DNA of 45,115 nt from a virus. Its lineage: Duplodnaviria; Caudoviricetes. The notes beneath the pieces were generated by a model. It was not told the origin of the DNA. It did no database searches and saw nothing but the letters and a program-made list of their open reading frames with translations. The stretch is from the IMG/VR virus record IMGVR_UViG_3300044475_000013, positions 1 through 45,115 of that record. One strand, written 5' to 3'. Both the position numbers and the translations under genes were made by a program. Numbering within the stretch: the first letter of the stretch is position 1; the number at the start of each line of letters is the position of its first letter. Shown one piece after another: positions 1-45,115 of this stretch.

Positions 1-127
1 ACTTCTCGATGTCATCCGGGGATGCACCAATACCTTTCAGGGTACTTTCAATCTCAGCAGGATCCACATTCTTAGTAGCCTTCAGGAATTTACCGACTTT
101 CTTATTGTCGGCCAAATCCTTATAAAG
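1..127. repeat. 127-bp exact terminal duplication (also at 44989-45115); probable assembly circularisation overlap
   Basis: First 127 nt equal the last 127 nt. The duplication falls inside an ORF that reads in frame across the junction. Confidence 0.95.
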
Positions 128-1489
128 GTGTGCATACTCTGTAAGGTCATTGCTTGTACCACCAATAGTGTTCTTAGCAACTCGCGCAATATCAGTATCT
201 GCAAAGGGTAGATGCTTAACGTCAATGGAACCAATAGAACCCTCAACCGCAGCATCTTTAGCTCGACGCAGTAGATTCTCTGCCCAACCTGAACCTTGAA
301 TAGCCTCTACGACTTTGCGTACAGTTGGGTCTTTGATGATGTCTAGTGGAATAGCCTGCCCACCATTACGTGTAGCATTGAAATCCATATGCAGAAACTC
401 TTGTACCTGTTGACCAACTTGAATACGACGTTCGCGGGCCGCAGCTCGCTGACTAGGCATCCAGCTATTGGTAAACAGACCCTCTTGTTTCATTACATCC
501 TCAACGGCTGTAATGCTACGTTGTGCATCCATCATGAAGTTTCGTTGCCAAGCCATACCAGCATTCGCAGCAGATGCATCATCCCAAGGACGACCTAAGA
601 CTTTCTCAGCTAGAGCCTTAGCCTTAGAGCCAACTGCGCTCACTTCATCCACAAAGGATTGGAATTTCTTAATCCCACCAGCCACAGCTTGTCCATAGCT
701 AGACACAGGAGCTTTATTGGTTGCCTCCGGTAATGAAGATTTCTTCAGGGTTTGAGCTTCATCAACAGCTAAATCCATAGGCGCATTCAGAGCTTTACGC
801 TCAGTAGCAGCAGCATCAGCCTCTTTCTTAAAGTTCTTACCAATAGGAATCATTGTACCAATCATTGGCCCAACGGCATTCCACAGATGGTCAGAAGTTG
901 TATTCGTGCTTTCGGGTATAGTACTCAAAGCATAGCCAGCACCAAAGCCAGTGGCAGCACGTTCAATAGTACTCAGTTTGGCAAAGGCAGCAGCCTTACC
1001 TAGCCCAGCACCAACCACAGCATCAACAGGATCAACCATACCACCGAGTAACATAGCAGACGTATTGCTTGAAGCAACACGCATGTTCTCGGTGTGTCTA
1101 GTCCACTCTTGGATGCGAGACATGAAGTCCTCTTTAGAGACAGACTTACGTAGGAAATTCTCTTGTTCTTCATCAAGGGTAATACCTTTCTGACTCCGAA
1201 TAGCAGCAATATCTGCTTCCGGTTTATACGATGTATCACGGTTGTTGTGTACATCATCCCAACCAAATGGGTTCAGCATCTTACCAGTCAGAGTATTCTC
1301 TTGAAAGGATGCACTGAAGGATTCCAACCAAGTTGGATTCGGTGTCCCTTGTGCAATACTGGTATTAGGTACTGGAGCTTCTAGCCCTTTTCGATGTGTA
1401 TTTCCTAGGCTGGGGTTCTGACCCAACTCCGAGAAATCCACAGGCTCGATAGGGTCTACAACACCAAAGCTTTGATAATTATCAGGCAT
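1..1489 (-). CDS. N-terminal part of a large internal virion (ejectosome, T7 gp16-position) protein; joins 43118..44988 across the origin, ~1119 aa total
   Basis: ATG at 1489 (MPDNYQSFGVVDP...) is in frame with the 661-aa ORF once the overlap is removed. It lies between the gp15-like gene and the tail fibre. Confidence 0.8.
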   Translation of the reverse strand, partial: MPDNYQSFGVVDPIEPVDFSELGQNPSLGNTHRKGLEAPVPNTSIAQGTPNPTWLESFSASFQENTLTGKMLNPFGWDDVHNNRDTSYKPEADIAAIRSQKGITLDEEQENFLRKSVSKEDFMSRIQEWTRHTENMRVASSNTSAMLLGGMVDPVDAVVGAGLGKAAAFAKLSTIERAATGFGAGYALSTIPESTNTTSDHLWNAVGPMIGTMIPIGKNFKKEADAAATERKALNAPMDLAVDEAQTLKKSSLPEATNKAPVSSYGQAVAGGIKKFQSFVDEVSAVGSKAKALAEKVLGRPWDDASAANAGMAWQRNFMMDAQRSITAVEDVMKQEGLFTNSWMPSQRAAARERRIQVGQQVQEFLHMDFNATRNGGQAIPLDIIKDPTVRKVVEAIQGSGWAENLLRRAKDAAVEGSIGSIDVKHLPFADTDIARVAKNTIGGTSNDLTEYAHLYKDLADNKKVGKFLKATKNVDPAEIESTLKGIGASPDDIEK

Positions 1490-1504
1490 GGGAAATATCC
1501 ATAG

Positions 1505-1530
1505 AAAAGAGCCAGCCCCGAAGGGCCAGC
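1505..1530 (-). terminator. Intrinsic terminator-like hairpin between two internal virion protein genes
   Basis: Minus strand GCUGGCCC-UUCG-GGGCUGGC-UCUUUU. Confidence 0.75.
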
Positions 1531-1532
1531 GA

Positions 1533-4415
1533 TTAGTTCATACTGTAGGTCGGTTTCGTAAATGCATCCCAAGTCTTAGGCCCCATAGCTCGGAGTCCAC
1601 CGAGGGAACCAGCACGGGTTAACTGAGATACTTTATTGAAACCGTCACGGTACATCTGGAGGCGTGGATGATTGTCCTTACCACCAAACTTCTGAGTGAT
1701 TTCTTTGTACATGCTGGACTGCTTAAACAGTTCCTCAGCTTGCTTTGGATCAGATTGTGCAACCTTCAGGATACGAGCGTACTGATCAGCACCACCTTGA
1801 CCACCCTGCCATTTAGCATGAGCCAGTGCAATGTAGGAGCTAGCCAGTCCAGTTGCATTAACAGATGCCACAGGCGGTAGATCAGCGTTCTTAATGTCAG
1901 TGCCAAAGTTCTTAAAGTAATCCTTCACGAACTGGCCTTGTACACCGTCGAATGCTTCTTGCCCTTTAGCACGCGCATCATCCAGCTTCTTTTTCCAAGT
2001 TGCACGATCTGGTGTATCAACACGAATGCCAATACCAGTAGTTACAATACCCGGTCGTGATGGGTCAGTTGCTTTGTTGTCAACAGAACCTTCATAACGC
2101 AAGAACGATGCAGCAGTCTTAGTAGCTAGATCACCACCAAAGGTATCCACCCAATCTTGGGTAACTGTCAATTTCTTAGCAGACTTACCGTCTTGTTGAG
2201 TAACAGTACCAATTGGTTGAACCCCTAGATCATGCGTCCGAGCTTTCAGCATATTGTAAGCAACCTCACGCACATGAGATATACCCCATCGCTGCATTTC
2301 AGTAACAGGTTTACCGGATTTATCCGTGGCAACTACCATGAGTTGATTACCCACAGCAGTCAACTGGACATCCTCAGCATCGAACTTTCGACCACCATAA
2401 CCGTTGTACTTCTTTACGTACTGGTCACGGACAGCCTCAAGAGCACCTTGGAAATCCTGATCGTTAAGAGCAACCTCTTTACCACCAGCACCCATAGGCA
2501 CAGTTACACCGTTCCGAATTTGAGGGGTCATTATAACCAAACCAGTGTCGATACTCGTTACACGGTTGAGCTTACGCAATGCAGCAATCTTCTGCCCCGG
2601 TGTCTCAAGGATTGCACCACCAGCAGCCATAGCAGCTAGTTCAGGTCGAGCAGAATCCCAAGACTGGTTCAGAATAGACGCCTTCTGTTGCAGCACATCG
2701 TTACGTGGGTTCTTCCACCAGCGGTCAGCTTTAACTTGACTCTGAGGATCATCACCAAAGAATGGCCAAACATGAGAAGCAAAGAAACCAGATTTCAAAT
2801 CGTCGGCAGTGAACTTACCAGAGCCTACAGCAGAGCTATAGCTACCACCGTGGGAACCACCAGAACCTGTGCCGGTTACTTGTTCTTTGAATCGTTGAAT
2901 CTCTCGCATATCAAATGCAATGTTCTTCCCTGCTTCTGGGTTAGATTGTAGATACGCTTCAACAGCATCTTGAGTTCCCTTATCGCTAAAGGCACCTAGA
3001 GCTTCACGTAGCATACCGGGGTTCTTACCCTTCAGGGATTGCACAATGTCTACAAAGCCGCGCCATGCATCCTTAGATGTTCCATCAACTTGTTCATCGA
3101 TTTTATCAGGATCGCGCTGCATGATGTTTTCAATGGTCGGAGTAAGCTGTTTAAATCCAGCACTGACTACCTTTGGGTTAATGGTTTGAATACCTGTGGC
3201 AACCAAACCTTTAGCCAGTCCAATGTAATCCTCACCAAACTTCTTCGCGTATACCTTCACCAGAGAGTCCGCAGCCTTTGCATCACCATCCGTACCCCAC
3301 TTAGCCGCACGGGCAGCAGGTGTACTGTTCTGAGCAAAGGAACCATCAAGACCTTGTGAATTGATCTTGCTTTCCATTTCCCGAATACGACGCAGCATAG
3401 GCACAACATCTTCATCCTTGAGTAAACCATTCCGGTTATCTAGGATAGCTTGTTGATAGAAGCCAGTGATAGTCGCAGGGTCTGGGGTAATTGAACCACT
3501 CTCAACACCACGCTCGTACTCAATGAAGTTTGCATTCAGAACCATAGCACGATGATCCATTGCACCCTTTTGACCCTTAGCCATAGCCTCCTGAAGATTC
3601 AGATAATCATCTGTTGCTAGACGTTTCTGAGCTTCATCACTACGGGCAAAGTTACCAATAGCGGCAAGGACACGCTGACCTTCTGGAGTTGCAGGGTTTG
3701 CAGTAGCCAGTTGAGCACGCATAGCCTGCACCATCTTCTTGGAAGAATCACCGAGAGGGTCTTTACTACCCAGCATTTTGTTCTGAGTCGTGAGGGTGTC
3801 TAGTCGATCCACCATTAACTTAGTGAATGCTTCTGGTTGATAATCTAGTTCGCGAGCCTTATTGATATCCGTATTGATACCTTGATACTGCGCAGTGTTG
3901 TTGTCCTGCTGAATCTTTGTCTCCCAGCTCTTTTGGTAAGAACTGAAAGCACTAGCATTCAATGTGACATAGCTCTGCAAGGCTTTCTTACGAGCTTCAG
4001 AATTCTCAGGAAACACATCAATATTATCCCGTAGTTCTTGGAGCATAGGTTTGATAGCTTCATGATAATCATCAAGCGTACCGCCCTTCTCCAGAATCTC
4101 CCGTGCAGTTTGAGTTAAACCAGCTTGGGCTTGAGATTCTTTATCTGTGTATTGTTGGAACTGAACACCTTGATTGTAGCTGTCCGGAGTAAGCCAAGAT
4201 GACTCTTTAACTCGGCCAGCAATCTGATCTGTTACACCTTCCATGAAGGCAATGTCATTCGGCTTCTTCTTCTTTTCTACGAACTTGTCGAAGAAAGAGT
4301 CAGCAGCTTTTACTTGTGCCCACGGATCAGTTGGTGTCGGCAGTGAAGCCTGACGAGTCTGCGGATTAAACGAGTACCCACTGGCACCCGCTACACCCGG
4401 TTGTTCAATTGTCAT
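1533..4415 (-). CDS. Internal virion protein (gp15 position) with probable C-terminal lysozyme-like domain
   Basis: 960 aa in the expected syntenic position. C-terminal RYEG-x7-D-x7-TTGIG resembles a T4-lysozyme-type motif, as in phiKMV gp36. Confidence 0.75.
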   Translation of the reverse strand: MTIEQPGVAGASGYSFNPQTRQASLPTPTDPWAQVKAADSFFDKFVEKKKKPNDIAFMEGVTDQIAGRVKESSWLTPDSYNQGVQFQQYTDKESQAQAGLTQTAREILEKGGTLDDYHEAIKPMLQELRDNIDVFPENSEARKKALQSYVTLNASAFSSYQKSWETKIQQDNNTAQYQGINTDINKARELDYQPEAFTKLMVDRLDTLTTQNKMLGSKDPLGDSSKKMVQAMRAQLATANPATPEGQRVLAAIGNFARSDEAQKRLATDDYLNLQEAMAKGQKGAMDHRAMVLNANFIEYERGVESGSITPDPATITGFYQQAILDNRNGLLKDEDVVPMLRRIREMESKINSQGLDGSFAQNSTPAARAAKWGTDGDAKAADSLVKVYAKKFGEDYIGLAKGLVATGIQTINPKVVSAGFKQLTPTIENIMQRDPDKIDEQVDGTSKDAWRGFVDIVQSLKGKNPGMLREALGAFSDKGTQDAVEAYLQSNPEAGKNIAFDMREIQRFKEQVTGTGSGGSHGGSYSSAVGSGKFTADDLKSGFFASHVWPFFGDDPQSQVKADRWWKNPRNDVLQQKASILNQSWDSARPELAAMAAGGAILETPGQKIAALRKLNRVTSIDTGLVIMTPQIRNGVTVPMGAGGKEVALNDQDFQGALEAVRDQYVKKYNGYGGRKFDAEDVQLTAVGNQLMVVATDKSGKPVTEMQRWGISHVREVAYNMLKARTHDLGVQPIGTVTQQDGKSAKKLTVTQDWVDTFGGDLATKTAASFLRYEGSVDNKATDPSRPGIVTTGIGIRVDTPDRATWKKKLDDARAKGQEAFDGVQGQFVKDYFKNFGTDIKNADLPPVASVNATGLASSYIALAHAKWQGGQGGADQYARILKVAQSDPKQAEELFKQSSMYKEITQKFGGKDNHPRLQMYRDGFNKVSQLTRAGSLGGLRAMGPKTWDAFTKPTYSMN

Positions 4416-5170
4416 TGGTACACTCCAAGTTGCGTACTGAGCTTACCCTTACCACTGGTGTAATTACCGTTGTAGTAATCATTACCACCATAGGTCTGGC
4501 TCTTAAATTCAAAGCTGTTACCCGAAGAGTTATTAGTGCTGACCCAATCATTACTATTGGTTTCAGTACCAGAGCCGCTGGATTTAGAACTACCACCCAT
4601 GGCCCCACCACCTTGCATTGACATATAGGATTCACCCATAGCAAACAAGTCTTGTACAATATCTTCGTGCAGTGTTGCTGCCATACCAATAACGTCACTG
4701 ATTTGATTCAGTGTTTCGTTCTCTAGGTTATGGACTTGAGTATTCGTATTCTCAATTTCCTGTTGGTGGTTCCAAACAGTTTGAGCTACAGCAGAATCCC
4801 GTTGGGTATCTACTAGACTTGTGAGGGCCAGCGCAGAAGTACCAATCTGGTCTTGTGCTGCAAAGCTATTAAGAATCTCACCCTTCTGATCACCAGCTTG
4901 TCGCTGATAGTAATACAGAGCTTGGGAGGTCTTAATATTGAGTGCTGCCCGTTGGCGAGAAATCTCGCTGTAGGCACGGGCAGACTCCATGAGCAACGCA
5001 TCATTACGCTTGGCATTAGCCTTAAGCGCATCGTTAAATTGATGCTCCAGCTTTCGCTGGGCATCCGAGCCTTCAAAGAAACCAATGACAGCCCCGGCAA
5101 CCGCACCCCATGGGCCACCTACTTGATAACCTTGCATGGCACGTTTGCCGGTAGTAGCCATCACTGACAT
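4412..5170 (-). CDS. Internal virion protein (gp14 position)
   Basis: N-terminal Gly/Ala-rich hydrophobic GGPWGAVAGAVIG, then a coiled coil; follows tail tube B. Confidence 0.7.
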   Translation of the reverse strand: MSVMATTGKRAMQGYQVGGPWGAVAGAVIGFFEGSDAQRKLEHQFNDALKANAKRNDALLMESARAYSEISRQRAALNIKTSQALYYYQRQAGDQKGEILNSFAAQDQIGTSALALTSLVDTQRDSAVAQTVWNHQQEIENTNTQVHNLENETLNQISDVIGMAATLHEDIVQDLFAMGESYMSMQGGGAMGGSSKSSGSGTETNSNDWVSTNNSSGNSFEFKSQTYGGNDYYNGNYTSGKGKLSTQLGVYQ

Positions 5171-5180
5171 ACTTTATCCT

Positions 5181-7520
5181 TTATAGGCGACGACGGTCTG
5201 GGCGAGACTCAACACGCAAGATGTACTCAACATCAAGAATATTTAGTTCACGCGTACCATCTGTTTGTAAAACAACGGTCGTGTCGTGTGATCGAGAGCG
5301 GCAGGGAATCTTCACAGAACCTACACCAGATACCAGAGGTAGTCCGGGGTTCAATTCAGAAGAACTCCAAGTTAATCCACCAGTGCTTGCATCTGAGTAC
5401 ATATAGTCCACAGCATCCGAGACACTAACAGTGAATTCTCCACTACGTTGAATCGTCACATCGTACCGCATGATTGTGGTTTTCATTGTACTGATAACCA
5501 CGTTGTTCTTATCACGCATCATTGGTGGTGTTGGAATCATTCGGGACATGAACGGAATACCATACGCCACATTACCTGATGGGAACGAGCGAACAGTCGT
5601 CAGTGTATTCCCGGTTGTACTATCAACACCAATTGGTTCACCTGCCATATCGCCATCAGCGACAGCAAGTTTCAAGGAACTGGCAATACCAGAATCCACA
5701 GCACCAGATACAGTGATTTGATTATTCGTGACAACTCCGTAAGCCCAGCAATCCAAGAATGGTCGAGCGGATGCTCCAAGGTACGTACTGGCCCGTGGGT
5801 CAATCGTACAAACCATCAAGTTATTACCAGCAGCAGCCATAGCCAGAATAATGACATCCCGTGCAAAGTGCATACTCGCTACAGGTAGAGGCATTGTCCA
5901 TTTGTGGAATGCTAATTGCTTGCGTTCTGCACCATCCCACACGAACTCCATTACCAATAGCTCCTGCAAGGAAGTATCACTAGAGAACATTGCAATGTTG
6001 CTGGTATTGGAACCAACAATATGGCGTGCTCGTCCTTTGATAAACCGAGGGATATGATCAGTAAGGTTCTGTGGCATGTACTGCGCATCTGTGAACTGCG
6101 AAGGTTGGAACTCACAGACTCCGAAGTACTCGGCGGATGTCGGGGCACAAGACATAAGTGTCCGTCCGATAACAACTGGAGGAGCTTTCATACTCAAGTC
6201 CTGTTTACTCGTCAGAAGCACCAGTGCATTGTTTGCATTGATCGCAGCATTCTGAGTTGGAATCACAGCTTGGTGCGTAGCACTAAAAAGCATCAAGTTC
6301 TTGTTGAACTGTACCGCATGCTCGAAGGCAGCAGATGATGCAGAGCCAGTACCAATTTCCAATGCATTCGTGGAAGTAGTTGAAGTCACTGTACTACGCA
6401 TGAACTGCAAGCTATCCGTGCTATCAGACAACGAGGTGTAAGCCCCGGAGAGTAGCACTAGTCGACCTTGGAAAGTACTCATACCCGTGATCCCCTTCGT
6501 GAAGAAGTTAGGATACGGATTGTTGTAGTCATCCCCAGCAGTACGACCTTTGAACGGATTCTGTGTTGCAGTGAGTACACCAACCGAAGAAACAGTGAAT
6601 TGAATCGGGACATTAGTTACCGTAGCAACACTGGCGTAATCACCGGTTTCATCCCAAGATACAGTGCTGTTATTCCAGAAGAAATACTGCATAGCCAACT
6701 TAGATGTACCCACAGCACATACAGCGCCAGTTAGCGCAGCATCAAGCTTCGCAGGTAGATCAGAAATCTGTGCAACCTTCATACCTTGTGAAGTTCCGAC
6801 ATATACTGAACCAGATGGCGAAGTCACCGTAACTTGATTCAGATCAGATGGGGATTTGTTCTTCTTGGTAAAGCAGACATACGCACCGTTACGGTAGATG
6901 TCAAACTTAGCCATGAACGAAGTGTTCGCAGTGAACAAAGTATAGAGCTGTGCTGCTACACCTTCAGGGGTACTATTGGCTGCTGTACTGTCAGTGGTGT
7001 AAGTCAACTCAACAGCGAATGCACCAGACTCCACACGGATCGTATAACCCTTCTGGAATGCACCAGTACGGATCATGAAGAAACCATCGTGAATCGGGTT
7101 ACGCTTGGTTGAATCAATTGCACCCTTAACAGGGATTTGTTCTACATTACAAAGCCAACCATTCGCCTGTACAGAGGTACTACGAATTTTGGAGGCATCG
7201 GATGCAATAAGGTACGGGAAGGTTTGCCGGTTAGTGATAGCAAAGGTTTCATCCAGAACTACGACTTCACCATTTACAGTATTCACAAAGATGTGAAACC
7301 GTTTATTATCCACTTCAAGGTACTGACTGTATACGCGCTTCGGATCAGAAGTGAAGTTAGGAATTACCACCTCACGCTTTGCACCCGGACGACGACGAAG
7401 ACCAGTAACAGGATCAGACAACATATTCAGTTGGTCAGTGAGTTGACCTGTGATTCGTTCGCGGGGTACTTGCTGAGAAACCCCAGCAAGCAGACTAGCG
7501 AAGGCACCAGTGATAATCAT
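5181..7520 (-). CDS. Tail tubular protein B (nozzle, gp12-like)
   Basis: 779 aa; GVSQQ..R, NMLSDPVTGLRRRPG, FQGRLVLLSG and AFHKW motifs. Confidence 0.92.
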   Translation of the reverse strand: MIITGAFASLLAGVSQQVPRERITGQLTDQLNMLSDPVTGLRRRPGAKREVVIPNFTSDPKRVYSQYLEVDNKRFHIFVNTVNGEVVVLDETFAITNRQTFPYLIASDASKIRSTSVQANGWLCNVEQIPVKGAIDSTKRNPIHDGFFMIRTGAFQKGYTIRVESGAFAVELTYTTDSTAANSTPEGVAAQLYTLFTANTSFMAKFDIYRNGAYVCFTKKNKSPSDLNQVTVTSPSGSVYVGTSQGMKVAQISDLPAKLDAALTGAVCAVGTSKLAMQYFFWNNSTVSWDETGDYASVATVTNVPIQFTVSSVGVLTATQNPFKGRTAGDDYNNPYPNFFTKGITGMSTFQGRLVLLSGAYTSLSDSTDSLQFMRSTVTSTTSTNALEIGTGSASSAAFEHAVQFNKNLMLFSATHQAVIPTQNAAINANNALVLLTSKQDLSMKAPPVVIGRTLMSCAPTSAEYFGVCEFQPSQFTDAQYMPQNLTDHIPRFIKGRARHIVGSNTSNIAMFSSDTSLQELLVMEFVWDGAERKQLAFHKWTMPLPVASMHFARDVIILAMAAAGNNLMVCTIDPRASTYLGASARPFLDCWAYGVVTNNQITVSGAVDSGIASSLKLAVADGDMAGEPIGVDSTTGNTLTTVRSFPSGNVAYGIPFMSRMIPTPPMMRDKNNVVISTMKTTIMRYDVTIQRSGEFTVSVSDAVDYMYSDASTGGLTWSSSELNPGLPLVSGVGSVKIPCRSRSHDTTVVLQTDGTRELNILDVEYILRVESRPDRRRL

Positions 7521-7529
7521 TGGATATCC

Positions 7530-8087
7530 TTATACACGGCGAGTTCGTAGCATACGCGAAGCACGATGATTCTTAACCGTATTGAACTTGCGTTTCCGCA
7601 GGTTCTCTTGGGTCAGCATATCAAGGGAAGTCTTAGCTTTCTTGTCGAACTCACCAATCGTACTTTCTACACCAAAGTCTTGAACATAAACCTCCCGGCC
7701 AGCTTGCTCTTGAATATACAAGGCAGCATATAGTGGGAGGTCAGAGAAATCCAAGTCTTCAATCAAACGGAATTGAACCGGTCGGGTGATAGTGAAAGTA
7801 CCGTTGGTCAAATCAAAGATTAAACCAGAACGAACCTCAAAGTCTGCATCCTTATCAAGGGAGTACAGAGTCAGGATTTTATCAGGTGCAGCAATCCTAT
7901 TATCCGAAGAAGGATACAGGGTTACTTCACGTTCATTGAACCACCAACCCTGAGAGAGAATCAATCGGGTATGATGCGTGATAGCCTTTAGAATGAGGTT
8001 CACCGTAGGGTGTCGAGTGTCCGTGGAAGTCACAGTCATTTCACCCAAATACGGCATTACATAATTTACTGCTTCAAGAAGTTCCAT
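7530..8087 (-). CDS. Tail tubular protein A (gp11-like)
   Basis: MELLEAVN...LGE and GWWFN motifs. Start set at 8087 because 8117 lies inside the terminator. Confidence 0.9.
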   Translation of the reverse strand: MELLEAVNYVMPYLGEMTVTSTDTRHPTVNLILKAITHHTRLILSQGWWFNEREVTLYPSSDNRIAAPDKILTLYSLDKDADFEVRSGLIFDLTNGTFTITRPVQFRLIEDLDFSDLPLYAALYIQEQAGREVYVQDFGVESTIGEFDKKAKTSLDMLTQENLRKRKFNTVKNHRASRMLRTRRV

Positions 8088-8106
8088 ACTGAAATGCCCT
8101 TCGATT

Positions 8107-8139
8107 AAAAAGGGCACTTGATATAGAACCTAGTGCCCT
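8107..8139 (-). terminator. Terminator downstream of the capsid region (T-phi position)
   Basis: AGGGCACT/AGTGCCCT stem followed by a U-tract on the minus strand. Confidence 0.8.
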
Positions 8140-8146
8140 ACATTGA

Positions 8147-8332
8147 TTAGCTAGGGTTCGAGGCTTTAGGAGTGGTCGGCACAACAATAGTCGTAGTCAG
8201 ACCATCACCAGCAGGAGTCACAGTCGGCTTGGTATTCTTACCTACAGGCTGGACATCACTGGCGAGTTTCTTTGAAAGCTGACGGGCTTGGTCAGTCGCC
8301 CAACCACCCGTCAGATCAATCAGAGTAGCCAT
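8147..8332 (-). CDS. Small protein after the major capsid gene, possibly structural
   Basis: 61 aa, Thr/Pro-rich; fills the gap between capsid gene and terminator. Confidence 0.6.
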   Translation of the reverse strand: MATLIDLTGGWATDQARQLSKKLASDVQPVGKNTKPTVTPAGDGLTTTIVVPTTPKASNPS

Positions 8333-8338
8333 TGACTA

Positions 8339-9355
8339 TTATACCGGTTCAGCCACGCTGATAACTACAGCGGTGTCGGGACGACGTTGAGCTACGTTGT
8401 ACATAGCATAGCAGTCCAGCACGTTGCAGAATTCACGTTGGTCATCCCAGATACGGGAGGTGAACGGTTTAGCTTCGATGGTCACCAGAGTCTTGGACTT
8501 GGAGAAGATTACCATCTTGCATTTCAGGTCATTCGCGGTCACGTTAAAGGCAGTGCCCAGAACATGATCGTTAGTACCAGCTACGTTCACAACCTTCGGG
8601 AACTCGGTAGTTTCAACAATCGGGATACCGTTCATACGAACGAAACGACGACCATTGTAATCACCGTCACCAGCACCACCGGCAACCTCAGTGTTCAGCA
8701 GCTTCGGGTGTTCCAGCAGAGCGGAGAACAGGTCTACGTCAACCAGAGTAACCATATCGGTCAGCGGAACCTTACGCTTGATCAGCAGATCAACACCCTT
8801 CTTATGGGCATTCTTCAGCGAAATAGCGTTAGCTTCCAGTTCTACCTGAGCAGTAGCAGCAGCCTTGAAGGTAGTGGCAATTTCCACACCATCTGAGAAT
8901 GCCGGCTTCAGGTGAGCAGGAGCAGTCCAGCTACGGGCCTTAATCAGTTGAATCAGGTGAGCACCATCGAACACTTCAGCGAACTGAGAGCCGTTGTTCA
9001 CACCAATTTCACGCAGCCAATCCGGGGCAGTCCAATCATCTTGGTAGTCGATCGGGTTACGGATATACAGCACGGTATCAACAGTGATTACCAGCTTCTC
9101 GTTAGTCACCTTCTGGCTGTCAAGAGACTGGCCGGACTTACGGGACTTAACAGAAGTGGTATTCATACGGTCGATACGGTAAGTATTCGAGCGATCAGCT
9201 ACAGAGCGTTGGGTACTCAGGGACAGGAAGATAGCCTGATATTGGAATCGGGTATCTACTTCACCTTGATAGATTTCAAGATGCTGGTCAGTATCCGAGT
9301 TCGCACCAGCCCAATGGACGCGGGTAGTGTTACCGTTGTAAATGCTATTAGCCAT
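8339..9355 (-). CDS. Major capsid protein
   Basis: 338 aa; T7/phiKMV-like HLEIYQGEVD, ITVDT..Y.R and RRPD motifs; AAGGA RBS. Confidence 0.95.
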   Translation of the reverse strand: MANSIYNGNTTRVHWAGANSDTDQHLEIYQGEVDTRFQYQAIFLSLSTQRSVADRSNTYRIDRMNTTSVKSRKSGQSLDSQKVTNEKLVITVDTVLYIRNPIDYQDDWTAPDWLREIGVNNGSQFAEVFDGAHLIQLIKARSWTAPAHLKPAFSDGVEIATTFKAAATAQVELEANAISLKNAHKKGVDLLIKRKVPLTDMVTLVDVDLFSALLEHPKLLNTEVAGGAGDGDYNGRRFVRMNGIPIVETTEFPKVVNVAGTNDHVLGTAFNVTANDLKCKMVIFSKSKTLVTIEAKPFTSRIWDDQREFCNVLDCYAMYNVAQRRPDTAVVISVAEPV

Positions 9356-9364
9356 TTATATTCC

Positions 9365-10168
9365 TTATTGCATACCGAGTCGACGGCCCATAGAACGTCG
9401 CTCGATTAGTTGTTGATACCGTTCACCGAACGGGCCAGATTCAAGGGAGCGGTTGCCAGCTTCTTGTTTGAGCTTTGCCATTTCAGCTTTGAACTCATTA
9501 CCACCAAGAGCGCCACCACCGCTAGATTTCCCTGCAAGACCTTGAATGGTTGGATTTGCATCCACAAACAGGCCCGCTTGTACAACAGTATCCAGCAACA
9601 GTTGTGTGCCTTCTTTATGCTGGCCACTATCCATCAGGAGAGTAACAGCAGTTTTCAAATGCTGAGGTGCATTCTCATTGAATACAGCAACAGCAGAATC
9701 CCAACGATCTTTACCACCAGCCATCTGATGAACTTCATTGATAGCAGAGGTTACAGAACTGAGCTTCTGTTCTACAGCAGCTTTCGCCAGTGCCAGAACT
9801 TGATCGGCTTTATCACCAAAGCGTTCACGGGCAAAGGCTTCATCAATCAGAGACAGATCGCCATGTGCAATAGCGTTCTTGGTCAGTCGATCAATGTCAG
9901 CATTGGTAGCCTTAGTAGCAGCCACCACAATACCAATTGCAGCATCCAGCGCAGCGTTACCAGTTTGCAGAGTTGCTAGATCACTAGGATTCTCTACGGG
10001 AGCTGGTGCCGTGGCAGGGGCTGGGGTAGGAACAGGAGCGACAGCAGGCTTAATATTAGCCGGGTCTACAACTGGAACAACTGGTGCCGGATTACCACCC
10101 GGCGGAACTGGAGGATTACCAGCAGGCGGTACGCCCGGCGGCAGATCAGGATTAGTATTTTCGGACAT
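9365..10168 (-). CDS. Capsid assembly scaffolding protein
   Basis: Pro-rich N-terminus, AGGKDRWD motif, basic C-terminus; between portal and capsid. Confidence 0.85.
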   Translation of the reverse strand: MSENTNPDLPPGVPPAGNPPVPPGGNPAPVVPVVDPANIKPAVAPVPTPAPATAPAPVENPSDLATLQTGNAALDAAIGIVVAATKATNADIDRLTKNAIAHGDLSLIDEAFARERFGDKADQVLALAKAAVEQKLSSVTSAINEVHQMAGGKDRWDSAVAVFNENAPQHLKTAVTLLMDSGQHKEGTQLLLDTVVQAGLFVDANPTIQGLAGKSSGGGALGGNEFKAEMAKLKQEAGNRSLESGPFGERYQQLIERRSMGRRLGMQ

Positions 10169-11715
10169 TACTGTATTGCTCCTTGTAGGGCTTGGCTAGT
10201 ATCCATTGGATTACCAGCTTGGGTAGCAGGGTCAAGTTGTGACATAGCTGCTTGGTTTGCATCTGTCTGTTTCTGAAGTGCTTCTGGAGTTAGGAAGTAA
10301 TCCTTAGTATTCAAACCAAAGGATTCCATTACCCGATCAACTACCGCCTCAGTATCGAACCGAGCACTAATCTGTTTCATTGCAGGCACAATGGCAGCAA
10401 GGATTTGAACAGCTTGTGTCAGGTTATTAACTTCAGCAGCACGACCTAAAGCGGCTAGACCAGTGAGTACCTTCAGCTTGATATTCTTATTCAATAGGGA
10501 ACCGATAAGCTTCGGCTCAACCTCATGTGTAAGAACATAAGACAACGGAAGATGAATACCCTCAGCAAGCCGGGAGTAAACACCACCTAGAGTCTTATCA
10601 GCCTCAGCAGCATTCTGTCGAATTTCTTCGGCAGTAACACGCTCTGCATCACGGATATTACCCGCGTACATAAAGGCAGTACCAAGTCGTTGGAACACTG
10701 TCTGAATATCATCCAGCAAACTCTTGATGAATTGGAATTCACCACCAGAATGCTTCTTGATTGCTTCAGGGTCGCCGTACACGTATTCACCAATCTCAGC
10801 ATCATTCATGCTGTCAAGGTCAACCGTACTACCGGGCTTAACAAGGTTCACTACTTTACATGCATCAATCTCATATAGAGTCAGAGCACGGGAAAGGTCA
10901 GATAGCTTTGCGAAGTCACCTGCATAATCTTCCACATGACTACGGCCATAACTGTCACCATTAATATGGTTCCAGACAACCGGAATATACGGGCAGAGTT
11001 TCTCAGGGTAGATGCTACGCTTACCTACGTCGATACCGTTTACCTGTTGGGAAACAATATAGACAATACCTTTCTTGCGTACCTCTCGTTTAATGCGTGT
11101 CCAGACAACTACTTCATCAGTGTCTTTGTGTTCCCCACGCGGGATTACATCCATGAGTTCTATCGGCAATGAACCGTAGGTAAGAATCTCTTTTACAATG
11201 ATGTCCAGAACATTACCGGAACGATCACGGTGCATGGTGTAATTGTGCAAACTGAATACGGTGAACTTCTCTTCGCTGCGATACAGCAAAGCGTTACCTG
11301 TAATAATCAGAAAGCGCAGGGCTTGAATCATTTGTGCATACGCTGCATTCAGGAATAGCTGACCACAGGCTTCTCGTTCGATTTCAATGACACGGGCCTT
11401 AGCAGCCTTTTCATCAAAGTCTCGGTTCTGTCGCAGCATCTTCTGAAACTCTTCATCCACAGAAATGCGGAAGAAAGATTGATTAGCTGGGAACAAAGAA
11501 CTACATAGTTTCGTTGCGAGGTTATTAACCAGCAATGCACCCATGCTTTGATAGTCATGTTCGATACGGTGATTCTGTCGAGTTTTGCCGAGGCGGAGTC
11601 TTGGGAATACAGATGGAATAGTCCACACTGCATAGCTCTCAAGTTCCAGTACCATAGCATCGTCACGATATTCGTTATACAGCGCCTCGAAGTTGATGGG
11701 CGCAAGGTCTGACAT
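10168..11715 (-). CDS. Portal (head-tail connector)
   Basis: 515 aa; GA.LVNNLA.KL..SLFP, YGRS.VE and RDAERVTAEEIR..LGGVYS motifs. Confidence 0.95.
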   Translation of the reverse strand: MSDLAPINFEALYNEYRDDAMVLELESYAVWTIPSVFPRLRLGKTRQNHRIEHDYQSMGALLVNNLATKLCSSLFPANQSFFRISVDEEFQKMLRQNRDFDEKAAKARVIEIEREACGQLFLNAAYAQMIQALRFLIITGNALLYRSEEKFTVFSLHNYTMHRDRSGNVLDIIVKEILTYGSLPIELMDVIPRGEHKDTDEVVVWTRIKREVRKKGIVYIVSQQVNGIDVGKRSIYPEKLCPYIPVVWNHINGDSYGRSHVEDYAGDFAKLSDLSRALTLYEIDACKVVNLVKPGSTVDLDSMNDAEIGEYVYGDPEAIKKHSGGEFQFIKSLLDDIQTVFQRLGTAFMYAGNIRDAERVTAEEIRQNAAEADKTLGGVYSRLAEGIHLPLSYVLTHEVEPKLIGSLLNKNIKLKVLTGLAALGRAAEVNNLTQAVQILAAIVPAMKQISARFDTEAVVDRVMESFGLNTKDYFLTPEALQKQTDANQAAMSQLDPATQAGNPMDTSQALQGAIQ

Positions 11716-11990
11716 TACAGACCCAATGCGCTAGAAATACCACCAGCTCCAGTTTGTTTCTTTTTCTGAGTCGAGTCGATGTTAGCAGCAGCGGCCAGCG
11801 CGTCACCGGAGTTAACCTTAGTGACATTATCCAGACTCTTATTGGAATCTAGCTTCGCTTGTTCAGCCTGTTGCTTTGCTTGAGCTTCGTAGACATCACG
11901 TTGGGCACGAGCTTGTGCCTCAGCATTCGATTCAGCATTGGAATTGGTCAGACCAATACCATCAGTAATTTTGGTAACTGCACCACCCAT
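11715..11990 (-). CDS. Small virion/assembly protein upstream of the portal
   Basis: MGG start after AGGAG RBS; Ala/Gln-rich, ending KKK...SALGL, typical for this position. Confidence 0.65.
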   Translation of the reverse strand: MGGAVTKITDGIGLTNSNAESNAEAQARAQRDVYEAQAKQQAEQAKLDSNKSLDNVTKVNSGDALAAAANIDSTQKKKQTGAGGISSALGL

Positions 11991-11998
11991 ATAATCTC

Positions 11999-12421
11999 CT
12001 AATGAATAGGCCGATAGGTGCTTTCGTACTTTAGGGGAGCAACACGTCGCGTGGTATAAAACCATTTGCAACCATTACTTTTACCCAGCCTGTGTAGTCC
12101 ACGCCGGAGACGACTGAGAGCCACATGACTTGTACTCAGTGTCAGGAAAACTTGGAGCACGGAGCCATCAACATGTGGGTCATAGTTGTCGATCTGTGCG
12201 ATAGACAATGCAATACCCTCAGCAGTTTCCACATAGGCTACGTCAGCATGTTCAGCCCAGCGACAGAAACATTCAATTTGTCTAGCTTCCATTTGTCTTT
12301 CGATTTCAGGGAGTAAACCATTGACTGCTGCCTGATGGATTGCCCTAGTAGCAAGATCACGTATCGCAAGGACATCATGCTTACCACTAAGGATACTAAT
12401 CGTGGACACGTTTCTCACCAC
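11999..12421 (-). CDS. Hypothetical protein, possibly GNAT-like
   Basis: 140 aa; same position as putative acetyltransferases of phiKMV-like phages; start uncertain. Confidence 0.45.
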   Translation of the reverse strand: MVRNVSTISILSGKHDVLAIRDLATRAIHQAAVNGLLPEIERQMEARQIECFCRWAEHADVAYVETAEGIALSIAQIDNYDPHVDGSVLQVFLTLSTSHVALSRLRRGLHRLGKSNGCKWFYTTRRVAPLKYESTYRPIH

Positions 12422-12572
12422 GCTTAATCATGTTTCGGATGTACTGGATAACTTCCCGTTGACCGGTTCGGACAAGCAGCTTATTCGTATCACCATCATA
12501 TGACGGTTCAGGGAACATTGCTTCCAGATCGGCAAGGTGTTTCTCAGTCCAACCTACTGTCGGGATACTCAT
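12396..12572 (-). CDS. Small conserved-position protein, first late gene
   Basis: 58 aa from ATG 12572 with GGAG RBS; LE.MFPE and GQREVI motifs. Confidence 0.65.
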   Translation of the reverse strand: MSIPTVGWTEKHLADLEAMFPEPSYDGDTNKLLVRTGQREVIQYIRNMIKRGEKRVHD

Positions 12573-12593
12573 GAATTTCTCCAAAAGTTGATT

Positions 12594-12613
12594 CCCACTG
12601 ATACCTGTGACTT
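12594..12613 (-). promoter_or_regulatory. Candidate phage RNAP late promoter AAGTCACAGGTATCAGTGGG
   Basis: 19/20 identical to 30751-30770; 16/17 core match to 35446-35462; directly upstream of the structural block. Confidence 0.75.
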
Positions 12614-12618
12614 TTAGT

Positions 12619-12649
12619 AAAAGCACCTGTGACAAAAAGTCACAAGTGC
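12619..12649 (-). terminator. Terminator after the canonical RNAP gene
   Basis: GCACUUGUGAC-UUUUU-GUCACAGGUGC-UUUU. Confidence 0.7.
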
Positions 12650-12663
12650 CATTTACTGTTATT

Positions 12664-15075
12664 TCAGCAGAACATGAAGCGGGATTTTAGTACAACAGTA
12701 ACATCCAGATTGCCATCGAGTGGACGCTCTGGAACGGGTACACCTTCTGGGAAGAACTCGAGTAAACGCTGGGTAACGTCTTCTTGGTACATGTTCGCAA
12801 AGGTGCTACGCAATGAAATGTGCAATGAATCTACATCACACATATGAGTCCCGAAGGAATCATGAATTGGAACGATCTGACCAGCAAAATGATTGATAGT
12901 CATACACAGGTGCGCGCTATCCAGACTATGCACAAAGTTCGGACTGATACCATTGGCTGCGGTTTGCTTGTCGTATTCACCAGTACGCTTACGCATGGTA
13001 ATGGCGACAACACCCATACTACGAATGGCCATCTGTTTAACTTCATGAATCTCAGACCAGTTCAATACCGGAATACCTACCGGACTGAACCAGCGCATAG
13101 GGTCAGGATTTCTACGTGTCAGAGCTTGCAGATACTTCATACCCTCTGCCGCAGCAGGAACAATATCCTCAACAGCATGGCGTAGAGCTTTTGCAACGGG
13201 TACTGACATTTTGTGATAGGTGTAATCTGGAATCTTATCAGCACCAGACTTCATCAGATCATCAGTAACATATTGCAGTGTGCTCATAAGTGTACTGCCA
13301 TAGACATAAGTCATGACAGGTCGCTTTGCCATACTGCGGGGAATCGGACGTAGCTGCCAGAACTGCTGGAGCACTGTATCGCCTTCACAGAAGTCTTGAA
13401 TCAATGGTGCAGCTAATGCACTGGTTGCAGTGTAGATATCAGCTTTCTCGTCAGTTTCCGAATCAATTAGATTCGTGTACTTAGCACCAATGGGGTCACG
13501 GAACATAGCACTGAAGTGCTGTAGCCCCGAGCAAGTAGCATCTTGGGCACAAGGTACGTGGCAGATGTAATCTTCTGGGTATTCCATTTCGAGAGCTTCC
13601 TGTAGAGCTAAACCAGCAGCCAACAGCGTGAATGCTGTATCTTCCTCTGGCGGTTCTACATTCAACGGGTCATTGATGAAGTCACGAATGAAACCCCAAT
13701 TCTCTTCTGTCCATTTAGCTCGTAAGTGAAAGTCCTTCTTGTCATAACCACAGCAATTTGCTACGTGTACTTTTAACCAGAACAAACCACGCGCACCTAG
13801 AGCTTTACCTTCTGCGAACTCAAGGATGCCTTTTACCATGTCGTGAGACTGCGGGTTCAAAGCACTGCGGAAATACAAGCGACCTCTCCAGTCAAAGAAG
13901 CAGGGGAAGTAAATACGCTCTTCATTCAGATACTTTTTAGTTTCGTTGAGTTTCTGAATCAGACCGATCTTTTTACCATTGCGATGTTTCTCAGTGGTGT
14001 ACCAGTCTTTCATCTGGTCTTTCCACTCTTGAAAGATTTCTAGTTCTTTCGGTGTCGCTTTCTTCCTGATCCAGTCATCGTCAAATGGGAACGCTGGTTG
14101 TGGCGCAGAACCATGAGGCGGTAGACCAAGAATACCACGAGGATTTGCCAAGGCTTGAGCCGCAACACGTTGTACCTCTTTGTTGATTCTGTACGGAACA
14201 GACTGTGCTTTATTAGCTGCATCCTTTGCAGCACGGGCACAACCTTCGGACAGATTGTTAATTACCCAATTCCGTTGCTTCTTAGACATACCGCGAATGG
14301 TCATCATTGGAGAATGCACAGCTAGTTCATCCGTGATGTAACCACCTTGATAATGGTTTGTCCATGGACGCGGTTCTACTAGCATTGCAGGGAATCGAAT
14401 AATAGCATTAGCAGCTTCAACTGCTTTGCTCAAATGTTTCTCTAATGCTTCAGATGCTTTGATTGCTTTGTACGGATCACCACGACCTGACGGCAGATCA
14501 AACCACTCGAATAGACCTAGCTCGAAAAGACAGATCAGAAGTAAACGCGCTGTGCCAATCTTTTCATCAGAAGTCCACGGATCAATATCCAATCCAATAT
14601 CCTTAGCACCAGTCCGGTACTTTCGTTGGATATGCGAAATTGAACGTGACGCTTCCTTCTTAACTTGTGCTTCAACCTTCTCGACGTAATACGGATTGAT
14701 GTCAATGATCTTGTCGATCACAGACTCAGTTTCGATTGCGCGTCCGATGTCCCGAAGAACATCCTGCATTAGCATTACATCCGGTCTGGCACAAGCAGCG
14801 ATGATATGGCGAATACCGAGGATACATAGAATCTCAGGGCGTACCCGTCGAAGCATTGCACGATATTTACCACCCGGCCCTGCTGTCCTAGTTTCGAGCA
14901 TTTGCTGTACCAATGGCAAACCATCTTCAAACGCTCTGAGCAGCAGTCGTTTACCGACTCCTGTGTCGTCGGCTCGTCCCTGTTGGAACGCTTCCTGCAT
15001 TTGTTGAATACCACGGAGCATACCTTCATTTGTAGCGGCAAGCTCCATTTCTATTTGCCTGTTCAGCAATGTCAT
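12664..15075 (-). CDS. T7-family single-subunit RNA polymerase (canonical, phiKMV-type position)
   Basis: 803 aa; DWRGRLY, DATCSGLQH, RSMAKRPVMTYVYG, PNFVHSLD, IHDSFG, C-terminal FMFC. Confidence 0.98.
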   Translation of the reverse strand: MTLLNRQIEMELAATNEGMLRGIQQMQEAFQQGRADDTGVGKRLLLRAFEDGLPLVQQMLETRTAGPGGKYRAMLRRVRPEILCILGIRHIIAACARPDVMLMQDVLRDIGRAIETESVIDKIIDINPYYVEKVEAQVKKEASRSISHIQRKYRTGAKDIGLDIDPWTSDEKIGTARLLLICLFELGLFEWFDLPSGRGDPYKAIKASEALEKHLSKAVEAANAIIRFPAMLVEPRPWTNHYQGGYITDELAVHSPMMTIRGMSKKQRNWVINNLSEGCARAAKDAANKAQSVPYRINKEVQRVAAQALANPRGILGLPPHGSAPQPAFPFDDDWIRKKATPKELEIFQEWKDQMKDWYTTEKHRNGKKIGLIQKLNETKKYLNEERIYFPCFFDWRGRLYFRSALNPQSHDMVKGILEFAEGKALGARGLFWLKVHVANCCGYDKKDFHLRAKWTEENWGFIRDFINDPLNVEPPEEDTAFTLLAAGLALQEALEMEYPEDYICHVPCAQDATCSGLQHFSAMFRDPIGAKYTNLIDSETDEKADIYTATSALAAPLIQDFCEGDTVLQQFWQLRPIPRSMAKRPVMTYVYGSTLMSTLQYVTDDLMKSGADKIPDYTYHKMSVPVAKALRHAVEDIVPAAAEGMKYLQALTRRNPDPMRWFSPVGIPVLNWSEIHEVKQMAIRSMGVVAITMRKRTGEYDKQTAANGISPNFVHSLDSAHLCMTINHFAGQIVPIHDSFGTHMCDVDSLHISLRSTFANMYQEDVTQRLLEFFPEGVPVPERPLDGNLDVTVVLKSRFMFC

Positions 15076-15084
15076 CCTGTGTCC

Positions 15085-15387
15085 TTAAAAGGGAATAAAC
15101 TCCACGTCTTTCCACGGCGACACGTACACTTGATCCCCGATATAAATCAGCCGGAATGCAGTGTATTCTGCCAACCACTTTTCGTACTGTTCAGCTTTCG
15201 CTGTGTCCTTCTCAACTGACTGACCTTCTTTCAGACCAGCCCGTGCTCGGTACTTGATACTGTTACCCTTCAGGAAACCTTTGAATTCATCAGGTGTGAA
15301 CTCACGTAGCATCTTCAGGATAGGTTGATCATTACCAAGCTGATTGTAGTGCGGGGAAGTTTCCGCAGTGCCTTTGTCTACTGACAT
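15085..15387 (-). CDS. DUF3310-family protein (T7 gp1.7 nucleotide kinase-like)
   Basis: PHY...EFKGFLKGNSIKY..RAG.K...D..KA..Y pattern. Confidence 0.8.
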   Translation of the reverse strand: MSVDKGTAETSPHYNQLGNDQPILKMLREFTPDEFKGFLKGNSIKYRARAGLKEGQSVEKDTAKAEQYEKWLAEYTAFRLIYIGDQVYVSPWKDVEFIPF

Positions 15388-16022
15388 AATGCCTCCACAG
15401 AATGTGGGTAAACCTGTTCGAGGATAGGCTTCAGTTTCTCAGCGAACTCACGGGCAAAGGTTTGTGCATGCGAGTCGCTACGTTGTTGCCATACTCGATG
15501 AAAGAACAGGATACTACCTGTCCATACAATGTTTGTCATGGTATTCAGTGGGAGTACCAGACGTGCTTCTTCAGGTGCAATACCAACCTTGAGCATTTCA
15601 TTATAGAGTTCCAGACTCATTTGAGAATGTTCCTCCATAGCACTCAGATAACCGCGGCTGTAGTTATGCGTATCTGCACAACCTTGTTTAGCATTCTGTG
15701 GTCGGTTATGCAACTCCGTAGGCATCCAGAACTCAGGTTCGCTGTCGATGTAACGACGGGACTCTTCATTCCAGTTACCACCCACTTGATGCTTGACCAG
15801 TTGACGTGCCAGTGCCAGCGGAACCTTGCAACGAATAGTTACACAGGTATGCGCAAATGGACTCCAGTGTCCATGCTTGGCCAAGTAGTTCAACAGGCGT
15901 TGATCAGATTCAACATCAAATGTATAGACTTGTTTAGCAAAGCTAACACGGGCAGCGTTAACGACATTGATGTCACTACCCATGCTGTCTACCAATTCAA
16001 TTTCAATTGGTGCAATATTCAT
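15378..16022 (-). CDS. thyX: FAD-dependent thymidylate synthase
   Basis: VNAARVSF, HWSPFAH, RQLVKHQ..WNEESRRY, PEEAR.VLP, HAQ. Confidence 0.93.
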   Translation of the reverse strand: MNIAPIEIELVDSMGSDINVVNAARVSFAKQVYTFDVESDQRLLNYLAKHGHWSPFAHTCVTIRCKVPLALARQLVKHQVGGNWNEESRRYIDSEPEFWMPTELHNRPQNAKQGCADTHNYSRGYLSAMEEHSQMSLELYNEMLKVGIAPEEARLVLPLNTMTNIVWTGSILFFHRVWQQRSDSHAQTFAREFAEKLKPILEQVYPHSVEALCQ

Positions 16023-16972
16023 TAGTAAGTCCACTCACCAGTGAGATTGTTCTTGGCGTACTCAGTGCGACGACGTTCAAAGAAGTTACCATCTTCAACA
16101 CCACCCACAATCTGGTCAAACCAAGGGAACGGGTTCTTAGCAGTAATGTCATCTTCTGTGATACCAGCTTGACGCGCACGGCGCTGGGCTTGGAACATCA
16201 AGAATTCGATAACATCATGCAGCTCGATACCTTCGATTGCTTCACCATTGAAACAGTTCTTGGTGAACTGTACTACCAATGGCATCATCAGGGCTTCAAC
16301 TTCGTGGAAGAGTTTCAGTTTCTCTTTCGCAGATAACATGGCGAAAGCTTGGTCGCGCTTGATCAGTTCAGCAATACCTTGAACATGCAAATCTTCGTCG
16401 CGAATACTCCATGCCACAATAGTACAAGTACCATTGAACAGATTGAACCGTTGGAAATTCAGCAGCATTGCAAACAGACCGAACAGCATGGTACCTTCAC
16501 CTAGCAGAGAAGTTGCTACCATTCGACGGAAACGATCCTTGACGTTCTCACCCTTCCAGCGATTCATAGCTTCGTGCAGTTTCAGCAGAACAGGGTCTTG
16601 CATAAATGCACTAAAGATACCATCGCCTAGAGCCAGACTATCGGCCAGATAAGCATAACCAGTAACATGAATAGTTTCACGGTTGGTAAAGCCAACGAGC
16701 ATTTGTCGGATGTATAAGTCATCACGATAGTACCGGAGGTATTCGTCAATATAAGTGTTCTCAACTTCGATGTCAGCTTGAGTAAAGAACAGGGAAATGT
16801 TTTTGATGAAGTCACGCTGGGCTTGAGTTGCCTTTTCCTTCCAGTCTCGAATGTCATCGAGCATCGGAGTCTCTTCAGGCACCCAATGCAGGTGCTCATG
16901 CTTTTGCCAGAGTTCGTGCGCCCACACATTCGGGGACGCACGGAACACATGTTTAGTTTCAATGATGCTCAT
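16022..16972 (-). CDS. nrdB: Class I ribonucleotide reductase beta subunit
   Basis: FFTQAD, RETIH..Y, EG, RDE.LH di-iron motifs; NFFE.R.TEY tail. Confidence 0.95.
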   Translation of the reverse strand: MSIIETKHVFRASPNVWAHELWQKHEHLHWVPEETPMLDDIRDWKEKATQAQRDFIKNISLFFTQADIEVENTYIDEYLRYYRDDLYIRQMLVGFTNRETIHVTGYAYLADSLALGDGIFSAFMQDPVLLKLHEAMNRWKGENVKDRFRRMVATSLLGEGTMLFGLFAMLLNFQRFNLFNGTCTIVAWSIRDEDLHVQGIAELIKRDQAFAMLSAKEKLKLFHEVEALMMPLVVQFTKNCFNGEAIEGIELHDVIEFLMFQAQRRARQAGITEDDITAKNPFPWFDQIVGGVEDGNFFERRRTEYAKNNLTGEWTY

Positions 16973-17023
16973 GCACCACCAATACCTTCAGCCAAACCTG
17001 CACCTTCGATCAGTTGATCTGGA

Positions 17024-18772
17024 TCAGTTTGCACAGGCAAGACATTCATCAGTTGATACATCTTGTACGATTGCATGGACTTTGGTTCCTGTTGTTGCTT
17101 TATGGGATGATAGACCTTTGCTGTAATACAAAGACTTCAAACCCTTGTCAAAGGCTTCGCGGTGAACGCGGCTGTAGACACTCCGAGCTGTTCCCGGCGG
17201 AAAGTACAGATTGACAGACTGAGCTTGGCAGATGTTCGGTTGACGGTCAGCGGCATGCTGGACAATCCAACGTTGATCAAGTTCGTAGGCAGTCTTAAAG
17301 ACTTCTTTCTGATAGTCTGTAAGATATTCCAAATGCTGTACTGAACCTGCATTGATGATAATGCTTGTCCACTCAGATTCGGTGTCACGCCCCAGACTTT
17401 GAAGCAGGGCCTGTAGGTACTTGTTCTTCTCAACGAAAGTTCCGCTTGCAGACTTCCGAATGAATCCGTTTGCAGTGTACGGCTCGATACCGGGTGAAGC
17501 GTCAGCAAAGATGCTGGTACTGGCGTTCGGAGCAATTGCAAGCATGTGCGTGAAAGCAACCCACTTTTCCGGGTTTTCAGGGTAAGCCGCACGGCTAGCA
17601 CCAGAAGGCCCAACCACAGGCACAAGCTCTTTATTGGCAACAGCAGCAGCTTCAGCAATCGCTTTGAAGATTCGCTTGTTAGCTGAGACAGCCATTGCAG
17701 ACGCGAACGGAATGTTCTTTTGCTGTAGGTAGCTATGAAATCCGAGAGCACCAAGTCCGACGTCCCTGTAGAACTCTGCGTTCTTTCTCGCACTTTCAGC
17801 TCCCTCCAGACCAGAGGTAACGAAAGAATCAAGAACAAGCCAAAGATACAATAGGCAATCAGTAATGAATTGCTGAATACCGAAGGCACGGATGTCATCC
17901 CACTTTTCGATATTGAGACTTCCAAGACAGCAAACACCAGTAGCAGGTTCGCCGTTAGGGAGTTCCGTTGCCACAGTAATTTCAGTGCAAAGATTAGACG
18001 TGTAAACGGGTACATTCAAATCCTTCAAGATCTGAGGCCGTTGTGCCATCATGTTCGATTCGTCAATGATGTACGGCTCACCAGTGAAACTTCTGGTTTC
18101 CAGAATTAGTTCCCACAGTCGTCGAGCTTTGATCGTCTCTTTGATTTCCTTAGTATGCGGATCATACAAATGGAAGTCTTGATCAGTGGATACAGCATCC
18201 CGGAACTCTTGGTTGATGACTACACCATGATGCAGGTTCAAGTTCTTGCGATCAAGGTCACCACCAGTGGGCTTGCGCATTTCAATGAACTCTACAATCT
18301 CTGGGTGCCATACAGGCAAGAAGGAAGCATAGGAAGCACGGCGGGAACTACCTTGTGCAAAGGCTGTTACGAGACGATTAATAACAGACTGGAAGGGGAG
18401 CATCCCGTTGCTTCGACTACCTTTTGAAGTAGCACTACCAACAGTCCGCAGTTTGCCCCAATAAGAGCCAACGCCACCACCATTACTAGCAAGCCAGCCA
18501 GTCTCGGTATAGTGCCCAAGAATTCCCCGACGCGAGTCATGAACAGAACTGAGGAAACAAGCGATAGGATTACCGCGACCAGTATCAGCATTTGCCAGAA
18601 CAGGTGTGCTTCCCACAAACCACTGATTGTAAACATAGCGAAGCATCCGTTCTTTGTGTTCACCCGTGCAGTACGCAGTGATACTACGGGTGAAGATATC
18701 AGTAAGGGTGACATCCTGCGGGGCCATGTAGCGGTCCCGCAGAGTCTCCTGTGCAAATTTATTGAGTTGCAT
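17024..18772 (-). CDS. nrdA: Class I ribonucleotide reductase alpha subunit (short, no ATP cone apparent)
   Basis: TPVLAN, ACF, GGGVG, SNLCTEI, APNASTS, SLYY and C-terminal CLAC. Confidence 0.95.
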   Translation of the reverse strand: MQLNKFAQETLRDRYMAPQDVTLTDIFTRSITAYCTGEHKERMLRYVYNQWFVGSTPVLANADTGRGNPIACFLSSVHDSRRGILGHYTETGWLASNGGGVGSYWGKLRTVGSATSKGSRSNGMLPFQSVINRLVTAFAQGSSRRASYASFLPVWHPEIVEFIEMRKPTGGDLDRKNLNLHHGVVINQEFRDAVSTDQDFHLYDPHTKEIKETIKARRLWELILETRSFTGEPYIIDESNMMAQRPQILKDLNVPVYTSNLCTEITVATELPNGEPATGVCCLGSLNIEKWDDIRAFGIQQFITDCLLYLWLVLDSFVTSGLEGAESARKNAEFYRDVGLGALGFHSYLQQKNIPFASAMAVSANKRIFKAIAEAAAVANKELVPVVGPSGASRAAYPENPEKWVAFTHMLAIAPNASTSIFADASPGIEPYTANGFIRKSASGTFVEKNKYLQALLQSLGRDTESEWTSIIINAGSVQHLEYLTDYQKEVFKTAYELDQRWIVQHAADRQPNICQAQSVNLYFPPGTARSVYSRVHREAFDKGLKSLYYSKGLSSHKATTGTKVHAIVQDVSTDECLACAN

Positions 18773-19265
18773 AGAGTTTGCAAATCTCCTCGTAACGAGA
18801 GTCAGAACTCTTTACGAATACACCATTGTGCATGATACCAACTCGGTCTTTGATATCGTTCCATGCTTGCTCCAGACATTCCTCGAAGTCTATGCGTAGA
18901 TGGATTGCCAGAGCTTGGCAGTAGAACGGAATGTCAGTCCCTGCGTCATCATGACCATCCAGATAGTAAGCCCAATCACTAGCGATGTCCGACATAATAT
19001 CGTACTTATCACCCAGCATACTAGGGTGAGTAATGTCGGGCTGCGGTGAATCTGCACCGATGATGCTATTGACGATTACAGCAACAACACAGTTGTCACC
19101 AATGTCGTCCTTGATCTTGTCCAGATTACCCTTGGCCACATTGTCAGCCAGTTCACCAGCTTCACTCAGACCTTTTAGTGCTTGAGCTTGAGCAGTCGAG
19201 CCTTTGATCAGGTTACGAGCGTTAGCCCAACCCTTCACCTTCTCTACAAATTCTTCCCATTTCAT
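18759..19265 (-). CDS. MazG-like nucleotide pyrophosphohydrolase
   Basis: K..SE.GELA...DDIGD and AWNDIKDR.G.M.NGVFVK motifs. Confidence 0.8.
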   Translation of the reverse strand: MKWEEFVEKVKGWANARNLIKGSTAQAQALKGLSEAGELADNVAKGNLDKIKDDIGDNCVVAVIVNSIIGADSPQPDITHPSMLGDKYDIMSDIASDWAYYLDGHDDAGTDIPFYCQALAIHLRIDFEECLEQAWNDIKDRVGIMHNGVFVKSSDSRYEEICKLYATQ

Positions 19266-19564
19266 TGTGTCACCTTTTTGTACTCATAAGTTGTTACTGG
19301 TACTTGCTTTGCAAAGTACGGCGGACTTGCATAACCCCACTGCAAACCCCACTCTTTCTCTCGGTGGATTTCGAGTACCACATGAGTGGCGTCTGCCGGC
19401 TGAACCTGTGTCAAACCAATGCTAGGCAGCACGGTAGCCAGATCAGTCATGTTCCGAATGTCCACTACGAGTTTACCGTATTCATCACCATGATCATCGG
19501 TGTCGATGTGTTCCCAATTAGCATCCTCGAAGAACTCACGCCACTTATTATGCAACTCGTTCAT
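19262..19564 (-). CDS. Hypothetical protein
   Basis: 100 aa; start and stop overlap both neighbours. Confidence 0.7.
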   Translation of the reverse strand: MNELHNKWREFFEDANWEHIDTDDHGDEYGKLVVDIRNMTDLATVLPSIGLTQVQPADATHVVLEIHREKEWGLQWGYASPPYFAKQVPVTTYEYKKVTQ

Positions 19565-20115
19565 TTGCCTTCCTTTCGTTCTTTGGCCATACGTTCTCTG
19601 GCACGTTTAAGGGCTGCTTCTTTATTACGTTTAACGCGAGCAGCATCAGCTTTTTCTTTGGCTGTCTTGTGGTCGGGGTACATGATACCGCAGCCATCAG
19701 ATTCAAGATAATCCGCGAGGTTACGTAACCAAGGAATAATCTTATTGTAATCCATACCAAGACCAGTCCAACGACCAACAGCATTGGCAACTTTACCCTC
19801 CGCACCATTGCAACCGCGATGCAGCACACCACGGATTTCGCCAGTGTAATGATCATGGTCAACTACGTAAGCAGAAGCGTGACCCTTAGTTGTCAGGGAA
19901 ATCGGTTGCTTGCACAGTGGACACAGACCGCCTTGTTTACTCTTGATCATACCGATAGCGTAGGCTCGCAATTGTGAACGCGAAATCTTTCGGAGTTGTT
20001 TTTGCTTGATCAGTGGAGCGGGAGCCACCGGAGGTGGTGGCGCTATCTTAGCTACAGTGGGTACTACGGGAGGTGCTGGATGTTGCATCCGATTTCCTTC
20101 CTGAACTTTTCCCAC
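19561..20115 (-). CDS. Recombination endonuclease VII-like Holliday junction resolvase
   Basis: CPLC...VDHDH.TG.IRGVLHRGCN..EG; true start may be 20088. Confidence 0.9.
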   Translation of the reverse strand: MGKVQEGNRMQHPAPPVVPTVAKIAPPPPVAPAPLIKQKQLRKISRSQLRAYAIGMIKSKQGGLCPLCKQPISLTTKGHASAYVVDHDHYTGEIRGVLHRGCNGAEGKVANAVGRWTGLGMDYNKIIPWLRNLADYLESDGCGIMYPDHKTAKEKADAARVKRNKEAALKRARERMAKERKEGK

Positions 20116-21092
20116 TGGAATTGGAGTTCTTTAAGTGAAGTGCAAGGCTGTTCAATTCTTTGCCACTCAGCGTATTCATCTTCAGACATACGATATTTTG
20201 AATTGAAACATCTGAGTAGAAACTCACGATTGTCCTCAGTGAGCCCAAGCGACCAGATGTATGACGCAGCAGTGTCGCCAGCGCAACGCGTGAGCCATAG
20301 GCATTCTGCTTCGGCCAGTATGTTCTGACCAATACTTCGATACTGAGCAATGACAGCATTAGCGACAGCATCCTCAGTTGCAAGATGATGTAGGTACTTA
20401 AACGCAGCCGTAGTGCCCACGAGTTTACCGGATGAATCATGTCGGAGTCCCTTCACGTTGTCCGCAGTGTCACCCATTAACAGTTGTGCCCAAAAGAATT
20501 TAGTACCACGTCCAATGATCTTGGGATTGCTGTTACCGGTGTACATACCGATGTGGCCGAATCGACCATTGATTGTCTCTACTCGTCCATTGTATTTGTT
20601 GTAATGGAAACCCGGAGCAATCTGCAAATCCTTATCATCAGAATGCAATACAGCATTCGACACAGTGTACATATCCTGAACCATAGCATCATCAGCTTCT
20701 ACAGCGAACTGTGGAAAAATCTGGATGTCACTATGTTCATCAAAATGGGTTGCAAGTGCAGACCGCAACACCTCCAGCAGTGGAGGCTTTTGCTTATTGA
20801 ATCGGTTTGCTTGATAAGGCTTCTCTGCAAGGAGCATACCACGATTGTTCTTCAAGCAACCTTTAGGTGTAATGTGTACACGAGCGGACTCTGCTTTACA
20901 CAGGAACATTTTCTCGTACACATTACTCTTGAATTTTCTGAAAGCGGTGTCGATCTTTTTGCTATCGAAGGTCGCGGCGTAACACGGCCCGTCACCGTCT
21001 AGAATTAAAACCCTCCCCGGCTCAGATGAATCTTGGAATTGAGAGGGGAGGGTATTTGTATCTACGCCAAAGCGTTCTAGCACTATAGGCAT
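20064..21092 (-). CDS. 5'-3' exonuclease (gp6-like)
   Basis: LDGD, Y.ANR, EADD, DKDL, MGD.ADN..G motifs. Confidence 0.92.
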   Translation of the reverse strand: MPIVLERFGVDTNTLPSQFQDSSEPGRVLILDGDGPCYAATFDSKKIDTAFRKFKSNVYEKMFLCKAESARVHITPKGCLKNNRGMLLAEKPYQANRFNKQKPPLLEVLRSALATHFDEHSDIQIFPQFAVEADDAMVQDMYTVSNAVLHSDDKDLQIAPGFHYNKYNGRVETINGRFGHIGMYTGNSNPKIIGRGTKFFWAQLLMGDTADNVKGLRHDSSGKLVGTTAAFKYLHHLATEDAVANAVIAQYRSIGQNILAEAECLWLTRCAGDTAASYIWSLGLTEDNREFLLRCFNSKYRMSEDEYAEWQRIEQPCTSLKELQFQWEKFRKEIGCNIQHLP

Positions 21093-21286
21093 CCTGCGTA
21101 ATATTCAGCCCACATACCATCCCAATACTCTGCGTTTACTTTATGGCACAACTCACAGCCATGGAAAAAGTTTGCAGAATCGTCTTGGTATGCAGTTCGT
21201 TGACGCGCCGTGTAAACACGACGCATCTTCCGATCACAACTGCCGCACCAGTGGAACTGGTAGCGGCGTCGTTTTGCTTGCTTCAT
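21083..21286 (-). CDS. Small protein with two CxxC pairs
   Basis: CGSC...CELC; abuts both neighbours. Confidence 0.55.
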   Translation of the reverse strand: MKQAKRRRYQFHWCGSCDRKMRRVYTARQRTAYQDDSANFFHGCELCHKVNAEYWDGMWAEYYAGCL

Positions 21287-22243
21287 TTATACAGCAGGTG
21301 CAGGCGGAACAGCTACAGGTGCCGGAGTTGCCGGAACAGCCGGAGGAACCGGAGTAGCCAGAGCAGGCGCAGCCGGGGCTGGGACAGCCGGGGCAGCGGG
21401 TGCAGCAGGTGCAGTGGGTACAGCGGCAGGGCCAGCAGGAACACTAGCAGCAGGTACAGTACCAGCAGGAATCGGGGCCGGTGCTGCCATAGCAGGTGCA
21501 GCGGGTGCAGTCGGAGCAGCAGCGGGTACAGTACCCGGAGCCGGGATACCAGTTTGAGTACCGAACAGCAGACCTTCCAGCGGGGAACCAGCGAAGTCCA
21601 GAGCTTTCACCAAATCTTCCTGAATCCACTGTTTGTCAGCGGTCAGTTCTTTACCATCAGCGTCCTTGATGATCAGGGAATCCCACTGAGCTTTCGTCGG
21701 CTTGTTCCACAGGAACAGACGGTAGTAGTTGTCTGGTGCATTCGGGATCTGGTAATGCTGCTGGGACATCACATCAATCGGCGGACTGATGGTGTCGAGG
21801 TCGATGTTCACATACGGCTTATCAGTCGGTTTCTTACCCGGCTTGTGCGTAATGGTCAGCAGGTAACCCATGCCCAGCAGTTCAGCGAAGTGCTTCTTGT
21901 CGCCACTGTAGTTCATGCGCTTGAACAACTTGTGAGTCTTGGACTTCTCGTTGTTGCTAATGGTCATGTCGAAGGTACGAATCAGACCGGGTTGGCCATC
22001 ATCGTAGCTATGGTTTGCACTGAACAATGCAAAGCCCAAACGGATGTGCGGGGCCGGGTCTTTAGCTTGACCCTCGAAAGATACAGCACGGTTACCCAGT
22101 TCTACGACTTCAACCAGTCGAGCCAGTACCGGGCCAGCAGGCCAAATCTTACCACCGCCACCACCTTTGGTGACTTCGGTCATGTCATTCACAACACCTT
22201 CGTTTACCGCTACTTGTGCTTCTTGCAGAAGATTATTCAGCAT
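21287..22243 (-). CDS. Conserved-position replication-region protein (possible ssDNA-binding) with Pro/Ala-rich tail
   Basis: 318 aa between DNA polymerase and exonuclease; ARLVEVVELG; ~85-aa P/A/V/T tail. Function is inferred. Confidence 0.65.
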   Translation of the reverse strand: MLNNLLQEAQVAVNEGVVNDMTEVTKGGGGGKIWPAGPVLARLVEVVELGNRAVSFEGQAKDPAPHIRLGFALFSANHSYDDGQPGLIRTFDMTISNNEKSKTHKLFKRMNYSGDKKHFAELLGMGYLLTITHKPGKKPTDKPYVNIDLDTISPPIDVMSQQHYQIPNAPDNYYRLFLWNKPTKAQWDSLIIKDADGKELTADKQWIQEDLVKALDFAGSPLEGLLFGTQTGIPAPGTVPAAAPTAPAAPAMAAPAPIPAGTVPAASVPAGPAAVPTAPAAPAAPAVPAPAAPALATPVPPAVPATPAPVAVPPAPAV

Positions 22244-22523
22244 CTTTATATCCTTTCAGTTTGGCACATACTTCGAGCCAGATTATATGTTCAAATGGCA
22301 TTCTCGGATGGTACTTTAAGAATACATGTGTTGGTATTGCTACCTGCTGAGTATAACGAGTTCCGTCTACAACAGCTGTGAATCGAAGATTGAACGTCTG
22401 TGTGCACAAATCTTCCCATTCGCTGTATTCCTGCCAACCTAGAAACCGGGCTAGCTGATGCAGTCTATCGTGTAGCTGATCAGCATTAACAATTATTGCT
22501 AGGGATTGTCGCGGGTCAACCAT
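22233..22523 (-). CDS. Hypothetical protein
   Basis: 96 aa from ATG 22523, coupled to the stop of the upstream small ORF. Confidence 0.55.
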   Translation of the reverse strand: MVDPRQSLAIIVNADQLHDRLHQLARFLGWQEYSEWEDLCTQTFNLRFTAVVDGTRYTQQVAIPTHVFLKYHPRMPFEHIIWLEVCAKLKGYKDAE

Positions 22524-22686
22524 CACGATCTTTATTCCAATGATCTTTCTGGAGTTCCCTGATTTGTCGTTGTAAGAAGGATTTACCTTCACGACGACAA
22601 CCGAACATTACAACGATCTTACCTTCGTGTACCAGCTCGGCTACCTTTTGGGTAGCCTCTGCCAGTAGCTTATGCTGTTTTAGCAA
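22516..22686 (-). CDS. 56-aa ORF (below the ORF-track cut-off) with a Walker A-like motif
   Basis: TTG start after GGAG; MLKQHKLLAEATQKVAELVHEGKIVVMFGCRREGKSFLQRQIRELQKDHWNKDRDG; overlaps both neighbours. Confidence 0.6.
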   Translation of the reverse strand: MLKQHKLLAEATQKVAELVHEGKIVVMFGCRREGKSFLQRQIRELQKDHWNKDRDG

Positions 22687-25046
22687 TGCTCTTTCTCCAT
22701 CATGTTCGGGCCGAATTCAGGTACGGCAGGGAACGGAGTTGTGTGGTAGTTCCAGTCTTTATATGCAGGCATGGTTTCGCACATACGACGCGGGGTATCC
22801 GCCATTATCTGTGCAACCATTTTACCAGCGTATCTAGCCCACTCTTCATTGATACAATCAAGATAGATAGCATCATGAACAGTATTAACACAGAGAACTG
22901 CACCACCAAAGAAGTCGTTCTCAATGAGCCAGCGGATAACGAAACCACACGCGGTTTGTACGATGAAGGAAGCTTCACCTTGGCACCAGTAGTTTGCAAT
23001 CTGAGTATCCTTGTAGTCCATGATGGTTTGACCATCAATGTATTTCTGGAACTGCCGATAGCTATAACGAGTACCACCCTTTGCATCGAAGTAACCACGA
23101 CGGTAAATGCTGAAGCCTTCGCCTTCTGTGAACTCACGTTGCAGCGGTTCTTGTAGACCAGTCTCCTCTACGCGATCACGGACAACTTGTCTGAATGCGA
23201 TGGACTCCGGAAAGAGCTTCGCTTCTGTGTCGATAAACGCTTGAGCATCTTCAACGGAACAACCAGTGGCATAGGAAATCCCCTTAGCAGAAGCTCCGTA
23301 CTGTGCAGCGAAGGACTGTGGTTTGATGTCCGTCCGAGCCTGTTTAATCTTCTTGTGTTCTGGATGATTCTTGTCACCGACAATGTCGACCATTTCTTCG
23401 TAAGGTCTACCGAGTTTCGCGGCCAGTCGATAACAGTGCATATCTGTCCCACTAAGGAGTTTATCCAAGAGGTTTCGATCCCCGGAAATGGATGCCAACG
23501 CGACCACTTCCAGCGCGGTGTAGTCAATCTCCACGATCTTCCCTTGCGCACCATAACGACTTGCGAACATCTGCTTAACCTTTGAAGTGCCGTCACGCGG
23601 TATATTCTGAAGGTTCGGGTCACTACTCGATAGTCGAGTTGTAACCGTAGCGGTTCCGTTGAGTCGGTGATGAATGATACCGTCCGGATTAACGTATTGG
23701 AGCATTCCTTTCTGTGACTTAACATTGCCGTCCTTGTCGTAAGTATATGAAATGTAGTAAGTGCCGTTGTCCTTATCGAGTTGGTTCAACTCTTTAAGCG
23801 GCTTCGCAATGTCCGTGAAGTTCGCCAGTAGATCAAGTGAATCCTTGCTCGTACTGTACACGGGTGTGCCTTCTCGCAATACAATCTCACGACCGCTGTG
23901 TGGATCGTCTAGTGTTTCTCGGTCACAGAGGAATCGTTTGCTACGGAACTCTGCACGTTTCCCGAGGTACATTTCTTGTACGTGAGCGGGGAGAGTGTTG
24001 AGTTGAATGAGACCGTCGAATGTATATACTGCCTCGCCCCATTTGAGCTTCGGGACATCCGTGTCTTCTCGATAGACTTTTGGAAGGCCCTTATTCTTGC
24101 CGCTCTTATAGAGTTCCCGCCATCCATTAGTTGCCTCAAAGTTTGCCCTTTCGTCTCCGGAAAGTGCATCCCATTCAGCAACTGTAATGTATCGGCTACC
24201 ACATTTGTAGAAGTCAGCCTTCTCGAACTTCGGTGGGTCATATGGAACCTTGATGTCGTATTTGATAGGGCCACCAAACAGGAATGCTGAGAGGTGGTAA
24301 TCACTACCAAGGTTGAATTGTTCACGCAGTTCTGCTGGTGTATCTTCAGGTAGGTAGCTCATGACCTGAGTACGCAATTCAGCAGCACGCTCAAGTTGTT
24401 CAGCGTGGTTACGCTTTGCAGCTTCACCGTCAACGAACAGGCCGTTGAAGGTACACACTGCATTGAACAGCAGCGAGTCCATCCGATGCCAGAACATTTC
24501 AATCATACCTTTGCTGAGTAGTTCAGCGTATTGGCCAAAGCAAGCTAGTCGTGTATTCACGATGTCACCTGTTGGGCCTGCAAGATATTCAAGCAACAGT
24601 GCTTGATCAATCTGCGAGGTAAGATACCCTTGTTCCCACATCAACTTCACTTCGTCAATCTTTGTTGTACCACCATAGATTGGTGCAGTCTCGTCAAGCG
24701 ACGGGTACAGCATTGTCTGGTGTGACAACAAGTACTGAGCGTACTGTGTACAGAAGATACGACCACCGCGTTTCAAGAACTCCATGAACTTGTCACGATG
24801 ACGGGACATGATCCACTGAATCTCAAATGTAGCATTGTGTGCTACGAATACGGTTGCATGTTCAATTGCAATGTCGAACCAGTCCGAAGCATCCGCTTCA
24901 GCTCTGGAACTAAAGTAGCGGCTTTGGACTGCACCGTCATTGAGTGCCCAACCGGGAGCTACAATGTAATTCTCTGGGTGAAACGGAGAAGCGAGTTGAC
25001 CGTAGTACGGTTTGTTCTCAGTTTCCAAGTCACAGATCAGCCACAT
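22680..25046 (-). CDS. Family A DNA polymerase with 3'-5' exonuclease
   Basis: DLETE, AHN..FE, RLSSSDPNLQN, DYTALE, R...K...F...YG, VHD. Confidence 0.97.
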   Translation of the reverse strand: MWLICDLETENKPYYGQLASPFHPENYIVAPGWALNDGAVQSRYFSSRAEADASDWFDIAIEHATVFVAHNATFEIQWIMSRHRDKFMEFLKRGGRIFCTQYAQYLLSHQTMLYPSLDETAPIYGGTTKIDEVKLMWEQGYLTSQIDQALLLEYLAGPTGDIVNTRLACFGQYAELLSKGMIEMFWHRMDSLLFNAVCTFNGLFVDGEAAKRNHAEQLERAAELRTQVMSYLPEDTPAELREQFNLGSDYHLSAFLFGGPIKYDIKVPYDPPKFEKADFYKCGSRYITVAEWDALSGDERANFEATNGWRELYKSGKNKGLPKVYREDTDVPKLKWGEAVYTFDGLIQLNTLPAHVQEMYLGKRAEFRSKRFLCDRETLDDPHSGREIVLREGTPVYSTSKDSLDLLANFTDIAKPLKELNQLDKDNGTYYISYTYDKDGNVKSQKGMLQYVNPDGIIHHRLNGTATVTTRLSSSDPNLQNIPRDGTSKVKQMFASRYGAQGKIVEIDYTALEVVALASISGDRNLLDKLLSGTDMHCYRLAAKLGRPYEEMVDIVGDKNHPEHKKIKQARTDIKPQSFAAQYGASAKGISYATGCSVEDAQAFIDTEAKLFPESIAFRQVVRDRVEETGLQEPLQREFTEGEGFSIYRRGYFDAKGGTRYSYRQFQKYIDGQTIMDYKDTQIANYWCQGEASFIVQTACGFVIRWLIENDFFGGAVLCVNTVHDAIYLDCINEEWARYAGKMVAQIMADTPRRMCETMPAYKDWNYHTTPFPAVPEFGPNMMEKEHC

Positions 25047-25264
25047 TTGGCTTGCCTTTCTGCTACCAAAGTATCCATACGATCTTGGATTGCCGCGAGG
25101 ATTTTCTTACTACCAGCACGTGCACTGAGGTTGAATCGTTTACGTGCAATACTCATGGCACTAGGGCCATTGCATTTCATACCTTGAGCTTCCAGCTTTA
25201 CACGGCCTTTTAGGCTGCTGAGACTGAAGTACTCAATTGCCTCTGGAGTATCAGCTACTTCCAT
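25037..25264 (-). CDS. Hypothetical basic protein
   Basis: 75 aa; AAGGA RBS; overlaps the DNA polymerase start. Confidence 0.7.
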   Translation of the reverse strand: MEVADTPEAIEYFSLSSLKGRVKLEAQGMKCNGPSAMSIARKRFNLSARAGSKKILAAIQDRMDTLVAERQAKCG

Positions 25265-25273
25265 TGTGTTCCT

Positions 25274-25307
25274 TTCAATAACGCGGAAGCCTCATAGAGA
25301 CTTCCGC
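25274..25307. promoter_or_regulatory. Intergenic hairpin with a 15-bp motif shared with 33027-33041
   Basis: TTCAATAACGCGGAA leading into an 11-bp stem. Confidence 0.6.
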
Positions 25308-25314
25308 ATCTTGG

Positions 25315-26256
25315 TTAGTCCTGTTGTACCTTGTCGATACGCAACTCGTTTACCTTAGGCAAACGCAGTACACCTTTGCTGGATTCCTGCAATGCAGAGA
25401 CATGCCAGATTTGGCCAACTACATTCGATTCATCATGGCAGTATGCCATAGTGTGAACTTCCTGAGTTTCTAAATCCCAGCCTTTACCTAGGCCAGCAGT
25501 GAATGGTTTACCTTTCCACTCGAACTTCAGGCCAGCAATTAGACCTTCCATTTTACCAGTGCCCATTACGACACCAATGCAATGTAGGTCAGCATGGATA
25601 CCACGAACACGCTTCGTTTGACGCCAGCCTTTGTGGCCAGCTTCCCAGCCACCGTGTAGCATCTTCAGGACAGCACCTTCGCCACCATTTAGAATCATGG
25701 TGTCTGCAATACGAATGAATTCTTCATAAGTATTAGCGATGTAGCTCTGTACCAGCAGATGGTCAAGCTGGGCATCCCGATAGAGTTCTACAGTGCGATG
25801 CCAGCGTTCACGGTAGTTGCGCTTAGAAATACCCAGCACGAATTCTTCGAGCCACAGGTAGTCGTGTGCAATCAACTTCGCGTAGGTCATGTCGAATGCT
25901 TCTGCATCAGTCCACGGAGTAACACGATTGGTATTTACCAAGCCACTCAGAACTTCCAGACTCATAGCCGGGTTCACGAGTTCACAGATGTACACACCGG
26001 GATGCAGCGGAACCATGCTGGCCAGCGTAGTGTACGCGTGACCTTCGAGGTAGAACGGATTGCCAGTGCGGCTGTAGAACTGAATCGGTTCATCTTGCTC
26101 ACGGATGCACAGGCAGTACACACCATCTTCTTTCTTTTGCAGGAAAGCTGGGAAGGTTACATTTTCATGTGCCTTCTTGGTGAGCTTGTCGTACTCCAGC
26201 ACTTTCATGACAACATTTTTCCTTGCAAGTGCAAGGCGGATACTATTAGACATCAT
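25315..26256 (-). CDS. ATP-dependent DNA ligase
   Basis: KEDG (KxDG), SRTG, EGAVLK, K-x-K-like TKRV, LRLP. Confidence 0.92.
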   Translation of the reverse strand: MMSNSIRLALARKNVVMKVLEYDKLTKKAHENVTFPAFLQKKEDGVYCLCIREQDEPIQFYSRTGNPFYLEGHAYTTLASMVPLHPGVYICELVNPAMSLEVLSGLVNTNRVTPWTDAEAFDMTYAKLIAHDYLWLEEFVLGISKRNYRERWHRTVELYRDAQLDHLLVQSYIANTYEEFIRIADTMILNGGEGAVLKMLHGGWEAGHKGWRQTKRVRGIHADLHCIGVVMGTGKMEGLIAGLKFEWKGKPFTAGLGKGWDLETQEVHTMAYCHDESNVVGQIWHVSALQESSKGVLRLPKVNELRIDKVQQD

Positions 26257-27542
26257 CCTTTAGGCACCTCCTTAAAGTCAATCCATTGATTGAGTTCAGA
26301 GTGGAAGAAACCCGACAACTTGTTGTGCTTGTTACAACCTTCTCGCACCAACTTGTTCTTCGGAGTATTGAAGCCACGGAGTACCTCCATGTCTTCTCGG
26401 TGTAGCTTACCCATAATCAACAGCAAATCTAAAGTCGTCTGCACACCCACTTTACTATTTTGTAGCGCAGTGATTGGTGGGTGCAGCATGTCCATACCTT
26501 CCGCAGATACTTGGATGGTTCCGACATGGGCGAACTTCTGCATTGCTGCAAGTTCACGCATTGTGTTCCAGACCATTTCTGCCTGTGTTGTCTCGTTCGA
26601 CGTTGGGCGTACTGTCTGAATGCGTCCTGTCATATCTGTAAATACAGCATATGGATTATGGGCTTCGATGATCTGGGCCACCTGAGTTGTGTTCATCCCG
26701 TGGATGTTCTGGAAGCGTATTGCGTCCCAACGTCCCACAATCTCAGAATAAAGTGGCACCAGTTCACCTGCGCGAGCTAGTGCTAGCAGTTCGCTACGTG
26801 GTCGCTGGAGTGCAGTACCATAAGCACGGGGCGCCAGAGCTTCTGCTGTTGATTCATTGACCAGATAGAGCAGCGGTCTTTCCGGGTACAAGTTCCGTTC
26901 TTTCGCTTGCTGTGCAAAGTCCACAGCGAGGCGTATGAGCAGAGAACTCTTACCCGAATCAGTAGGTGCAGCAATGGCGATGTTATCGCCGGGGAGTAAG
27001 CCACGTAAAGTATTGGCAAGGGGCTCGATTGCTCGGAACTGGAGTCCGGCATCATCCGACTGTCCTTCAAGGTATTCAAGCGGGTCGGCATTCGCCCAAC
27101 CGTTCCCACCACCTGAAACGAGCCGATGTCGTGCATCTGCGGCCAATCTCTGTAATTCAAACGTGACATCTACTTCTTCTCCATTGTTGTAAGCACTGAG
27201 GATACGACCAGCCTCACCAGCAAATCGAACTTCTTCAAGCTGATTCGCAACCTGATTCAATACTGAATCTTCAACCGGGGCTTTCAGTGCCTCAGTGATA
27301 CGGGTGAGTAGTGCTAGTTGATCGGGTGTTTCCTGAGTGCTTAACTTCATCATGGTTTCGAGAGCATCGAAGTTCACATGAGAGTGATCAGGATAACGGC
27401 TGAAGTAAACCTTGTACCAATCCAACAGATTGCCTGTCAGAGGGTCAAACATTTCACGCGGAACCGACGGGGACAAGAACAGGAATCTGTCCCGTTGGCT
27501 CAGTGCCTTAAGTAGATTCTTGTCCACAGAACATCCTCGCAA
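26253..27542 (-). CDS. DnaB-like replicative helicase
   Basis: Walker A AAPTDSGKSS, NE, TIQ, PKNK; true start probably GTG 27527. Confidence 0.9.
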   Translation of the reverse strand: MRGCSVDKNLLKALSQRDRFLFLSPSVPREMFDPLTGNLLDWYKVYFSRYPDHSHVNFDALETMMKLSTQETPDQLALLTRITEALKAPVEDSVLNQVANQLEEVRFAGEAGRILSAYNNGEEVDVTFELQRLAADARHRLVSGGGNGWANADPLEYLEGQSDDAGLQFRAIEPLANTLRGLLPGDNIAIAAPTDSGKSSLLIRLAVDFAQQAKERNLYPERPLLYLVNESTAEALAPRAYGTALQRPRSELLALARAGELVPLYSEIVGRWDAIRFQNIHGMNTTQVAQIIEAHNPYAVFTDMTGRIQTVRPTSNETTQAEMVWNTMRELAAMQKFAHVGTIQVSAEGMDMLHPPITALQNSKVGVQTTLDLLLIMGKLHREDMEVLRGFNTPKNKLVREGCNKHNKLSGFFHSELNQWIDFKEVPKG

Positions 27543-28332
27543 TTGTAGCAGTGTCTAAATTCTTTGGGTCTAGCCCAGTTGGCATACAGAGTGTCCAATC
27601 CTCATAAGGGATGTCCAGAATCTTGAATGCACTACTGAATGCAACCGCGCCTTCAGAGCCAGCAGCATCACCATCGAAAAGGATGATAGTTTTTCTGGCC
27701 TTGATCAGTTGAACCGTGAGGTCTGTGTTCAGTCGCGTACCCATTGCAGACACAGCTAAGTAGTCGTGAAAGCGAGGTAGGCTACTGAATACATATTGCA
27801 ACTTCAATGCACTGAAGTAGTCTTCAGTCAGCACAATAACCTTGTCGTCAAAGCTACGGCGGGCTGCTCTATTGAAACTGTAGTTGCTCATGTAAGTAAA
27901 CCACTTTGACTTTGATTTACCGGTCATGTCTCGACCTACAATCTGGTCAGGTGTTTCAAATACTAAGCGTTGATCTTCCGGGTTGTACTTCGGATAGATC
28001 GTGCTAAAGAAACCTAGTGCCATATCCTTAGAAATAAGGAATTCCATGATACGGCGTTTCAAGGATTCATCCCACATGTGGTATTGAATCAGTGCACTCG
28101 GAATACCCTTCTTGGATTTCTCCGCTTCGGGTTCGATCTGAAAGCGCACAGCCTCTTTCATCTGTACATCGCCTTGATGACAATGATGGCAATAAGCTGT
28201 GTACTTGTCCTGCATGTTTCGGATGACTAGGTTGGGGCGCTTCTCGGCACCATGATAGATGCGATCAGTTGCACCAACAGGTAGCCGTTTAGCAGCCTTC
28301 AACCAGTGCTCTTTCTGCACCAGTCTCTGCAT
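27508..28332 (-). CDS. DNA primase (Zn finger + TOPRIM)
   Basis: AYCHHC, LTEDYFSA, DGD.AG, DPK motifs. Confidence 0.9.
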   Translation of the reverse strand: MQRLVQKEHWLKAAKRLPVGATDRIYHGAEKRPNLVIRNMQDKYTAYCHHCHQGDVQMKEAVRFQIEPEAEKSKKGIPSALIQYHMWDESLKRRIMEFLISKDMALGFFSTIYPKYNPEDQRLVFETPDQIVGRDMTGKSKSKWFTYMSNYSFNRAARRSFDDKVIVLTEDYFSALKLQYVFSSLPRFHDYLAVSAMGTRLNTDLTVQLIKARKTIILFDGDAAGSEGAVAFSSAFKILDIPYEDWTLCMPTGLDPKNLDTATIARMFCGQEST

Positions 28333-28346
28333 AAACTTCCTTTCAT

Positions 28347-28515
28347 TTCAGGTTAAGACGGAAGAACTGTCAGAGGTTTCATTGACCCACGCCAAGGGGC
28401 CCTTTACTAGCAAGGCCCAGCTATAGTATCCATGACGCATTACTAACTCTGTCTGGTCAGGAAGAAGTCCGGGACGTAACCCAAGACAACTACAGTTCTT
28501 CCGTATTAACCGGAA
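28347..28515. other. Structured intergenic element closed by a 20-bp inverted repeat
   Basis: 28351-28370 and 28492-28511 are 19/20 complementary; internal hairpins present. Confidence 0.7.
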
Positions 28516-28531
28516 GGCTAATACGTCTGCT

Positions 28532-28726
28532 TTACTCTGAAGGATTTGCCCTCAGTGCTGCCGCAGCGGCTTCTGCTTCATCGTAGGTGTTGTAACCTAC
28601 ATTGGAAACATGGCCAGTGGCCTGATTCATCCAGTGCCACAGATTGCCCTTACGAATAACGATCAGGTTACCCGTGGTTGATGCTCCAGTACTACCGTAC
28701 ATAATTTTCCTTTCTGCAAGGTACAT
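28532..28726 (-). CDS. Hypothetical protein
   Basis: 64 aa, or shorter from the second ATG that follows AAGGA. Confidence 0.6.
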   Translation of the reverse strand: MYLAERKIMYGSTGASTTGNLIVIRKGNLWHWMNQATGHVSNVGYNTYDEAEAAAAALRANPSE

Positions 28727-29117
28727 CTACGAAAGTGTGCTGGCCAATGCGGCGCTTGCGATATCCCTTTGCCCAGTAAGGCTCTGCACCTGAATAAAAG
28801 TGAGTCATGCTACCAATGGATTTAGGTTCGGAAAGAATCGACCGAACGTATGTTGCGGTTGCTATTCTCTGTGCGGAAATCCATGCAGCTTGATCTGTTT
28901 TCATTGCAAGTGCAGCAGACCTGTTCCTCTTGTCACTAGCCCAGCTAAATTGTCCTCGCTGAAAGATGACATCTTTTGCATTACTAGGGAAGCAACGTGA
29001 AGTCATGCGGTTTATAACAACCTCAGCGACAGCACGTTGCCCTAGTTCTGATTCAGACCGGGACTCGTGAAAGATGGCAATGGAGAGGGCCAGCACTACA
29101 CTGGCCGCACTCAGCAC
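28692..29117 (-). CDS. SleB-like cell wall hydrolase (Hydrolase_2 family)
   Basis: HESR.E...GQ.AVA.VVINR, QFSW, THFY, PYWA, IG.H.F. Confidence 0.88.
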   Translation of the reverse strand: MLSAASVVLALSIAIFHESRSESELGQRAVAEVVINRMTSRCFPSNAKDVIFQRGQFSWASDKRNRSAALAMKTDQAAWISAQRIATATYVRSILSEPKSIGSMTHFYSGAEPYWAKGYRKRRIGQHTFVDVPCRKENYVR

Positions 29118-29816
29118 TTATTCTGCTTGTTCAGCAGCAGCAGCTTCGCCTTCAGCGCCAGCTACAGAAGCATCAGCTTCAGCAGTTGCGGCGGCTTCGT
29201 CTTCAGCCGATTGCTCGAACACTACAGCAGACGGGGATACCAGAACGGTACGGGCATCAAAGCCAGCGCCGTAGAAGAAGTTCAGTACCTTCACTTCACG
29301 ATCGTCTTGGGTTTCAACACCGTCAACGATCTTCTTCTTGGTCTTGACTTCAACTCCTTCGCCCAGCAGTACAGCTGGAACGATCAGAGCGTTGGCGCCA
29401 CGGCCAATCTTGATGTTGTAAGTGCCATTGACAACCAGAGCTTCACGAGCCAGCGCGGCTTGCAGATCAGCTTCCAGCGATTCCAGATCAGAGCCGATCT
29501 TCTCGACAATGCTGGCCAGTTCAGCGGAAGATTTACCTTCCTTGGCACCGAACAGACGGGAAGTACCGTCAACGAATTTCTGTTCAAAGCCTTTGCCATA
29601 GGTCAGGCGATACTCTTGCACGCCCTTCTCGTTGGTACGCTGGGCAACCAGAGTCGCTTGGACTTCGGTTTTGTTTTCGCCACGGCCAACGGTGACGGCG
29701 TAGACTTGGCCTACTTCCAGAACCTCCGAGGCTTGGGCAGCTTGCAGAGCAGCGGCGAACTCAGCTTGACGGTCGGTCAGTCGGGCGATCTTGGAAGTAA
29801 TTTTTGCTACGGACAT
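29118..29816 (-). CDS. Hypothetical protein with an internal tandem duplication
   Basis: 232 aa; two units of helix + Y...GRG.N...V.A.L + YG.GF; acidic Ala-rich tail. Confidence 0.8.
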   Translation of the reverse strand: MSVAKITSKIARLTDRQAEFAAALQAAQASEVLEVGQVYAVTVGRGENKTEVQATLVAQRTNEKGVQEYRLTYGKGFEQKFVDGTSRLFGAKEGKSSAELASIVEKIGSDLESLEADLQAALAREALVVNGTYNIKIGRGANALIVPAVLLGEGVEVKTKKKIVDGVETQDDREVKVLNFFYGAGFDARTVLVSPSAVVFEQSAEDEAAATAEADASVAGAEGEAAAAEQAE

Positions 29817-29842
29817 TTGTTTCCTTTCAGTAGTAACGCGCG

Positions 29843-30388
29843 TTACTGTTCATTGGTTTGCGGGATGCTGAAGATACCCGCTTGGATATCGTAACCGAAT
29901 ACAACTTCACGGGCAGCTACATAAACTGCTTCGATAGTGCTGTAAATCGGGACAACGATTTCGTCGTGATCTTCGTCGATGAAGGCAACATTAGCCTTAC
30001 CGAGTTCAGTCTCCAGAACCATGTTCTTGAGAACGTTCAGGATACGACGGGCAGAGTAGCCTTCAAGAGCACACTGGCTCACTACTTCTGCTTCGAGGTA
30101 GTCTTCAATAAGACCACGGTGGAATTGGCCCACTACGCAAACAGCGTGTGGCCCGAACTTCTGATTGGCAAGCAACGGAACCAGCAGTTCCATCGGGGTG
30201 TCAACAGTAGGCTTTGCAGCACTACCCAGCAGGAATGCACGAACCAGACGTTCCACTGTAGGGTTCACAGTGAACAGTTGATCATGCTTCTTCAGGCTGT
30301 TGCCGAAGTATTTGTGCGAGGACTTCGGCTTCTGTTTGAAACCTTGGGAACGAGCTTGCTTTTTAGCTTGGGTCATTATTGACTCCAT
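29843..30388 (-). CDS. Hypothetical early protein
   Basis: 181 aa; start may be 30376. Confidence 0.7.
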   Translation of the reverse strand: MESIMTQAKKQARSQGFKQKPKSSHKYFGNSLKKHDQLFTVNPTVERLVRAFLLGSAAKPTVDTPMELLVPLLANQKFGPHAVCVVGQFHRGLIEDYLEAEVVSQCALEGYSARRILNVLKNMVLETELGKANVAFIDEDHDEIVVPIYSTIEAVYVAAREVVFGYDIQAGIFSIPQTNEQ

Positions 30389-30396
30389 AGTTGGTG

Positions 30397-30442
30397 GATA
30401 AACTGAGTGACCCTTGCAAGTGCAAAGGCCACTGGATTTATC
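30397..30442 (-). promoter_or_regulatory. Intergenic RNA hairpin, RNase III-site-like
   Basis: AGUGGCCUUUGC-ACUU-GCAAGGGUCACU with G-U pairs on the minus strand, internal loop, lower GAUAAA/UUUAUC stem. Confidence 0.5.
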
Positions 30443-30686
30443 AACGTTTCAATTTACGCTGCTGCTTTGCGAACGCTCTGAGGTTCGCTTTGTTGTGCGG
30501 GACACGTACCATGTTGCCCGGTCTGGTGTACTGCTCCGTGTGGCAATCCATTTCATGCGCACCACGCATCAGATTTTTAATATTGGGGTACGGTGCAATG
30601 GCAAGTGAACCAATCTTCAGAAAGTGGTACTTGCTAGGCAACGTATCACCCGGCATAACATATTGATTACTACGTACTCGGAACAT
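30441..30686 (-). CDS. Hypothetical basic early protein
   Basis: 81 aa; overlaps the upstream gene. Confidence 0.6.
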   Translation of the reverse strand: MFRVRSNQYVMPGDTLPSKYHFLKIGSLAIAPYPNIKNLMRGAHEMDCHTEQYTRPGNMVRVPHNKANLRAFAKQQRKLKR

Positions 30687-31083
30687 AGTCTTCCAATCGC
30701 ATTAAGTAACGATGATCTTTGAACATCGTGTAGTTTTCGGGAAGTTGACGCCCACTGATACGTGTGACTTCAACAATTTGGATGGTTTCTTGGCTATCAT
30801 ACAGAGGTGATTCACCAAGGTGGTAAATCTCTGCAATCATAGCTTTTGGCCAGTACAGCATGAAGGATTTCTGGTTGAAATGCTTTGCGAGTGTACGCAG
30901 TGCTGCGTTGCTCGTTGATACCTCTTCCAGATGCCATGTCAACTCACGTACACCATTATAAGAACCCACAACTGTTTGCAGGTTCTTACCATAGTGTTGC
31001 AAGAGCTTACCGAGTTCACAGTGTCGGCGGACAAGCGCAAGCTCGTCCATCCCTTCGGAACTAGCAGAAATCAGGAGGTGCAT
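30670..31083 (-). CDS. S-adenosylmethionine lyase-like protein (T3 gp0.3 family)
   Basis: LISA...RH..L, G.Y...E.T and LA....Q....Y align by eye with T3 SAMase; early-region position. Confidence 0.65.
   Translation of the reverse strand: MHLLISASSEGMDELALVRRHCELGKLLQHYGKNLQTVVGSYNGVRELTWHLEEVSTSNAALRTLAKHFNQKSFMLYWPKAMIAEIYHLGESPLYDSQETIQIVEVTRISGRQLPENYTMFKDHRYLMRLEDYVPST
30751..30770 (-). promoter_or_regulatory. Candidate phage RNAP middle promoter AAGTCACACGTATCAGTGGG
   Basis: 19/20 identical to 12594-12613; upstream of the replication genes. Confidence 0.75.
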
Positions 31084-31399
31084 TTTCTTGTACCTGCATC
31101 AGACGTGAAGCGTAGCTGCGAATGATCTTCGCTTGCTCAGGTGTAATGGGAACATCCGTGTTCATGATTTCTTCGTACACAGTACGAATCTTGTGCATTG
31201 GATGACGCTGCCGCAGATGGTTGATGTCACGATGCAGTGCATCGAACTGTTGACGGTGCCAATCAAGGCGGCGGTTCAGGTCACGGATGGTTTGAGTTTG
31301 TGAAGGTGCAACACGCGTACCCGCGTGATACGCAACAGCACAAGCAATGATCATGCAGATGATGATCAGGATGTCGAAAGTGTAGGGCATGATTAGCAC
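31061..31399 (-). CDS. Hypothetical membrane protein
   Basis: N-terminal hydrophobic helix followed by a coiled coil. Confidence 0.65.
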   Translation of the reverse strand: MLIMPYTFDILIIICMIIACAVAYHAGTRVAPSQTQTIRDLNRRLDWHRQQFDALHRDINHLRQRHPMHKIRTVYEEIMNTDVPITPEQAKIIRSYASRLMQVQENAPPDFC

Positions 31400-31968
31400 C
31401 AGTAGGTTACAGGGTCAGTAAGGACAATTTCACGAACTGGACAACCATCCGCAGATAGACGATGGCGCAGCATGAAGTTGCCAGAATGTATATCATTTGC
31501 CTCAAAGCCAAACTCAGTATGGAAGTTAGCATGAAGTTTGTCCTTGATGTGTTCTGCTTCGGAGTATGCTAGGGTGTGTTTCTCCAACCGTTCCATGATG
31601 GCATACGGTATACCAAGGCAGGTTCCCATTTCGTAAACGATGGGCATCCAGTCGCAGCGGAAGTTACGCTCAATGCACTTCTCCAGATACTTAGTGCTAC
31701 CATCAGCACCCTTCGGGAAGATTTTGATAACCTTCGTGACATCAAAAGGGTGCGGAACAACGAACGAGAAGTAACCAGCACCCAGCGGTTTAACACGCAG
31801 CTTATTCGGCTTTGCATACCACAGGGTAGATTCCGTATCCAGAGTACGCATGTTCTCTGGTGTAGGCTCGAAGCCCCAGCGCATTTGAGAACGACTGTGC
31901 TCAGTCTGGCAAGCACGGAAAGCAAGGATAGAATCCTGAATGAAGGAACGCAGATTCTGAAAGGACAT
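31393..31968 (-). CDS. Ser/Thr protein kinase, T7 gp0.7-like catalytic domain only
   Basis: LGAGYFS, VIK, MERL, DIHSGNFM, TDPV; GGAG RBS. Confidence 0.85.
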   Translation of the reverse strand: MSFQNLRSFIQDSILAFRACQTEHSRSQMRWGFEPTPENMRTLDTESTLWYAKPNKLRVKPLGAGYFSFVVPHPFDVTKVIKIFPKGADGSTKYLEKCIERNFRCDWMPIVYEMGTCLGIPYAIMERLEKHTLAYSEAEHIKDKLHANFHTEFGFEANDIHSGNFMLRHRLSADGCPVREIVLTDPVTYWC

Positions 31969-31982
31969 TTCAATTCTCCGTT

Positions 31983-32011
31983 GCCCTCATTCTGCTTGAT
32001 CAGTTGAGGGC
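31983..32011. promoter_or_regulatory. Intergenic hairpin (possible RNA processing site)
   Basis: GCCCTCA/TGAGGGC stem with inner CTG/CAG. Confidence 0.4.
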
Positions 32012-32027
32012 GGTTTGGGTTTGGACG

Positions 32028-32264
32028 TTACACCACGAGGCTGTTGCGGTTACGGTCGAGGAAGCCATTACGCTTCATCTGGGCCAGAGCTTTACGTTGC
32101 TGGCTGCTGATTGCGAAGCCCTCGGCTTCTTCACGAGGAGCGCGAGCGGGAACCTTCTTTGCACGCAACTCATAACCTTCGGGCAGAGCTGCGCGGCTGT
32201 TGTTGATGCCAGTTACTTCTGCGTGTACTTCAGATTGGGACAAACGTGCCATGGGATTCTCCAT
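32028..32264 (-). CDS. Hypothetical early protein
   Basis: 78 aa; the second ATG follows GGAG. Confidence 0.65.
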   Translation of the reverse strand: MENPMARLSQSEVHAEVTGINNSRAALPEGYELRAKKVPARAPREEAEGFAISSQQRKALAQMKRNGFLDRNRNSLVV

Positions 32265-32289
32265 TGTTGGCGTTAGGAATAAACTTGTG

Positions 32290-32313
32290 GCTGCACTCGG
32301 TTGTGAGTGCAGC
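32290..32313. promoter_or_regulatory. Intergenic hairpin (possible RNA processing site)
   Basis: Perfect 9-bp stem GCTGCACTC/GAGTGCAGC. Confidence 0.45.
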
Positions 32314-32320
32314 AGCGAGC

Positions 32321-32524
32321 TTACTCGTCAGGATACAAAGTAAGGATGTGCTTCGCCAGACGGCGAGCGTTGAACTCAGAGAGGCAAACAGCAGCCACTT
32401 TATCATCTTCAGGTTCACTGATGGTGATGTACAGTGGTGTGCCCGGTTGAACCTCACGCTCTACCTGCAAGCAATCTTGACGATTAGCTGTGCAGTTGAA
32501 TGTTATGAGGTCAGAAGTACTCAT
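32321..32524 (-). CDS. Hypothetical early protein
   Basis: 67 aa; overlaps the upstream gene. Confidence 0.6.
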   Translation of the reverse strand: MSTSDLITFNCTANRQDCLQVEREVQPGTPLYITISEPEDDKVAAVCLSEFNARRLAKHILTLYPDE

Positions 32525-32696
32525 GGGTTTTTACGCTCCATGCACCTTCGAGTTGGCCTTTCAGTGCAGTGACCTTACCACGCACTTCATTGATGTTGCG
32601 ACCACGGAATTTCACAACGCAAAGCGTATTGCGCTTTACCTTGTTGGTTTTCGGGTCAACGGAATCGTTGTAGATGATGCAGGTAGCTTTTGCCAT
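32511..32696 (-). CDS. Hypothetical early protein
   Basis: 61 aa; AAGGA RBS. Confidence 0.6.
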   Translation of the reverse strand: MAKATCIIYNDSVDPKTNKVKRNTLCVVKFRGRNINEVRGKVTALKGQLEGAWSVKTHEYF

Positions 32697-32729
32697 AGGT
32701 AAAATATCCTTTGGTTGAATGAAAAGAGT

Positions 32730-33065
32730 GCCAGCTAGCCGACGCGTTCGATACGGTAGAGGACTAGCTGGCTAAGATAGGAGATAACCAGAAAAGAAGG
32801 CGGGCCTTGCACCCGCATGTCTTAAAGGCTGTGGTTGACGCGAACGTAGGTTCGCCAACTCTCGACCTAAGAGTCACCTTACTAGCAATGAAGTCTAGCC
32901 TAGGATTTTGTTAAAGAGAACAGACGCCCTGCTTGGGCCGAATGAAGTCCTGTCTGCCTCAACGAAGATAAGCAGCTTTGACACCTAGACAGGTGCATAC
33001 CCGGATTTACGGTTTATGCTTCTTTCTTCAATAACGCGGAACTCTCGAAGAGAGTTTCGTTGAGG
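32730..33065. ncRNA. Candidate structured non-coding RNA region
   Basis: No ORF of 60 aa or more in the track. Nested stems include CCTCAACGAA/TTCGTTGAGG, GCATA/TATGC, GCGAAC/GTTCGC and GCCAGCTAG/CTAGCTGGC. Confidence 0.35.
32791..32816 (-). terminator. Intrinsic terminator-like hairpin
   Basis: GCGGG-7nt-CCCGC-CUUCUUUU. Confidence 0.55.
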
Positions 33066-33240
33066 TTACAAGTAGAGGACACGTTGTGTAGCGACGGTTT
33101 TCGGGGAGTCCAGAGGGCGCAGCCCTTTGGTCAAAATGTTTTTAGGTGTACCGCTAGGTACACATTGTCTGAGCGCCGAAGGCGCGAAGCGAAAATTTTA
33201 GGATATGCTAATACAATGAATCACTGATATACCAGACGTT

Positions 33241-33265
33241 AAAAAGGGCCTGCAAGTGCAGACCC
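33241..33265 (-). terminator. Terminator after the mini-RNAP gene
   Basis: GGGUCUGC-ACUU-GCAGGCCC-UUUUU, 8 nt after the stop codon. Confidence 0.85.
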
Positions 33266-33273
33266 GTTGTGAA

Positions 33274-34980
33274 TTATTCTTGATCAAGGAAATGCGGCAT
33301 ACGGCGCGGGTTAATCCACAAAATATCTTTGTGCGGTAGGCCGATTACCTCGCGCATTCCGTCCAGCTCTTCTGATGCCACGATGCCGCAAAATACCGAC
33401 CATGCAATGCTGAGAAATTCCGGGACATCCGCTGCACTGTCTAGAGTGAAAGAATCATGCACCCCTACAATCGTTTTACCAGTGCGCTTGTGATATTCGG
33501 CTTGCACCATCGCCATGAAGGCAGCATCAAGGGACTGGATGAAGTTAGCAGCGGCGGCTACGATTGCAGAGCGGTTGTCCTCTGCATCGCGGTCAACCTT
33601 CACAATACCTGTACGCTCTTTGAACGTGACAGCAGTGGGAATGTACTCGTTAGAACTCTCGCCAGTTTTCCATTGCTCAGATGCTGTTACCCAGTAGTTC
33701 TGTTTCACGGTGAAACCAGACGGTGTTACCCATTCAAGCTGTTTACCTTCTTCTGCCAGATTTCCGGCTGCATTACTGGCATGTTTCTTGACTACATTCA
33801 ATCCGTCATACGTGGTCAGAACGTCCACGATAGCGGCGGCTGCGTCAACGTCTTGGCCTTCTTCTTGTGCCATCTGCAAAGCACGGTCGCGGCTGGTTTC
33901 ATCGCCGCTGCCGTAGGCTTTAGGCATCAAGTACGACTTAGCTACAGCACGTTCAAATGAATCTTTTGCAGGGCAGGCATTACCGCTTGCGAGTGCATAA
34001 ACATTACCGTAGAAGTCTTTCACGTTATCAGTGAAGTTCAAGAGGTTGCAGGCATCAGCCAATGCACGGTCGCCAGTTACTACGCTAATGAATTGTGCAA
34101 AGGATGCAGTAGAATCATAAGTGACTTGATCGTCATGACCGAGAATATAACCGGCTACGCCACCGGCCTGTGGATTCAGCATACCGGACACGTAATAAAG
34201 ACGGCCACGAAAGTCTGCTTTCACCTGATAGTGCCAGCCGTTAGGCTTCTGGCTGTAGGCAATGCGGGCGCTTGCAAGTGCCTGACGTTGTGCTTCTAGC
34301 TTTGCAATGTCTGCATCAGACACGGCCATAGTCCAGCAGTTTTTACGGTTCAGGAAATAACCCTTTGCCAGCCATTCACTACATTCTTTAGCGCGGCGGA
34401 TGTTCACAGTGAAACGGTGAGCAGACATTGCCATTGCACCATCGTGATGCACAGTGCCAGCCTTGATGAAACGCGGGAGGATGCACGGCTCGTCATGCAG
34501 CATATGCATAATAGTCTGCTTGAGCATACCGCTATTAAGTACATAACGAGCGGGCAAAGTGTTCTCACCCAGTTGTTCTTCTGGTTGATACAGCATCCAG
34601 CCATCAGCGACCCAAGCTTGGATAAATCGCTTTGCAATGTTGCGGTATGCTCTCCAATCCTCTGCGTCGTCACACAGGGAAGCGCCATCATCCAGCATGA
34701 TAACCGTTGCAGTCTCTTTAATTACAAATTGAGCTGACTTCTCAGTGTACAATCCGGCGGACAAAGTATCTGCAAATACTGACATAAATACGTGTAATTG
34801 TTCTTTGTCCAGCATTTGGAAATCAGCGCCATTGAAATAAGCGGCGACAGAGCCTGTGAGGCGCACGGTTTCCACGATACGCGACAGAGCCATACCATCG
34901 TAAATGGCATCAACAGGCAGGCCATTATCATTTTGGTTCAGGTCACGTTGGGAGCGGGAGCTAGAATTCATGGAGTTCAT
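33274..34980 (-). CDS. Second, reduced T7-family single-subunit RNA polymerase
   Basis: 568 aa; D256FRGRLY, motif A D289STASFAQ, motif B R344-x3-K-x7-Y356G, WVTPSG, ANFIQSLD, motif C VHD509SF; AAGGA RBS. Confidence 0.92.
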   Translation of the reverse strand: MNSMNSSSRSQRDLNQNDNGLPVDAIYDGMALSRIVETVRLTGSVAAYFNGADFQMLDKEQLHVFMSVFADTLSAGLYTEKSAQFVIKETATVIMLDDGASLCDDAEDWRAYRNIAKRFIQAWVADGWMLYQPEEQLGENTLPARYVLNSGMLKQTIMHMLHDEPCILPRFIKAGTVHHDGAMAMSAHRFTVNIRRAKECSEWLAKGYFLNRKNCWTMAVSDADIAKLEAQRQALASARIAYSQKPNGWHYQVKADFRGRLYYVSGMLNPQAGGVAGYILGHDDQVTYDSTASFAQFISVVTGDRALADACNLLNFTDNVKDFYGNVYALASGNACPAKDSFERAVAKSYLMPKAYGSGDETSRDRALQMAQEEGQDVDAAAAIVDVLTTYDGLNVVKKHASNAAGNLAEEGKQLEWVTPSGFTVKQNYWVTASEQWKTGESSNEYIPTAVTFKERTGIVKVDRDAEDNRSAIVAAAANFIQSLDAAFMAMVQAEYHKRTGKTIVGVHDSFTLDSAADVPEFLSIAWSVFCGIVASEELDGMREVIGLPHKDILWINPRRMPHFLDQE

Positions 34981-35217
34981 TTGTGTATCCTTCTTTCTGG
35001 TTAATCATCACTTCGGACGAGGTATCGGTCGCGGTACAATCCGTGATAGACATGCATTAGGCTGCGAGTGCAACACCACAGCCCTTTAGGGTTAGAATTG
35101 TTTTGCGCGGGTTATGCAAAAGAATTCTAAGTGTTGCAGTCGTTGCCGCATGGCTATAGGATTTGTACCAATAGCGACCAGATAGCTCAGTCCGAAGATT
35201 AAGCAGAAGGAATACAA
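34981..35217. repeat. Long imperfect inverted repeat (rod-like hairpin) abutting the mini-RNAP start codon
   Basis: About ten collinear complementary blocks around a 9-nt loop at 35107-35115. Confidence 0.9.
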
Positions 35218-35445
35218 CTTAGAACGCAATGAAGCTTTTAGGTAATGCGCAGCATTACACACGAAGCGCAGCGTAGTTCATCTATGCTTTTAACAGAGGA
35301 ACATCTATAGCAATAATGCTGAAAGCTCGCAGAGCTTTTAGCTCTATCCTACCTAGCATAATAGATGAAATACAAGGATAAACTGTTGTTAATTATCGCT
35401 ATGAAATAGCGATGATCTTGATAGAAATTGAGGGGTCGAAATCAG

Positions 35446-35465
35446 AAGTCACACGTATCAGTAGA
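35446..35465 (+). promoter_or_regulatory. Candidate phage RNAP promoter in reverse orientation, AAGTCACACGTATCAGTAGA
   Basis: GAAGTCACACGTATCAGT is identical over 18 bp to the minus-strand copy at 30754-30771. Confidence 0.7.
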
Positions 35466-35519
35466 ATAGTAGAATGGAAACCAAGCGAACGAGGACAGCC
35501 GAAGGCTCCGCAGAGAGCG

Positions 35520-36075
35520 CCATAGTTACACAGTGCTATCCATGATTGATAACAGTGATAATCAGTATGTATCACAGAGAGAACAATAGTATGTAATCTA
35601 GTGTACAAAAGAGTGATAACAATAGTGTACAACAGAGAATACAACAGAGAGAACACAGATAGTAAACACAGAGTACAACAGTGAATGACACAGGATAACA
35701 ACAGGGTGACTAATAGTAACTACATAATCACAGGATAGTAATCACAGGGTGAGGTGTGGTGGGGCTAGAGAGCAAAAGAAGTATGCACCCACGAGCACAC
35801 GGATAGACCGATAGCCACAGCACAACAGGTGAACACAGGAGTAACCACAGAGGTAAACACAGATGAACACAGATGAACACAGGGTGACCGTCAGTAACCA
35901 GAGTAACGAGGGTGCCATGGGGGAAAACTCTGGTTGAGGAGGGAGAGACACCCTCGCATAAATATAATAAAATTGGTAGCAACAATACACTCGAACTCTG
36001 ACACACTAGTACAACAGATCACCACAGATAAACACAGCTTACTATCTCAGTAACTATAGTAACTATCTCAGTACC
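35520..36075. repeat. A/C-rich degenerate short-repeat region; probable genome terminus / terminal-repeat zone
   Basis: Many ACACAG/ACAACAG units, three tandem AACACAG(ATG) from 35856, ACTATCTCAGTA twice; lies between the last and first genes. Confidence 0.65.
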
Positions 36076-36095
36076 ATTAAACAAAAATAGTATCC

Positions 36096-36386
36096 CTACG
36101 TATTCGTAGGGATACCGAAGTTGTAATCAGCTAAGGCAAACGCTAGAGGTAATGCTACACAATCAAAGCCACCATAGTTCAGAACATTGTTATTAACCTT
36201 CTCTACACTATCTGTACTATAGAGGTTCAACAGAGCAGTCTTACATTCAGCACTAGTTCTACCAATAGCTGAAGCTACTGAGTTCAGGGTAACCATATCC
36301 TGAGCAACAGGATTCGCAGAGTCAACAACCTTCTGAAGCTCTGCATTGTCAGCTCTCCACCAATAGCTACTGGTTGTAACGCTCAC
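36096..36386 (-). CDS. Hypothetical protein (last late gene)
   Basis: 96 aa; GTG start overlaps the endolysin stop. Confidence 0.65.
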   Translation of the reverse strand: MSVTTSSYWWRADNAELQKVVDSANPVAQDMVTLNSVASAIGRTSAECKTALLNLYSTDSVEKVNNNVLNYGGFDCVALPLAFALADYNFGIPTNT

Positions 36387-36754
36387 TCGCTACCTTTACG
36401 GTTATCCCAACGAGCTTTCTTCGGACGTACATCAATATGAGTCCAAGAATTGTATCGACCAATACCAAAGGCATCAGGATACTTCTGTTCAAGGTAATCC
36501 GCTACAGCATCAGGAGCTACGCCTTGCACTTTAATGTCAGCAGCCTTACCCATCAGGTGTTGACTGAACTGTGCACCACCAACAGCTTTGTTATGCTTCG
36601 CACAACGCTTACCGCTAGTGATTACAGTAGGCTTTCCAAAGTGCTCGCGAACGTCATCCAGTACAGGTAACAATCGTTCATCTACATTAGCGTCACCGCA
36701 TCCGCACTTACATGCGAACTCACTGCGCTTGAAATACTGAGAGGTCCAAGCCAT
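36383..36754 (-). CDS. Endolysin, peptidase M15A family
   Basis: F...EFACKCGC, SG.RC..HN..VGGA..SQH..G.AAD, HID. Confidence 0.92.
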   Translation of the reverse strand: MAWTSQYFKRSEFACKCGCGDANVDERLLPVLDDVREHFGKPTVITSGKRCAKHNKAVGGAQFSQHLMGKAADIKVQGVAPDAVADYLEQKYPDAFGIGRYNSWTHIDVRPKKARWDNRKGSE

Positions 36755-36858
36755 ACTATTCCTTTCTATTAACTTAATCCTTTGGCGTAGTGAACGCCGC
36801 TAAGAACAACACGACACCCGCTACTGTTGCCAAGATTTCTAAACCAGTCACTGCAAAC

Positions 36859-37182
36859 TCACTGCAATCCCAACTGCGGGAACAGTACTTTAACCAGCAG
36901 CTTTACTACATCCAGCGAAGGCTGACCAATCACAAGGATTAGGATAAAGGAGACAGCCTTCCAATTCTCCTTCACAAAGTCCATGATCGGATTCTTATTC
37001 TTCAGGTCAACGACGTGCGCTTCCAGAGAATCAAACCGATCATCGAACTGCTTTGCTAGGGTTTCAAGTTTCACATCCTGACCGTCCATCCGCTTCTCGT
37101 GCTGGCCCTGTACTTGCTCCAGTAGAGCAATCCTCGTTTCCCAGCTCTGGCGGGGCGGGTATTTCGGGGCTTCTTCCGCCAC
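36859..37182 (-). CDS. Coiled-coil protein with C-terminal transmembrane helix (holin-like candidate)
   Basis: GTG start after GGAGG; AVSFILILVIG hydrophobic segment; close to the endolysin. Confidence 0.55.
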   Translation of the reverse strand: MAEEAPKYPPRQSWETRIALLEQVQGQHEKRMDGQDVKLETLAKQFDDRFDSLEAHVVDLKNKNPIMDFVKENWKAVSFILILVIGQPSLDVVKLLVKVLFPQLGLQ

Positions 37183-37276
37183 TAAGACCTCCAATTACTT
37201 TATCGACCAAGAGGCCAATTAGTTTATTCCCGATTTCAATTGTTACGTTGTCTCGGAACTCAGTGAATCTCGACAT
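37064..37276 (-). CDS. Hypothetical protein overlapping the downstream gene
   Basis: GAGGAG RBS before the ATG; 70 aa. Confidence 0.45.
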   Translation of the reverse strand: MSRFTEFRDNVTIEIGNKLIGLLVDKVIGGLSGGRSPEIPAPPELGNEDCSTGASTGPAREADGRSGCET

Positions 37277-37451
37277 CTGGAATCTCCTCGGCTAATACCT
37301 TTTGAATCGGCTTTACGATTTCAGGCAAGCGCGGGTCATCCCAATCTGCTTCACTTTCAATGACATACTGCTTGTCGCCTACAACCCAGCGCGCAATCTG
37401 TGGCCAGATAGCTTGCCCCTTATCAACATCAAGTGCGTCTAGGATTTGCAT
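37260..37451 (-). CDS. Hypothetical protein
   Basis: 63 aa; coupled to the upstream stop. Confidence 0.65.
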   Translation of the reverse strand: MQILDALDVDKGQAIWPQIARWVVGDKQYVIESEADWDDPRLPEIVKPIQKVLAEEIPDVEIH

Positions 37452-38071
37452 TAGATAATCTCCAAAATGACTTTATCTGCGACAAAGATATCACTACCAG
37501 AAGCCAACGTAGCACTTAGTACAAATGGTAGATCGTTCTTAGTGTTCTCAGACGCTACCCAGCGGTTTGTACTGTTAATAGATTGATCGAGTGTACTGGT
37601 ACTAACCATACGCTGGGCGGTTTCACTTGTGTTTGTAACAGTACGGTATGTAATACCATGCTGCGCAGCACTCGAACTAGGGTACTGCATAACCCAAGTA
37701 CTGCCTAGCTTACCGTTCATAGTAAGCGCACCATTTGTACCACTCTTATCGTAGTGGATACGGAGCACAATGGAACCGTCCGCACCCATAAGTCCGCCGG
37801 GGATAATCGTGCTAAGGTATGGTGTATCCGCGGTAGTCCCTGTAATGCTTACCCCCGGTGCGCCAGAGTACCAAGGTTCCTCAAGCTTCCATTTTACACC
37901 ATTACTGAACATCATACGCTTATAGCCATTACTGAATGTTACTAGAGCGTTGTAACCCGGATACACCACTGGGTCCAGGCGTGCAGCCCAACTGAACTCC
38001 GTGTAACGCGGCCCTTTATCCATCGAACTATTCAGTAATGAAATTGGTGGGTTAATAATTAGGTCGCCCAT
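37451..38071 (-). CDS. Beta-rich protein, possibly virion or receptor-binding
   Basis: 206 aa from ATG 38071 (GGAG RBS); Ser/Thr/Gly-rich. Confidence 0.6.
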   Translation of the reverse strand: MGDLIINPPISLLNSSMDKGPRYTEFSWAARLDPVVYPGYNALVTFSNGYKRMMFSNGVKWKLEEPWYSGAPGVSITGTTADTPYLSTIIPGGLMGADGSIVLRIHYDKSGTNGALTMNGKLGSTWVMQYPSSSAAQHGITYRTVTNTSETAQRMVSTSTLDQSINSTNRWVASENTKNDLPFVLSATLASGSDIFVADKVILEII

Positions 38072-39932
38072 TCTTTCTCCATTTGTCAACCAACCCTCGT
38101 GAACCACGAACGGGACGACGAGCGCCACCTTCGTAGCCCATAGGGTTATCCATAAATTCCCGCGACCTTGCTTCCTCTCGTTTCTCTTTCTCAGCCTCAT
38201 CATCAAGCATGATCAAACCGGATAAGTGAGAAACTAGACCTTGCACACAATCAGCCCGGTCATCCTTAGCCAACGAGCCACGGTCATACGTGATGTTAGC
38301 CAGTTGATACAAACCAGAGAATACTGTGCGCTTATCTACAGGGTGCATAGCCGCGAATCTTGCATCATCTTCAATAGCACGTTCATGAACTACAAGACGA
38401 TGACGCCGTGTCAGAGGTGATACTGTATCAATGATACGACGTTCTTTCTGACCAGCGTTGTAGTAACCTTCTACGCCGATGTCAGGGTGCATAGGGTCTT
38501 TAGCCTTACGCTTAATGATCTGCTGGATGAACAGGGATTCCACAGTACCATGGCCCATGTTCTTCTCGACCTTCAAATCCAGCACTTCCATTTCGATCAT
38601 GAGGTCAAGAATGGTATCCATGTTCGCTTCAGTTACACCGCCACGTAGTCCACCCATAGTGAACACATGTACGTAACCATTAGCAGCGCCACCAGCAGCA
38701 AAGGCCACTTCGTCACCACCATCACCAGCAGGGTCAATCACCATGATCTTGTGCATATACGGAATGTACTCAGCGGAGGAGCTGGCACACCAGTACATAC
38801 GTTCACCGGTAAGGTGCTGAACGTAAGGTGACTTATAGAGCAATCGAGGCTCTGCACTGTACTGAATGATTTCAGGCGCAGAAGCAGACGACCATGACCC
38901 AATGATCAGATCACTGAGTTTAATCTTGGTACGCGCAGCGTCAGCCAGAGAGGTATCCAGCATGTACTGCAAGGCGAAACCTTCTGGACCCCAGTCAAGC
39001 TCTTTCTCTTGTAGCGCATCTTCATCATAGCGCACAGGGTCAGCAGGCTGTCCACGAGAGCCATCAATACCACCACCAATCTGCAACAACGGATTCTGCT
39101 TGATAGCCTCCAGAATCATTGGTGCTAGGGTATCCGGCAGATACTTCTGCAACTCTTCGTTAGTCGGATAACGACCTGGCCAGATGCGAACATCGAAGCC
39201 ACGAGAAGGTAGCGTCTTATAGATACTATCCTTAGTCTGCGGTGTACCAAGATACAGAGTCTCACCGTGCGTATTGATAGAGCTGAAGTCCTTTGTCAAG
39301 GCCAGCAGTTGATCACGCATGGTTTGAGTGAGCGAGTTCTTAGTAGTCTCAACATCATCAGGAATCAACAGGTCAGCCCGTTTACCCTGAAGGTTAGCAG
39401 TAACGCCAACACAGGATACAGAGGCAGACTTATCAATAGGCTTCAGGTCGCAGTGAACATCGTAAGCCTCATACGAGGTACGGTCACCACGGGCTTTGTC
39501 AGGACGCAACCAGCAAAGCAGATGCCATTGCTCGATCAATAGAATCACAAGACGTGCAACATCGGATGCCTGATCTTCACCACCAGATACAATAAGAACA
39601 CGGTAGCTCTGATCTTGAATCAAACACCACACAGCATACAAAGCTGCAAGGGTACTCTTGGCCTCACCGCGTTGAGCCTGTACCATTCGTTTCCGTGGGC
39701 CATGCTGCATGTACCATGCGATGTCGCGTTGCATGGGTGATAGGGTGAAACCTAGGTAGCGCATACCCAGCTCGGCAAAGTCAGTGAACTCCCGGAAGGT
39801 AGCAGCCACCATCATAGCCAACTCAAGTCGAGTTTCCTTGTGGATATTCGCAGCAGTTGGTTCTAGCACTTTCGTGCGTTCAGCGATCATGCGGACTCGC
39901 TCTAATACTCGTTCAGATATTCCAGTTTCCAT
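38052..39932 (-). CDS. Terminase large subunit
   Basis: AQRGEAKS, G.RADL...DDVE, LGTPQ, LQYML, IDPAG.GGDE, DDR.D. Confidence 0.96.
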   Translation of the reverse strand: METGISERVLERVRMIAERTKVLEPTAANIHKETRLELAMMVAATFREFTDFAELGMRYLGFTLSPMQRDIAWYMQHGPRKRMVQAQRGEAKSTLAALYAVWCLIQDQSYRVLIVSGGEDQASDVARLVILLIEQWHLLCWLRPDKARGDRTSYEAYDVHCDLKPIDKSASVSCVGVTANLQGKRADLLIPDDVETTKNSLTQTMRDQLLALTKDFSSINTHGETLYLGTPQTKDSIYKTLPSRGFDVRIWPGRYPTNEELQKYLPDTLAPMILEAIKQNPLLQIGGGIDGSRGQPADPVRYDEDALQEKELDWGPEGFALQYMLDTSLADAARTKIKLSDLIIGSWSSASAPEIIQYSAEPRLLYKSPYVQHLTGERMYWCASSSAEYIPYMHKIMVIDPAGDGGDEVAFAAGGAANGYVHVFTMGGLRGGVTEANMDTILDLMIEMEVLDLKVEKNMGHGTVESLFIQQIIKRKAKDPMHPDIGVEGYYNAGQKERRIIDTVSPLTRRHRLVVHERAIEDDARFAAMHPVDKRTVFSGLYQLANITYDRGSLAKDDRADCVQGLVSHLSGLIMLDDEAEKEKREEARSREFMDNPMGYEGGARRPVRGSRGLVDKWRKNGRPNY

Positions 39933-39983
39933 ACTACCTCCTTACTAAGTAGCTCTCCATAGAAAGCCACTAGATAAAGAGTC

Positions 39984-40139
39984 TCAGACTTTACTGAGTA
40001 CATCTTCAATTACAGCAACAACATCATCATCTACCTTGTTGTCTGTCCGCTTGGCCAGTAGCTTTGCGGCATCAACAATCAGGGTCTTGACAGCATCCGA
40101 AGCCAGCAGCTTCAGAGCTACACCGAGGATAGCGCCCAT
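39984..40139 (-). CDS. Small amphipathic protein (TDNKVDD motif)
   Basis: 51 aa from ATG 40139 with AAGGA RBS. Confidence 0.65.
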   Translation of the reverse strand: MGAILGVALKLLASDAVKTLIVDAAKLLAKRTDNKVDDDVVAVIEDVLSKV

Positions 40140-40155
40140 AATTTCCTTTCTGTGT

Positions 40156-40443
40156 TTACATGATACCCGCGAACTTATCGTCTTCCCCCGCAGCTTCTGT
40201 AATAGCAGCAGCACGAGCTTGGCGACGTTCAGCCAGTTCATTCTTGAATTCATCTTTCAACGAACTCATTGTTTCATCATCTGCATCAGCAGTGATGTTG
40301 TTGTTCTTCAGGAACGTAACCATTACACCCTTATCGGCAGCAGCCATAGGGATGCCCTCTTCCCGGCAGATACGAATATCTTCAAGGAACATTTCTGCAA
40401 GGGCTTCATGGAGTTCCGCAAGTCTTGATATCTTAGCGGCCAT
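40156..40443 (-). CDS. Terminase small subunit
   Basis: L.ELH...FLK.N.ITA pattern, size and synteny. Confidence 0.85.
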   Translation of the reverse strand: MAAKISRLAELHEALAEMFLEDIRICREEGIPMAAADKGVMVTFLKNNNITADADDETMSSLKDEFKNELAERRQARAAAITEAAGEDDKFAGIM

Positions 40444-40452
40444 GAAATCTCC

Positions 40453-41574
40453 TTATTCAAAGATCATTTGGAACTTGCTTGCGGCGGTATACGTGGCAAC
40501 ATTAGTGTTAAACAACTTGATACCCGGAGGTGTAGAGTTAACACCTGTATGTACACCCGTACCAAAGTTCGTGGATGCGCCACCACCGACTAGTGCAGAG
40601 AACACTGCACCTGATGCATCAAAGGTTAGCTCTGCATGCCCGTTAGCAATATTGCTTGATGACCCGGCCCAGATAGTGAAACCACTCGCAATTGTACCAC
40701 CTGCTGTTGAGTTACCTGTCCCTAGGGAAGATGCGAACCCAGAGTAACCTGAAGTAATTGGATTACCTCCAGCGTCTAGTAATTGCAGCAGGATACTATC
40801 AGCAGCACTTAACTGCATCTGCATAAAGCGCATGGTAACTTTAGTACACCATGACGGGATACCATTAGCACCAGTGAGGGTAACGCCTTGTAGACCAGAT
40901 AGGCTGATAAGAGGCCCTACCACCTTCCGACCACCACGGGCGTACATTTCAGCAACCTGAGCTGACACAGCGGAAGTGCTCTGCATATCAGCAGTGGTAA
41001 TCACCCCGAACAGCTTGATTGCAAAGCAACCGGTGACGTTTAGGGGGCGGGTCTCTGCGCTTACACGGGGAGTACCATTGAAGCCGTCAGAGGTTATCCC
41101 TGTAGTGTCCGGTGTCACTGCACCTGACCCTACAGTAGTCGAAGCACCAGTTGTGGCGGAACCCGAGCCGGACTTCATTGCCACGCTAGAGCTGAGGCTA
41201 TGGGCGTGGCCTTGCATTGCATCAAGCTGCAACAGGCCGTCTGTACCCGCAGAGCTAGTACCATCCCCACGCAGGAACACTGCACCTGCAGAACCACTAG
41301 ACTTACCGTTGAAGTCAGGCAGTCTGAACGTGGTTGAGCCATCACCCACCGTGAACGAGCCACGGTTAGTATTGGTTGCCCAAGCTGCTTCAGTTACGAC
41401 AGGTACGCGCCCGTTGTTAATTTCATCCCATGCAGAGGGGTACACAGTGCGGGTGAGGAGCTGACCATCCAAAGGGATGAAGCCAGCAGGTAGGAAAGCC
41501 CGTGATGTGAACCACATCACAGACATGATGGGAACGCCACCTACGGCGTCCGCTGATTTACCGAGTTTACTCAT
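40453..41574 (-). CDS. Tail fibre protein with tail-collar domain
   Basis: PAGF...DGQ...R..YP, GDGSTTFRLPD..G.FLRG, QGH.H, ETRP.NV. Confidence 0.88.
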   Translation of the reverse strand: MSKLGKSADAVGGVPIMSVMWFTSRAFLPAGFIPLDGQLLTRTVYPSAWDEINNGRVPVVTEAAWATNTNRGSFTVGDGSTTFRLPDFNGKSSGSAGAVFLRGDGTSSAGTDGLLQLDAMQGHAHSLSSSVAMKSGSGSATTGASTTVGSGAVTPDTTGITSDGFNGTPRVSAETRPLNVTGCFAIKLFGVITTADMQSTSAVSAQVAEMYARGGRKVVGPLISLSGLQGVTLTGANGIPSWCTKVTMRFMQMQLSAADSILLQLLDAGGNPITSGYSGFASSLGTGNSTAGGTIASGFTIWAGSSSNIANGHAELTFDASGAVFSALVGGGASTNFGTGVHTGVNSTPPGIKLFNTNVATYTAASKFQMIFE

Positions 41575-41584
41575 GCTTTATCCT

Positions 41585-42019
41585 TTAGACGAACGCGAAT
41601 ACATCGAGTTGCCAGTTAGCTGGTGTAGCTGCTGCTGCCAGTGTGCCAGTGCTCTTTTGCAGGATAGGTAGACCACCAGAGCCATTGAGGATATATACGT
41701 TGGTACTATCCACTCGCGCCCCAAGACCATACCCGGTAGCTGTACCGGGAGTATCACCACTTATCGGGGATACATAGACTGTATCCCCAACAGAATATCC
41801 TAACTCAGCCGTCTTGCAGGTCAAGCGAATGGATATTAAAGTAGGTACGGCACTCAACCCATGCGCAAGTGTTACCGTAGTACCTGCTGCTGGTAGACTA
41901 GTAGAAGTTAGCTGTGCACGTTTGGTCACTACCAGCTTGGCAATAATGCTATTGATCTGATCAGTGGCCCACTTAATGAACCCAGCAATACCTACAGTTG
42001 TCGCACCGAACTTACTCAT
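41585..42019 (-). CDS. Tail fibre-associated protein
   Basis: 144 aa from MSKFG; TLAHGL..VP..L.C..AELGYSVGD beta-rich pattern. Confidence 0.6.
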   Translation of the reverse strand: MSKFGATTVGIAGFIKWATDQINSIIAKLVVTKRAQLTSTSLPAAGTTVTLAHGLSAVPTLISIRLTCKTAELGYSVGDTVYVSPISGDTPGTATGYGLGARVDSTNVYILNGSGGLPILQKSTGTLAAAATPANWQLDVFAFV

Positions 42020-42354
42020 GGAGTCATTTCCAGATAGGACAGGATTACATCCAGACCAGATGCAGTATCGCACTTAACTTTGAAAGCATCATTTGCCAGT
42101 AGTACGATCTTTTGATCACCACCAACTACGCACTCAGTTTGACCCGGTGCAATCTCGATACTATCTACTAGATAAGTGTCACCGCCAGTATCCGTAATGT
42201 ATGCACTGCCTTTTACAATATTTGCTGTTCGGTTACAGAGTGTGCAGCCAATTAGTGTACCCTGTTGGGTAGCACCAGAACCGTAGCTCAATAGGGTTAC
42301 AGCAGTAGCCCCAACCAAGCGAGACTTTACATTTTTGAAAGTATTTGTTGCCAT
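42016..42354 (-). CDS. Small tail-associated beta-sandwich protein
   Basis: MATNTFKN...K.VL...D...V.C......DV..SYLE; directly follows a fibre ending in MAIALG. Confidence 0.6.
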   Translation of the reverse strand: MATNTFKNVKSRLVGATAVTLLSYGSGATQQGTLIGCTLCNRTANIVKGSAYITDTGGDTYLVDSIEIAPGQTECVVGGDQKIVLLANDAFKVKCDTASGLDVILSYLEMTP

Positions 42355-42356
42355 GT

Positions 42357-43118
42357 TTATCCTAGAGCAATAGCCATTACAATAGCCATCTGGCCAGCAA
42401 TAGCAACAGCTTCCGCAGCCTGTGCATTAGCCGCCGAAGTGGCAGCAGCGCTAGCGGATGCGGCAGCAGAGTTTTTAGAAGTCAAAGCAGCACTAGCCGA
42501 AGAAGCTGCGTTAGCTTCAGAGGTAGACGCATTTGCAGCCGAGGTTGCTGCTGCTGTTTGTGATGCAGTCGCTGAATTCTTTGAGGACAACGCATTAGCT
42601 TCAGAAGTAGCCGCAGCATTCTGTGAAGCTAGGGCAGCTACCCGCGAAGCTTCCGCAGCTACACGCGCTTGGTACGCACCGGAAGCATCAGCTTTATACT
42701 GAAGTAGTGGTACTGCATCGTAGTCATCAATAGCCTGTCCAACCTTAGTCAGACGGTAACCGTGGAAATTCAAGTCCTGATAGAAGTCCGTTTGGGTTGC
42801 ACCCTCAGCAGTCTCCTGAGCTAAGAACAGCATTTGATTGAAGTTATCGTCAATCGTACTATCCTTGAACATAGCACCTTTATCAAAGATATGGTAAGGC
42901 TCATTGAACTTCGTTTTACGGGCTACCTTAACTTCTAGACCATTGGTTACAGCAGTAGTGAACAGGATGTCATTACCATCCCAATTCCAAGTAGTGCCGA
43001 CAGGGTTCAGAATGTCCGCCACATAGACGGACAAATCTGTTTTGTCAAAGTACTTGATGTTAATAACGACACGTTTCAAGGTGCCGTCTGATACAGCACG
43101 TTGAATGCTATATGCCAT
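42357..43118 (-). CDS. Short tail fibre / adaptor with T7 gp17-like N-terminal domain
   Basis: gp17-like N-terminus (ID.NF.Q.LF.AQE), Ala/Ser coiled-coil repeats, C-terminal MAIALG. Confidence 0.85.
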   Translation of the reverse strand: MAYSIQRAVSDGTLKRVVINIKYFDKTDLSVYVADILNPVGTTWNWDGNDILFTTAVTNGLEVKVARKTKFNEPYHIFDKGAMFKDSTIDDNFNQMLFLAQETAEGATQTDFYQDLNFHGYRLTKVGQAIDDYDAVPLLQYKADASGAYQARVAAEASRVAALASQNAAATSEANALSSKNSATASQTAAATSAANASTSEANAASSASAALTSKNSAAASASAAATSAANAQAAEAVAIAGQMAIVMAIALG

Positions 43119-45115
43119 TATTTACCTTTCGAGTCTTTGTTCATGTCTGAGATTGCACCCAACCATAGGTTCACGGGGAGAGCAACACCGACAAATGGGA
43201 TATTCTGTTGCGCATCCTTTAATGAGCTAGGCCCAGATAACAGATGTGCAGCAGAGTTCACTGGAGCAAAACCGGGGAATGCACCACCCATACGACCACG
43301 AGTAATCAAATCCCAAGGCATACTCATAAGACCAATACCAGACATTGCTTTAGGAATGTTCTGCTCGATCTTCTCGTCCCAAGGTTTCCCCTTTGCTACG
43401 TTAGCAGCAGCCGCAGCGAGTACAGCCATAGGTGCCTGATAAGCTAGCATCATTGCTACTCCAGCAACACCATCCTTGTGGAAGTTCCGACGAAGGATTT
43501 TGTTATGGGCTGCAAAGACAAAGGACATGAACGGGAGAATTGCTTTACCGAGTTGGCTATCCATCAGACGTGGTTTCTCACCCTTACGAATAGCAAGAAC
43601 AGTACTCTCTGCTTCAGTTAAGGCATGTGTACTAATTTCATCTACAATATTAGGTGGCCATTTCTCAATGTCCATACCATGTTTACTGTATTGCTCTGCC
43701 ATCTTGGCGATAGTGCTAGGGTTTACACCCGATTCCGTAAAGTACTTCCTAGCAGTTGCATCACCTTTCAGCATGCTCGCTAATCTATCCTCATAGATGC
43801 TGGCAAACATCTTGACTTGATGTCTACGAATCTGTTCGGAGAAGTTCAGGAAGCGCACGCTCTGTGTACTGTAGGAGATACTCTCGTGAATACCATCTAG
43901 ACTGTTCTCGAAGTTATCTTCAAGGTAGGACACAACTGGACGGAATCGACCATCGGCAATCAAGCGCCCACTAATAACATCACTGAGCAGTTCACCCTCT
44001 TTACGTGTCATAGTAGCAATGCTGGACTTCCGGAGTGCCGGTAGAAAGGATGCCACAGTATCTTTAAGTCCCATGCGGTACGCCATAGTCATGTACTCAC
44101 CCAAGTTATAAATACCTGAGTTTGCTAGTACAACAGCACTACCCATACTGGACATACTGCGAACCCATTCATCTACCTGCTCACCAGTCGGACGACCCAG
44201 CGCCATTTCACGTAGGTGGTCAAGAGTCTTACGTACTTCAGACTCAGATTTACCCGCAGCAAATGCTTCGTCAGCAGCTTCATCTAGTGCTTTCTGGAAT
44301 GCGCCACCTGAACGATAACCAGCTTTCGCTAGACCAATACGGGAGGTCATTTCCAAAGTATTACGCTCCATGAGCTTATGGATGTCAGACTCTATGAAGT
44401 CACTCAGTCGAAAGGGTACGAAGCCTTCACCTTGGAAATCCTTAGTCAAGTCCCACTCAAGACGATGCCGCAAAGACTTTGTAACATCCCCTACGGAGTT
44501 CAAGTTCGGGCTACCAAACAGTTGATCTACAGCACGGATTACATCAGCTTCGGGCTGGCCCGTCATACGGAGTGTAGCAACCAGTTCTTCCTTAGATAAA
44601 CCAAATGCTTCCCAATCGTGGTATTTCAGATGCAAGTCACCAGTCTTCTCGCCTTGGATAGTTTTCAAGAATTGCATACCAATGTTTTTAGCATCACTAT
44701 GCGCGAAGTGTCCTAGTGTCTTGGTAATCTGTTGGCCAAAGGCAGTAGCTACATCATCAATACTAGTACCAGTCCGGTGCATGAAGTCCCGAATACGTCG
44801 GTAGTCCCAGACAATAGGCATGTAGCTTTTGCTAGATTGGATACCACCCTTCTTAGCTTCCTCTAGGGCAAGTTCTTTTGCAGTAGCTAGCATGTCACCT
44901 TGAAGGCTGCGCAGGTCTTGCTGGAAGCGCACGAACTTTTCTTTGTGCATACCATAGAGTTGGGAACTCAAGGCCTTGTAGTATCTGAACTTCTCGATGT
45001 CATCCGGGGATGCACCAATACCTTTCAGGGTACTTTCAATCTCAGCAGGATCCACATTCTTAGTAGCCTTCAGGAATTTACCGACTTTCTTATTGTCGGC
45101 CAAATCCTTATAAAG
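43118..45115 (-). CDS. C-terminal part of the large internal virion protein (continues from 1..1489)
   Basis: Open frame to the window end; GKAILPF.SF.FAAHNKILR motif. Confidence 0.8.
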   Translation of the reverse strand, partial: LYKDLADNKKVGKFLKATKNVDPAEIESTLKGIGASPDDIEKFRYYKALSSQLYGMHKEKFVRFQQDLRSLQGDMLATAKELALEEAKKGGIQSSKSYMPIVWDYRRIRDFMHRTGTSIDDVATAFGQQITKTLGHFAHSDAKNIGMQFLKTIQGEKTGDLHLKYHDWEAFGLSKEELVATLRMTGQPEADVIRAVDQLFGSPNLNSVGDVTKSLRHRLEWDLTKDFQGEGFVPFRLSDFIESDIHKLMERNTLEMTSRIGLAKAGYRSGGAFQKALDEAADEAFAAGKSESEVRKTLDHLREMALGRPTGEQVDEWVRSMSSMGSAVVLANSGIYNLGEYMTMAYRMGLKDTVASFLPALRKSSIATMTRKEGELLSDVISGRLIADGRFRPVVSYLEDNFENSLDGIHESISYSTQSVRFLNFSEQIRRHQVKMFASIYEDRLASMLKGDATARKYFTESGVNPSTIAKMAEQYSKHGMDIEKWPPNIVDEISTHALTEAESTVLAIRKGEKPRLMDSQLGKAILPFMSFVFAAHNKILRRNFHKDGVAGVAMMLAYQAPMAVLAAAAANVAKGKPWDEKIEQNIPKAMSGIGLMSMPWDLITRGRMGGAFPGFAPVNSAAHLLSGPSSLKDAQQNIPFVGVALPVNLWLGAISDMNKDSKGK

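What the first reader, a model, noticed from the sequence alone, without database searches (positions are those of the whole stretch)
32720..35520. Candidate new system: mini T7-type polymerase cassette wrapped in structured DNA at the genome entry end
Seen: a second RNAP gene is the first gene after the probable terminus and has its own terminator. Both ~550-nt flanks are non-coding and full of hairpins, and they reuse the same modules (TTTTAGGT-hairpin-TACACA at ~33140 and ~35236; CAATAAY plus an 11-bp stem at 33029 and 35311; GCGAAGC/GCGCAGC units). Known: phiKMV-type phages have one RNAP and use host RNAP for early genes; N4 vRNAP reads template-strand hairpin promoters; mitochondrial RNAP primes on an ssDNA hairpin. 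Inference: the enzyme and structures form one unit for hairpin-directed early transcription, DNA internalisation or replication priming. Novelty cannot be established without a search.
Basis: partly seen in the sequence, partly recalled or inferred. Interest (0 to 1): 0.92.

Follow-up and report, generated by a model that had tools for sequence, protein, structure and literature searches.

The report
Miniature second phage polymerase with hairpins
An uncultured group of T7-related phages carries, besides its normal RNA polymerase, a much smaller second polymerase surrounded by conserved DNA hairpins that it likely uses as start signals for the early genes, and one fixed active-site change raises the untested possibility that it makes DNA instead of RNA.

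Summary
The 568-aa gene (33274-34980, minus strand) has the T7 RNA polymerase fold with the catalytic residues intact. It belongs to a discrete, unannotated family of 480-590 aa. The family sits in the same left-end slot of phiKMV-type phages, and 7 of 7 near-complete records also encode the normal polymerase.

Flanking GNA-triloop hairpins lie on the template strand: 23 against 0 on the coding strand (stems of 7+ bp, 11 loci). They show compensatory changes and are absent from 12 single-polymerase control regions.

Relatives usually have a host promoter before the gene, a terminator after it, and no consensus host promoter downstream. So the best reading (0.5) is an early/middle RNA polymerase using N4-like hairpin promoters.

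New here: T7's Gly542, which admits the ribose 2'-OH, is Phe in 37 of 37 members. De novo DNA synthesis at the hairpins is therefore a serious rival (0.3). Also missed: a 230-nt covarying rod over the ribosome-binding site, and a separate late promoter.

The scan earlier noted other small second polymerases with hairpins on other DNA, none sequence-similar. Ten literature searches found no description of this family.

The parts
33274..34980 (-). Miniature T7-fold polymerase, 568 aa; catalytic D289, R344, K348, M352, Y356, H508, D509; invariant F294 at the T7 G542 site and Q482 at the H784 site
33241..33265 (-). Intrinsic terminator right after the gene; a terminator-like stem with a U run is seen at the same place in L001-L004, G005 and G007
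33173..33199 (+). Template-strand GNA hairpin (5 bp) plus a mini-hairpin beside an A/T tract; a similar tract-then-hairpin pattern follows the terminator in both subfamilies (seen by eye)
33140..33163 (+).
33104..33130 (+). GNA hairpin inside a motif conserved in L001, L003 and L004 but also found in unrelated mobile elements
33029..33059 (+).
34984..35216 (.). About 230-nt rod-like stem covering the ribosome-binding site of the polymerase gene; folds better in the template-strand sense; covaries
35236..35262 (+).
35311..35342 (+).
35395..35413 (+). 8-bp GNA hairpin; homologues in L001, L002, L005, L006 and G003 differ by compensated pairs and in the middle loop base
35444..35461 (+). Leftward copy of the candidate promoter of the canonical polymerase; a leftward copy is also found in G002, G003, L001, L005 and L006
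35930..35975 (-). Conserved terminus motif; left end near 35944 by homology with Ep4
25276..25310 (-). Third copy of module 2, in the gap before the DNA polymerase genes; 14-bp stem, but wobbles favour the coding strand and the loop is not GNA
12664..15075 (-). Canonical phiKMV-type RNA polymerase (803 aa, Gly at the 542 site)
12598..12615 (-). Candidate late promoter just after the canonical polymerase gene; another rightward copy at 30755-30772

Best explanation
The 568-aa protein is a stripped-down T7-family polymerase that likely serves as the phage's early/middle RNA polymerase, and it is predicted to start at the GNA-loop DNA hairpins on the template strand beside its own gene. Inferred sequence of events: host RNA polymerase transcribes only the small gene and stops at its terminator. 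The small enzyme then starts at extruded hairpins, transcribes the early and replication genes up to the canonical polymerase gene, and so would also pull the genome in. The canonical polymerase then uses its own separate promoter for the late genes. As in T7, the hairpin cluster after the gene may double as a replication priming site. Shown: fold, catalytic residues, synteny, two polymerases per genome, strand-biased covarying hairpins, promoter and terminator layout. Inferred: all activity, start sites and timing.
For: Fold: AF2 pLDDT 87; Z 25.4, rmsd 4.6 A over 379 residues to T7 RNAP, against Z 19.6 for Klenow. The promoter-binding helices, intercalating hairpin (127-148) and specificity loop (428-462) are kept. 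Catalytic residues are invariant in 25 of 25. Both polymerases are present in 7 of 7 records that are at least 82% complete; the 2 shorter fragments and 1 unsearched locus say nothing. Hairpins: of 27 perfect triloop hairpins with stems of 7+ bp in the flanks of 11 loci, 23 are template-strand GNA and 0 coding-strand GNA; the other 360 kb holds 2 and 5. In the terminase-to-+7 kb window, 9 of 10 dual loci have one, against 0 of 12 single-polymerase controls; T7 has one in its terminal repeat, and N4 has two. The N4 review describes the same loop and closing pair as needed for extrusion (PMC4496689, section 5 read). Four compensated pair changes occur in a ~90% relative. Host promoters: 8 of 11 dual loci have a sigma70-like site within 400 nt upstream of the gene. 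Downstream, 7 loci give 6 weak hits in 21 kb, near background, none with a consensus -35. 10 of 12 single-polymerase controls have consensus -35 early promoters. The canonical polymerase has a different candidate promoter.
Against: T7 Gly542 is Phe in 37 of 37 members, but Gly in 136 of 147 other T7-like proteins. A review says this glycine avoids a clash with the 2'-OH and is bulkier in DNA polymerases (PMC11617373, passages). Hairpin sequences differ between lineages, and no fixed loop-to-start spacing like N4's was found. G004 has only 5-bp stems. The window and G009 have no sigma70-like site upstream, and control Ep4 also lacks one (matrices recalled). The third module copy favours the coding strand and lacks the GNA loop, and no such copy was found before the DNA polymerase gene in G002, G003 or G004. 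One flank motif is generic: 9 of 10 viral hits had no family gene nearby. The 11 loci are related (about five lineages), so the pooled p-values are inflated.
Confidence: 0.5

Rival explanations
1. The enzyme is an RNA-polymerase-derived, site-specific DNA polymerase. It would recognise the hairpins with its promoter-binding parts and start DNA chains de novo with dNTPs, priming replication or terminal-repeat copying at the left end.
For: Invariant Phe five residues after the motif A aspartate in both subfamilies, down to 23% identity. This is the position of T7 G542 (PMC11617373, passages) and, as recalled, of the steric gates of Pol I, family B polymerases and reverse transcriptases. G542V reduces transcription and alters 2'-OH contacts (PMC8155940, passages). 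Subdomain H and the N-terminal part linked to RNA exit are missing. The flanks resemble single-strand origin regions of mobile elements. A leftward late promoter points away from the cluster in 6 genomes and would supercoil it late in infection (effect inferred).
Against: It leaves the early operon behind a strong terminator without a recognisable promoter. Y356 (T7 Y639) is kept. Gln at the H784 site also occurs in 9 other T7-like proteins and in an N4-RNAPII-like ORF that keeps the glycine. Side-chain orientation could not be inspected in the model. An earlier scan note (unchecked) reports natural sugar-pocket changes in real virion RNA polymerases.
Confidence: 0.3
2. The enzyme makes only short RNA primers or acts as a DNA-entry motor at the hairpins, while host polymerase reads through the terminator to express the early genes.
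For: Loss of RNA-displacement parts and a short thumb. The hairpin cluster lies directly after the gene, the position of T7's first phage promoters. The hairpins occur almost only at the left end.
Against: The terminator is strong and conserved. Priming alone does not explain the loss of consensus host promoters across the clade.
Confidence: 0.12
3. Enzyme and hairpins are merely linked: the hairpins are host-protein sites or RNA-processing signals inherited in the same clade, and the enzyme uses ordinary double-stranded promoters.
For: The dual-polymerase phages form one weakly supported clade (55/83), so co-occurrence may be a single event. One motif is generic. In L005 the rod precedes a short ORF, not the polymerase. 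The 3' arm of module 2 looks like a 17-bp T7-style promoter.
Against: Different hairpin sequences converge on GNA loops on one strand, on both sides of the gene, across deep divergence. GNA triloops are stabilising in DNA, not RNA (N4 review for DNA; RNA part recalled).
Confidence: 0.08

Closest known systems
T7 RNA polymerase and canonical Autographiviridae RNAPs (PF00940)
   Same: Fold, catalytic residues, promoter-binding helices, intercalating hairpin, specificity loop; early left-end gene position
   Different: 315 aa shorter. It lacks about the first 80-100 residues, subdomain H, the palm insertion (about 450-527) and a fingers insertion (about 590-623), and has G542F and H784Q. It forms a separate clade, not derived from the genome's own polymerase, and coexists with a canonical RNAP.
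Coliphage N4 virion RNAP and its hairpin promoters
   Same: Template-strand stems with 3-nt GNA loops in the first-entering end
   Different: A small ordinary gene, not a 3,500-aa virion protein; longer and more varied stems; no fixed four-A spacer; structurally closer to T7 (Z 23.9) than to mini-vRNAP (Z 16.4).
N4 RNAPII (gp15/gp16, 673 aa)
   Same: Minimal T7-family enzyme with truncated N-terminus and thumb, serving middle genes (PMC4496689, passages)
   Different: Single chain of 480-590 aa; RNAPII keeps the glycine; no conserved gp2-like neighbour gene seen.
phiKMV/KP34/Fri1-type phages
   Same: Gene order, late position of the canonical RNAP, promoter copy after it
   Different: These have one RNAP and consensus host promoters for early genes, and lack the long GNA hairpins.
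piPolB primer-independent DNA polymerases (PMC5695915, passages)
   Same: The activity proposed in the rival reading: de novo DNA synthesis with an aromatic steric gate
   Different: Family B fold and weak start-site preference; this enzyme has a T7/family A fold with promoter-recognition parts.

Membership tests
T7-type single-subunit RNAP | Right-hand T7 fold | tested here: met
T7-type single-subunit RNAP | Catalytic Asp pair, motif B Arg/Lys/Met/Tyr, DxxGR motif | tested here: met
   invariant in 25 of 25; one of 17 in the wider alignment has Asn at motif C
T7-type single-subunit RNAP | Promoter-binding domain, intercalating hairpin, specificity loop | tested here: met
   the N-terminal register is less certain, and the AT-rich loop is not clearly aligned
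T7-type single-subunit RNAP | Gly at position 542 admitting the 2'-OH | tested here: not met
   Phe in 37 of 37; filed as T7-superfamily polymerase, not as a canonical RNAP
T7-type single-subunit RNAP | DNA-dependent RNA synthesis | not testable with these tools
   needs an enzyme assay
N4 vRNAP system | Template-strand hairpins with GNA loop at the entry end | tested here: met
N4 vRNAP system | Giant virion-packaged polymerase | tested here: not met
   568 aa; family 479-590 aa; longer forms were not searched for separately
N4 vRNAP system | Loop centred at -11 with a four-A spacer and +1 C | tested here: inconclusive
   not seen in the listed hairpins; start sites unknown
N4 vRNAP system | Gyrase and SSB dependence | not testable with these tools
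   experiment needed
N4 RNAPII | Two-subunit enzyme | tested here: not met
   single ORF in the window and fetched loci
N4 RNAPII | gp2-like cofactor gene | tested here: inconclusive
   neighbouring small ORFs of relatives do not match the window's; no dedicated search
phiKMV-type autographivirus | Gene order with RNAP between replication and structural genes | tested here: met
phiKMV-type autographivirus | One RNAP; early genes from consensus host promoters | tested here: not met
Primer-independent DNA polymerase (piPolB) | Family B fold | tested here: not met
   best matches are T7-type RNAPs, then family A polymerases
Primer-independent DNA polymerase (piPolB) | Aromatic steric gate in motif A | tested here: met
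   by alignment position only
Known RNA families | Rfam match in the flanks | tested here: inconclusive
   one chance-level hit, E 1.9, in 32000-36200

The most novel reading that the evidence does not exclude
A natural promoter-directed DNA polymerase: a T7-type RNA polymerase lineage that acquired an aromatic steric gate and now starts DNA chains de novo at template-strand hairpins at the phage's entry end.
Probability: 0.28. Interest if true: 0.96.

Novelty: new variant of a known kind. Interest (0 to 1): 0.8.

Why it matters
Autographiviruses are defined by one polymerase. This clade has two, with an apparent host-to-small-to-late cascade and N4-like DNA hairpins. At 480-570 aa the family is smaller than N4 RNAPII (673 aa, called one of the smallest in PMC4496689) and the 646-aa ST32 enzyme (PMC6266442, passages), so it defines a minimal T7 architecture. 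The invariant Phe at the sugar gate makes a long-standing question directly testable with one purified protein: how RNA and DNA specificity switch within the Pol I/T7 fold. Either result is useful: a compact hairpin-started RNA polymerase, or a sequence-specific primer-free DNA polymerase.

Tried and rejected
Pseudogene or fragment: rejected, since it is full-length in 25 homologues with invariant catalytic residues.

Duplication of the genome's own RNAP: not supported; the two are separate clades (FastTree, long branches).

Assembly artefact: one contig spans 30000-40000 in two runs that may be the source, and an independent study holds a ~90% relative with the same layout.

Cultured relatives: none; the best hits among 50,697 phage records cover 26% or less. 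Bacterial genomes: none.

RNA tetraloop reading of the hairpins: rejected, because the perfect register is the triloop and all four middle bases occur.

Hairpin module as the canonical polymerase's promoter: rejected, because a different motif follows that gene.

Retron-like unit (rod plus polymerase): considered. There is no reverse transcriptase, and the rod is limited to the window's subclade and L005.

A 15-nt pattern scan for more rods gave 104 loci, of which only L005's record matched. A hairpin pattern scan gave 13 loci: 4 known dual-polymerase records and 9 without the gene nearby.

No RNA holder listed. Literature searches without a description of this family or of two single-subunit RNAPs in an autographivirus: (listings only, except the papers cited). 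PMC13029058, PMC4310352, PMC6834552 and PMC11880802 (passages) had nothing on it. No supplements were opened; RNAP-mining tables there could hold members.

Left open: the residue at the 542 site in N4 virion RNAP, and counts of the 7-nt units and of the A/T tract.
Full report
Setting. The window is a circular 45-kb podophage contig (127-nt end overlap) with all genes on the minus strand. It has phiKMV/Fri1-type order: primase, helicase, ligase, DNA polymerase, nucleotide genes, an 803-aa RNA polymerase, then structural, packaging and lysis genes. The canonical polymerase is 48% identical to Acinetobacter Fri1-like enzymes, and the terminase is 61% identical to Aeromonas phage PS. The left end is near 35944 by homology with the start of Ep4's annotated terminal repeat. 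The host is unknown; the listed runs are sediment and sludge metagenomes.

The protein. The ORF at 33274-34980 hits Pfam RNA_pol and has 24 homologues of 539-590 aa at 41-86% identity. A profile search of 1.84 billion representatives found 17 proteins of 479-588 aa with E below 1e-60, one 379-aa fragment at 1e-24, and then ordinary polymerases. The 22 members tested form one clade apart from canonical phiKMV-type enzymes. The AlphaFold model (pLDDT 87) matches T7 RNAP best (Z 25.4, rmsd 4.6 A, 379 residues); mini-vRNAP and N4 RNAPII score Z 16.4. Profile alignment to T7 shows that the promoter-binding helices, intercalating hairpin and specificity loop are kept. The N-terminal 80-100 residues, subdomain H, part of the thumb, the palm insertion and a fingers insertion are lost. 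Catalytic residues are invariant in 25 of 25.

Context in relatives. Ten related loci were fetched (L001-L006 and L015-L018; L007 duplicates L004; L019 is an unrelated N4-like hit). Where the contig reaches, the gene lies between the terminase/lysis genes and the early genes. All 7 records that are at least 82% complete also encode the canonical polymerase; 2 fragments gave no match and L006 was not searchable. On a terminase tree the 10 dual loci fall on one side of a weak branch (55/83; 58% of bootstrap trees), so a single origin is allowed but not shown.

The hairpins. In the window, 6 C-GNA-G hairpins with stems of 4+ bp lie on the template strand in 1,193 nt of flank, against 0.1 expected, with none on the coding strand. 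Across 11 loci, 23 of 27 perfect triloop hairpins with stems of 7+ bp in the flanks are template-strand GNA and none is coding-strand GNA; G004 has only 5-bp stems. These loci represent about five lineages, so the counts are not independent. Twelve single-polymerase regions matched by position have none of 7+ bp, T7 has one in its terminal repeat, and 9 of 10 dual loci have at least one. The first 7 kb of five more cultured controls have none, and N4 has two. A ~90% relative shows compensated changes at 35244/35256, 35093/35129, 35095/35127 and 35104/35118, and no listed change in 35311-35339, which there also matches the downstream position (7 differences were not displayed). The N4 review (PMC4496689; section 5 part 1 and passages) states that this loop type and closing pair are needed for extrusion of N4's template-strand promoter hairpins.

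(1) A rod of about 230 nt (34984-35216) covers the ribosome-binding site. It has z -9.8 as coding RNA and -13.8 as template DNA, and is about 16 kcal/mol more stable in the template sense in both the window and L005. It is limited to this subclade, and in L005 it precedes a short ORF. It may be a translational switch or a single-strand structure. (2) A candidate promoter of the canonical polymerase lies after that gene (12598-12615), at 30755-30772, and facing left at 35444-35461; the leftward copy recurs in five relatives. (3) A third copy of module 2 lies before the DNA polymerase genes, with features favouring the coding strand. (4) The motif at 33104-33130 is shared with unrelated mobile elements, so not every hairpin is specific to this enzyme.

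Who transcribes the early genes. With approximate sigma70 matrices taken from recall, 8 of 11 dual loci have a site within 400 nt upstream of the small gene; the window, G009 and L005 do not. A terminator-like stem with a U run follows the gene in the loci inspected. In the 3 kb after it, 7 loci give 6 weak hits (background 5 in 30 kb), none with a consensus -35. In contrast, 10 of 12 single-polymerase controls have consensus -35 early promoters; VP93 is weak and Ep4 has none. The kinase-like and SAM-lyase-like early genes and the canonical polymerase gene thus lack an evident host promoter. This is the main argument that the small enzyme transcribes them.

The sugar gate. Motif A aligns without ambiguity to T7 D537-Q544, and T7 G542 corresponds to F294. 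Phe is found in 37 of 37 members (invariant in alignments 14 and 35; the automatic picker mis-chose two). Among 147 other T7-like proteins, 136 have Gly, 6 Ala, 2 Val, 1 Ser, 1 Thr and 1 Phe; that one is a 267-aa fragment grouping with N4 gp16; 3 rows had no motif. A review states that G542 lessens the clash with the 2'-OH and is bulkier in DNA polymerases (PMC11617373, passages), and G542V lowers transcription to 10-30% (PMC8155940, passages). That the same position is the steric gate of reverse transcriptases and family B enzymes is recalled; PMC5695915 (passages) mentions a tyrosine steric gate in PolB. H784 is Gln in 36 of 36 members, but this also occurs outside the family, so it is not diagnostic. 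Strict conservation of Phe suggests an active-site role, but its orientation could not be inspected.

Verdict. The cassette is real and conserved. Transcription from template-strand hairpins explains the promoter layout and is ranked first (0.5). De novo DNA synthesis explains the gate and is ranked second (0.3). Priming or DNA entry only is third (0.12), and mere linkage last (0.08). It works like N4's hairpin system in its signals and like T7 gene 1 in its position, but fails membership of N4 vRNAP, N4 RNAPII and, at one defining residue, canonical T7 RNAPs. Ten literature searches found no description. Earlier scan notes describe small second polymerases with hairpins in other phages, but the look-ups by sequence and by place found nothing similar, and a word search found no note of this glycine-to-phenylalanine change. 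Those notes are unchecked and are not counted as support.

Noticed in passing
L016 9219-9740 (G005); also L015 3528-3765 and G008 20459-20555: Array of an 11-nt repeat downstream of the subfamily B polymerase: 12, 5 and 3 copies, mostly 40-44 nt apart. Iteron-like or tandem promoters; it contains the heptamer recalled from T7's short terminal repeats.
   Followed up: partly
window 32783-32800: Near-perfect antisense match to the polymerase's ribosome-binding region. It pairs locally with the next gene's ribosome-binding site in the fold, and the stretch is replaced in the close relative.
   Followed up: partly
L005 9487-9985: The rod and the first codons of the window-type N-terminus precede a short ORF, and a polymerase of another subgroup starts about 230 nt later. 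This suggests a gene swap behind a retained regulatory element.
   Followed up: partly
protein P0131 (267 aa): N4-gp16-like fragment with the same Phe and Gln pair, possibly an independent origin of the altered pocket.
   Followed up: no
window 15378-18772: Complete class I ribonucleotide reductase plus thymidylate synthase in a 45-kb phiKMV-type genome; Aeromonas phage PS has no annotated reductase.
   Followed up: no
window 30670-31968: T7 0.7-like kinase and SAM-lyase-like genes lie after, not before, the first polymerase gene.
   Followed up: partly
L068-L077: A 27-31-nt hairpin motif recurs in intergenic regions of unrelated mobile elements, once upstream of a relaxase-like gene (label recalled); no Rfam match was found for the window's copy.
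   Followed up: no
L018 about 9300-9440 (G009 34020-34155): A separate long stem with matching ends upstream of the subfamily B polymerase gene.
   Followed up: no
window 35520-35900: Strongly strand-skewed, low-complexity short-repeat region next to the terminus.
   Followed up: no

Follow-up and report, generated by a model that had tools for sequence, protein, structure and literature searches.

A rod-like fold-back was identified directly upstream of a short T7-type RNA polymerase gene in a phage genome, within a window comprising the whole 45,115-nucleotide stretch of IMG/VR record IMGVR_UViG_3300044475_000013. The rod is a real, selected fold-back of the template strand. Its most probable role is that of an Frpo-type single-strand promoter for the first gene, the short polymerase, a tentative reading whose probability we put a little below even. 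The parts of the rod are as follows.
34967 to 35233, + strand (template strand of all genes): rod-like fold-back obtained by folding, approximately 100 bp with bulges, about 270 bases.
34967 to 35106, + strand: gene-proximal arm, the template arm in the proposed model, spanning codons 1-5, the ribosome-binding site (RBS) and the 5' leader.
35116 to 35233, + strand: gene-distal arm, the non-template arm in the model.
35081 to 35092, + strand: side hairpin at a three-way junction with a TTTA loop, replaced by a C-GTA-G triloop in the related locus L005 and in contigs of runs X7 and X9.
34988 to 34994, - strand: RBS AGAAGGA, paired in read-through RNA and largely free in RNA beginning at 35032.
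34951 to 34980, - strand: single-copy leader MNSxNSxSRS, which travels with the rod and seems conserved at the nucleotide level.

Folding of positions 34975-35225 gave -115.7 kcal/mol with RNA parameters (z -12.2) and -70.0 kcal/mol with DNA parameters (z -14.0) for the + strand, and -99.3 (z -10.0) and -54.3 kcal/mol (z -9.7), respectively, for the - strand, with none of 200 shuffled sequences as stable in each case. The rod also accounted for the two lowest of 898 GC-corrected windows along the genome (z -5.3 and -5.1, the next being -3.0). The first-pass annotation had listed eleven paired blocks and a CCC-TTTA-GGG side hairpin; all are present and pair collinearly, as are the four single G.G mismatches it described on the + strand, and the AGAAGGA RBS is indeed paired in read-through mRNA. 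Its placement of the rod base at the start codon has to be corrected, as pairing runs on through codons 1-5 to 34967/35233. Opening the buried RBS and start codon costs 11.4 and 12.5 kcal/mol in read-through RNA, compared with 4-5 kcal/mol in RNA from 35032. The longest unbroken helix in the sense RNA of the window is 9 bp, and G.U accounts for just 4/95 and 5/101 of the pairs. Among the matches listed, the side hairpin in contigs of runs X7 and X9 differs from that of the window by absence of 35085 and by T35086G. Pairing accounts for codons 1-5 of the leader only; codons 6-16 (window 34935-34966) are conserved past the paired base and are also seen in an unrelated 71-aa ORF of L005. The leader begins 13 of 70 family proteins, two of which belong to a cluster otherwise lacking it.

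The window represents a complete-looking Autographiviridae-like genome with its main genes on the - strand, encoding primase, helicase, ligase, DNA polymerase, T7-type structural proteins, an exonuclease and an 803-aa RNA polymerase. The nearest isolate by terminase is Aeromonas phage PS (61%), followed by Vibrio phages (59%), and the host is presumably gammaproteobacterial. Features relevant to transcription outside the rod are listed below.
12664 to 15075, - strand: full-length 803-aa T7-type RNA polymerase, the main enzyme, at the end of the replication module.
33274 to 34980, - strand: 568-aa single-subunit T7-type RNA polymerase-like gene, the first gene after the left-end non-coding region.
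33246 to 33265, - strand: intrinsic-terminator-like site after the short polymerase gene, present in 4/4 aligned relatives.
12595-12613 (- strand), 30752-30770 (- strand) and 35446-35464 (+ strand): putative promoter copies for the main polymerase in the window.
35446 to 35464, + strand: the leftward one of these copies, pointing away from the rod.
A non-coding stretch with short repeats (35235-36090) comes after the lysis genes, and gene order puts the physical genome ends within it, which would place the rod within about 1 kb of the left end; judged in the same way, the rod probably sits in the genome end that enters first. The same promoter arrangement, including the leftward left-end copy, was observed in G002, G003 and G007, each with its own sequences. 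A left-end element at window 35939-35973, a candidate end-processing or packaging signal, is shared with L001, L002, L004-L007, L239, L241 and L242, in phages with or without the short polymerase. Elsewhere, ribonucleotide reductase subunits and thymidylate synthase are encoded at 16022-18772 and 15378-16034; a 24-nt inverted repeat (28347-28370 / 28492-28515, 92% complementary, 121 nt apart) lies in the gap before the primase gene; and a repeat designated D17 forms two related short hairpins (25274-25306 and 33027-33059, the second with a GAA triloop on the + strand) that are candidate RNase III sites.

The label 'mini-RNAP' previously given to the adjacent gene agrees with the predicted protein, which has both the motifs and the fold of T7 polymerase. 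Catalytic motifs are invariant in 25/25 homologues of 539-590 aa, namely D256-R258-G259-R260 (DxxGR), D289 (motif A), R344/K348/Y356/G357 (motif B) and H508/D509 (motif C). The predicted structure (pLDDT 87) aligns with T7 polymerase 3e2e at Z 23.9 and rmsd 6.1 over 502 residues, and with N4 mini-vRNAP at Z 16.4. By motifs and modelled fold the product is thus probably a T7-type single-subunit RNA polymerase, with RNA synthesis as its putative activity. More distant members are 479-560 aa long. No relatives of the short polymerase were detected among 50,697 annotated phage records or in GTDB genomes. Past the terminator lies a conserved, structured intergenic block (window 33090-33200; L001 5700-5820; equivalents in L003, L004 and L002) with a CCARAGGG..CCCTYTGG hairpin and GNA loops nearby, devoid of a sigma70 consensus in 4/5 phages; it is a candidate promoter for the short polymerase.

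Seven loci with a short polymerase, representing six distinct phages, were examined for the rod, and a homologous structure was found in L005 alone (3483-3767, 66% identical), with z values of -13.2 (antisense) and -10.6 (sense) as RNA and -13.7 (antisense) and -11.1 (sense) as DNA. Comparison of these two full rod sequences, on which the covariation is based, gave 88 aligned pairs, 64 the same, 20 double-changed and 4 single-changed. This count derives from a helix-by-helix ladder alignment fitted to the folds, in which every column is a pair by design; with MAFFT or simple pairwise alignment the middle helix is misplaced, giving 8-11 double changes with 10 apparent breaks. As an independent check, random divergence at the observed level reduced stability to -67 +/- 7 kcal/mol (best of 200: -88), compared with the -122 kcal/mol observed. 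Among the matches listed, near-identical copies occur in contigs of runs X6, X7 and X9, and record 6 of X9 keeps just two central blocks, its base having been rewritten yet remaining complementary. The over-long, miscalled N-terminus of P0198 reads as the same rod arm, its spacer being equally long. Further full copies were sought by blastn of the window and L005 rods in phages and by pattern scans of viral contigs and genomes, and L005 was the only one among the matches listed; folding of at least 236 pattern matches revealed rods in the window and L005 alone among the matches listed, and at 29 loci from later contig and genome pattern scans a rod was present in the L005 contig only (80/110 and 80/120 pattern-scan loci had full flanks). 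No model match was obtained for L298. A sequence-only rod model matched none of nine other records (G001-G004, G006, G007, PS, L006 and L242), and sliding folds of G002-G004 gave no comparable rod, with windows of 63 and 72 long-range pairs present.

Five of these records, G001-G004 and L006, carry the short polymerase with no rod. In L005 the rod covers the RBS of the 71-aa ORF, for which no homologue was found, and not that of the polymerase, and the L005 polymerase gene is 91% identical to that of L002, the upstream TATAAT block having been swapped for the rod. The rod behaves as an exchangeable cassette. A different conserved structured block of approximately 130 nt, containing GAA-loop hairpins, stands in its place before the TATAAT promoter in L001 (3685-3820), L002 (3695-3830) and L006 (3690-3825).

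Mismatches within the helices were used to determine which strand is under selection, and were counted on a sense-strand Watson-Crick skeleton to avoid bias. All 16 strand-informative mismatches favour the + strand, being 6 G.A, 5 G.G and 5 G.T with no C.T, C.C or A.C, and the same sites in mRNA become 5 A.C, 5 C.C and 6 C.U with no G.U. By our own count about 13 of the 16 are independent, three being shared by descent. Local G/(G+C) is 0.54-0.56, and p for twelve such events is 0.003-0.02 even if 0.62 is assumed; mutation that itself favours one strand could contribute to the bias. The preference for the + strand reported in the first-pass annotation is thus borne out, although 'slight' understates it. 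G.U pairs should accumulate in a structure that acts as mRNA; the rod has none at these sites, and a uniform mismatch bias towards the + strand makes an mRNA lock unlikely as the selected feature. The surroundings of the rod also contain small hairpins, among them the following.
35242 to 35258, + strand: 7-bp DNA mini-hairpin with a C-GCA-G loop; C-GTA-G in L005, with the outer pair changed from G-C to C-G.
35322 to 35338, + strand: 7-bp DNA mini-hairpin with a C-GCA-G loop.
35395 to 35413, + strand: 8-bp hairpin with a GAA loop, having a GGA-loop homologue in L001, L002, L005 and L006.
C-GNA-G triloop hairpins with stems of at least 4 bp number 11 on the + strand and 0 on the - strand, with all four middle bases used, and one lies inside the rod in L005, X7 and X9, where the window has its TTTA loop. 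Those with stems of at least 6 bp were present in 5/6 records with the short polymerase and 0/3 without, the records not being independent. A reading of these loops as UNCG RNA tetraloops was ruled out, the stems being perfect in the triloop register. In the accessible text of the sources, the C-GNA-G loop is described as a DNA stability motif at ssDNA origins and N4 promoters (PMC13037366, PMC4496689), with weaker RNA counterparts (PMC13037366). The triloop bias is accordingly suggestive of DNA, rather than RNA, as the acting molecule.

The folded + strand presents elements resembling a sigma70 promoter, which are given here together with the competing sites.
35116 to 35130, + strand: A+T-rich helix upstream of the -35-like box, probably UP-like.
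35134 to 35139, + strand: -35-like TTGCAG (TTGTAT in L005), within an invariant GTGTTG/CAACAC helix.
35157 to 35162, + strand: -10-like TAGGAT, identical in L005 and X9 record 6.
35039 to 35044, - strand: ACGGAT, mirroring the -10 box on the sense strand; in both phages its TTG lies 23 nt away.
35170 to 35173, + strand: conserved AATA(A) bulge, facing the predicted transcription start.
35032, - strand: predicted +1 (G), 52 nt upstream of the ATG (53 in L005).
35346 to 35375, - strand: ordinary duplex promoter candidate TTGTAT-18-TAGGAT (7/12), 120 nt upstream of the rod.
The spacer from TTG to TAGGAT on the distal arm is 17 nt in the window and 16 nt in L005, and the predicted +1 G lies six bases past the box in both. 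In both phages the distal + arm bears the pattern TTG-16/17-TAnnnT, which is absent from the other combinations of arm and strand (0/6), and the boxes are conserved between the two phages while the spacer pairs covary; X9 record 6 also keeps the -35 and -10 blocks, among the matches listed. The A of TAGGAT is the weakest-paired base of its helix (p 0.43 and 0.61). The ACGGAT mirror lacks -12T and -11A and, with its 23-nt spacer, departs from the promoter consensus in duplex DNA. The distal-arm boxes match 7/12 consensus bases and were picked after the fact, such a motif being found in approximately 5% of resampled arms. Two further candidates were rejected, a -10 in the leader (TAGAAT with no -35, which would not survive in P0008) and a proximal-arm promoter on the + strand (TACAAT, which L005 does not retain). 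Four 8/12 duplex promoter sites are also present on the sense strand, where none of 9/12 or better was found in the left end of the window; given these and the upstream duplex site of the same grade as the rod boxes, the gene may be able to do without the rod. In 4/4 relatives devoid of the rod, a perfect TATAAT immediately precedes the same polymerase gene (TTGACA-18-TATAAT in L004), and three relatives without the short polymerase carry two TTGACA early promoters each. An early promoter of G007 combines TTGACA-17 with TAGGAT as its -10.

These observations are consistent with a model in which the + strand near the left genome end becomes unpaired and folds, the distal arm providing the -35 and -10 boxes of a non-template strand, spaced by 16-17 bp. 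Host sigma70 polymerase would melt the helix where pairing is weak, at the -10 box, and initiate at G35032, next to the AATA bulge. RNA from 35032 would lack the partner arm, so its RBS would be free, and read-through RNA would remain locked. Of the three roles suggested in the first-pass annotation, the Frpo-like promoter is thus the best supported, with the host enzyme as its probable reader in place of the adjacent polymerase. A single-stranded stage is not known for T7-like phages, which weighs against this model. Single-stranded DNA might arise by resection (5'-to-3') of the left end on entry or during replication, a process that would spare the + strand and for which the phage-encoded exonuclease is a possible agent, by a leftward replication fork, or by SSB-assisted extrusion as at N4 early promoters. 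Extrusion from duplex DNA costs approximately +236 kcal/mol against some 190 kcal/mol gained at a superhelical density of -0.06, and is unfavourable at ordinary supercoiling. Nicks are known from the phiKMV genome, according to the accessible text of PMC3517423 and 10.1101/619015, and were set aside here as a source of single strands.

One alternative is an mRNA element, in line with the first-pass annotation, which had proposed a translational lock released by RNase III: RNA arriving from upstream would fold so as to cover RBS and start codon until RNase III or a protein freed translation. T7-type RNase III processing hairpins likewise stand right before early-gene RBSs, the sense RNA of the rod does fold (z -10) and bury the RBS and start codon at the opening costs given above, a duplex promoter candidate lies upstream and the rod base ends on a translation start in both phages. 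Burial of the RBS, then, stands; selection on the mRNA strand does not, as the symmetric mismatches of the sense strand include no G.U and the start covered in L005 is not that of the polymerase. The rod is in addition several times longer than T7-type processing hairpins, its longest sense-RNA helix reaches only 9 bp, and the other candidate processing hairpins of this genome (D17) are only about 33 nt, and we regard this explanation as unlikely. If the + strand were itself transcribed, an antisense RNA rod of approximately 270 nt could act on host polymerase in the manner of 6S RNA, as decoy or template, or else regulate the first gene. The + strand folds better as RNA too, a promoter-shaped RNA would need the same boxes, GGAG in the conserved leader could be a 5' end, and 6S RNA (SsrS) is a rod of similar size able to mimic a promoter. 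The 6S-like role put forward earlier nevertheless fails on the absence of an Rfam match, of a large central bubble and of a conserved antisense promoter: the sole + strand main-polymerase promoter lies beyond the rod, and one weak upstream sigma70 site is present in the window and none in L005. The scarcity of G.U pairs and the absence of a conserved U-tract terminator after the rod also weigh against an antisense RNA; we consider this reading slightly less probable than the mRNA lock.

The same strand and DNA evidence that favours a promoter for host polymerase would also suit a signal for the short polymerase itself, in which the folded + strand DNA acts as an N4-type hairpin promoter (side hairpin plus CC start) or as a priming site near the left end. 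N4 early promoters are, in the accessible text of PMC4496689, GNA-loop DNA hairpins specific to the template strand and located at the left end of the genome, the partner strand being the weaker one, and they adjoin an early single-subunit polymerase system. Such a GNA loop closed by C-G is present on the template strand in the hairpins that flank the rod and, for L005, X7 and X9, in the side hairpin as well, stems of at least 6 bp track the short polymerase (in records that are not independent), and the protein model aligns with N4 mini-vRNAP. Against this, the enzyme is present without a rod in G001-G004 and L006, the window side loop is TTTA, and the N4 spacing of four A between stem and +1, with conservation from -17 to +1, is not kept, the flanks differing between hairpins and between phages. 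N4 stems measure 5-7 bp and are read by a 3,500-aa virion enzyme (PMC4496689, accessible text), compared with approximately 100 bp in the rod. Sequence is conserved over about 55 bp, more than the footprint of a T7-type enzyme, and a signal of this kind is about as improbable as the mRNA lock. Finally, in plain duplex DNA the distal-arm boxes form a collinear leftward promoter, and they may be just that, the fold being either the remnant of an inverted duplication that copying between the arms has maintained or a structure that acts as a cruciform or R-loop when genome ends are replicated or packaged. Phages of this group commonly have leftward phage promoters at their left end, the boxes of the distant loci L299-L302 described below also point leftward in duplex DNA, and inverted repeats can acquire apparent covariation through template switching. 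The bulges, the side hairpin and the lengths of the spacers have, however, been kept instead of corrected, and arm-to-arm copying would not yield a strand bias of 16 to 0; of the explanations considered, this is the one to which we give the least weight.

Unrelated fold-backs were observed upstream of distant short polymerases, in each case on the antisense (template) strand.
L299, 2599 to 2785; L300, 2596 to 2782; L301, 1071 to 1257; L302, 2265 to 2451; template strand: fold-backs upstream of distant short polymerases.
All four carry near-consensus boxes on the template strand, TTGACA-17-TAAAAT or TAAACT, in which the -10 lies within a bubble and the mirror copy is dead. Three of the loci are close kin and favour the template strand; L302 has no strand preference. 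The boxes are on the other arm than in the window, and an ordinary promoter also precedes the gene. Each of the four records includes an 808-811-aa frame matching the N-terminal family of the main polymerase, weakly in three.

Frpo/ssi promoters were reportedly the subject of work by Masai and Arai in 1997. In the accessible text of more recent sources they are described from F, ColIb-P9 and pESBL, in classes 1-3 (PMC9849209, PMC12672017, PMC11541004), as large imperfect stem-loops on the template strand directly upstream of the first-expressed gene, the fold uniting -35 and -10 boxes and an A+T-rich stretch. On this layout, compared from text descriptions, the rod is similar, being a long, stable stem-loop formed by the template strand of the gene downstream. 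It differs in its weak boxes and in its context, as Frpo/ssi lie in the leading region of conjugative elements that enter as single-stranded DNA and the rod lies in a lytic-type T7-like dsDNA phage, and no sequence likeness was detected by blastn in 72,556 plasmids at E 1. The rod may work like Frpo, with the tentative probability stated at the outset, but does not belong to that class by homology or context. In the literature found, as far as its accessible text goes, Frpo-type promoters are reported from conjugative DNA and hairpin promoters from N4, and no Frpo-type element in a T7-like phage was encountered in the literature searched, most of which was available without subscription.

The 480-590-aa T7-type polymerases form an undescribed-looking family whose genes lie at or near the start of the early region, alongside a full-length polymerase. 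A literature search for two-polymerase T7-like phages returned PMC12361551 alone, which describes marine Autographiviridae with two RNA polymerase genes in groups AG-10.1 and AG-14. According to its accessible text, these likewise combine a typical 800-aa polymerase with a shorter divergent one, located upstream of the typical one in AG-10.1. Compared by description, their second enzymes are larger, at approximately 650 aa, and that text describes no promoter or fold-back for them (PMC12361551).

Taken further than the rod itself, these data could mean that in one branch of lytic T7-like phages the programme begins on single-stranded DNA. The template strand of the end that enters first would be exposed, fold into a host promoter and switch on a compact second polymerase; this enzyme would replace the usual strong host promoters and transcribe the early region from GNA hairpins until the main polymerase takes over. 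We regard this fuller scheme as doubtful, though less so than the alternatives to the promoter reading weighed above. Were the promoter reading true, the left end of some of these phages would be single-stranded at a defined time and used as a switch, a state absent from the T7 model, and under the fuller scheme the unrelated fold-backs beside distant short polymerases would indicate that such an arrangement arose more than once. The promoter reading also ties a testable DNA signal to uncharacterised T7-type polymerases of approximately 560 aa, some 300 residues shorter than that of T7, which are of both mechanistic and biotechnological interest.
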